Both the position numbers and the translations under genes were made by a program. A DNA stretch of 7,744 nt. Origin: a virus. Lineage: Duplodnaviria; Heunggongvirae; Uroviricota; Caudoviricetes. The notes beneath the pieces are model-generated. The model saw nothing but the letters and a program-made list of their open reading frames with translations. It did no database searches and was not told where the DNA came from. Each line of letters opens with the position of its first letter. Positions within the stretch are counted from its first letter, which is position 1. The stretch lies in the IMG/VR virus record IMGVR_UViG_2660237951_000006; one strand, written 5' to 3'. Below, piece after piece: positions 1 through 7,744 of this stretch.

Positions 1-10
1 GAGTTGGGCT

Positions 11-238
11 TTAATCTCTTCCATTGTCAGAAGCATACTCAGCCCTCTTTACTGGTCGTGGCTTTTTCTCTTTTGCCGCTTTACTGCTTTTTGCACTGAT
101 TCCGCGCTCTGCTAACCCGGCCTGAAGTGCAATCTCCTGCACCCGGGCAGGAAGCGCCCCGTCGTCATACTCACCGGCCCGAATGACCTCAACACGCATA
201 CCGTCCGGTGACCATTTCAGATCTTGTTTCAGGATCAT
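11..238 (-). CDS. Hypothetical small phage protein (75 aa) immediately downstream of the major capsid gene; lysine-rich C-terminal tail
   Basis: Complete ORF with ATG at 238 and TAA at 11-13. A GGTGA-like Shine-Dalgarno lies about 6 nt upstream. Same strand and operon position as the head genes. I do not recognise a family from the sequence. Confidence 0.45.
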   Translation of the reverse strand: MILKQDLKWSPDGMRVEVIRAGEYDDGALPARVQEIALQAGLAERGISAKSSKAAKEKKPRPVKRAEYASDNGRD

Positions 239-261
239 GATTCTTCACCCGTCAGAACAGG

Positions 262-279
262 GGGCGCGGTTCCGCGCCC
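262..279 (-). other. GC-rich stem-loop between the capsid gene and the next ORF (7-bp stem GGGCGCG/CGCGCCC, 4-nt loop), with no U-tract
   Basis: Perfect inverted repeat read directly at 262-268 and 273-279. It sits 9 nt after the capsid stop codon. No T-run follows on either strand, so it is not a canonical intrinsic terminator. Confidence 0.4.
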
Positions 280-287
280 TTGAGTGA

Positions 288-1493
288 TTACGCCGCTGCA
301 ATCTTCAGCAGTTTGATGGCCTGCGAATCGACCAGCATCCCGCCGGTGCGCTTGGTGGTATAAAAACCGACAAACGGTTTATTGGTGTACGGGTCACGCA
401 GAATGCGGGTGCCGATACGGTCAACGATGGTGTAACCCCGTTTGAAGTTACCAAATGCAATGGCTTTCGCATCAGCGGCGATATCCGGCATCTGTTCGTT
501 TTCAGCGATACCGTAACCCGCCAGAGAGGACGGCTGCCCCAGCTCCAGCCCCGGACGCCACAGATAGTTACCCTCGGTGTCTTTCAGCAGACGGATGGCA
601 AACAGGCTGTTGTTGTTCATCATGAACTTCGCGCCAGTGCGGTGTGCCTTACGCAGCGTGTAAATCAGTTTGATAATGGCGTCTGCGGTCACCGCGGTCG
701 CTTCGCCGGATACAATATGCTGAAGTTTGCCGAACGCCCGGACCTTGTCGGTTTCATCGGTGGATTCATACGCCAGGAACCCTTTCGGCTTCTTGGTGCC
801 ATCGCCTGAGGTAAAGGCAATTTCTTCCTGTTCGGCAAATTCGGTTGCCAGCTCGCTGTTGATCCAGGCCTCCACGTTGAAGAAGGCATCGTCCAGCATT
901 TTCTGGGTAGCCTGCGGGTTGCCGTAGATTTCCCCCATGAGAGGTTCAATCAGCTCCAGTCTGGAGGTGGCAGTCTGGGATCGCGTATCCGTTTCCCCCA
1001 CCCATCCGGAAGCCGTACCGCCCAGATTCACCAGTTTTTTGTAGTCGGAACCGCCAACGGTGATCACCGTGGCTTCCTGACGCATCACCACTTCATCTTT
1101 CAGCAGGTTAAGAATGTTGCGATCCAGTTCTTCCGGCACGGCGTAGCCACCGTCTTCATCGGTACCCACCTGCAATGCCTTACGCTCCAGATCGCGCAGA
1201 CCGTCTTCACGGCCTTTACGCAGGAAGCCCACAAACGCCTCTTTATGCTCGGTGGCCAGTTTATTTTGCGCTCCACCAGCCGGACGTTTCAGCTCAAGCA
1301 GCTCTTTTTCAAGGTCGCTTTTGAGATTTTCCAGCTCGCTTAGTTTCCCGTTCAGGGTTTCCACCTGCCCGGCAAGCTTGCCTTTTTCCTGCTCAATCGC
1401 ATCCACGCGCTTGTCGTTCTTTGCTTTGAAGTCGTCAAACTTCTGCTGCAGCTCCTGCGCGACCTGTTCGACATCTTTAATATCAACCGCCAT
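288..1493 (-). CDS. Major capsid protein, HK97 family, with an N-terminal coiled-coil delta (scaffold-like) domain
   Basis: 401-aa ORF. The first ~100 residues are E/K/L-rich heptad-like coiled coil, typical of the HK97 delta domain, followed by a capsid-fold-sized body. It lies directly downstream of the prohead protease and portal genes, the canonical HK97 order. Confidence 0.9.
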   Translation of the reverse strand: MAVDIKDVEQVAQELQQKFDDFKAKNDKRVDAIEQEKGKLAGQVETLNGKLSELENLKSDLEKELLELKRPAGGAQNKLATEHKEAFVGFLRKGREDGLRDLERKALQVGTDEDGGYAVPEELDRNILNLLKDEVVMRQEATVITVGGSDYKKLVNLGGTASGWVGETDTRSQTATSRLELIEPLMGEIYGNPQATQKMLDDAFFNVEAWINSELATEFAEQEEIAFTSGDGTKKPKGFLAYESTDETDKVRAFGKLQHIVSGEATAVTADAIIKLIYTLRKAHRTGAKFMMNNNSLFAIRLLKDTEGNYLWRPGLELGQPSSLAGYGIAENEQMPDIAADAKAIAFGNFKRGYTIVDRIGTRILRDPYTNKPFVGFYTTKRTGGMLVDSQAIKLLKIAAA

Positions 1494-1507
1494 CGTATTT
1501 CTCCTGA

Positions 1508-2158
1508 TTAGAAGTTCAGATTTTTCAGTGCATTCAGTGCAGAGCCCACATCCTCAGCGTCGCGCAGGGACAGTGCGCCATAGCCCCCGGCCATGAATGC
1601 TTTGGCCTGGGTACGGGAGAGTCCGACATCACGCAGGACTCTTTCGATTTTTTTCTGTTCGGGGATTTCCCCGCGGGCCAGTGCGTTCTTGACGTCGCTG
1701 ATCCGCGCCTCGTCGTTAGACGGGAACGTCACCAGGCTGACTTCCCAGAGGTCGATTTCTTTCAGCAGAAAGGCTTCTTTGCTCCGGTCGTATTCCCAGT
1801 CTTTCAGGACGTACCCAATAGAAAGGCCGGTTAACGAACCGGCCTTCATGTGTGCATGTGCGCGTTTTGCGAGGGGATCATCATCAATAAGCAACCGTCC
1901 CCTGACGTAAAGCCCGACATCGTCTTCCTTCATTTCGGTGTAAACACCGATGGGTTCATCCATGCGGTGCTGCCAGAGCAGCGCAGGTAACGCTTTTCTG
2001 TCACTCCACGCCCGCAGGGAAGCAGCAAATGCCCCGGACATCACCACATCATCGTGGCTGTCCTTTACACCAAAGACGGAGCCATACCCTTCAAACTCAC
2101 CGGAGTCACTGACAGATTTCAGACTCAGCGGTACATCAAGACGTTGTTTCGTCTGCAT
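1508..2158 (-). CDS. Prohead maturation protease, HK97 gp4 family
   Basis: ORF lies between portal and capsid genes, the canonical position. Start chosen at the internal ATG at 2158 (MQTKQRLDV...), which has an AAGGA Shine-Dalgarno 8 nt upstream. The longest ORF start at 2194 has no Shine-Dalgarno and would overlap the portal gene by 59 nt. Confidence 0.85.
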   Translation of the reverse strand: MQTKQRLDVPLSLKSVSDSGEFEGYGSVFGVKDSHDDVVMSGAFAASLRAWSDRKALPALLWQHRMDEPIGVYTEMKEDDVGLYVRGRLLIDDDPLAKRAHAHMKAGSLTGLSIGYVLKDWEYDRSKEAFLLKEIDLWEVSLVTFPSNDEARISDVKNALARGEIPEQKKIERVLRDVGLSRTQAKAFMAGGYGALSLRDAEDVGSALNALKNLNF

Positions 2159-3377
2159 TGGCGTTATCCTTCTGCTTACCGGCTTTACTGCCATCGGAGG
2201 GTTTCGTGGTCATGTTCATCGGTGTGAGATAGACATCACCACCGGGACGCGGATTCATATCTTCCAGGTCGCGGCAGTCATTGGGAGAGTAAATTCCCCA
2301 GTTAATCCCGGTGGCGTAGGCTTCAAAACGGGACTTCATATCCCCGCGCAGTAACGCCCCGGCGTTAAATTTGGCGTAATAAACGCCCTGCTTACTTTTT
2401 CGTACCAGTCCGGTGTTGATCCGCTGTTCGATGCGGGTCAGATACGGCACCAGTGAATAGTTGATAAATCCCAGCCCCAGCTCTTCGATATTGTTGAAGG
2501 TGGCGCGATCGGTGTTCTGCACCATGTGCAACGGCACCCGGAACAGACGACAGATTTCTTCAAGCTGAAACTTGCGGGTTTCCAGGAACTGGCTGTCCTC
2601 GGCGTTCAGCGCCATCGACTTCCAGTCCAGCCCCATCTCAAGGATCATCGGGCGGTGAGCATTGCCAAGCCCGGTGTGACGCTCCTCAAAATCTTTCTTC
2701 AGGCGCTCATAAGCCTGATCTGACAGCGTCTGCTCTGTACGCAACACACCCGACGTCACCGCGCCATTGCTGAACAGTCTGGCCCCGTGCTCTTCGGTCG
2801 CAGCTGCCAGCGATATTGCCTCGCGGGCATAGGCGATGGGATTCAGCCCCACCAGTCCGTCCAGCGTCAGCGTGCGCACATGCCAGATATCCTCCTGGCT
2901 CAGTACATCCGTGGAGCCATCCGGGAATGTGACCTGATAGATCGGCTCCCAGCTACTGTTAAGCTTCGGTACCACACAGCCGGGATCGACGGGCAGCAGT
3001 TCAGCCACTTCGCCAAATGCTTTCACTTTGTAGGCGTAAAAGTTTCCCCGCAGGCACAGACAGGTGACCACCAGCTCCCAGAACTCCTGCGGCGTCATAT
3101 AGCCATTGGGATGCGTGGAGATCAGTTTATGCAGACGTTCGCCGGTGGCTCTCTGCTTCAGGCTGCCGTTCAGGTGATACAGATTGCAGGGCAACATCCC
3201 GACCGACTCTGCCAGCACTCTGACGCAGGAAAAAACCGCCGTCAGTCGCATGGCCCGCTGACTGCTGATCTGCTTTCCGGTATAGGTGTCGTAGGACAAC
3301 CCGATGGCATCCGCCAGCTCTGCTGGCGTGGTCACCGGTGCGTCACTTTTTCGTTGAAATAATCCCGAAAAGAACAC
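2136..3377 (-). CDS. Portal protein, HK97 family
   Basis: 413-aa ORF directly downstream of the terminase large subunit. GTG start at 3377 is preceded by a strong GGAGG 6 nt upstream. The start overlaps the stop of the upstream mini-ORF (TAGTG). Confidence 0.9.
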   Translation of the reverse strand: MFFSGLFQRKSDAPVTTPAELADAIGLSYDTYTGKQISSQRAMRLTAVFSCVRVLAESVGMLPCNLYHLNGSLKQRATGERLHKLISTHPNGYMTPQEFWELVVTCLCLRGNFYAYKVKAFGEVAELLPVDPGCVVPKLNSSWEPIYQVTFPDGSTDVLSQEDIWHVRTLTLDGLVGLNPIAYAREAISLAAATEEHGARLFSNGAVTSGVLRTEQTLSDQAYERLKKDFEERHTGLGNAHRPMILEMGLDWKSMALNAEDSQFLETRKFQLEEICRLFRVPLHMVQNTDRATFNNIEELGLGFINYSLVPYLTRIEQRINTGLVRKSKQGVYYAKFNAGALLRGDMKSRFEAYATGINWGIYSPNDCRDLEDMNPRPGGDVYLTPMNMTTKPSDGSKAGKQKDNANADETTS

Positions 3378-3559
3378 TATTTACCTCCACCAACAGACAG
3401 CTGTGTACGGTCGAGATATCGCGCTACCAGCCACGACCAGAACAGGCACAACGCCCCGGCAACAACAAACCCCGCCGGGGGATAAATCAGCCAGGCACCA
3501 TACGCCAGCAAAAGCGCCCCCAGCACGCCCACCAGAGGCGCGAGAATCAGCATGATCAT
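3377..3559 (-). CDS. Small hydrophobic protein (60 aa) with two predicted transmembrane helices, inserted between terminase large subunit and portal
   Basis: ATG at 3559 with a GAGGT Shine-Dalgarno 5 nt upstream that overlaps the terminase stop. Its TAG stop overlaps the portal GTG start. Sequence [49 protein letters not shown] gives two hydrophobic segments separated by a PP turn, then a short polar tail. Confidence 0.55.
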
Positions 3560-3570
3560 AATTACCTCAG

Positions 3571-5304
3571 TTAAAGCGAGCGGATCCCATAGGACTCAAT
3601 GTGGTCAGACAGCGTGTCTTCTTTCTCGTACAGCATGGCTCTGCCAACCGCCATAATCAGCGCAACTGCACCGTCAATTTTGTTTTCCGCCTGCTCTTTG
3701 ACGGGTTTCACCACATCATCGTTACCCGGAATGGTTTTGCCGACCACATTGCCGATACACCAGGTCATGATGGGATTGCCATCATGATGAAAGCGCCCCG
3801 ATTCAATTGCCGCTTCCAGCTCTTTCATCGGGTCGGACATGTTGGTGTAGTTCTGAATGATAGTGACGGGATTCAGGTCTTCATCAGCAAGGTCATGTGA
3901 CAACCCGGTCGCCCCGAAGGGGTCGATGGGTGACTCACTGACCGGGCTGATTTTGTTCGCCGCTTTGGCCTCCTCGAGGATGTAGCGATAATCCACCTCC
4001 GCACCATCGGTAACGGTCAGAACGCCCATTTCCACCCATTTCTGAAAGCGTTCGGCTGTCCGGCGATCTTCATTTTTCTCGACGCTGTACACCGTGTCAT
4101 ACGGTACCCAGAAGCGCGGAGCCACACTGTAGTAATGCGTTTTACCGTCAATCTCGCGGGTATAAAGTCGCGCCATGCTGTTCATATCCAGCTTACGCGC
4201 CAGGTCAAAGGCCAGAATGCACGGTTGCCCCTCGAACTGCTCAAGGGTCAGTGATTTATCCTCGCAGCTCTGCCAGCTCACCAGGTTGAAATACGCCGAA
4301 CGCGCCGACACCCAGATATTGAGGTGTTTTGTTTTAAAGACGTTTGCCAGACGGGCGTTATTTTTCGCACGCTGCTGCTGACTTAACAAAAATTCGCGAT
4401 AAACCGACACGCCAATATTCGGGTTAGCTTTTTCCAGCACCTGCGGGTCGGTCCAGTCATCACCTTCATCAACGGTATAGATGATCCCGAACAGTTCATC
4501 GTTGGGCACCGAGCCGTTGAGCATCTCGATGACTTCCCGCCGCTTGTCGTAGCACGGCCCCTCAATGTTGTACCCGGCAGTAGTAATGGCCCACATCAGT
4601 GGCTGACGTCGCGCCCCCATCCCGGTAAGCATCGTGGTGTAAAGCGCATCGGTGGCGTGCTCGTGATATTCATCCACCACCGCACAGTGGGGTGATGAAC
4701 CATCACCGGGGTTACCGATCAGCGGTTCAAACCGCGCGCCATCCTCCGGACGATTCATGTTTGAGGCGTTAACCTCAATCCCGAACGCTTCCGTCAGCAT
4801 GGGTGTGCGTTTACACATCAGTCGCGCCGGGCGAAAGACTTCCCACGCCTGTTTCTCTGTCGTGGCACCGGAATACACTTCCGCGCCAAACTCGTTATCA
4901 CAGGCAAAACAATACAGGGCAACACCGGCAGAGATTGCCGATTTGCCGTTCTTACGGGGGATTTCGGTATACACCTCCCGGAAGCGGCGCAGCCGGGACC
5001 CTTTATTGACCCAGCCAAACGCACAGCAGACCACAAATAGCTGCCACGGCTCCAGCGTGATGGGCATCCTCTTGAATGCCCACTCACCCTTGGTGTGCGG
5101 CAACAGCTGAATAAATTTGGCGGCCCGTTCAGCCAGGTCCTTGTCGAAGCGGTAACGAAACGACTTACTTTTTTCCGCCATCAGGTCATCAAGATGGCGC
5201 TGGCAGGCCTGAATCACAAACTGGCAGGCCACAATCTTTCCGCGCACAACATCACGGGCATACTGATTGGCAGCATTTACGTTGGGGTAAGATTTCCGGC
5301 TCAT
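3571..5304 (-). CDS. Terminase large subunit (ATPase/nuclease)
   Basis: 577-aa ORF. Walker A-like GKS motif ([11 protein letters not shown]) and Walker B-like VVDEYHE in the N-terminal half. The ATG start overlaps the small-subunit stop (ATGA) at 5301-5304. Confidence 0.92.
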
Positions 5305-5795
5305 GACTCGATGATTTTCAGAAACGGGTTAGTGGCTTTCTTCTGCCCCGCCAGGCCAATCAGACGCTGGCGGCTGCTGGGGTCGAGTCCGAGCATTGCC
5401 CCCGTGCTGCTCATCTCGGACTCCTGTTCTTTTTTGGCGGTCAGCTCCGGATTTTTGACCCTGCCGCCCATTGCACCGGTGATGGTGTTGCCCTGTATGG
5501 CAATATTTTTCACGGCACGTCGCCAGAACTCATAGGCCACGCACCACCGCTCAAGCACCGCGAGGTCAGTCACGCACAACAGGCCATGACCGCAGAGTTC
5601 TTTGGTTGTCAGTTGCCACATGATCGTGGCGAGAGGGAGATCTTCTTCAGCGAACCACTCTGGTGGCTCAACACCTTTGATGGGCGTAAAAACAGGTTCA
5701 TCTTTGTTCAGGGCTCGCTTGCCGGGGTTTCCGGCCAGCGCCTTGCGCGCCGTTGGCTTGGGGCGACGCCCGGAACGCCCCGCCGTTCCAGCCAT
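5301..5795 (-). CDS. Terminase small subunit (P27 / HK97 gp1-like)
   Basis: About 164 aa, basic N-terminus, immediately upstream of and overlapping the large subunit. Start placed at ATG 5795, which has AGGAG 8 nt upstream. The track's GTG at 5804 has no properly spaced Shine-Dalgarno. Confidence 0.8.
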
Positions 5796-5845
5796 ATGCG
5801 GCACTCCTGGTTAAATTTCATTTTTCGCGGGTATAAAAAAACGAT

Positions 5846-5894
5846 GGGGCGGGCAGTCCGGAAGACGCCAGGTCACAGGGATTTGACCCGCCCC
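5846..5894. repeat. GC-rich inverted repeat GGGGCGGG (5846-5853) / CCCGCCCC (5887-5894) separated by 33 nt, in the HNH-terminase intergenic region
   Basis: Read directly from the sequence. On the minus-strand transcript the structure is followed by AUCGUUUUUUUAUA. It lies where the cos site is expected in HK97-like genomes. Confidence 0.4.
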
Positions 5895-5920
5895 TCCCCT
5901 CAGACAGTTGAGAATTATTA

Positions 5921-6271
5921 TCACTTTAGCCGTTCACGGGCCGTCTTCGCCTTATGGCACGGCCAGCACAGGCTCTGCAGATTGCTGTCGGCATCTGTGC
6001 CGCCATGCGCTTTAGGAATGATGTGGTCAACGGTTTTCGCCTCACGTACCACACCACCACGCAGACATAACTGACACAGTCCTTTGTCACGCTTGAGCAC
6101 ACGTTCACGGATAACATCCCATTTCGAACCATAACCGCGCTGGTGTCTGGACTGGCCCGGCTTGTATTGCTTCCAGCCTTCACTTTTGTGGCTTTCGCAA
6201 TAGCCTGACGGGTCAGTTGTGGTATGGCGGCAGCCGCGAACACTGCAGGCTTTTGGGGTTCGTGGCGGCAT
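5921..6271 (-). CDS. HNH endonuclease (packaging-associated, HK97 gp74-like)
   Basis: 116-aa ORF with a zinc-binding Cys cluster (CSVRGC...C) and HNH core DHIIPKAHGGTDADSNLQSLCWPCHKAKT. It sits directly upstream of the terminase small subunit, as in HK97-like phages. Confidence 0.88.
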   Translation of the reverse strand: MPPRTPKACSVRGCRHTTTDPSGYCESHKSEGWKQYKPGQSRHQRGYGSKWDVIRERVLKRDKGLCQLCLRGGVVREAKTVDHIIPKAHGGTDADSNLQSLCWPCHKAKTARERLK

Positions 6272-6570
6272 ATGTACTAATCTCCGATTTATCCAAATTT
6301 CACTGCCATAATGCCGACATTCTCTGCCATTATTGGCTCCGTTTATCCGTTAAAAGGGATATCAGTTAAGTTATCCCGTGTAGGGTATAAGCCATTGTCG
6401 AGACCACTCATTGAATGGCCTCTGCAATAACCGATGTCTTTCCATCAGTCCGCCACCACAAAGAATCTTTTTTGCCATAAGGCAGGAGGTTCATCTTTCA
6501 GTGGCTGCCAGTGTTATTTCCCCACTTACTGGCTTGGGTTGCTTCGTGGTACTGCCGTAACTGGTGGTGC

Positions 6571-6590
6571 ACAGATTTAGTTAAATCTGT
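6571..6590. repeat. 20-bp near-perfect palindrome ACAGATTTA-GT-TAAATCTGT (9-bp arms, 2-bp spacer)
   Basis: Read directly: left arm 6571-6579, right arm 6582-6590, exact reverse complements. It lies inside the ~410-bp ORF-free stretch. Confidence 0.5.
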
Positions 6591-6681
6591 TCTCGCCTGA
6601 ACTATCTTTTACATACCCGGATTGTGGGGTGTAAATCACGGTTTCATTATCAAGCCCACCCGTAGATGTGCTTTGGAATGG

Positions 6682-6882
6682 CTACTGGCGGTCATTATGC
6701 TCGTAACGAGATACCGTCTTCCCGTTCTGGTTCATCACGTAGGCGACCTCGCCAGGTTTCAGGAATACATTTTTGTCCATTCCCGATACCGCGATGCTCT
6801 GCTGCCCCGGATTGAACCCTACACTCAACCCGCAATGAATCTCTTCACCGCCACCTGGCGACATTACTTTTACTGTTAACAT
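6682..6882 (-). CDS. Hypothetical small protein (66 aa) between the lysis cassette and the HNH gene; possible moron
   Basis: ATG at 6882 with GGAG 7 nt upstream and a TAG stop at 6682-6684. Same strand as the surrounding operon. No family recognised. An 85-aa plus-strand ORF overlaps it in antisense and was judged less likely. Confidence 0.45.
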   Translation of the reverse strand: MLTVKVMSPGGGEEIHCGLSVGFNPGQQSIAVSGMDKNVFLKPGEVAYVMNQNGKTVSRYEHNDRQ

Positions 6883-6906
6883 GCTTCTTCTCCTGCTTCT
6901 TCTGGG

Positions 6907-6934
6907 AATAAAAAAGCCCGACCGAAGTCAGGCT
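6907..6934 (-). terminator. Rho-independent terminator at the end of the lysis cassette
   Basis: On the minus-strand RNA: 8-bp stem AGCCUGAC/GUCGGGCU (one G-U wobble) with a UUCG tetraloop, then UUUUUUAUU. It starts 19 nt after the Rz stop. The plus-strand version has a C-A mismatch and no trailing U-run, so it is strand-specific. Confidence 0.65.
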
Positions 6935-6953
6935 CTGTTATTTGGGTGACGAA

Positions 6954-7394
6954 TCACTTAAGACACTGCTCTTTGATGTATTCCTGCAAATATCCAACCT
7001 GTTTCGTCACTGTGACGATTCGCTCTCTGAGGGTGAAATAATCCCGTTCAGCGGAGTCAGTAAGTCGGGGGCCGGTAACATCGCCCAGGCCGCCGGTGCT
7101 GGTCGTTCCGTTCGCGGGACAGTTTGCGTTGAGCTGCAGCCGCTTACGGCCAGCAGAAACATCAGCACGGAGACTTTCGATAGTAGCGTTAGCATCAGCA
7201 AGCTCCTTTGTGTATCTGGCGTCGAGTTCTGCTACATCACGTTGACGCTTCTGCATGTCAGCGATTGTGGATGCGGCTTTATCGCGCTGTTCTTTGTAGG
7301 CGATGGCGTTATCACGGTAATGATTAACAGCCCATGACAGGCAGACGATGATGCAGATAACCAGAGCGGAGATAATCGCGGTTACTCTGCTCAT
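6954..7394 (-). CDS. Rz: Rz inner-membrane spanin (i-spanin), lambda Rz-like
   Basis: 146-aa ORF with an N-terminal transmembrane segment ([23 protein letters not shown]) and a coiled-coil periplasmic domain. The N-terminus and the [10 protein letters not shown] motif match my recollection of lambda Rz. The ATG overlaps the endolysin stop (ATGA). Confidence 0.9.
7007..7201 (-). CDS. Rz1: Rz1 outer-membrane lipoprotein spanin (o-spanin), embedded in the +1 frame of Rz
   Basis: ORF lies entirely inside Rz in another frame. Signal peptide with lipobox LAVSGC, a proline-rich mature part, and the C-terminal motif [11 protein letters not shown] shared with lambda Rz1. The true start may be a downstream Met. 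Confidence 0.85.
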
Positions 7395-7744
7395 ACCTCA
7401 ATCTCTCTGACCGTTCCGCCAGCTTCTTTGAATTTTGCAATCAGGCTGTCAGCCTTATGCTCGAACTGACCATAACCAGCGCCCGGCAGTGAAGCCCAGA
7501 TATTGCTGCAACGGTCGATTGCCTGACGAATATCGCCGCGATCAATCATTGGTAAAGCGCCACGTTCTTTAATCTGCTGCAGAGCTACAGCGTCCTGGCT
7601 TTCTGGAGAAAAATCTTTCAGGCCAAGCTGTTTACGGTAAGCATCCCACCAGCGTGAAAGAAGCTGGTAACGTCCGGCAGCTGTTGATTTGAGTTTGGGG
7701 TTTAGCGTGACAAGTTTGCGAGGGTGATCGGAGTAATCAGTGAA
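7391..7744 (-). CDS. R: Endolysin (lambda R-type lytic transglycosylase), 3' portion; the N-terminus lies beyond the window edge
   Basis: My own translation of the minus strand from 7744 gives [117 protein letters not shown], then a stop. This matches my recollection of the lambda R C-terminus almost residue for residue. The track omits it because no start codon is inside the window. Confidence 0.9.

Follow-up and report, generated by a model that had tools for sequence, protein, structure and literature searches.

We found that the prohead protease gene in the window (the whole stretch of 7,744 nucleotides that was analysed) most likely starts at the ATG at position 2158, which lies 23 nt inside the 3' end of the portal gene, and the comparison of related junctions strongly supports this start. 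The upstream in-frame ATG at 2194, which opens the longest open reading frame, is probably accidental and not a functional start. In the mechanism that we propose, the AAGGA at 2171-2167, inside the last portal codons, would act as a Shine-Dalgarno (SD) sequence and recruit ribosomes to the ATG at 2158, and translation from there would yield a protease of 216 aa with the N-terminus MQTKQRLD. The portal frame would continue for another 23 nt and stop at the TGA across Leu7-Asp8 of the protease, while initiation at 2158 would be largely de novo, at most aided by ribosomes passing through and terminating just beyond. Taken as a whole (start at 2158, accidental ATG at 2194, and largely independent, SD-directed initiation), we consider this proposal highly probable.

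Features of the portal/protease region, in coordinates of the window
Feature	Coordinates	Strand	Remarks
Portal gene, 413 aa	2136..3377	-	GTG start at 3377, TGA stop at 2138-2136; PF04860, TIGR01537
Prohead (head maturation) protease CDS, preferred form, 216 aa, N-terminus MQTKQRLDVP	1508..2158	-	
Protease long form, 228 aa, 687 nt	1508..2194	-	Longest ORF
Most likely protease initiation codon, ATG	2156..2158	-	Conservation among relatives
Shine-Dalgarno AAGGA, 8-nt spacer to ATG 2158	2167..2171	-	Read in the sequence
Upstream in-frame ATG, probably unused	2192..2194	-	Without SD; portal codons GAT-GGC (Asp-Gly)
Overlap of portal 3' end and protease 5' end, 23 nt	2136..2158	-	Read in the sequence
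Major capsid protein gene, 14 nt 3' of the protease stop	288..1493	-	PF05065, E=3.8e-79

The window is best explained as the head-assembly genes of a temperate phage of the SfIV/SfI/SfII/ST64B type. It shared 99.8% identity with the head module of the Shigella phage SfIV (SfI/SfII/ST64B group) and 97-99.6% with SfI, SfII, ST64B and several E. coli phages. The head module was present in 1093 out of 5426 complete E. coli genomes; it is a very common prophage module of Shigella, E. coli and Salmonella that has been sequenced before. All the genes of the window are encoded on the minus strand, in the order TerS, TerL, a ymfR-like ORF, portal, HK97-family prohead protease and major capsid protein, and two other overlaps occur in the same operon, at TerS/TerL (-4) and ymfR/portal (-1). 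The start of the major capsid protein gene had an SD duplex energy of -7.4 kcal/mol. The capsid Pfam domain began at residue 115 of 401, after an N-terminal extension of about 114 residues, and the protease gene thus has the position expected of an HK97-family prohead protease, between the portal gene and a major capsid gene with an N-terminal region fit to be the scaffold (delta) domain. The promoter scan of positions 1400-3700 detected no promoter-like site and hence no separate promoter signal for the protease, and the Rfam scan of the whole window returned zero family matches. An antisense ORF on the plus strand (1950-2354) had no Pfam match and was taken as spurious.

The names portal and protease, which the sequence-only reading had given to the two genes, were confirmed by Pfam and NCBIfam profile matches. 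The portal protein matched PF04860 (E=6e-108, 361.3 bits) and TIGR01537 (E=2.7e-77, 260.2 bits), both above the curated cut-offs, and the portal CDS in the PGAP annotation was identical (1242 nt). The protease matched PF04586 (Peptidase_S78; E=1.2e-31, 110.5 bits against a cut-off of 21) and TIGR01543 (E=1.8e-46, 157.8 bits against a cut-off of 59). A search of solved-structure sequences with the protease gave no relevant match. By BLASTP, the protease shared 36% identity with HK97 gp4 over 174 residues. The catalytic residues of gp4, His65 and Ser114, were paired with the His of WQHRMDE and the Ser of GLSIGY, respectively. The two proteins are of similar length (216 aa here and 225 aa in HK97), and the order portal-protease-capsid is common to the window and HK97. 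In HK97, however, the portal and protease genes are set apart by a 17-nt gap and a putative terminator, whereas the preferred protease start of the window is found 23 nt before the portal gene ends.

The portal frame ends with AAG GAT AAC GCC AAT GCA GAC GAA ACA ACG TCT TGA, and the protease frame reads ATG GCA GTA AAG CCG GTA AGC AGA AGG ATA ACG CCA from 2194 and ATG CAG ACG AAA CAA CGT CTT GAT from 2158. The AAGGA is embedded in the portal codons AAG GAT (Lys-Asp), and the portal TGA spans the protease codons CTT GAT (Leu7-Asp8). The overlap with the portal gene is therefore 59 nt from the first ATG and 23 nt from the second, and no in-frame GTG or TTG lies between them. The sequence-only reading had described the longest ORF as lacking an SD and the internal ATG as preceded by AAGGA at the right spacing; its coordinates and both overlap lengths hold, and the predicted anti-SD duplex energies (+0.1 kcal/mol at 2194; -5.5 kcal/mol at 2158, with an 8-nt spacer) agree with that description. 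A 4-mer SD core at a spacer of 5-10 nt was found before 14 of the 152 gene-strand ATGs (9%), and 30% of the gene-strand ATGs reached -5.5 kcal/mol under a permissive criterion. The SD before 2158 is thus modest, by itself moderately unusual, and weak evidence when taken alone.

We scanned the GTDB species-representative genomes (185,579 species) and detected 71 loci with 41-100% protein identity, hosted by Enterobacterales, Pseudomonas, Acinetobacter, Gilliamella, Endozoicomonas, Alishewanella and alphaproteobacterial MAGs. Those loci, the window and four phage loci comprised 65 distinct junction sequences after duplicates were merged. A start codon was present at the position homologous to 2158, or up to three codons upstream, in 61 out of the 65 junctions, and 58 of those 61 had an SD core before it with a spacer of 4-12 nt; because the core is kept in this way, the SD signal goes beyond chance. 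An in-frame stop between the positions of 2194 and 2158 was found in 25 of the 65 junctions (from Pseudomonas, Acinetobacter, Gilliamella, Endozoicomonas and one Citrobacter), so a long form is ruled out in those 25. Only 11 of the 65 junctions had a far-upstream in-frame start of any kind, and in 9 of these 11 the SD was essentially absent.

Conservation along the protease frame was taken from the 48 distinct junctions that were at least 60% identical and had their ATG at the homologous position. The frequency of the commonest residue was 0.33 over codons -12 to -1 and 0.85 over codons 0 to 9, and the rise falls exactly at the Met of ATG 2158. The conserved N-terminus reads M-x-T-K-Q-R-L-D-x-P (codons 0 to 9), while 42% of the 48 sequences had a stop within codons -12 to -1. 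In the portal frame of the same upstream stretch, a conserved YLTPMNMTT motif was followed by a variable tail rich in Lys, Glu and Asp. The portal profile matches end at residue 373 (Pfam domain) and 379 (TIGRFAM) of 413, so the overlap falls in the variable C-terminal tail of the portal protein. The 12-residue extension that translation from 2194 would add, MAVKPVSRRITP, is this portal tail read in another frame.

The alignments to known families point the same way. In the DNA alignment of five phages, the ATG at 2158 and the GGA of the SD were invariant, while the position of 2194 was CTG in phiP27 and ACA in the Klebsiella phage. The protease-family profiles and HK97 gp4 aligned solely downstream of 2158: the PF04586 alignment began at residue 26 of the long form and that of TIGR01543 at residue 32, which is also the residue that paired with residue 24 of gp4. 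The HK97 match is therefore preceded by 23 residues in gp4, by 19 in the short form of the protease and by 31 in its long form. Database homologues were overwhelmingly of 215-218 aa, and covered 95% of the 228-aa query.

That the longest ORF is the real gene, with a 228-aa protease initiated at 2194 and a 59-nt overlap with the portal gene, is extremely unlikely in the light of these comparisons. This start is the one used in the GenBank records of SfIV, SfI and ST64B, and all 80 near-identical viral contigs retain its ATG. However, it has no SD (+0.1 kcal/mol), neither phiP27 nor the Klebsiella phage has the ATG, and the start is rejected by PGAP; the extension is interrupted by a stop in 25 of the 65 junctions, is not conserved (0.33) and lies outside every profile match. 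The sequence-only reading had leaned to 2158 and had named alignment with HK97 gp4 homologues among its checks, with conserved N-terminal residues behind 2194 as a result that would overturn it. The homologues favour 2158, no such conservation was seen, and the gp4 match is confined to the region downstream of 2158.

The presence of the ATG at 2194 can be traced to the portal gene. It arises in the middle of the portal codons GAT-GGC, which encode the Asp-Gly of SDGSK. Relatives that use GAT-GGC share the upstream ATG (L009, L033, L015, L019 and L020), whereas those that use GAC-GGC do not have it (L010, L023 and L024), and the ATG is thus a side effect of which synonymous codon the portal gene uses. 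Its retention in 80 out of 80 near-identical viral contigs can be put down to the portal Asp-Gly codons and to a divergence among these close relatives that is too small to be informative. Only 5 variants were found between the two ATGs in those contigs (3 synonymous in the portal frame alone, 1 in the protease frame alone and 1 in neither frame), too few to discriminate between the frames.

The same pattern bears on whether both ATGs could be used in the SfIV/ST64B lineage, to give a major protease of 216 aa and a minor isoform of 228 aa with a basic N-terminal extension. The two ATGs are in frame, with no intervening stop in that lineage, and the five relatives with GAT-GGC also have an ATG, at -36 or -39. 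Those ATGs, however, occur exactly where the portal Asp-Gly is encoded by GAT-GGC and are gone where it is GAC-GGC, as expected of a by-product. The upstream ATG lacks an SD, and the extension is unconserved, with nothing to support a function for it. We therefore regard such dual use as very unlikely, although the retention of the ATG at 2194 in all 80 near-identical contigs leaves a small chance of low-level use in this lineage, and keep the ATG at 2158 as the most likely protease start.

Public annotations contain both forms of the gene. The 687-nt long form is given in the GenBank records of SfIV (AGY37055.1), SfI (AFR52513.1) and ST64B Sb5 (AAL25884.1), and also in the viral RefSeq copy of SfIV (NC_022749). 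The 651-nt short form is given for L39 of phiP27 (CAC83557.1) and for vB_EcoM-720R4 (URC09693.1), and the Klebsiella phage record has a short form of 654 nt. In RefSeq E. coli genomes, PGAP gives the 216-aa form in the two records that were checked, WP_001193631.1 (651-nt CDS) and WP_001193633.1. The CDS of phiP27, vB_EcoM-720R4 and WP_001193631.1 is the same 651-nt CDS as that from 2158 in the window, without substantive difference. The better start (216 aa) is thus already in mainstream RefSeq annotation, and the feature is an ordinary and known one.

Our search of the literature on SfIV, ST64B and related phages found no N-terminal sequence, proteomics or initiation-site profiling for the protease start; on the subject of starts, the SfIV genome paper goes no further than reporting an identified SD and start codon for each ORF. 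The practical value of the result is in annotation. This is a textbook case of a longest-ORF start made by the codons of an overlapping upstream gene. In the GenBank records of SfIV, SfI and ST64B and in the one viral RefSeq record, the protease is probably 12 residues too long, and the correct N-terminus matters to those who express the protease or model prohead assembly. Otherwise this is an ordinary matter of start-codon annotation, which opens no new biological question.

We then considered the overlap itself. A 23-nt overlap with a TGA across CTT GAT was found in 36 of the 65 junctions, an overlap of 11-17 nt ending in a TAA across ACT AAA in 15, and no overlap but a gap of 14-20 nt in 5. 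The 23-nt overlap is real and conserved, since the portal stop and the supported start are both fixed. All the overlap lengths (-11, -14, -17 and -23) are of the phase 1 type, in the series -8, -11, -14 and so on. Long phase 1 overlaps have been described as several-fold commoner than phase 2 overlaps, and as persisting because shortening them to an efficient -4 or -1 arrangement is not possible (PMC10666635). The same study reports that long overlaps are typically uncoupled, with efficient reinitiation at -8 to about +6 nt, and that reinitiation efficiency in E. coli drops steeply past a few nucleotides. It is a genome-wide statistical description, whereas the portal/protease pair is known here from its sequence; the pattern at our junctions fits the origin that it proposes for phase 1 overlaps, by extension of the upstream gene into the ORF that follows, and relatives without an overlap also exist. 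With distances of -23 nt from 2158 and -59 nt from 2194, both starts lie outside the -8 to +6 nt range of coupled pairs.

The sequence-only reading had taken the overlap to suggest coupled translation of portal and protease. In a strict form of this idea, ribosomes that stop at the TGA at 2136-2138 would travel 23 nt backwards before reinitiating at the ATG at 2158. An overlap is conserved in 51 of the 65 junctions, and the classic -4 (TerS/TerL) and -1 (ymfR/portal) overlaps are close by in the operon, both of which would suit strict coupling. It would also be helped by the SD, as an SD was shown in E. coli to boost reinitiation as well as de novo initiation (PMC6728339). For that reason, the conservation of the SD cannot separate de novo from coupled initiation, although it does permit independent initiation.

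The overlap of the window is like the coat-lysis overlap of phages fr and MS2, in that the downstream start lies tens of nucleotides before the stop of the upstream gene. In fr and MS2, the lysis start itself lacks an efficient ribosome-binding site and relies on nearby termination. The protease start of the window differs in having a conserved SD with proper spacing that is not predicted to be masked. Backward scanning of ribosomes after termination, followed by reinitiation, was proposed for phage fr's coat/lysis overlap (Adhin and van Duin 1990, as relayed in PMC10666635), and the proposal offers strict coupling a precedent.

It has also been proposed that coupled pairs need local structure that blocks de novo initiation (PMC6728339). 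No RNA structure masking the ribosome-binding site was found in the 131-nt fold around the protease start, whose predicted energy of -27 kcal/mol was no better than the mean of its shuffles, -27.15 (z = 0.04). In this predicted fold the SD was weakly paired, and with no significant structure around the start it should be accessible. The amounts of the two proteins in HK97 speak against strict coupling as well: Prohead 1 contains about 60 copies of the protease and 12 of the portal (PMC12749128), and if a similar ratio of about 5:1 applies to the phage of the window, at most one initiation per portal termination would undersupply the protease. In addition, the five related junctions with gaps of 14-20 nt keep the same SD and ATG, and HK97 is also gapped (17 nt).

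With an overlap beyond the efficient range and of a phase that persists for reasons other than coupling, an unmasked ribosome-binding site, a conserved SD, and the gap and stoichiometry of HK97, the strict form of coupling is not supported, and we consider it unlikely. Initiation at 2158 is most likely SD-directed and largely independent, and ribosomes translating the portal gene may facilitate it to some degree. A bolder reading, to which we would give very little credence, is that the overlap and the embedded SD form a tuned device that sets the portal:protease ratio through portal traffic, with a functional minor isoform of 228 aa in the SfIV/ST64B lineage.

Finally, a programmed +1 frameshift at the portal stop could in principle yield a portal-protease fusion, given that the protease frame is +1 to the portal frame, that the portal stop falls within the protease ORF, and that portal and protease sequence are combined in rare database proteins (P0002 and P0020). 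We see next to no chance of this, as the ACG TCT TGA T of the window lacks a prfB-like CUU UGA slippery context and an SD-like stimulator at the right distance. The portal stop is elsewhere (TAA) in 15 of the 65 junctions, so there is no conserved shift site. By their protein sequence, P0002 is best explained by an indel in the tail and P0020 by an internal deletion. Fusions of this type are as expected of decaying prophages.

Among the portal/protease loci of related genomes (L005-L075; junction at ~1955-2030 per locus), we found two alternative positions for the portal stop codon, both lying within the 5' end of the protease gene. One is a TGA placed in the protease Leu-Asp codons CTT GAT, the other a TAA placed in the Thr-Lys codons ACT AAA, and the toggling between TGA and TAA takes place via synonymous changes in the protease codons. 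The portal tail that precedes the stop was variable in length and rich in Lys, Glu and Asp. The overlaps belonged to phase 1 (the series -8, -11, -14 and so on) in every case at these loci.

Within the operon of the window, a long overlap was present at the portal/protease junction only. Classic short overlaps were observed at two further junctions, namely TerS/TerL and that of the ymfR-like ORF (60 aa, stop TAG) with the portal gene, where the portal GTG is preceded by a strong GGAGG. This ymfR-like ORF, which separates the terminase genes from the portal gene, contains a terminator-like hairpin.

Position and strand of additional features in the window
Feature	Position	Strand	Details
ymfR-like ORF/portal junction	3375-3379	-	TAGTG: ORF stop TAG and portal GTG, 1 nt common
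Terminator-like hairpin	3514-3541	-	12 pairs (7 G-C), then TTTTGC
TerS/TerL junction	5301-5304	-	4-nt overlap
Small terminase gene, alternative starts	5795-5804	-	ATG 5795; GTG 5804
HNH endonuclease gene	5921-6271	-	PF01844; directly upstream of small terminase gene
Rz spanin gene	6954-7394	-	PF03245, E=1.8e-40
Rz1-like lipoprotein ORF	7007-7201	-	Out-of-frame, embedded in Rz gene; LLAVSGC lipobox, Pro-rich tail
ORF open at window end	7391-7744	-	Runs off window

The small terminase gene presented a start ambiguity of the same kind as the protease gene. Its longest ORF opens with the GTG, which lacks a Shine-Dalgarno sequence (predicted anti-SD duplex of +0.4 kcal/mol); the ATG has one (-6.9 kcal/mol) and is the start annotated by PGAP (495-nt CDS). 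HK97-like cos phages commonly carry an HNH gene in the position seen here, just 5' of the one for the small terminase.

Three database proteins appear to derive from decayed or mis-assembled copies of the module. In P0020 (346 aa, in 8 contigs), an internal deletion at SQED|SHDD appears to have brought portal residues 1-163 together with the protease. The portal-protease fusion P0002 apparently originated from an indel in the tail, and P0001 contains an internal duplication.

As for the host labels of some copies (L007, L008, L036), the protease was 100% identical to that of the window in a 'Bacillota bacterium' MAG contig and in an Edwardsiella hoshinae contig, and 76% identical in a contig that bears the name of the alphaproteobacterium Martelella alba. 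Contaminated or mis-binned contigs are the probable explanation, with recent transfer as the alternative.

Regarding naming, the SfIV viral RefSeq record (NC_022749.1, 3669-4355) labels the protease as 'major head protein' and retains the long 687-nt CDS; 'major head protein (x2)' spans the same gene pair in several further RefSeq phage records among the nucleotide matches of the window.

Finally, the Rz and Rz1-like genes show the nested arrangement that is usual for the spanin pair, and the ORF open at the window end may, from the look of its C-terminal part, be a partial endolysin.

Follow-up and report, generated by a model that had tools for sequence, protein, structure and literature searches.

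In phage lambda, a small gene lies between those encoding the large terminase subunit (A) and the portal (B), and its product, gpW, is a soluble head-completion protein. HK97 gp15 is a small, predicted inner-membrane protein whose gene is embedded among the late structural genes of an HK97-like phage, in the tail operon. This gene features its own promoter and terminator and a deviant GC content, and the protein acts through the tape-measure protein (PMC3594210). The portal initiator of T4 is an inner-membrane-bound structure that requires a viral protein, gp40; this membrane-associated helper, itself non-structural, has been proposed to act together with the portal when prohead assembly begins (PMC9958956). 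Closest to the locus described here is ymfR, a gene of the e14 prophage of Escherichia coli K-12 (b1150). In the literature, ymfR turned up in lists of genes or deletions and as a site of integration, and nowhere else; the searches yielded neither a functional study nor a description of a small membrane protein encoded between terminase and portal.

The sequence analyzed, hereafter the window, is a stretch of 7,744 nucleotides from a virus of the Caudoviricetes (IMG/VR record IMGVR_UViG_2660237951_000006). A 60-aa ORF separates the genes for the large terminase subunit (TerL) and the portal. The locus is 97–100% identical at the DNA level to loci named "ymfR: protein YmfR" in RefSeq, K-12 MG1655 included, and the protein matches phrog_502 (E = 1.5e-27, residues 1–55 of 60), the sole PHROG returned. 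The copies in e14, ST64B, phiP27, phiKO2 and SfII are 90–100% identical, measure 60 aa and fill the same slot; as to sequence, nothing sets them apart from the window protein, which features the length (~60 aa), the two hydrophobic helices, the YPPAG-type turn and the location between TerL and a PF04860 portal proper to the family. By sequence identity the ORF is thus ymfR, a gene already annotated and not new. The same gene is known as sb3 in ST64B, L37 in phiP27, gp3 in phiKO2 and SfII_03, is annotated also in SfI, and is carried by 1373 of the 5426 complete E. coli genomes.

Coordinates are reported in Table 1. Past the TerL stop codon (TAA, 3573-3571) the junction reads C, TGAGG, TAATT and the ymfR ATG. 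At the opposite end, the codons GGT GGA GGT AAA TAG hold the ribosome binding site of the portal gene, and the stop codon has one G in common with the portal GTG. The initial annotation had regarded ymfR as coupled to both neighbors, with a Shine-Dalgarno overlapping the TerL stop and a stop overlapping the portal start; the second overlap is present as described, while the Shine-Dalgarno follows the TerL stop immediately, and does not overlap it. The layout of both junctions supports translational coupling on the two sides.

Table 1. Coordinates of features at the ymfR locus of the window
Feature	Position	Strand	Basis and remarks
ymfR-family ORF, 60 aa, PHROG 502 "membrane protein"	3377..3559	minus	ATG 3559-3557, TAG 3379-3377; ORF list, PHROG match, RefSeq name, intactness, pN/pS
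ymfR Shine-Dalgarno GAGG	3565..3568	minus	5 nt before ATG, 2 nt past TerL stop; sequence reading
TM helix 1, residues 2-25 (predicted)	3485..3556	minus	conserved P8, G11, G14, G21, W23; hydropathy, AF2, invariant columns
YPPAG turn, residues 26-30 (predicted periplasm-facing)	3470..3484	minus	most conserved motif of the family; alignments
TM helix 2, residues 31-47 (predicted)	3419..3469	minus	conserved G35, C38, L39, W41, S42; hydropathy, AF2, alignment
Short basic tail, residues 48-60 (predicted cytoplasmic)	3380..3418	minus	variable, pN/pS 0.44, save terminal GG[KED]
Portal Shine-Dalgarno GGAGG, within ymfR codons 57-58	3384..3388	minus	sequence reading; GG[EKD] kept in relatives
ymfR/portal stop/start overlap TAGTG, 1 nt	3375..3379	minus	equivalent overlaps, usually TGATG, also TAATG, in ~39/46 distinct lineages
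Portal (PF04860), invariant downstream partner	2136..3377	minus	Pfam (E = 6e-108) and adjacency counts
TerL, usual yet exchangeable upstream neighbor	3571..5304	minus	Pfam (PF03354, PF20441); replaced, or no longer next to the small ORF, in some loci

The two hydrophobic helices noticed at first sight are borne out by several measures. When the 101 stop-to-stop ORFs of the window that reach 40 aa or more are ranked by GRAVY, YmfR comes first, at 1.29; it features two hydrophobic segments (approximately residues 2–25 and 31–47) with YPPAG between them. Summed insertion energies, calculated on the scale of Hessa et al. (2005), are about -1.8 kcal/mol for the first segment and about +1.9 kcal/mol for the second. 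The AF2 model has helices at residues 2–25 and 27–57, with a mean pLDDT of 74. Charges are confined to the C-terminal tail (3 K/R, 1 D), and alphaproteobacterial forms carry a basic N-terminal extension. Under the positive-inside rule, YmfR is predicted to be an inner-membrane helical hairpin with both termini in the cytoplasm and a very short periplasmic turn made by YPPAG. In the alignments, conserved residues fall in the bilayer and at the predicted periplasmic turn, and no conserved cytoplasmic segment fit to bind the cytoplasmic portal was found, the tail being variable in enteric sequences (Table 1). Tandem duplicates of the family protein occur naturally (P0152, P0163, P0174, P0247), a hint that members may self-associate. 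YmfR matched nothing above threshold in Pfam, NCBIfam, PADLOC, PDB sequences, Foldseek/PDB or Rfam; sub-threshold matches were confined to generic two-TM families (DUF1206, RseC_MucC, DUF2244, 8xMP).

Size, two TM helices, termini predicted inside and richness in glycine are traits that YmfR has in common with class II holins, and a holin, pinholin or antiholin function had been put forward in the initial annotation. Phages carrying ymfR have a separate, full lysis cassette (PF16931 and PF05449 holins, endolysin, Rz/Rz1), located upstream of the HNH-TerS genes, several kb away from ymfR in all contexts examined. None of 17 family members matched a holin Pfam family even at E ≤ 10, and the tail at the C-terminus carries little charge and is short, with only 3–6 residues in many relatives. 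Holins are also typically far less conserved than YmfR. A holin-like activity is therefore very unlikely.

The initial annotation had warned that the ORF could be missing or disrupted in close relatives, or its hydrophobicity be a by-product of antisense or GC composition. Neither is the case. Close relatives, selected by portal identity and carrying 35 nucleotide alleles, all have the ORF intact (80/80). The pN/pS ratio is 0.22 in the annotated frame, against 0.4–1.8 in the other five frames, so that the annotated frame alone is under purifying selection; variable sites number 11, 4 and 16 at first, second and third codon positions. Constraint is strongest in the TM core (0.125) and weaker in the tail. 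Selection on ymfR is weaker than on structural genes (0.22 vs ~0.07); the portal value, 0.012, is biased low by the way in which loci were picked and is no valid comparator. The gene has also stayed whole where TerL and portal are truncated, in the decayed e14 prophage and the remnants L294/L295. ymfR is a genuine late-operon gene under purifying selection, and the location of a real 60-aa ORF between TerL and portal, as originally proposed, holds.

It may be argued that the ORF is not a gene, being a chance ORF, an antisense shadow or the cover of an RNA element, since a putative rho-independent terminator is annotated inside it in the SfII record, and a scan of the window finds the matching hairpin at 3541-3514 on the minus strand. 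The terminator was discarded: homologues encoding the same 11-aa peptide fold differently and lack the combination of stem and U-tract, and no Rfam match was found. The hairpin is a by-product of GC-rich Gly, Ala and Leu codons. Given the frame-specific selection, the 80 intact ORFs and the hundreds of homologues of constant length, the chance that ymfR is no gene is negligible.

Relatives of YmfR reside in hundreds of diverged lineages. A profile search retrieved 376 clusters at 50% identity, nearly all made by proteins of 45–80 aa, which have in common the turn motif G-x-W-x-I-Y-P-P-A-G-F. The YPPAG motif recurs in the Alpha, Beta, Gamma and Delta divisions of Proteobacteria and in Cormatin, a cultured phage of Clostridia; as the family reaches the latter, a partner of YmfR would not be a component specific to the Gram-negative envelope. 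A sister family, PHROG 7105, is similarly made by two-TM hairpins of 50–65 aa encoded between TerL and portal, with ATGA and TGATG overlaps. The two differ in the turn, YPPAG being replaced in PHROG 7105 by other sequences, such as FGMAPA. Judging from sequence comparisons, the family (PHROG 502 and its sister) is ancient.

One PHROG 7105 member is found in SfV. The 99-bp gap between TerL and portal in this phage had been considered as a control locus with no gene, and was rejected as such, because HMM searches and inspection of the sequence reveal a hairpin ORF of 53 aa, matching PHROG 7105 (3e-22) and PHROG 502 (5.7e-6). The SfV copy, which BLAST cannot align to the window protein, accompanies a portal of another clade (28% identity), and the presence of a hairpin ORF beside so divergent a portal supports the linkage of the two genes. 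The junction ORF is unannotated in SfV and in PY54, and the SfV portal start was probably misplaced through the missed ORF. The statement that HK97-type head modules have no gene between TerL and portal is wrong for a large share of them.

Linkage to the portal was assessed in 114 loci selected by the small-ORF motif only, one of the locus searches being based on a subset of 15 aligned sequences. A PF04860 portal lies immediately downstream in 111 of them (36/38 genome loci, 75/76 viral loci). Extra genes separate the small ORF from TerL in 12 loci, but from the portal in only 1. Compared to the window, phi467 and Serratia prophages have TerL proteins only 36–37% identical, but portals 73–96% and small ORFs 52–90% identical; SfV shows the opposite pattern, with a TerL 98% identical and an unrelated portal. 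One and the same small protein (P0042), with the same head genes, occurs with contractile (myovirus) and lambda-type (siphovirus) tails. By these comparisons ymfR belongs to the portal-protease-capsid recombination unit of HK97-type phages, TerL and tail genes being exchanged independently, and the invariant adjacency to the portal across phyla points to a head-module gene.

The slot between TerL and portal is also that of lambda gpW. YmfR differs from gpW in being a hydrophobic TM hairpin, in lacking a gpW Pfam match, and in accompanying PF04860 rather than lambda-type portals. Several GenBank records mislabel the YmfR homologue as "head-tail joining protein W".

The gene could serve mainly as a translational device, which feeds ribosomes to the weak GTG of the portal gene and sets portal dosage, the peptide being incidental. 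The portal Shine-Dalgarno within ymfR, the GTG start, the conserved stop/start overlap and the rarity of insertions at the junction between small ORF and portal fit this explanation, and the terminal GG[KED] of YmfR is conserved because the portal ribosome binding site constrains it. Selection, however, acts most strongly on the TM core and less on the 3' end carrying the ribosome binding site, and amino acids are kept across phyla, including the specific turn motif and the glycine positions. A spacer ORF need not encode a membrane hairpin, and where ymfR has been lost the portal gene is coupled to TerL. A mainly translational function is unlikely.

The family is missing in 15 of 22 portal lineages at 41–65% identity, in which TerL abuts the portal, and losses are to be placed in at least 6–7 portal lineages. 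Because it has been lost repeatedly, ymfR is, on phylogenetic grounds, dispensable. The N-terminus of the portal was considered as a correlate of the presence of ymfR and discarded, as portals with and without the gene feature the same hydrophobic/basic start. No family member was found in L294, a capsid-forming satellite-like (cf-PICI-like) element; this single case, in which gene order is different, speaks only weakly against YmfR being essential to assembly. The absence of the gene from many portal lineages and from the satellite-like element indicates that HK97-type heads assemble without YmfR. The undescribed accessory function for which the initial annotation considered the ORF a candidate is supported, in that the gene is dispensable and no functional study was found; the gene itself is annotated and widespread, and no oddity of the window.

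Residing as an extra gene between two genes which abut in related phages is one of the traits in the Hendrix/Cumby definition of a moron (PMC3594210), and ymfR has it when compared to the 15 lineages lacking the gene. ymfR could be a moron of the classical kind, or a gene for superinfection exclusion, which benefits the host by being expressed while the prophage is repressed, like that for HK97 gp15. In keeping with this, YmfR is a predicted inner-membrane protein, as gp15, and its gene is intact in e14 and the L294/L295 remnants despite truncation of its neighbors. In contrast to gp15, ymfR has none of the transcription and composition signatures. No promoter-like site was found in the ~500 nt upstream on the coding strand, the only hairpin is inside the ORF and is not conserved, no conserved terminator was found, and the GC content is 0.57–0.59 against 0.51–0.57 in the flanks. 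The position is fixed, with the stop overlapping the portal start. Exclusion through the tape-measure protein, as carried out by gp15, is at odds with the occurrence of identical YmfR proteins with myovirus and siphovirus tails, which makes YmfR independent of tail type. In a PADLOC scan YmfR hit 0 exclusion or defence families at E ≤ 1. Deletion of ymfR in K-12 has no reported phenotype (PMC9145139), and under SOS-type stress the e14 copy is induced along with all the other e14 genes (PMC10012262). A function of this kind is improbable; moron and tail-specific exclusion readings, as the holin one, are poorly supported, and the superinfection exclusion or injection blocking first suggested for the protein finds little backing in these data.

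Two readings deserve more weight, each of them possible though short of probable. According to the first, YmfR is a late membrane effector unrelated to assembly, hitch-hiking in the head module. It may act as a general block to the entry of secondary DNA in the lytic cycle, may modulate membrane potential or the timing of lysis, or may inhibit a membrane enzyme that is universally conserved. Small phage TM proteins whose function is known are mostly effectors, which counts in favor of this reading. HK97 gp15 is one such protein (PMC3594210), and "moron, auxiliary metabolic gene and host takeover" is the PHROG category of family 502. The conserved residues, which lie within the membrane or in the periplasm, would suit a membrane partner or an oligomeric pore, and repeated loss is what a dispensable effector would show. 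A free-standing effector gene, on the other hand, would be expected to move around, not to stay directly before the portal in nearly all loci. The protein matches no PADLOC, holin or exclusion family, the same YmfR occurs with different tails and different endolysins, and its occurrence in both monoderm and diderm hosts makes a host-specific target less likely.

According to the second, which we propose tentatively, by analogy, as the best explanation, YmfR would be a dispensable membrane anchor or helper in portal or prohead initiation, analogous to T4 gp40. Translational coupling would ensure that hairpin and portal are made at the same time; the hairpin would self-associate in the membrane through its helices rich in glycine and small residues, and would offer the portal a membrane-anchored site or a chaperone, either when the prohead is initiated or at the packaging vertex. 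Its contribution would be to efficiency, as that of gp40 to the gp20 portal, the comparison being one of analogy and not of homology. T4 gp40, which is not known to be related to YmfR in sequence, is the larger of the two, and the genes for gp40 and gp20 do not lie side by side. In favor of this reading are the near-invariable placement before the portal with its one-base overlap, the joint transfer with the head genes, the spread into a Clostridia phage, the tandem duplicates, the co-induction of e14 ymfR with its prophage and the T4 precedent; against it are the want of a conserved cytoplasmic segment, the portal lineages and the satellite-like element that do without the gene, and a selection weaker than that on structural genes. 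To our knowledge, a need for the membrane has never been reported for HK97 or lambda assembly. The positional invariance of ymfR, moreover, could result from vertical descent and from the portal ribosome binding site embedded in the ORF, and not from partnership with the portal. The initial annotation saw no obvious place for a membrane protein in capsid assembly; this leaves out of account T4, with its membrane-bound portal initiator dependent on gp40 (PMC9958956).

The gene was catalogued already; what is added here, from sequence comparisons, is that ymfR is no sporadic moron but an ancient gene, portal-locked in phages of hosts as distant as enterobacteria and Clostridia, which travels with the head block and has been lost repeatedly. 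Practical gains for annotation are the missed ORFs of SfV and PY54, the SfV portal start and the "head-tail joining protein W" mislabels. The question raised is whether the HK97-type portal uses a membrane partner, and ymfR may be tested cheaply in tractable systems, such as Shigella SfI and SfII, Salmonella ST64B-like prophages, phiKO2 and the E. coli prophages carried by a quarter of sequenced strains. Membrane-initiated head assembly is, as far as we know, documented essentially for T4 only. It is conceivable, if rather doubtful, that HK97-type phages of many phyla carry a portal-coupled hairpin (PHROG 502/7105) which anchors or nucleates portal or prohead at the membrane; membrane-initiated assembly would then be a widespread, optional feature of the largest capsid lineage. 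Were YmfR a portal partner, a view held in textbooks, that heads begin at the membrane in T4-like phages alone, would change; were it not, YmfR would represent a new class of late membrane effectors embedded in the head module.

Features of the window, which together make one HK97-type late module.
Feature	Position	Strand	Profile
Rz with embedded Rz1	6954-7394	minus	
HNH endonuclease	5921-6271	minus	
TerS	5301-5804	minus	
TerL	3571-5304	minus	PF03354 + PF20441
60-codon ORF (ymfR)	3377-3559	minus	
Portal	2136-3377	minus	PF04860
Prohead protease	1508-2194	minus	PF04586
Major capsid protein	288-1493	minus	PF05065

The existence of a small ORF between the TerL and portal genes, its position and its translational coupling had been correctly recognized in the initial annotation. 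The strand is to be corrected to minus, and the Shine-Dalgarno (SD) sequence, said to overlap the TerL stop, follows it. The junction, read directly, is TAA-C-TGAGG-TAATT-ATG, so a dedicated SD for ymfR comes immediately behind the TerL stop. The opposite junction, also read directly, is ...GGT-GGA-GGT-AAA-TAG-TG: the portal GGAGG sits within ymfR codons 57-58, and the ymfR TAG and the portal GTG have one base in common. Elsewhere in the window, an Rz1-type o-spanin ORF (7007-7201, minus strand; lipobox LAVSGC, proline-rich) resides out of frame inside Rz, as in the classic embedded arrangement of spanin genes. Between the lysis genes and HNH lies a further conserved small gene, a 66-aa ORF (6682-6882, minus strand) that matches PHROG 3909 (unknown function, E = 8e-37).

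YmfR belongs to an already known, annotated gene family: it hits the PHROG 502 profile, 'membrane protein' (E = 1.5e-27). The DNA shows 95-97% identity to SfI, SfII, SfIV, ST64B (sb3) and 118970_sal3 and 87% to phiP27 (L37), and all these records annotate the ORF as a (putative integral) membrane protein. The RefSeq name, 'ymfR: protein YmfR', is that of a gene of the e14 cryptic prophage of E. coli K-12; ymfR was found in 1373/5426 complete E. coli genomes. No significant match was obtained in Pfam, NCBIfam, PADLOC, PDB (sequence and Foldseek) or Rfam. The searchable literature holds no functional study of ymfR. The gene appears in deletion lists, has been used as a neutral integration site, as its 'deletion ... 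does not affect the phenotype' (PMC9145139), and is co-induced with other e14 genes by SOS-inducing treatment (log2FC 4.5; PMC10012262). Homologues are tagged 'head-tail joining protein W' in GenBank ON470603, ON470584, ON470580 and PQ793804 (hits H1, H4, H19 and H12). This seems to be a mis-annotation by position, taken over from the lambda A-W-B order; gpW was rejected, since YmfR forms a TM hairpin and does not match gpW. In the Yersinia telomere phage PY54 (NC_005069) a family member (2382-2486; hits H44/H45 and H78/H79) lies under no annotated feature, while the phiKO2 equivalent is annotated (gp3, 'membrane protein').

The ORF was intact in 80/80 IMG/VR loci picked by portal identity, and comes in 35 nucleotide alleles. 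Over the whole ORF pN/pS comes to 0.22, with 0.125 in residues 1-47 and 0.44 in the tail, compared to about 0.07 for TerL, protease and capsid, and 0.4-1.8 for the other five ymfR reading frames. An intact ORF with low pN/pS in the annotated frame denotes a protein-coding gene under purifying selection, not an antisense by-product, and a non-gene is extremely improbable. The constraint falls on the transmembrane core rather than the 3' end bearing the portal RBS; a role as translational coupler is improbable. Tail residue 54 (window codon 3398-3400) is hypervariable (S, P, M, L, T or Q), the rest being nearly fixed among near-identical alleles.

YmfR has the highest GRAVY (1.29) of the 101 window ORFs of at least 40 aa. 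A marginal second helix is common in membrane hairpins. The summed insertion energy, with the scale of Hessa et al. 2005, is favourable for TM1 (about -1.8 kcal/mol) and marginal for TM2 alone (+1.9 kcal/mol). An AF2 model built on a 17-sequence alignment features two helices, residues 2-25 and 27-57 (mean pLDDT 74). Charges are confined to the C-terminal tail (3 K/R, 1 D), and distant relatives have a basic N-terminal extension instead; by the positive-inside rule, the predicted topology is N-in/C-in, with the YPPAG turn outside.

A word-indexed search returned 166 clusters at 90% identity, almost all of exactly 59-61 aa, across Enterobacterales. A profile search, exhaustive over 1.84 billion representatives, returned 376 clusters at E <= 1e-3 and 26 at E <= 1e-10, nearly all of 45-80 aa, which have in common the core [YF]-G-A-W-[LM]-[IV]-Y-x-P-A-G-[FY]-I-V-x-G. 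Members reside in Serratia, Mangrovibacter, Citrobacter, Marinobacter phage AS1 and Azospirillum phage Cd, as in Reyranella, Shinella, Rhodoferax, Lysobacterales, Geobacter and Ruminococcaceae MAGs. Assignment to Bacillota is supported by the cultured Flavonifractor phage Cormatin, which has a 59-aa 'membrane protein' (…GAGMIYLPAGLITGG…; PHROG 502, E = 8e-4) between TerL and portal. PHROG 7105 represents a branch that has diverged further. A few members (P0152, P0163, P0174, P0247) are tandem duplications with two hairpins per polypeptide (102-122 aa), a hint of a functional unit with more than one hairpin. Matches 95-100% identical to this E. coli/Shigella-type prophage region, filed under unrelated taxa (L005, an Edwardsiella hoshinae NBRC 105699 contig; L007, a Bacillota MAG; H18, the 1764-bp 'Enterococcus phage Efm 3-10' record), probably reflect contamination or mis-binning, not true host range.

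Position was monitored in two scans, of genome and viral contigs, in which loci were chosen by the small-ORF motif alone; the motif biases the family members sampled, not their genomic position. The portal, or its remnant, lies immediately downstream in 36/38 genome-contig loci, the exceptions being L035 (portal lost, S78 protease remaining) and L039 (remnant). In viral contigs a PF04860-type portal begins at the small-ORF stop in 75/76 loci for which sufficient sequence was available downstream; in L240 a 266-aa ORF is inserted ahead of a bona fide portal. A one-base TGATG/TAATG/TAGTG overlap marks about 39/46 distinct lineages. Extra genes (0.4-2 kb) separate TerL from the small ORF in 12 loci; the one in L231 (1632-2213) is a DPPY-motif DNA methyltransferase-like ORF. 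The invariant neighbour of the family is thus the portal, the TerL side being looser. In the Reyranella-like group (L231; also L205-L229) added genes are found on the TerL side, never between small ORF and portal.

Phage phi467 and three Serratia prophages have TerL proteins 36-37% identical to that of the window, with portals 73-96% and small ORFs 52-90% identical. SfV (L002, NC_003444) has a 98% identical TerL and an unrelated portal (28%). It had to be discarded as a case of missing small ORF, as an unannotated 53-aa two-TM hairpin ORF (L002 2762-2923, minus strand; PHROG 7105, E = 3e-22, matching also PHROG 502) is coupled to TerL by ATGA and to the portal by TGATG; no BLAST alignment to the window YmfR was obtained. 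The recombination joint must therefore separate TerL from the small ORF. The TGATG overlap implies that the SfV portal start has been annotated (L002 2820) about 56 nt too far upstream. Judging from these comparisons, the small ORF belongs to the head recombination module. In L289-293 an identical small protein (P0042) and the same portal-protease-capsid genes go with contractile tails; in L294-296 they go with siphovirus tails of the lambda/HK97 type. YmfR is thus independent of tail type, and differs from HK97 gp15, a tail-specific exclusion factor; the suggested injection blocking or exclusion fails in this form. A classical moron (as defined in PMC3594210) was also discarded, given the fixed position and the absence of a nearby promoter-like site, a conserved terminator and GC deviation; an exclusion moron expressed from the prophage is unlikely. 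Within ymfR (window 3514-3541, minus strand), a 12-bp GC-rich hairpin precedes TTTTG. The SfII record (NC_021857, 2370-2419) labels it a putative rho-independent terminator; relatives encoding the same peptide do not maintain the hairpin. The holin/antiholin-like activity initially proposed is very unlikely: separate PF16931 and PF05449 holin genes, endolysin and Rz/Rz1 lie upstream of HNH-TerS, and YmfR matches no holin profile.

Among loci sampled by portal, independently of the small ORF, the latter was present in 54/54 with upstream DNA available when portals were at least 71% identical, and in 7/22 with portals 41-65% identical. The other 15 have no room for it, the distance from TerL stop to portal start being 0-70 nt. 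In the portal tree, loci lacking the gene are spread over at least 6-7 separate clades, all of which have gene-carrying sisters; this indicates that the gene is ancestral and was lost on repeated occasions. The small ORF is dispensable. No YmfR-family ORF was found in L294 1-8742, a capsid-forming satellite-like element (DUF927 primase, SSB, PerC, then capsid-protease-portal-HNH-TerS-TerL) directly upstream of a prophage with TerL cut to the C-terminal 247 aa.

YmfR is hence a predicted inner-membrane hairpin encoded in the late operon; its translation is coupled to that of the portal, and in evolution it forms part of the head module. The initial observation is confirmed, its interpretation partly supported. 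The portal-locked, cross-phylum, head-module behaviour of the family is undescribed, as far as searchable literature shows. YmfR may act within the bilayer, since the residues conserved are those of the periplasmic turn and, in both helices, glycines and small side chains, and would probably work as an oligomer, since tandem duplicates exist. In the main rival reading, YmfR could be an effector that works late at the membrane, has no part in assembly and is simply carried in the head module; synteny fixed across phyla argues against this, but vertical descent and the embedded portal RBS could also account for the synteny. Our leading hypothesis, a tentative one rated no more likely than the effector, is that YmfR could anchor the portal to the membrane, or otherwise help it there, when proheads are initiated or DNA is packaged, in a dispensable role. 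In function it would resemble T4 gp40, the counterpart for the membrane-bound gp20 initiator (PMC9958956). The main weakness of this hypothesis is that YmfR has no conserved cytoplasmic surface for portal contact, and that many lineages lack the gene. The documented portal linkage makes this specific hypothesis directly testable.

Follow-up and report, generated by a model that had tools for sequence, protein, structure and literature searches.

The DNA between an HNH endonuclease gene and the small-terminase gene terS, which in this window (the whole 7744-nt stretch of DNA analysed) carries a conspicuous GC inverted repeat beside an A/T tract, raises the question of whether it serves as a packaging site, as an RNA element, or as both. 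A preliminary description had offered a candidate cos site and, instead or in addition, a terminator or an RNA structure preceding the terminase genes. We conclude with high confidence that positions 5811–5927 of the window are the cos site of a temperate phage or prophage of the SfV/SfI/phiP27 type carrying an HK97-like packaging module, a cos site being the place at which replicated DNA is divided into genome lengths as it is packaged.

All genes of the window are carried by the minus strand. Along this strand, Rz (6954–7394) is followed by the HNH endonuclease gene (5921–6271; Pfam HNH PF01844, E = 2.2e-16), which encodes the terminase accessory nuclease and is the last gene before cos, by terS (5301–5795), which encodes a small terminase of the P27 family (Pfam Terminase_4, E = 5.8e-20), and by terL (3571–5304), which encodes the large terminase with its ATPase and nuclease (Pfam TerL_ATPase and TerL_nuclease). 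A 60-aa open reading frame without a Pfam match (3377–3559) separates terL from the portal gene, and genes for a prohead protease and an HK97-fold capsid protein are also present. The HNH protein, TerS, TerL, portal, protease and capsid are all full-length with strong Pfam matches, and the two flanking genes named in the preliminary description, HNH and terS, are thereby confirmed at their places. The Shine-Dalgarno sequence of terS, AGGAG, lies at 5804–5808 (minus strand), and the terS ATG is located 50 nt 3′ of the inferred cut (ATG at +51), a start that agrees with that of SfI terS (positions 51–545 of the SfI record). The HNH protein shares 38% identity with HK97 gp74 over 65 aa (E = 3e-10), while TerL shares 27% identity with HK97 gp2 over 462 aa (E = 2e-29) and is the enzyme expected to cut at 5846–5855. 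The gene order is that of HK97/P27-type cos sites, with the region lying between the terminal HNH gene and terS, upstream of an HK97-type terL.

Farther upstream, the window holds about 680 nt between Rz and the HNH gene (6272–6953), whereas in SfV the HNH gene follows directly after Rz1. A segment of about 360 nt (6321–6688) is 95–98% identical to the HK620 hkbM/hkbL (DUF2560) region and to phages JEP4, Louie and HK106, and 6272–6953 looks like a mosaic insert beside cos. Directly after Rz, at 6913–6936 on the minus strand, there is a canonical terminator-like hairpin with a 10-bp stem, a 4-nt loop and a T-run, which overlaps a sub-threshold Rfam match to isrJ (6912–6982, minus strand; 27.2 bits against a gathering cutoff of 37, E = 0.015), the only Rfam hit in 5600–7000.

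The identification of the site rests on its cohesive end. The element is already known, its cut site having been mapped in 2013 in Shigella phage SfI. Specifically, the SfI virion termini were sequenced from free-particle DNA with outward primers in HNH and terS, revealing a 10-nt gap relative to the prophage, TGCCCGCCCC, from which cos-type packaging was concluded (PMC3636060). The same cos is attributed to SfI, SfII, SfIV and SfV in the SfIV paper (PMC3851460), and the cos of SfV itself is called 'postulated' in the SfI paper (PMC3636060). Consistent with the mapped gap, the SfI record ends in ggactgcccgcccc (in full, ccggactgcccgcccc) and starts with gtcgttttttt, while the gene strand of the window reads ccggacTGCCCGCCCC up to the cut and atcgttttttt after it. 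The cohesive end of the window (the cosN equivalent), 5′-TGCCCGCCCC-3′ at 5846–5855 on the minus strand, matches the mapped SfI virion end at 10 of 10 positions and the annotated cos of phage phiP27 at 9 of 10. Because the SfI decamer recurs unchanged at 5855..5846, the terS-proximal arm of the inverted repeat (5846–5853) is the cohesive end itself, the arm plus two bases. The cos reading proposed for the DNA between HNH and terS is thus supported by a mapped end and by a homologous cos in phiP27, and the identification is correct.

The cleavage geometry can be placed on the window by the same comparison. Since run-off reads from both SfI ends left a gap and not an overlap, the 5′ ends would be recessed and the overhangs 3′; we infer this polarity from the 'gap' wording and from HK97, the SfI paper itself being silent on it. 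The nicks would accordingly fall at 5846/5845 on the gene strand and at 5855/5856 on the plus strand, leaving 10-nt 3′ overhangs. Two further records touch on this position. One is that of Burkholderia phage vB_PR1, considered because it might supply independently mapped ends from a relative; it begins 2 nt into the T-tract block and proved uninformative, because its right end falls within the HNH gene. The Pantoea AH07 record breaks about 2 nt or less from the homologous cut position, which is a record break only.

The closest phages share nearly the whole region with the window. In a megablast search against phage genomes, terS, the intergenic region and HNH are 93–98% identical to Shigella phages SfI, SfII, SfIV and SfV, and equally to Escherichia phages vB_EcoM-720R4 and SKA5 and Salmonella phage 118970_sal3. 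The linear records of SfI, SfV and SfIV begin and end inside this intergenic region. Within the SfI group, the 10-nt cohesive end and the distance to the terS ATG are identical to those of the window, as are the G-rich box upstream of the cut (G-box), the T7 tract and the ACCCGCGAAAAAT block downstream of it. The differences in this region include the first base after the cut, which is A in the window and SfV and G in SfI, spacer substitutions, with ccctgtgacctggcgtct in the window versus ctctgtgacctgacgtct in SfI and SfV, and a few others near the HNH stop codon.

A more distant comparison is provided by the Stx2e phage phiP27 (NC_003356), in which a misc_feature annotated as the cos site, CGCCCGCCCC, occupies the homologous position, 44 nt before terS. 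The order HNH, cos, P27-family terS is the same, as are the G-box, GGGGAGGGGCGGGTCAAATCC, and the perfect 8-bp repeat, and the downstream block reads TTTTTACACCCGCGAAATTAAAAATTT. In contrast, TerS of phiP27 is only 47–48% identical to that of the window and the spacer sequence is different. The arrangement is not shared by every carrier of a related terS: in Vibrio phage VaK, the HNH gene (annotated 'holin') and a P27-type terS of 49% identity are only 6 nt apart (335–1174), leaving no intergenic cos of this kind, so that its packaging site must lie elsewhere.

The inverted repeat that first drew attention to the region is present where it had been described. Its 8-nt arms, GGGGCGGG at 5846–5853 and CCCGCCCC at 5887–5894, are 100% complementary and separated by a 33-nt spacer, and the A/T tract beside it is an A7 run on the plus strand at 5835–5841, that is, T7 on the gene strand. 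The 7744-nt window contains two copies of GGGGCGGG, both in this repeat and in opposite orientation, with none elsewhere on either strand; shuffled windows contain a mean of 0.47 copies, and two or more copies anywhere occur in 18 of 200 shuffles. Nearby, a second inverted pair, GGGGCG/CGCCCC, and a 22-nt imperfect inverted repeat are found at 5762–5783 (also 5721–5742). Both lie within the opening 25 codons of terS, the part coding for an Arg/Gly-rich N-terminal arm, and they could be either a coding coincidence or further terminase-binding DNA.

The comparative analysis used an alignment of 87 distinct cos regions, 86 of them with a P27-type terS, plus HK97. The sequences were drawn from the terS-upstream regions of moderately diverged phages and from 80 loci in bacterial genomes, taken at one genome per species. 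These bacterial loci were found with a TerS alignment, encode TerS proteins 48–99% identical to that of the window, and include Shigella, Citrobacter, Xenorhabdus, Morganella, Yersinia, Kosakonia, Pseudomonas, Comamonas and Caballeronia. Across the 87 regions, blocks at fixed spacing emerge: a palindrome, the G-box, a GAC..C-rich cut site, a T-tract and a near-invariant ACCCGCGAAA.

Reading along the gene strand, the first block is a degenerate palindrome, AAAGTGATAATAATTCTCAAC, at 5907–5927 (minus strand), with the consensus AAATGAGA-nnn-ATTCTCATC; its columns are moderately conserved in the 87-sequence alignment, and it overlaps the HNH stop codon (5921–5923). The second is the G-box, GGGGAGGGGCGGGTCAAATC, at 5880–5899 (minus strand), which contains the HNH-proximal repeat arm (5887–5894) and has high information across the 87 relatives, all of which retain a 12-mer with 9–11 G. 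In 72 of the 87, the G-box stands 55–56 nt from the CCGCG anchor, the full range being 52–59. A spacer (5859–5879, minus strand) that is variable in sequence, with low column information, and almost constant in length then leads to the cut site at 5846–5858 (minus strand), which is composed of GAC(C/T)GC and the C-rich cohesive end. A TCAAATC segment follows the G-box and, compared by eye with the IHF consensus WATCAANNNNTTR, gives only a partial match.

Downstream of the cut lie the T7 tract (5835–5841, minus strand; +5..+11 from the cut), where a T-run is kept in relatives with a P27-type terS at an information of 8–9 of 9, and ATACCCGCGAAAAATGAAATTTAA at 5811–5834 (minus strand), which from its conservation and position is the probable TerS recognition site (the cosB equivalent). 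The core of the latter, ACCCGCGAAA at 5823–5832 (+14..+23, minus strand), is the most conserved stretch of the region and is nearly invariant in the 87 relatives, from Enterobacterales to Pseudomonas. The slightly longer ACCCGCGAAAAA at +14..+25 is likewise nearly invariant and resembles the HK97 TerS site by sequence. Within the 5811–5834 block are also an A5 run (5821–5825, minus strand) and AAATTT (5813–5818, minus strand). The A/T tracts form part of this conserved downstream block, which occupies the place of the mapped HK97 small-terminase binding site, a point that, like the identity of the repeat arm with the cohesive end, the preliminary description had not made.

This alignment bears directly on the reading of the repeat as an RNA hairpin, in which a fold in the late minus-strand transcript, together with the U7 run, would form an intrinsic terminator, or a structure with a regulatory role, before the terminase genes are reached. 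The preliminary description had spoken of a large stem-loop followed by U7. The stem does appear, with eight G:C pairs, in the predicted minimum-free-energy fold, and a U7 run does lie downstream, but the loop is 33 nt long and the U-run begins 4 nt (AUCG) past the stem, as against the short loop and immediate U-run of intrinsic terminators. The fold is also not unusual, with z = −1.08 and 27 of 200 shuffles as good, and the whole 130 nt give z = +0.15. A terminator scan leaves the repeat uncalled while it calls the canonical hairpin after Rz (6936–6913), and Rfam 15 yields no match within 5796–5930 at E ≤ 1.

Covariation gives the same picture. Only 8 of the 87 sequences keep the eight pairs complete, namely SfI, SfV, phiP27 and five others, which are near-identical to the window in this region; most sequences retain three to five in-register pairs, the central C:G is Watson-Crick in 21 of 87, and no compensatory changes occur in the 87 relatives. 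The longest complementary run between G-box and cut site averages 4.90 nt when both come from their own locus and 4.85 nt when they are permuted among loci (2000 permutations, P = 0.31). The T-run, the 'U7' of the earlier account, is kept as part of the downstream block with or without the stem, its conservation in the relatives with a P27-type terS being independent of whether an upstream stem can form. Expression of terS and terL in lambdoid phages must, in addition, rely on a single Q-antiterminated late transcript, which crosses cos. With the shuffled folds, the terminator scan, Rfam and covariation all negative, the terminator or RNA-structure reading can hardly be credited.

The same comparisons address a second possibility, that the inverted repeat works through its DNA symmetry, the cut being defined by a pair of dimer half-sites or by a cruciform. 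In favour of this, the SfV/P27 subgroup has a perfect repeat, the spacing of the two boxes is fixed, and a complementary core of 4–5 bp is kept in most relatives, for example GGCGG/CCGCC or GAGGG/CCCTC. This residual complementarity is nevertheless that of any G-rich and C-rich box, since permuted pairs score alike, and cutting takes place in one arm only. Furthermore, the G-box stays GGGGAGGGGCGGG where the cohesive end becomes GACCGCCGCC (Kp4885-3, Xenorhabdus), and in HK97 a run of G8–10 stands opposite CCGCCGCCAAA. Because the arms do not change together, we reject functional half-sites along with a functional hairpin and regard a symmetry element as very improbable. The best explanation of the perfect 8-bp repeat is chance within one lineage, in which a conserved G-box and a C-rich cohesive end are complementary by coincidence.

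With the hairpin and symmetry readings set aside, the blocks themselves can be considered as parts of a cos site. Of the four fixed-spacing blocks, the downstream one alone changes with the small-terminase family. In particular, loci with an HK97-type TerS (61 distinct upstream sequences) keep the palindrome, here AAATGAGAATGAATCGCATC, the G-box and GACCGCCGCC, but have TTTAACGCTAACCCGATTTTTT in the place of CCGCGAAA. The reverse combination occurs in Kosakonia and Leclercia, where upstream DNA of the HK97 kind is joined to the CCGCGAAA block and a P27-type TerS. It is chiefly on this natural exchange of modules that the assignment of the downstream block to TerS is based; the upstream blocks would then go with the shared parts, namely TerL, the HNH protein or a host factor. 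An extra upstream palindrome, GTGAAATCATTTCAAATGCAA, is present in HK97-type loci and also in loci with a P27-type TerS and CCGCGAAA (Kosakonia, Pseudescherichia and Leclercia), which are natural recombinants of cos and terS type.

ACCCGCGAAA is thus the probable TerS site, an assignment made from its position, its conservation and the 5 nt in which it resembles the HK97 site. The DNA contacts seen by cryo-EM in HK97 gp1 (Arg7 and Arg128) were considered for transfer to the TerS of the window and were set aside, as BLASTP and hhalign found no homology between the two proteins; transfer from HK97 therefore goes by position and DNA motif only. HK97 gp1 falls in no Pfam family.

Modules of both types, HK97 and P27, contain the G-box and the palindrome, in hosts that range from Enterobacterales to Pseudomonas and Burkholderiales. 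The two elements keep a set distance (55–56 bp) from the TerS site and stay in place where TerS and that site have been exchanged. We tentatively consider them uncharacterised cos subsites, candidate recognition or termination signals for TerL or HNH in the manner of lambda cosQ, a proposal that is possible but somewhat short of an even chance. A search of the literature for the block sequences returned nothing relevant, and no description of the G-box or palindrome was found in the literature searched, which covers little of the older work on HK97, SfV and phiP27. This upstream multi-block architecture is the only piece of the element that is possibly new.

These observations are consistent with a packaging mechanism in which TerS, TerL and the HNH protein would recognise concatemeric DNA at this site and introduce staggered nicks flanking TGCCCGCCCC (5855..5846, gene strand), giving virion DNA with 10-nt 3′ cohesive ends and a left genome end on the terS side. 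TerS would most likely bind ACCCGCGAAA and the A/T-tract block, 14–35 bp downstream of the cut, and this binding would bring TerL and HNH into place to initiate. When a packaging run ends, the TerS-bound block could act as a stop signal at which the motor is stalled, as in the HK97 model. The G-box and palindrome, 30–80 bp upstream of the cut, would then be extra subsites met by the incoming motor just before cutting, and TerL, HNH or a host factor would probably recognise them as termination proceeds.

The distribution of the site raises the further question of whether this copy is still in use. A segment of 156 nt around the site is present in 1156 of 5426 complete E. coli genomes, with nearly all copies chromosomal, and the window itself is probably chromosomal. 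The element may sit in a defective prophage, as many such prophages are, and the site could be a dead relic, a cos left behind in a decayed prophage that has lost the ability to package. Against this, every conserved block is intact and so is the exact cohesive-end decamer, the genes for HNH, TerS, TerL, portal, protease and capsid are full-length, and TerS is 100% identical to copies on IMG/VR viral contigs of 16–35 kb (among the matches listed). A scan of IMG/VR with TerS confirmed at least 591 stretches, with all relatives at least 98% identical among the matches listed. We consider a relic unlikely and infer cos activity of this particular copy from its sequence; the relic question concerns the activity of the site and not its identity as cos.

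The element is hence the expected packaging site of a very common enterobacterial prophage family. For annotation, this means that the genome ends of the family can be placed to the base, at 5846–5855, and that, of the two arms of a conspicuous GC inverted repeat, one is no more than a cohesive end. The four-block comparative picture is a modest by-product, which could be tested by HK97 packaging biochemists.

HK97 is one of the closest known systems. Its cos ends are 10-nt 3′ overhangs (PMC11331095; Figure 1 legend of PMC9410871), although a length of 12 nt is given in the Discussion of PMC9410871, and its gp74 HNH protein stimulates cos cleavage by terminase (PMC9410871, PMC11331095). The minimal HK97 TerS site is a 15-bp sequence at +15..+29, CTAACCCGATTTTTT, in which the G:C at position 21 is essential and the deformability of an A-tract is required (PMC11331095). 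The HK97 record ends in GACCGCCGCCAAA (in full, GGGGGGGGATCAAATCttcaaaacctttgccccaaatGACCGCCGCCAAA) and starts with GTTTGAATTT (GTTTGAATTTAACGCTAACCCGATTTTTTTAG), with the terS ATG at +50; the window reads GACTGCCCGCCCC up to the cut and ATCG after it (GGGGCGGGTCAAATCcctgtgacctggcgtcttccgGACTGCCCGCCCC and ATCGTTTTTTTATACCCGCGAAAAATG, respectively), with the terS ATG at +51. The comparison with HK97 cos that the preliminary description had called for therefore places the cut in the same register, after GAC(C/T)GCC and about 50 nt before terS in both.

The two sites also share the order of HNH, cos and terS, an upstream palindrome, a G-box with TCAAATC 41 nt upstream of the cut (the HK97 G-box being GGGGGGGGATCAAATC), and ACCCG with an A/T tract downstream of it. 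They differ in the cohesive end, which is CGCCGCCAAA in HK97, and in the downstream block, where CTAACCCGATTTTTT at +15..+29 in HK97 stands against ACCCGCGAAA at +14..+23 in the window. HK97 furthermore has a longer spacer between HNH and cos, lacks the 8-bp inverted repeat, and encodes a TerS without homology to that of the window detectable by BLASTP or hhalign.

The lambda site is more remote. Lambda has 12-nt 5′ overhangs, an unrelated TerS (gpNu1) with R-sites, and an IHF site; to our knowledge, it has no HNH partner and bears no sequence similarity to this region. PMC4669245 describes lambda cos as tripartite, with an upstream element (cosQ), a nick site (cosN) and a downstream TerS-binding region (cosB) beside the terminase genes. 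This tripartite logic is common to lambda and the window, hinting, by analogy, that the G-box may be the counterpart of cosQ.

Follow-up and report, generated by a model that had tools for sequence, protein, structure and literature searches.

An unoccupied, conserved spacer with two related stem-loops in the late operon of a lambda-like phage

The gap at positions 6272–6681 of the window (the whole 7,744-nucleotide stretch of viral DNA analysed here; IMG/VR record IMGVR_UViG_2660237951_000006) is the unoccupied form of a spacer that is common to many lambda-like phages of E. coli and Salmonella, and as such is ordinary in kind. The explanation that we favour, with a probability of roughly 0.55, is that it represents a conserved spacer of the late operon of P22-like and HK97-like lambdoid phages in its empty state, with hairpins that are candidate signals on the late mRNA. 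Read in the direction of late transcription, the elements of this spacer are the stop codon of a variable gene, a hairpin (Ha), an optional segment with a palindrome, a nearly invariant segment (B1), the point at which accessory genes are inserted, a second hairpin (H7), a weaker stem-loop (H8) and the start signal of a DUF2560 gene. What appeared to be an anomaly in a packed operon is thereby explained as a known hot spot for accessory genes that is here empty.

Setting and content of the gap

The initial annotation had described a stretch devoid of any open reading frame (ORF) of 60 aa or more, and this is borne out by the ORF lists for 6272–6681. It had also stated that the minus strand holds only fragments of 35 aa or less without Shine–Dalgarno (SD) sites; 35 aa is indeed the longest, but a start signal and a 13-codon remnant ORF (6330–6289) in the left 50–60 bp had escaped notice. 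The plus strand of the gap contains ORFs of 48–50 aa. The remaining minus-strand gene junctions are overlapping or at most 116 bp long, in agreement with the limit of 120 bp given previously, and the AT-richness also noted at that stage is real but modest (GC 0.445–0.48 in the gap versus ~0.52–0.60 in the flanking genes). The right half of the gap starts at the stop codon of a 66-aa ORF (phrog_3909; 6682–6882, minus strand), which is one of several alternative genes ending at Ha, and the first head-module gene downstream of the spacer encodes an HNH endonuclease (5921–6271, minus strand; assigned by Pfam and by NCBI annotation in relatives). The gene order Rz, accessory genes, spacer, head genes is common to the window and its relatives.

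Searches for known functional elements returned little. ARAGORN found no tRNA or tmRNA, and Rfam 15 (E ≤ 1) gave no match to the gap in the window or in the HK620, P22, Sf6 and Stx2-1717 loci; the sole Rfam match, which is weak and isrJ-like, lies at the Rz terminator. A promoter/terminator scan called neither a sigma-70-like promoter nor a U-tract terminator on the late strand inside the gap. The same scan reported a weak antisense terminator-like site at 6468–6489, which is annotated in phage L too. An intrinsic (Rho-independent) terminator is ruled out by the lack of a U-run at Ha, H7 and the palindrome, and H8 has its UUUU after a weak 6-bp stem. No site matching the IHF consensus, WATCARNNNNTTR, occurs in the window, and a Chi site was likewise rejected, with the best candidate being a 7/8 match only (CCACCAGT).

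Conservation of the spacer and a relic of DUF2560

A BLASTN comparison with relatives, proposed with the initial annotation as a check for conservation as non-coding DNA, gave a positive answer for the block 6321–6681, which is retained at 93–99% identity across 200 phage records, including HK620, Sf6 and JEP4, with one matching place per phage record. Its core, 6388–6556, is present in P22 and HK97 as well, and in 1,121 of 5,426 complete E. coli genomes (21%). In P22, positions 40180–40368, immediately after rha, are 92% identical to 6372–6558 of the window. No gene is annotated inside the block in RefSeq HK620, in JEP4 or by the NCBI E. coli pipeline, and in the HK620 record, which is rich in annotation, the gap is devoid of features. 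Core identity is 95–99% in almost all of 1,127 E. coli records, as against mostly 90–95% when the query is lengthened to take in the HNH gene. A 26-mer from the core, searched for in 185,579 species genomes, was found in the E. coli representative only, besides MAG contigs that are likely mis-binned, so that no wider taxonomic sample was available for the study of covariation; distant blastn gave no match below 80% identity. Sharp mosaic edges are located at 6321, ~6372–6386, 6409|6433, 6558 and 6681. Nucleotide diversity (pi) in the block is 0.02, compared with 0.04–0.09 in the neighbouring DUF2560 codons; this difference is suggestive of selection, but the signal is confounded, as mosaic genealogies could yield the same.

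A recombination scar between the lysis genes and the head module had been among the explanations put forward initially, and this holds for 6272–6330, but not for the rest of the gap. The HNH/head module was joined within the first codons of a DUF2560 gene (hkbM/orf80), the start of which survives at 6321–6340 (minus strand) in the form of an SD sequence (GGAG, 6340–6337), an ATG (6330–6328) and three codons. These 20 positions are identical to the hkbM start in HK620, JEP4 and Sf6, and the DUF2560 assignment was confirmed by Pfam. The extent of the remnant varies between phages: ~27 DUF2560 codons are kept before HNH in HK97, versus 3 in the window. P22-like homology ends at 6321 in almost all of 84 loci. 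The junction segment beyond this point (6272–6320, minus strand), which holds the HNH ribosome-binding site and the tail of the 13-codon remnant ORF, is confined to HNH-type prophages, in which the alignment runs through it at 95–97% identity.

An empty accessory-gene slot

The position of the spacer, between lysis genes and head genes, is the published moron site of P22 (pid). The explanations offered in the initial annotation were partly right overall, but this known P22-like slot had been overlooked. The pid moron of P22 occupies the same locus, and related phages have either no insert there or another one (Cenens et al. 2013, PMC3573128); the locus has also been treated by Wolput et al. 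2022 (PMC8835761). What the window holds is an empty site and not a moron, with no gene, promoter or terminator in the gap.

Relatives have accessory genes inside the block, from the Gp49/66, DUF551 and other families. Inserts of 130–730 bp are found between B1 and H7 in ~40% of loci, and comprise Gp49/66, DUF551, phrog_5425 and a 23-aa ORF. These cassettes all enter at one point (6409|6433) and in late-operon orientation, each with its own SD sequence and no promoter call. Where two genes have been inserted, there is no internal hairpin, and the junction consists of a short microhomology (ACAAAA|ACATC). The insertion of pid defines a second junction, at ~6372–6386, that is distinct from the main cassette junction. 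The P22 pid locus matches the spacer in its late-region location, flanked by rha/lysis genes and by orf80 (DUF2560)/terminase, but differs in that pid has a promoter of its own and runs opposite to the late operon, unlike the co-oriented Gp49/66, DUF551 and phrog_5425 cassettes, for which no promoter was called. P22 derivatives in which orf25-pid-orf80 is replaced show normal growth and lysogenisation; since the 3′ arm of H7 and whatever follows it would be lost in such replacements, any function of these parts is dispensable in the laboratory.

Two related stem-loops flank a segment without ORFs

Attention had previously centred on the palindrome, whereas the structured elements that covary are two other, overlooked hairpins, Ha (6680–6645) and H7 (6431–6391), which flank a 210-nt segment without an ORF. 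H7 (6391–6431, minus strand) is a conserved stem-loop consisting of an outer helix of 7 bp (GUUAUUG/CAAUGGC), a 2 × 2 internal loop, an inner helix of 10 bp (GAGGCCAUUC/GAGUGGUCUC) and an AAU loop, with a folding energy of −23.6 kcal/mol. Over 33 distinct variants, 97.3% of alignment cells are paired, with both partners altered in four pairs; all 500 shuffles scored lower, and pairing was 32–55% in slid controls. The covariation fits the late-mRNA strand only: pairing amounts to 97% for minus-sense RNA, 82% for plus-sense RNA and 80% when only Watson–Crick pairs are allowed, with G–U pairs making up 17.5% of the cells. Pairing survives at least 10 kinds of one-sided change, and the outer helix is rebuilt from three different cassette-specific 5′ strands. 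The number of independent events in H7 is nevertheless small, because the both-sided changes separate essentially two or three sequence types.

Ha (6645–6680, minus strand) is a second copy of the hairpin motif, located one base past the upstream stop codon (6684–6682), with its inner stem closed by a UACG loop; it abuts the stop codon of at least five unrelated upstream genes. Ha is ~78% identical to the cassette-type H7, and the covariance model matches H7 with 67.5 bits and Ha, at 6640–6685, with 48.3 bits. The two are related copies of one ~40-nt stem-loop. The window's own copy is weaker than the consensus (−11.3 versus −20.6 kcal/mol) owing to a private C>A change at 6669 and a C variant at 6676. 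No significant covariation was detected for Ha alone, but the joint alignment of Ha and H7 contains seven pairs changed on both sides, with 93.9% of cells paired. Ha/H7 is a conserved structured RNA element, as indicated by compensatory and wobble changes above controls, albeit with few independent events.

A search with the covariance model through the complete HK620 genome and every locus (64 sources, 770 kb) recovered Ha and H7 and no further copy, which rules out a dispersed intergenic repeat of the REP or ERIC type. A single hybrid hairpin, with the B segment absent, is seen in Stx2 phage 1717 and in mEp460. The third stem-loop, H8 (6352–6377, minus strand), is an inverted repeat, GGGAUA…UAUCCC, followed by UUUU; it is weak (−8.3 kcal/mol), is deleted in ST64T, and in P22 its place is taken by the pid moron. 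The literature search returned no description of the Ha/H7 hairpins, and the papers on pid (PMC3573128, PMC8835761) are silent on flanking hairpins. The two hairpins are apparently new to the literature; the slot was already known.

Between the two hairpins lies B1 (6432–6556, minus strand), a nearly invariant non-coding segment common to P22, HK97, eps34, Sf101, ST64T, HK620 and JEP4. Its 3′ end reads …GGAAAGACAUC (~6433), and cassettes enter between that end and H7. The folding z-scores of B1 (−3.3 to −4.6) are the strongest in the window, and a CCUCC motif is exposed in a predicted loop; its helices H4–H6 are invariant, which the 26-nt search pattern forced in part, and have no covariation support. 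No coding signal was found for B1 in any of six frames, with the synonymous fraction over 59 variants near expectation. The near-invariance of this segment is not explained by the hairpin model.

The palindrome

The 20-bp palindrome reported at 6571–6590 is present, with perfect 9-bp arms and a 2-nt spacer, and is part of an optional segment of ~60–70 nt. As RNA it forms an 8-bp A/U-rich hairpin of −7.0 kcal/mol, and local folding z-scores at this place are −1.3 to −2.1 only. Among 2,000 dinucleotide-preserving shuffles of the gap, 13 contained a perfect 9-bp inverted repeat (spacer 0–6 nt), and the occurrence of the palindrome by chance within the gap is therefore unlikely; for the whole 7.7-kb window, 0.2 such repeats are expected analytically. 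The palindrome is not conserved among relatives. The palindrome is absent from P22, HK97 and ST64T, which keep the core, and is missing from ES18 too; in HK620 it is asymmetric, with two uncompensated changes. An asymmetric A>G change is seen in some 25 of 125 copies and a different A>G in four, and HK620-type copies have an uncompensated A>C in addition, such that about a quarter of copies are asymmetric and two-fold symmetry is not kept. Both A>G changes retain G–U pairs in late-strand RNA and break the symmetry of the DNA. No regulator is consistently linked to the palindrome, which is preceded by at least five different upstream genes, and no promoter-like site overlapping it was called. 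Given that it is optional and asymmetric in HK620, an operator role is unlikely, and the palindrome would seem to be an optional minor hairpin.

Discussion

We infer that the spacer is transcribed solely within the Q-antiterminated late mRNA. Ha and H7, being stable and lacking a U-tract, are probably 3′-end protecting or processing signals on this transcript and may mark the ends of accessory cassettes, with intercistronic REP hairpins and T7-type RNase III sites as analogues. The conserved flanks, B1 on one side and H7–H8 on the other, would supply homology for cassette swaps between co-infecting phages.

REP-type 3′ stabilizers and T7-type RNase III signals are stable stem-loops without a U-tract that follow directly after stop codons in polycistronic transcripts. 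Ha and H7 are likewise stable, have no U-tract and are placed right behind stop codons, and H7 comprises ~17 bp in two helices with a small internal loop; the predicted geometry of the hairpin is 7 bp, a 2 × 2 loop and 10 bp, at −21 to −24 kcal/mol. Unlike REP elements, the spacer hairpins are not dispersed but occur in two copies per phage genome, and theirs is a candidate role only. Classical RNase III sites have a helix of ~20–22 bp, in comparison with which that of H7 (~17 bp) is shorter.

The spacer also recalls the 'boundary sequences' or linkers of lambdoid mosaicism that Clark et al. reportedly described in 2001 for HK620, short conserved non-coding stretches at module transitions that are proposed to provide homology for recombination. 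As with these, the conserved flanks of the spacer, B1 and H7, enclose variable inserts. By contrast, the elements of the spacer are structured hairpins with covariation of the RNA type, a feature not needed for the boundary-sequence idea. Boundary sequences are annotated as bsq features in the Sf6 record, but neither a bsq nor any other feature covers the spacer in the Sf6 or HK620 records.

Several other explanations merit consideration. A less likely explanation is that the spacer is neutral leftover DNA, pieced together from recombination scars and from the remnants of former cassette ends (old terminators, for example), which spread recently among enteric lambda-like phages and looks conserved only because it is young. 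Such an origin would fit the many mosaic breakpoints, an identity of 93–99% that is typical of shared lambdoid modules, and a narrow host range, with the core 26-mer in the E. coli representative alone if probably mis-binned MAG contigs are set aside. It would also fit the viability of P22 deletions, the private damaging changes in the window's Ha copy, and the natural variants without the B segment (Stx2-1717), H8 (ST64T) or the palindrome (HK97). What neutrality accounts for poorly is the retention of 97% pairing in H7 despite one-sided and four both-sided changes, with its strand asymmetry, the remaking of the outer helix of H7 from three cassette-specific 5′ strands, and a core that is more uniform among E. 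coli records than the HNH-containing query. A small RNA, also suggested in the initial annotation, is a more doubtful proposition: in this case the 210-nt Ha–H7 segment would be an ncRNA, excised at the hairpins or transcribed from its own weak promoter, with B1 acting by base pairing or protein binding. The near-invariance of B1 without a coding signal, folding z-scores that at −4.4 to −4.6 are the window's strongest, the CCUCC motif in a predicted loop, and flanking hairpins whose two helices and small internal loop resemble RNase III processing sites are all in its favour. However, the segment matches no Rfam family, has neither a late-strand sigma-70-like promoter call nor a U-tract terminator, and lacks covariation in the B1 helices; no ncRNA is annotated between rha and pid in the published BTP1 lysogen RNA-seq, and the segment is absent altogether in Stx2-1717 and mEp460. 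Moreover, adjacency of B1 and H7 is evidently not required, since cassettes lie between them in many functional phages. No less doubtful is a combined proposal in which the two hairpins form a recombinase-independent 'cassette slot' and the 210-nt segment is an ncRNA cut from the late transcript at Ha/H7; if this were true, about a fifth of complete E. coli genomes would contain an unannotated late-expressed phage RNA, with the hairpins as processing signals.

The leading idea of the initial annotation, that the palindrome binds a dimeric helix-turn-helix regulator of late or accessory genes, now appears very unlikely. Its 9 + 2 + 9 geometry is that of phage repressor operators, perfect 9-bp arms are improbable by chance (13/2,000), at least 79 viral contigs share the identical sequence, and genes annotated as Rha (anti-repressor/regulator) and as KilA-N-domain proteins are often just upstream. 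In contrast to such operators, however, the element is optional, its symmetry is not conserved, as the asymmetric A>G and uncompensated A>C variants demonstrate, and it has no adjacent or overlapping promoter call and no consistent regulator, with at least five unrelated genes upstream; P22, HK97, ST64T, ES18 and Stx2 phages lack it while keeping other parts of the spacer. We consider it highly improbable, too, that the hairpins are not RNA elements but act on the DNA level, as recombination sites in a cassette system like that of integrons. The likeness to attC sites lies in imperfect hairpins at the 3′ end of promoterless cassettes of one orientation, and the two copies form a direct repeat, from which recombination would be expected to produce a single hybrid such as that of Stx2-1717. 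Yet stacked two-gene inserts have no hairpin between them and are joined by microhomology, the HK620 genome has only two hairpin copies, and no integrase or other dedicated recombinase is annotated beside the slot; furthermore, 17.5% of H7 cells are G–U, so that pairing drops to 80% in DNA, and this dependence favours RNA over folded single-stranded DNA. Finally, it is barely conceivable that the whole gap is a decayed protein-coding gene. One T near 6631 is missing in the window and present in 35 of 35 compared relatives, and ORFs of 22–35 aa persist, some of them annotated (P22 orf25, ST64T orf118). Against this, relatives with the extra T are also without a long ORF, tblastn of the conceptual translation recovers the same DNA-level block only and no diverged homologue, and coding tests (ORF conservation, the synonymous fraction in six frames over 59 variants, and the plus-strand 48-aa ORF) gave no signal. 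Among 100 variants, 11 have the 28-aa ORF disrupted, by loss of the start in four and gain of a stop in seven, and ST64T orf118 is a deletion fusion of this ORF to DUF2560. As no relative has an intact gene across 6331–6681, the gap as a whole is not a pseudogene, contrary to one of the early suggestions; the true gene relic is limited to 6321–6330, plus the SD sequence at 6337–6340.

With the gap read as an unoccupied spacer, the hot spot acquires exact coordinates for its insertion point, its 5′ flank (B1) and its 3′ flank (H7). These flanks could help to locate the accessory cargo of prophages, among it possible anti-defence genes, and could provide safe sites for insertions when phages of the P22, HK97 and HK620 types are engineered. 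The practical stakes are modest, because viable laboratory deletions overlap the region. The Ha/H7 hairpin itself is structured, widespread and without annotation, and 21% of complete E. coli genomes carry it.

The spacer is an empty accessory-gene slot

The gap at 6272-6681 belongs to the ordinary make-up of lambdoid late operons: it is a conserved non-coding spacer that holds an empty pid/Gp49 slot and is scar-joined to the head module. What is new is that two related RNA hairpins on the late strand bracket the slot. All genes of the window lie on the minus strand, in the transcriptional order endolysin fragment, Rz (7394-6954), terminator (6936-6913), 66-aa ORF (6882-6682), gap and HNH gene (6271-5921), followed by a P27-family small terminase, large terminase, ymfR-like ORF, portal, protease and capsid. 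The initial annotation of an ORF-free, palindrome-bearing gap in a tightly packed operon is confirmed: ORF listing gave none of 60 aa or more in 6272-6681 (minus-strand ORFs, ≤35 aa), all other junctions overlap or span at most 116 bp, GC content is 0.445–0.48 versus about 0.52–0.60 in the flanking genes, and the palindrome at 6571-6590 has perfect 9-bp arms around a 2-nt spacer, a comparable repeat occurring in 13 of 2000 shuffles of the gap. The 116-bp gap at 5805-5920 separates the HNH gene from the small terminase gene, between which HK97-type phages have their cos site.

As had been proposed for checking, the interval proved to be conserved as non-coding DNA: the block 6321-6681 was matched by BLAST in 200 phage records at 93–99% identity, including P22-like HK620, Sf6, JEP4, HK106 and many Salmonella phages. 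No feature is annotated across it in RefSeq HK620, JEP4 or NCBI-annotated E. coli chromosomes, and the equivalent 353-bp gap of HK620 has zero features, although that record holds dozens of curated regulatory features. Of 5426 complete E. coli genomes, 1121 contain the 169-nt core (6388-6556), with no annotated feature under it in any of the 12 matches listed; its identity there is almost always 95–99%, versus mostly 90–95% for a longer query including the HNH gene. Block diversity, in a sequence set chosen by the palindrome, is 0.02 versus 0.043, 0.057 and 0.086 at the three codon positions of the adjacent DUF2560 gene. These values suggest constraint; mosaic, segment-wise genealogies could yield the same picture, and we therefore do not rely on them. 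An exact 26-mer of the core also appears in metagenome-assembled genomes labelled Cellvibrionaceae, Candidatus Nanosynbacter, Bacillota and Collinsella (L091, L092, L093, L095, L096, L097), most likely mis-binned enterobacterial phage contigs.

In the fetched loci, 84 at first and about 240 later, the stretches homologous to the window have sharp edges at a small number of positions (6321, about 6372-6386, 6409|6433, 6558 and 6681). P22 and BTP1 share the core as 6372-6558, epsilon34 and HK97 as 6321-6558, and none of these four extends beyond 6558. In P22 the core directly follows the rha stop codon and precedes about 600 bp with the moron pid, whose promoter and terminator were mapped by Wolput et al. 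(PMC8835761), and then orf80 (DUF2560). Cenens et al. (PMC3573128) had already pointed out that in related phages this place is either empty or taken by a different insert. About 40% of loci carry inserts of 130–730 bp between the end (...GGAAAGACATC) of B1, the nearly invariant segment 6432-6556, and the next conserved element. These encode a Phage_gp49_66 protein (Sf6 gene 66), a DUF551 protein, a 57-aa phrog_5425 protein or a 23-aa ORF, all in late-operon orientation and each with its own Shine-Dalgarno sequence; a promoter/terminator scan called no promoter on them. Together, the sharp homology edges, the P22 pid site and the varied inserts of relatives show that the window has a recognised accessory-gene slot in its unoccupied state.

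The Gp49/66-family cassette protein (PF13876; phage Huey, L241, and Sf6, L003 547-927) is listed only as 'unknown function' in PHROGs and Pfam. In Huey (382-762 and 997-1497), automatic annotation gives the name 'anti-CRISPR protein' both to this cassette in the slot and to another gene that lies upstream of the spacer. Two loci (L043, L054) have stacked cassettes, a phrog_5425 gene plus a Gp49/66 gene, joined at ACAAAA|ACATC (insert positions about 250–290); this is a microhomology of the 5′ flank of the predicted stem-loop H7 (6431-6391) with the B1 3′ end, and suggests a way in which inserts may accumulate in tandem. A Chi-like 7/8 match (CCACCAGT versus CCACCAGC) lies at 6559-6566 (minus), at the boundary of the palindrome segment and B1, and is conserved in most copies.

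The block stops at 6321 because ACGGAGCCAAUAAUGGCAGAGA is the start of DUF2560 (hkbM/orf80), comprising its ribosome-binding site, start codon and first three codons. In P22-like phages DUF2560 comes after the spacer. In HK97 about 27 of its codons survive ahead of the HNH gene; in the window and other HNH-type prophages three are left, and they run into a 13-codon ORF whose stop lies 17 nt upstream of the HNH start. This joint is the recombination junction of the accessory region with the HNH/terminase head module. The suggestion of a scar or decayed gene thus holds at the left end, where a DUF2560 start relic meets the head module, and fails for the rest: aligned relatives have no long ORF there, including 35 compared copies in which the T missing from the window near 6631 is present.

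Two related hairpins bracket the slot

Folding of the entire block gives z = −4.4 on both strands. Late-strand 150-nt windows across 6295-6544 reach −3.3 to −4.6, the strongest in the 7.7-kb window bar one spot inside the 66-aa ORF, whereas the palindrome region gives just −1.3 to −2.1. That spot (6745-6894, minus; z = −5.0) lies in that ORF (phrog_3909) and includes a perfect 9-bp inverted repeat (6749-6757/6853-6861, ~95 nt apart). Helices predicted in B1 show no variation, an invariance partly imposed by the search pattern, and so speak neither for nor against structure. B1 also contains a terminator-like hairpin at 6468-6489 on the plus strand, opposite to the late operon; the phage L record (L240 757-801) annotates a leftward terminator at this spot, where no known transcript ends.

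H7, the one well supported structured element, is predicted to form a 7-bp outer helix, a 2×2 internal loop and a 10-bp inner helix (−23.6 kcal/mol). Between empty-type and cassette-type copies, G-C becomes A-U at three pairs and G-U becomes G-C at a fourth, and pairing is retained although the 5′ strand of the outer helix comes from three different cassette-specific sequences. Over 33 distinct variants, 97.3% of cells are paired (17.5% as G-U), versus 32–55% in slid controls, and none of 500 shuffles reached the covariation score; the four pairs altered on both sides split just two or three sequence types and thus represent few independent events. Because pairing is 97% as late-strand RNA versus 82% on the opposite strand and 80% with Watson-Crick pairs only, the alignment points to an RNA carried in the late transcript rather than a DNA cruciform or antisense RNA.

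Alignment of Stx2 phage 1717 and mEp460 revealed a paralogue, Ha, in the first 40 nt of the spacer (6680-6645), starting one base past the upstream stop codon. It is ~78% identical to cassette-type H7, with the same architecture and a UACG loop. A covariance model from both hairpins matched the window at 67.5 and 48.3 bits and found exactly two late-strand copies, and no further ones, in the window, the complete HK620 genome and each searched locus. Seven pairs are altered on both sides in the joint alignment (93.9% pairing); Ha by itself shows no significant covariation. At least five unrelated genes (Rha, hkbL, the window's 66-aa ORF and two others) have their stop codon directly against Ha. 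In Stx2-1717 and mEp460 a single hybrid hairpin stands in place of the two copies, and the 210-nt segment between them is missing; this segment is thus dispensable in nature. Predicted folding of Ha in the window (−11.3 kcal/mol versus −20.6 for the consensus) is weakened by a private C>A at 6669 and a common C variant at 6676. Relative to the 35 compared relatives, the change at 6669 and the lost T near 6631 are window-specific; three fetched loci share the Ha variant, including L033 and L061, both with the 66-aa ORF, a pattern that suggests relaxed constraint in this lineage.

Alternative functions of the spacer

The synonymous fraction over 59 distinct variants of the 172-nt core is 0.17–0.38 across six frames versus 0.24–0.27 expected. 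Among 100 distinct sequences, the 28-aa ORF (6494-6408) lacks its ATG in 4 and is cut by a stop at codon 6 in 7; a plus-strand 48-aa ORF varies mainly by non-synonymous changes and frameshifts, and tblastn of the conceptual translation returned the same DNA-level block and nothing else. The gap thus reads as non-coding. Two ORFs are annotated in relatives: 'orf118' of ST64T is the 28-aa ORF fused to DUF2560 through a deletion, and 'orf25' of P22 has just 9 codons in common with the window's 22-aa ORF, up to the pid junction. The palindrome, previously proposed as an operator, lies in a ~60–70-nt stretch absent from HK97, ST64T, ES18 and P22. Among 125 copies gathered through a neighbouring anchor, independent of the palindrome, about 25 have an A>G in one arm and 4 another A>G, with an added A>C in HK620-type copies; both A>G changes keep G-U pairing in late-strand RNA (a weak 8-bp A/U hairpin, predicted −7 kcal/mol) and lose the DNA symmetry. 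Neither a promoter-like site overlapping it (by scan) nor a particular accompanying regulator gene was found, and an operator role appears unlikely.

As to a small RNA, no Rfam family matched the spacer, the scan called no promoter or U-tract terminator on the late strand of the gap, and the ncRNAs found by name in the published RNA-seq table of the BTP1 lysogen (STnc6000, 6010, 6020 and one at 403942-404727) all lie outside the interval between rha (388358-388963) and pid (389225-389539), where the core sits. The simplest reading is therefore that the spacer belongs to the Q-antiterminated late mRNA. As the near-invariance of B1 is unexplained by hairpins and slot, there is a small chance that the segment between Ha and H7 is an RNA processed from that mRNA. 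Outside the spacer, a weak isrJ match at 6912-6982 (minus; 27.2 bits, gathering score 37, E = 0.086) spans the Rz 3′ end and the intrinsic terminator (6936-6913), whose hairpin probably accounts for the match.

From their geometry, their position after stop codons and their covariation, Ha and H7 most likely protect or process cassette mRNA ends within the long late transcript, and the conserved flanks may double as homology for cassette exchange. P22 derivatives with orf25-pid-orf80 replaced by resistance cassettes, which would take out the H7 3′ arm and everything downstream, are viable and lysogenise (PMC11016777; bioRxiv 10.1101/2023.08.15.553423), so any function is non-essential in the laboratory.

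Follow-up and report, generated by a model that had tools for sequence, protein, structure and literature searches.

Between the lysis and the packaging genes of a tailed-phage late operon, in the stretch of 7,744 nucleotides analysed here (the window), lies a minus-strand open reading frame of 66 codons. The question raised by the locus is whether this frame (ORF66) is a gene, which of the surrounding signals belong to it and what its product might do in the infected cell. The initial annotation had described a 66-aa frame with a good Shine-Dalgarno just after a terminator, and this observation is confirmed, the coordinates and the protein sequence being exactly as quoted there; its interpretation as a moron-like gene is partly supported. 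Along the minus strand the order is lysozyme, Rz/Rz1, terminator, ORF66, about 410 nt free of open reading frames, HNH, TerS, TerL, portal, protease and capsid (Table 1). Within it ORF66 forms a cassette of about 290 bp (approximately 6641-6936 of the window, minus strand) composed of a terminator, a strong ribosome-binding site, the 66-codon frame and a two-tier hairpin.

Table 1. Features of the ORF66 locus, in coordinates of the window.
Feature	Position	Strand	Remarks
Lysozyme	...7391-7744	-	GC 0.50
Rz i-spanin, end of lysis cassette	6954-7394	-	Pfam Phage_lysis PF03245, E 1.8e-40; phrog_13, E 2e-71
Rz1, embedded in Rz	7007-7201	-	
Predicted intrinsic terminator, 5' end of ORF66 cassette	6907-6936	-	10-bp stem, TTCG loop, T tract
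Shine-Dalgarno AGGAG	6890-6894	-	7 nt before ORF66 ATG
ORF66, 66 aa + TAG stop, PHROG 3909 family	6682-6882	-	ATG 6880-6882, TAG 6682-6684
Two-tier hairpin, 3' end of cassette	6641-6684	-	directly after ORF66 stop codon
Second, divergent two-tier hairpin	6389-6431	-	inside downstream non-coding block
Conserved structured non-coding block	6321-6688	-	context, outside the gene proper
HNH endonuclease, first gene of HK97-type packaging module	5921-6271	-	Pfam HNH, E 2e-16
TerS	5301-5804	-	Pfam Terminase_4, E 6e-20
TerL	3571-5304	-	

ORF66 is a genuine gene under very strong purifying selection, and it lies far beyond a chance open reading frame because it matches PHROG 3909 (E 8e-37), has 164 close relatives and is so strongly constrained. 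Compared with about 50 distinct nucleotide versions, its dN/dS (Nei-Gojobori) is 0.02-0.06, with dS up to saturation, and the differences amount in total to 324 nonsynonymous against 928 synonymous. The column entropy summed over codon positions 1, 2 and 3 is 20.6, 15.9 and 64.9, so that the third position is three to four times as variable as the others. The initial annotation had left room for the true feature being the antisense frame 6622-6879 on the plus strand, or a non-coding element lacking codon-level conservation. That frame, of 85 aa, is indeed the longer one and is open in the window, but stop codons interrupt it in 26 of 53 distinct homologs, it has no PHROG or Pfam match, and the variable sites fall on third positions of the ORF66 frame. 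Owing to the dN/dS values, the codon-position entropy and the antisense stop codons, the proposal that ORF66 is not a gene is refuted, the probability left to it being negligible.

The terminator preceding ORF66 had been assigned to Rz/Rz1, as the element closing the lysis cassette. This assignment was not upheld. At the nucleotide level about 90 temperate loci are homologous to the window from the 3' arm of the terminator to 0-40 nt past the stop codon of ORF66, and because this homology begins in that arm the terminator belongs to ORF66, and not to Rz. It is part of the ORF66 cassette whatever the gene upstream: of 41 distinct upstream contexts, 40 have a GC-rich hairpin with a T tract that ends 21-32 nt ahead of the ATG, the background rate of such terminators being 1.65% per 80-nt window. 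In the window the stem-loop occupies 6913-6936 (minus strand) and has the form AGAGCCTGAC-TTCG-GTCGGGCTTT, with the T tract running down to about 6907; the distance to the ATG is 30 nt from the end of the stem and about 24 nt from the T tract. This gap of only 24-30 nt is filled by a conserved leader, TTTTTTATTcCCAGAAGAAGCAGGAGAAGAAGC, within which the Shine-Dalgarno sits. The leader is kept in all temperate loci, and its ribosome-binding region, AGGAGAAGC, is also kept in virulent phages, whose ORF66 homologs have no T-tract terminator. Twenty-six stem/loop versions of the terminator, with at least six different core stems, were found, and their complementarity is kept by compensatory changes. 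With stem-loop, T tract and compensatory changes all present, 6907-6936 is predicted to be an intrinsic (rho-independent) terminator. The single Rfam candidate, a sub-threshold isrJ match, was discarded, as it is the terminator itself.

The opposite end of the cassette is marked by a hairpin of another kind, whose general form is (G/C)CATTA-CA-(stem of 9-10 bp)-GA-TAATG(C/G). The window copy, CCATTC-CA-AAGCACATC-TACG-GGTGGGCTT-GA-TAATGA, is weaker than most (-11.3 vs about -21 kcal/mol), and the element has no U tract. A covariance model (R1) recognises it with 51 bits (E 2e-12), and the second copy, at 6389-6431, which also appears in the minimum free energy fold, with 22 bits (E 1.7e-4, filters off). 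In 0.9 Mb of related loci the covariance model detected 146 copies, the second one of the window among them, almost all on the strand of the late transcript. Of the outer helix 94% is paired, and its closing pair shows a GC/CG swap; the 27 distinct inner stems each fold into a helix of 7-10 bp (mean z -4.3 vs shuffles). Folding was done sequence by sequence, since MAFFT put the stem classes of both hairpins, the terminator and the 3' element, out of register; the pair counts of the inner helix are too low because two stem classes are offset by one column, and its covariation is to be read with the proviso that sliding by -1 scores equally well. The same two-tier hairpin follows at least eight other small gene families in the lysis-packaging zone, whereas a terminator is present with 80 of 81 ORF66 copies and with only 2 of 28 other genes followed by the hairpin. 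Hence, the 3' hairpin serves the zone at large as punctuation, and the 5' terminator is a feature specific to ORF66. One of those two exceptions is a second terminator-ORF-hairpin unit, in locus L079.

Most likely, the 3' hairpin would work as RNA, marking a site between cistrons at which the transcript is processed or stabilised. Phage T7 has intercistronic hairpins that are processed by RNase III, and the ORF66 element would be comparable with them in architecture only (6 bp, a 2x2 internal loop, 9-10 bp). Like them it sits exactly between two cistrons on a long polycistronic phage transcript, recurs behind several genes and is specific to one strand; it differs in having no sequence similarity to the T7 hairpins and a helix shorter than that of canonical substrates. 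The element could instead be a protein-binding site or, through its constant outer arms, a recombination linker for cassette shuffling, the latter also being conceivable in addition to an RNA-level role. Downstream of ORF66 it opens a non-coding block (6321-6688) that is common to 204 phage records at 90-98% identity, including P22-like phages, where it matches the hkbL-hkbM intergenic region of HK620; it is intergenic in both HK620 and JEP4. The block contains no open reading frame, has inverted repeats and a fold z of -3.69, and ends with two TTATCCC...GGGATAA hairpins (6343-6390).

With regard to expression, no sigma-70-like promoter was found on the minus strand between 6200 and 7450 by a sigma-70 consensus scan. 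The initial annotation had likewise seen no promoter between the terminator and the frame, which holds within the scope of that scan, and had proposed expression by antiterminated read-through or from a promoter inside Rz; read-through would be the route according to the present analysis as well. From the lack of a promoter and the presence of its own terminator immediately upstream, ORF66 would be a late gene expressed by read-through: in temperate phages its product would appear only once the late operon is transcribed by RNA polymerase that Q has rendered resistant to termination, and the terminator would hold the gene silent in the lysogen. Because the terminator is tied to the gene rather than to the position, and is absent in virulent phages, there would be selection to exclude the product from lysogens, which suggests that this product is unwelcome in the uninfected or lysogenic cell. 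As a counterpoint, the terminator could just as well shield the packaging operon downstream as a whole rather than ORF66 in particular.

The distribution of ORF66 bears on which of its neighbours, if any, it serves. Index entries for the exact 66-aa protein come from 2,367 sample blocks, and the order of genes in its slot is always Q, holin, endolysin, spanin, ORF66 and then one of four terminase types, which belong to unrelated packaging systems (Nu1/GpA, Terminase_2/6, DUF2280-type and HNH+Terminase_4/TerL). When all temperate loci are taken together, the upstream neighbours fall into at least 15 types and the downstream neighbours into at least 29. The boundaries of the cassette are constant while the genes on either side vary freely, and the view of the initial annotation that an accessory hot spot lies between lysis and packaging genes is thereby borne out. 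A relative in Hafnia phage yong1 (40%) and the remote relative P0190 (31% identity) are again situated between lysis and packaging genes. The cassette occurs in only 13 of 5,426 complete E. coli genomes; no complete E. coli genome covers at least 80% of the region 5900-7744 of the window, and the exact mosaic was found in none.

Most matches among sequenced phages are to virulent ones, T5-like phages (Demerecviridae) and Vequintavirinae, at 57-80% identity. Presence and absence alternate there too, as reference T5 is without ORF66 at the syntenic tRNA-Met/T5.056 junction, while T5_ev219 has the gene. ORF66 is a horizontally mobile accessory gene, present or absent among close relatives, and the same protein family is found in lambdoid/HK97-like prophages of Enterobacterales and in the tRNA arrays of virulent phages. 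A 288-kb 'jumbo' Klebsiella phage and the 74-kb HS37 were rejected as independent lineages because they carry Sugarland-type DNA at the locus, and tblastn with remote members of the family gave only matches back to the same phage groups. The remote relative P0258 adjoins GIY-YIG and Tad2-like genes, a case of weak guilt by association.

The position of ORF66 just before the terminase genes could mean that it helps DNA packaging or head assembly. TerS/TerL follow it at a distance of 0.1-4 kb in nearly all temperate loci, HNH often coming about 375 nt after it, and the remote relatives P0190 and P0136 are likewise upstream of terminase genes. A packaging helper would, however, have to serve four non-homologous terminase systems, with both cos and headful packaging, and most relatives that have this packaging module are without the gene; copies in virulent phages are not near packaging genes, and ORF66 is dispensable in T5, the reference strain being without it. 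A packaging role is thus very unlikely.

ORF66 could also be an auxiliary of the lysis module, such as a cytoplasmic regulator of holin, endolysin or spanin timing. It follows the spanin genes by about 72 nt in all eight annotated contexts of the exact protein, an Rz or o-spanin-like lipoprotein gene is upstream in about a third of the IMG/VR loci, the Vequintavirinae gene lies 0.5-2 kb upstream of the spanin pair, and remote relatives are found 1-4 kb downstream of Rz. There is also precedent for small beta-proteins attached to lysis cassettes: a stand-alone SH3 protein (DUF7244) has been proposed as a lysis-module component in T1-like phages/Drexlerviridae (PMC13164509). ORF66 shares with it being a small all-beta protein of no known activity beside the lysis cassette in phages of Gram-negative hosts. 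In contrast to DUF7244, ORF66 has no Pfam match at E<=1 and no match to an SH3 fold, and it is downstream rather than upstream of the cassette and untied from the lysis genes in T5-like phages. Most loci have a non-lysis gene upstream of ORF66 (15 neighbour types), and the fixed spacing is due to the terminator of the cassette itself and not to coupling to Rz. The holin, endolysin and spanin types are all variable, and ORF66 has no signal peptide or transmembrane segment. For the T5-like phages a lysis link was rejected because the spanins are 6 kb away from the ORF66 homolog, behind about 15 genes. An auxiliary role in lysis is therefore considered unlikely, though it keeps some standing.

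The slot between lysis and packaging genes is also the classic place for morons, and the initial annotation had compared ORF66 with lambda bor. A classical moron is equipped with a promoter of its own and with a terminator behind the gene, and it is often expressed by the lysogen; the concept reportedly goes back to Juhala and colleagues in 2000. On this view, ORF66 would be a lysogenic-conversion or superinfection-exclusion gene that the prophage expresses to the host's advantage. It shares with the lambdoid morons its nature as an extra gene, present or absent among related prophages, in the syntenic late operon at the lysis-packaging hot spot, as well as the sharp mosaic joints that bound the cassette. 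It differs from them in that the consensus scan disclosed no promoter of its own, the terminator is directly upstream and not downstream, and the downstream hairpin is without a U tract. The base composition is the same as that of the flanks (0.50-0.51 vs 0.50-0.52; GC 0.507 in ORF66, 0.50 in the cassette and in lysozyme, 0.522 in Rz), and the product would be cytoplasmic, with no lipobox, signal peptide or transmembrane segment. The comparison with lambda bor is unlikely to hold, as the gene lacks a promoter, is insulated and is common in T5-like phages and Vequintavirinae, which are obligately virulent; a classical moron is a highly improbable explanation. An 'ant moron' of P22 is discussed in PMC2629481.

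Features of the protein narrow the possibilities further. By profile comparison ORF66 is assigned to phrog_3909, a family of phage proteins of unknown function (E 8.1e-37, 126 bits, residues 1-63 aligned to profile positions 1-63 of 64), which carries no annotation, and therefore membership yields no function. The product had been called unrecognised and unassignable, which is right insofar as no characterised family was matched, but the PHROG family exists and other public sources list the protein as 'hypothetical protein' in many genomes. A word-indexed search returned 164 relatives, each at least 65% identical, in Enterobacterales and their phages, which have in common an MLTVK start and an AYVMNxNGKT motif; the start is invariant even at 30% identity. 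By an exhaustive profile search ORF66 falls in a superfamily of 55-136-aa proteins with T3, N51, G54 and T56 invariant and M1, K5 and E13 nearly so. Structure prediction, a check put forward in the initial annotation, was carried out by AlphaFold2 with the family alignment and gave a confident six-strand all-beta model (pLDDT 94.7, pTM 0.80). The product has 7.1 kDa and a pI of 6.7, and its sequence contains neither a signal peptide nor a stretch resembling a transmembrane segment, in agreement with the first description, nor a lipobox. These properties point to a cytoplasmic, neutral, single-domain beta protein without a catalytic motif.

Comparison of the model with the PDB by Foldseek gave no convincing solved structure and no SH3 fold, and the matches among viral structures in BFVD were only to uncharacterised phage proteins (Av-05, Serbin, ZL19, Rtp and 201phi2-1). 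Judging from the predicted model, ORF66 resembles no solved structure convincingly and may found a new fold family. The likeness to the T4 Dmd antitoxin (PDB 5hy3_B), an inhibitor of the RnlA/LsoA toxins of about 60 aa, is weak and only structural. Scans of ORF66 against Pfam (E<=1), NCBIfam and PADLOC gave no match, and nothing usable emerged when the remote relatives were included; PADLOC matched neither ORF66 nor the relatives P0117 and P0158. No enzyme or defence family was matched by ORF66 in Pfam, NCBIfam, PADLOC or PDB profiles, and no Sm, OB, CSD or KH-like match was obtained. Three labels were rejected. The FHA domain, named in one NCBI record for one 66-aa member, has no Pfam match there, the only hit being to the aprataxin FHA at E 0.43-1; poly-ubiquitin matches in the PDB sequence profiles are an artefact, because they are sums of repeats of about 2 bits; and a 'RIIB lysis inhibitor' label under one match belongs to a record in which the pseudogene coordinates are shifted and the feature is on the opposite strand. 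A literature search found nothing on the phrog_3909 / ORF66 family.

The surroundings of ORF66 in virulent phages suggest another role. The homologs there (60-80% identity) are embedded in tRNA arrays of two unrelated virulent families: in Sugarland, T5_ev219, Mydo and 24-2-1 a gap of 2-50 nt separates them from tRNA genes, which lie on one side or on both. In the temperate phages, two conserved RNA hairpins enclose the gene. As ORF66 is always bracketed by structured RNAs, tRNAs in the virulent and hairpins in the temperate phages, its product could be an RNA-directed factor, binding tRNA or mRNA and, for example, protecting or modulating tRNAs or late transcripts. In the model, together with the alignments, conserved T, K, Y and S residues appear to be exposed on the predicted beta-strands 1, 5 and 6. 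Moreover, T5-like phages are reported to counteract defences that cleave tRNA by means of their tRNA arrays (PMC10802454). However, ORF66 is neutral and not basic, none of the RNA-binding folds named above was matched, and temperate carriers have no tRNA genes nearby. The adjacency to tRNAs may mean nothing, because small accessory ORFs and homing endonucleases accumulate in tRNA arrays quite generally. An RNA-directed factor is thus unlikely.

The explanation preferred here, tentatively and at somewhat less than an even chance, is that ORF66 is a promoterless accessory gene, expressed late by Q-antiterminated read-through and insulated from other transcription, and that it encodes a small cytoplasmic binder of a conserved host component. 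Most of the uncertainty sits in the functional part, which is deduced from the anatomy and the distribution of the cassette. The product would bind its host component stoichiometrically, to take over the host or to counter a host response, and would not be part of any phage machine; this is the most economical proposal because the protein stays conserved among phages that have only their hosts in common and carries no catalytic signature. Some considerations run against it or qualify it. Very strong sequence conservation is atypical of anti-defence proteins engaged in an arms race, and that of ORF66 fits an essential, conserved host target better than an anti-defence role. Host-takeover and anti-defence functions mostly act early, and late expression would be unusual for a host-binding protein of either sort. 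Finally, the frequent adjacency to spanin and terminase genes leaves room for lysis or packaging roles.

A more specific form of host binding, possible but on balance doubtful, is that ORF66 represents a new fold family of inhibitors of a conserved Enterobacterales factor and that the hairpins represent a new punctuation system. The target would be an essential factor, or else a defence triggered by late events or directed at tRNAs, and the harmful product would be locked behind a dedicated terminator and released only by Q antitermination. The two-tier hairpins would then be both processing signals and recombination linkers, delimiting exchangeable cassettes in the late operons of lambdoid phages.

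The PHROG 3909 family was already known; the ownership of the terminator by ORF66, the two-tier hairpin, the homologs in tRNA arrays and the variability of the neighbours are new. The family is an uncharacterised one in a known kind of slot, and should ORF66 have no phenotype it would be an ordinary conserved hypothetical gene. What raises it above the routine hypothetical gene is its spread over temperate and virulent phages, its novel predicted fold and the terminator-gene-hairpin architecture. It is one of few small genes common, at 60-80% identity, to temperate lambdoid prophages and virulent T5-like/rV5-like phages, carriers whose hosts are E. coli, Klebsiella, Salmonella and Enterobacter and many of which are candidates for phage therapy. 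The combination of extreme purifying selection, horizontal spread and a late expression that would be locked by the terminator makes ORF66 a good candidate for a new host-directed effector of phages. Moreover, the elements that flank it provide a concrete and testable model of how accessory genes may be insulated, processed and shuffled in phage late operons.

The 3' hairpin that closes the ORF66 cassette (intrinsic terminator, the 66-aa ORF and a two-tier hairpin) belongs to a strand-specific family with the consensus (G/C)CATTA-CA-[variable 9-10 bp stem]-GA-TAATG(C/G), for which Rfam gave no match. In the lysis-packaging interval, the stop codons of at least eight different small gene families directly precede such hairpins, and up to four copies are arranged in series. 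The two-tier hairpin could be a signal between cistrons for RNA processing or stabilisation, or else a recombination linker. A second cassette, located at 6349-6631 of the compared locus L079, has the same layout as that of ORF66 and encodes a different small protein.

Positions of two-tier hairpins and of the elements of the second L079 cassette
Feature	Locus	Position	Strand	Product
Two-tier hairpin	window	6641-6684; 6389-6431	(-)	
Two-tier hairpin	L077	1631/1963/2275/3021		
Two-tier hairpin	L079	5199/5531/5843/6589		
Two-tier hairpin	L005 (HK620)	1823-1866		
Two-tier hairpin	L006 (JEP4)	590-633		
Terminator, second cassette	L079	6349-6368		
61-aa ORF, second cassette	L079	6397-6582		MSFKHELGQVVTVTISEEEGH…
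Two-tier hairpin, second cassette	L079	6589-6631		

Downstream of ORF66, a block of ~360 bp without any ORF (window 6321-6688) corresponds to the hkbL-hkbM intergenic region of HK620; most of the 204 phage records that share it at 90-98% identity are P22-like. The block folds as RNA with a z-score of -3.69 and includes a perfect hairpin at 6571-6590. In P22-like phages the block is followed by a DUF2560 gene; in the window it replaces that gene. Paired small hairpins of the form TTATCCC-N5-7-GGGATAA are positioned at window 6343-6390, and the same pair is found 20-80 nt past the ORF66 3' hairpin in many loci (e.g. L022, L001, L041). The first hairpin of the pair coincides in other loci with a conserved seven-codon mini-ORF, M(V/D)IPxxG-stop, which starts at the ATG of GATAATG and in whose place the window carries ATG AAA CCG TGA (6636-6647). 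The hairpin pair and the mini-ORF may reflect a site in the DNA, a structured RNA or a leader peptide.

On the minus strand, an Rfam match of window 6912-6982 to the Salmonella sRNA isrJ stays below threshold, at 27.2 bits (gathering score 37; E 0.086). It essentially consists of the terminator hairpin plus the Rz spanin gene's 3' end, and is most likely due to chance. The TerL-portal interval contains a 60-aa ORF (window 3377-3559, minus strand) with two hydrophobic segments; L104 has at that position a 61-aa ORF with no Pfam hits. Tad2-like genes (PF11195, anti-Thoeris family) are located within the head-gene region of ORF66-carrying E. coli prophages (L101/L103/L105 13936-14400), and the remote ORF66 relative P0258 is separated by 1.3 kb from a 271-aa Tad2-like gene (L114 2029-2844) that lies beside a GIY-YIG gene.

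Homologs of ORF66 are also carried by virulent phages. A 35-nt leader 5' of the homolog (AGCCAGAGATGGCAAACyAyAGGAGAAGC) is common to Mydo (L004 2990-3000), a Vequintavirinae phage, and Sugarland (L003 2990-3000), a Demerecviridae phage. This sharing indicates that the homolog passed between the two virulent lineages along with its translation-initiation region. In reference T5 (L119, NC_005859 28,024-28,038) only 13 nt separate tRNA-Met from T5.056 (GrcA-like), whereas T5_ev219 (L108 29,007-29,201) and most T5-like phages have the ORF66 homolog at this site. T5 and T5_ev219 are a natural presence/absence pair for genetic work.

Follow-up and report, generated by a model that had tools for sequence, protein, structure and literature searches.

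The Rz/Rz1 pair of bacteriophage lambda (NP_040646, YP_001551744) is the archetype of the embedded two-component spanins. In the passages of PMC6139136 and PMC5295617 that deal with lambda: (i) Rz is anchored in the inner membrane, Rz1 is an outer-membrane lipoprotein and the subunits form disulfide-linked homodimers, (ii) Rz and Rz1 bind through their C-termini and fuse the membranes after the holin and endolysin have acted, and (iii) at least one of the Rz C152 and Rz1 C29 disulfides is required. Where PMC6139136 reports its survey of embedded spanins, about 70% of the nested genes start at 0.4-0.5 L and end at 0.9-1 L.

The gp72 Rz of HK97 holds a nested Rz1 that is unannotated, and the same type is found in P22-like phages (Gally, Sf6, HK544 and others). 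The genes of HK97 follow the order holin, lambda-type endolysin, Rz, KilA-N gene, HNH gene (gp74), cos and terminase.

The locus described here lies in a 7,744-nt stretch of phage DNA (the window, meaning the whole stretch that was analysed). Positions 6954-7394 of the minus strand almost certainly encode a two-component spanin of the lambda family, both subunits included, with one gene embedded in the other, as read from the ORFs, their frames and overlap, the lipobox, homology and genomic context. The pair is an ordinary and already known one, in keeping with a preliminary description of this DNA, which had called the architecture well described and not novel; it is a textbook embedded spanin pair, and nothing contradicts the assignment.

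The Rz gene and the lysis cassette

The Rz gene and its upstream neighbor include the following features:

7391..7744, minus strand: 3' part of the endolysin gene, encoding residues 42-158 of a 158-aa lambda R-type transglycosylase (BLASTP, PHROG)
7391..7394, minus strand: ATGA overlap of the endolysin stop (TGA, 7393..7391) with the Rz start (ATG, 7394..7392), read from the sequence
6954..7394, minus strand: Rz, the i-spanin or inner-membrane subunit, 146 aa (ATG ORF; Pfam, PHROG, lambda alignment)
7326..7385, minus strand: predicted N-terminal transmembrane anchor of Rz, residues 4-23 (likeness to lambda Rz)
7119-7121, minus strand: Cys92 codon of Rz, equivalent to lambda Rz C99 (alignment and list of cysteines)
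6963..6965, minus strand: Cys144 codon of Rz, equivalent to lambda Rz C152 (alignment and list of cysteines)

In the ORF list, the endolysin, Rz and Rz1 genes of the window are all on the minus strand; the preliminary description had placed Rz correctly at 6954-7394 but left its strand unstated. Rz is matched by Pfam PF03245 (Rz lysis protein; E = 1.8e-40, 138.5 bits, cutoff 25.4) and by PHROG 13 (Rz-like spanin; E = 2.1e-71), while NCBIfam returned no meaningful match for Rz, Rz1, the endolysin fragment or the 66-aa ORF that lies downstream. Alignment with the lambda lysis proteins gave identities of 64% for Rz over its full length, 97% (114/117, BLASTP) for the endolysin fragment against residues 42-158 of R, and 53% for Rz1 in an alignment that starts at Met1. 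Residues 1-31 of Rz, membrane anchor included, are identical to those of lambda Rz, and residues 4-23 presumably serve as a type II signal anchor, a role carried over from established lambda work. A protein with precisely this Rz sequence is deposited under the name 'lysis protein [Escherichia coli]' and occurs on 14 contigs.

The endolysin stop overlaps the Rz start in the classic lambda arrangement, as had been proposed. The minus strand of 7420..7370 reads GAGAGATTGAGGTATGAGCAGAGTA, with the endolysin/Rz junction as GAGAGATTGAGGTATGAGCAGAG, and the R/Rz junction of lambda is identical in kind (GAGAGATTGATGTATGAGCAGAGTC, GAGAGATTGATGTATGAGCAGAG); in the lambda record (L001), R occupies 994-1470 and Rz 1467-1928, a 4-nt overlap as in the window. 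As the Rz start lies at the ATGA overlap, the message of the S-R-Rz late operon is read without a gap. The Shine-Dalgarno sequence of Rz is badly spaced, with GAGG only 1 nt before the ATG. Translational coupling from the endolysin to Rz at the ATGA is a plausible reading of this junction.

The endolysin fragment matches PHROG 90 (endolysin; E = 1.5e-47), and Pfam returned no match for this truncated form. The 5' end of the gene, with the region of the catalytic Glu19, is beyond the window edge; in colinear contigs this part is intact (...AWSEGT...). A look-up of the exact Rz protein led to six loci, of which three (L009, L012 and L013) are colinear with the window at 98.8-99.2% identity, gapless over 5.8-6.8 kb. 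These three contigs carry a 108-aa lambda-family holin (PF05106) and the full 158-aa endolysin directly upstream of Rz, and the antiterminator gene is also intact upstream in the colinear contigs. The spanin pair is thus placed at the distal end of a holin-endolysin cassette, the holin being seen in the colinear contigs. The family models, the comparison with lambda R, Rz and Rz1 and the near-identical contigs all agree on a lambda-type lysis cassette, as first described. None of the six loci differs from the others in its Rz or Rz1 protein, and the Rz nucleotide sequences differ by two synonymous changes alone, both of them outside the overlap.

Sequences related to the window are widespread in Escherichia coli. 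Some part of the full 7.7-kb window is matched in 5146 of 5426 complete E. coli genomes, at 13,108 places (median of 2 per genome), and some part of the stretch 6560-7400 is matched in 5074 complete genomes, none of which covers 80% or more of that stretch. A 54-nt pattern that spans the Rz-terminator junction has no exact match in the species-representative genomes of GTDB. Most E. coli prophages are defective, and many of the 13,108 match places must sit in cryptic elements; the completeness or inducibility of a prophage is, moreover, not readable from a 7.7-kb window. It might then be argued that the cassette is decaying within a cryptic prophage and is still recognisable but no longer used for lysis. 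This is improbable, as the ORFs from the endolysin through the major capsid protein are all intact, with little space between them, three independent contigs are about 99% colinear with the window without gaps, the holin, endolysin and antiterminator genes upstream are intact in the colinear contigs, and the Rz and Rz1 proteins are the same in six contigs, with synonymous changes alone in the Rz nucleotide sequence. 

The nested Rz1 gene

Three features define Rz1 within the Rz gene:

7007..7195, minus strand: Rz1, the o-spanin, a 62-aa prolipoprotein with a predicted mature form of 43 aa (+1 frame inside Rz; Pfam, PHROG)
7203..7208, minus strand: AAGGAG Shine-Dalgarno sequence of Rz1, 7 nt before ATG 7195 (sequence)
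7136..7147, minus strand: Rz1 lipobox V-S-G-C, residues 17-20 (regular expression [LVI][ASTVI][GAS]C)

The longest nested ORF of the minus strand encodes 64 aa from an alternative TTG start at 7201 to 7007; the distance from the Rz start (7394 - 7201 = 193 = 64 x 3 + 1) sets this inner ORF in the +1 frame. The preliminary description had put Rz1 at 7007-7201; its nesting in the +1 frame of Rz stands, but its start does not. The more likely start of Rz1 is an ATG two codons further in, at 7195, offset by 199 nt (+1 frame) from the Rz start, since the alignment with lambda Rz1 begins there and AAGGAG is found 7 nt upstream (the sequence before the start is ACAAAGGAGCTTGCTG, then ATG). Rz1 lies wholly within Rz, from 0.45 to 0.88 L of the Rz length. 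Compared to the embedded spanins in the survey as reported in PMC6139136, the start is typical and the end is close to typical.

Rz1 is matched by Pfam PF06085 (lipoprotein Rz1 precursor; E = 5.7e-15, 55.2 bits, cutoff 27.9) and by PHROG 3198 (Rz-like spanin; E = 1.9e-24). A lipobox, the lack of which the preliminary description had named as a refutation, is present: VSGC fits the consensus expression, and Cys20 is predicted to be the lipidated residue. The +2 residue is Ser and, thus, no signal for retention in the inner membrane is present. The mature protein of 43 residues has seven prolines. The Rz genes of lambda, HK97, Gally and two E. coli prophages were compared, and a nested +1 ORF bearing a lipobox is found in all five in spite of considerable divergence. 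The lipobox cysteine and a PxPxAW core are invariant among the five aligned Rz1 proteins. Rz1 of the window has no second cysteine and, hence, no counterpart of lambda C29.

Whether the nested frame is a gene at all was weighed against chance. In 20,000 shuffles of the Rz codon order, a +1 ORF of at least 62 aa arises in 30% of cases; ORF length alone is therefore insignificant and was dropped as evidence, and it is homology and conservation that carry the case for Rz1. A collection of 15 billion proteins in which the exact Rz is deposited has no entry with the exact Rz1 sequence, which indicates that no gene caller has annotated it. Both observations would suit a reading in which only Rz is real and the nested +1 ORF is an unexpressed by-product of Rz codon composition. 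Such a reading is very improbable, however, given that: (i) Rz1 scores above the Pfam gathering threshold and matches PHROG 3198, (ii) it is 53% identical to the experimentally proven lambda Rz1 from the start codon onward, (iii) the consensus lipobox comes with a correctly spaced AAGGAG, and an ORF of this length with a lipobox in its first 30 residues arises in just 0.5% of the shuffles, and (iv) the ORF and its cysteine are conserved in five of five lambda-family relatives. Embedded o-spanin genes are, furthermore, usually missing from protein databases built with automatic gene callers, and the absence of Rz1 is of this usual kind. The window provides another case of an embedded o-spanin that goes uncalled, with the exact Rz deposited and the exact Rz1 not.

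That the plus-strand ORFs antisense to Rz (6942-7337, 131 aa, and 7096-7245, 49 aa) are real genes has next to no probability, for although they match phrog_17757 (E = 1.6e-17) and phrog_35444 (E = 8e-11), both of these families are of unknown function and most simply consist of ORFs mis-called opposite a highly conserved Rz, the neighboring genes are all on the minus strand in an uninterrupted late operon, the 131-aa ORF begins with TTG inside the Rz terminator region, no such ORF is annotated opposite Rz in lambda, HK97, Gally or the two E. coli prophages, and E. coli records annotated by PGAP call only Rz here. The two ORFs were rejected as members of families of mis-called antisense ORFs. 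As phrog_17757 and phrog_35444 were probably built from such mis-annotations, a PHROG match alone should not count as evidence of a gene.

Flanking elements and module exchange

Two features are found downstream of Rz:

6906..6936, minus strand: intrinsic terminator-like hairpin and T-run, 18 nt past the Rz stop (terminator scan)
6682..6882, minus strand: 66-aa ORF, not a component of the spanin (PHROG 3909, unknown function, E = 8.1e-37)

The hairpin (6936..6913) has a 10-bp stem with five G-C pairs and a loop of 4 nt, followed by TTTTATT. The sole Rfam match in the window, to the isrJ sRNA (RF01393) at 6982..6912 of the minus strand, spans the last Rz codons, a UCGUC..CCAAA stretch and this hairpin; it was rejected, as it scores 27.2 bits compared to a gathering score of 37 and is carried mostly by the hairpin. 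Genuine isrJ is located on Salmonella Gifsy-1 between STM2614 and STM2616 (PMC2330248). The sub-threshold match might reflect a distant common ancestry of prophage 3' ends or just the hairpin.

The 66-aa ORF is preceded by a strong ribosome-binding site (AGGAGAAGAAGC, then ATG) and has no match in Pfam or NCBIfam. Its sequence is identical beside the same Rz in the six loci (L008-L013), including those with other head modules, and the exact protein is on at least 1000 contigs. The 90% cluster of this protein includes members from E. coli, Enterobacter, Klebsiella and Raoultella, of which one is named 'FHA domain-containing protein' by a single source, and relatives of about 72% nucleotide identity are noted in many Klebsiella phage records, some of them very large (100-290 kb).

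Comparison of related prophages locates the junction between the lysis and head modules. The E. coli prophages that share the head module (97-98.5% identity) run colinear with the window as far as 6560 or 6680, past which they bear Rha, KilA-N or another type of Rz. From the other side, three contigs with different head modules, among them one with a lambda-type GpA terminase and portal, share the block 6645-7744 (endolysin, Rz/Rz1, terminator and 66-aa ORF) at 97.6-97.8% identity. The comparative breakpoints (6560, 6645 and 6680) fall within 6272-6953, where a module junction had been anticipated, and the R-Rz/Rz1-66-aa-ORF block adjoins three different head modules. The window is from an E. 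coli lambdoid (pro)phage, with a lysis module that is exchangeable against different head modules.

The description of the locus as a mosaic of lambda lysis genes and HK97 head genes holds for the junction but is loosely framed, as HK97 carries the same S-R-Rz cassette; with S-R-Rz placed before HNH and terminase in HK97 itself, the order of the window is normal for this group of phages. The window and its colinear contigs have the HK97-type head and packaging order of HNH, small and large terminase, portal, S78 protease and HK97-fold capsid, with Pfam matches to HNH and Terminase_4 in the window and to PF03354/PF20441, PF04860, PF04586 and PF05065 on the colinear contigs. Compared to HK97, the amino acid identity of the head module is 26-38%, with no match for the small terminase, and a blastn comparison of the head module to HK97 returned no match. 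On these sequence comparisons, the head module is HK97-type at the family level only and belongs to the SfII/SfI/ST64B group. Its relatives are SfII, SfI and SfIV of Shigella, ST64B of Salmonella and phiP27, with a P27-family small terminase and an HK97-fold capsid; window positions 1-5920 are 97.5-98.1% identical in nucleotide sequence to SfII, SfI and SfIV and about 89% identical to ST64B. The gene order HNH, TerS, TerL, portal, protease and major capsid protein is common to the window and the SfII group. The Rz region recorded for SfI matches that of the window at 88% identity.

Several further observations concern the packaging side of the window. As deposited, the linear SfII, SfIV, SfI and ST64B genomes start at positions that correspond to 5920, 5862, 5844 and 5810 of the window, respectively; these genome ends (region 5805-5920) suggest that cos is probably in the gap between the HNH and small terminase genes, as in HK97. 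A minus-strand ORF at 3377-3559, between the large terminase and portal genes, encodes a hydrophobic protein of 60 aa that is named 'protein YmfR' in E. coli RefSeq and 'head-tail joining protein W' in vB_EcoM-720R4. Upstream of the HNH gene, the stretch 6321-6681 has no minus-strand ORF of 40 aa or more and no Rfam match. Positions 6321-6558 are 97% identical to HK97, in the unannotated gap before gp74, and 6435-6681 are 98% identical to P22-like Gally, just downstream of its Rha gene. This stretch is strongly conserved even where the packaging systems of the phages differ; candidate roles are a conserved joint for recombination, a regulatory element or an RNA element.

Spanins of other types are found beside similar head modules. 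The vB_EcoM-720R4 locus (L003, 7800-8349) has an unrelated Rz and an o-spanin gene that is overlapped rather than embedded, with the lipobox LTGC. A second locus (L002, 8198-8805) encodes a 155-aa Rz and a longer nested Rz1 with the lipobox VAGC and a second cysteine. Near-identical head modules with quite different spanins indicate that the spanin type is freely exchanged relative to the head.

Proposed spanin function and comparison with lambda and HK97

By analogy with lambda, Rz would be held in the inner membrane by an N-terminal transmembrane anchor, in type II topology, with a helical domain in the periplasm, for which full-length homology to lambda Rz suggests two coiled coils and a linker (CC1, linker, CC2). 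The Rz1 precursor would be translated from its own Shine-Dalgarno sequence and the ATG at 7195 inside Rz, exported, lipidated at Cys20 of VSGC and sorted to the outer membrane. The C-terminal parts of Rz and Rz1 may then bind across the periplasm. Once the holin opens the inner membrane and the lambda R-type endolysin cuts the peptidoglycan, the spanin complexes would be freed to fuse the inner and outer membranes in the last step of lysis. The topology, disulfide-linked dimers and membrane fusion of this scheme are taken from lambda genetics. Cys92 and Cys144 of Rz, which align with C99 and C152 of lambda, are candidate periplasmic cysteines for homotypic disulfides between molecules, and Cys144 keeps one of the two positions of which lambda needs at least one. 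As Rz1 is without Cys29 and has PAPA for the penta-proline, the genetic details of lambda may not transfer one to one.

The sequence of the Rz/Rz1 gene is itself of mixed likeness, with one feature of note:

7009..7068, minus strand: lambda-like patch inside Rz/Rz1 (sliding identity, with which the ends of BLAST segments agree)

The patch is 82-90% identical to lambda in sliding comparisons vs 60-62% to HK97 and Gally. The preceding part of the gene (7394-7130) shows about 95-100% identity to both HK97 and Gally, leaving aside the columns that a 7-codon insertion of lambda disrupts, and the last 55 nt of Rz have no close resemblance to lambda, HK97 or Gally. Judged from these identities, the Rz/Rz1 gene is a small-scale hybrid of HK97-type and lambda-type sequence.

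A bolder proposal is that the pair is a natural recombinant spanin of the HK97 and lambda types, in which the o-spanin lacks the Cys29 disulfide and the penta-proline, both of which lambda genetics marks as important. This is regarded as unlikely. If it were true and the lambda rules were strict, function would rest wholly on the Rz Cys144 disulfide and a reduced PxPxAW core, and, with the genes nested, the C-terminal parts through which the two subunits interact could only have been exchanged together; as a natural experiment, the pair could then show which spanin motifs are indispensable. For the ordinary embedded pair that is favored here, the spanin genes mark the window as the place where lysis and packaging genes meet in an E. 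coli lambdoid (pro)phage, with a clean example of module exchange and with within-gene recombination inside an overlapping gene pair. Module exchange and within-gene recombination have long been established for lambdoid phages, and the importance of the locus beyond annotation is little.

Similarly to lambda, the window has Rz1 inside Rz in the +1 frame, an ATGA overlap with R and a position at the end of an S-R-Rz cassette, and it shares with lambda both Rz cysteines, a lipobox and an 11-residue C-terminal motif of Rz1. By contrast, the window Rz has 7 fewer residues in its first helical region, and the window Rz1 has Thr at the position of Cys29, PAPA instead of the PPPPP of lambda and the lipobox VSGC instead of VVGC. 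Downstream of Rz are the 66-aa ORF and the HNH gene in the window, compared to bor in lambda. Like HK97, the window has the gene order S-R-Rz, variable slot, HNH and terminase, the slot after Rz being occupied by KilA-N in HK97, Rha in Gally and the 66-aa ORF in the window. The nucleotide identity to HK97 is 92% over 7079-7744, rising to 95-100% in the 5' two-thirds of Rz; the Rz1 signal peptide, which begins MLT(R/L), is nearly the same, and the window Rz1 is without a second cysteine, as in HK97-type Rz1 proteins. Unlike HK97, the distal third of the window Rz/Rz1 gene is only about 60% identical in nucleotide sequence and includes the lambda-like patch, and the C-terminus of the window Rz1 differs from that of HK97 Rz1 (MLNSIITVSEVESTG).
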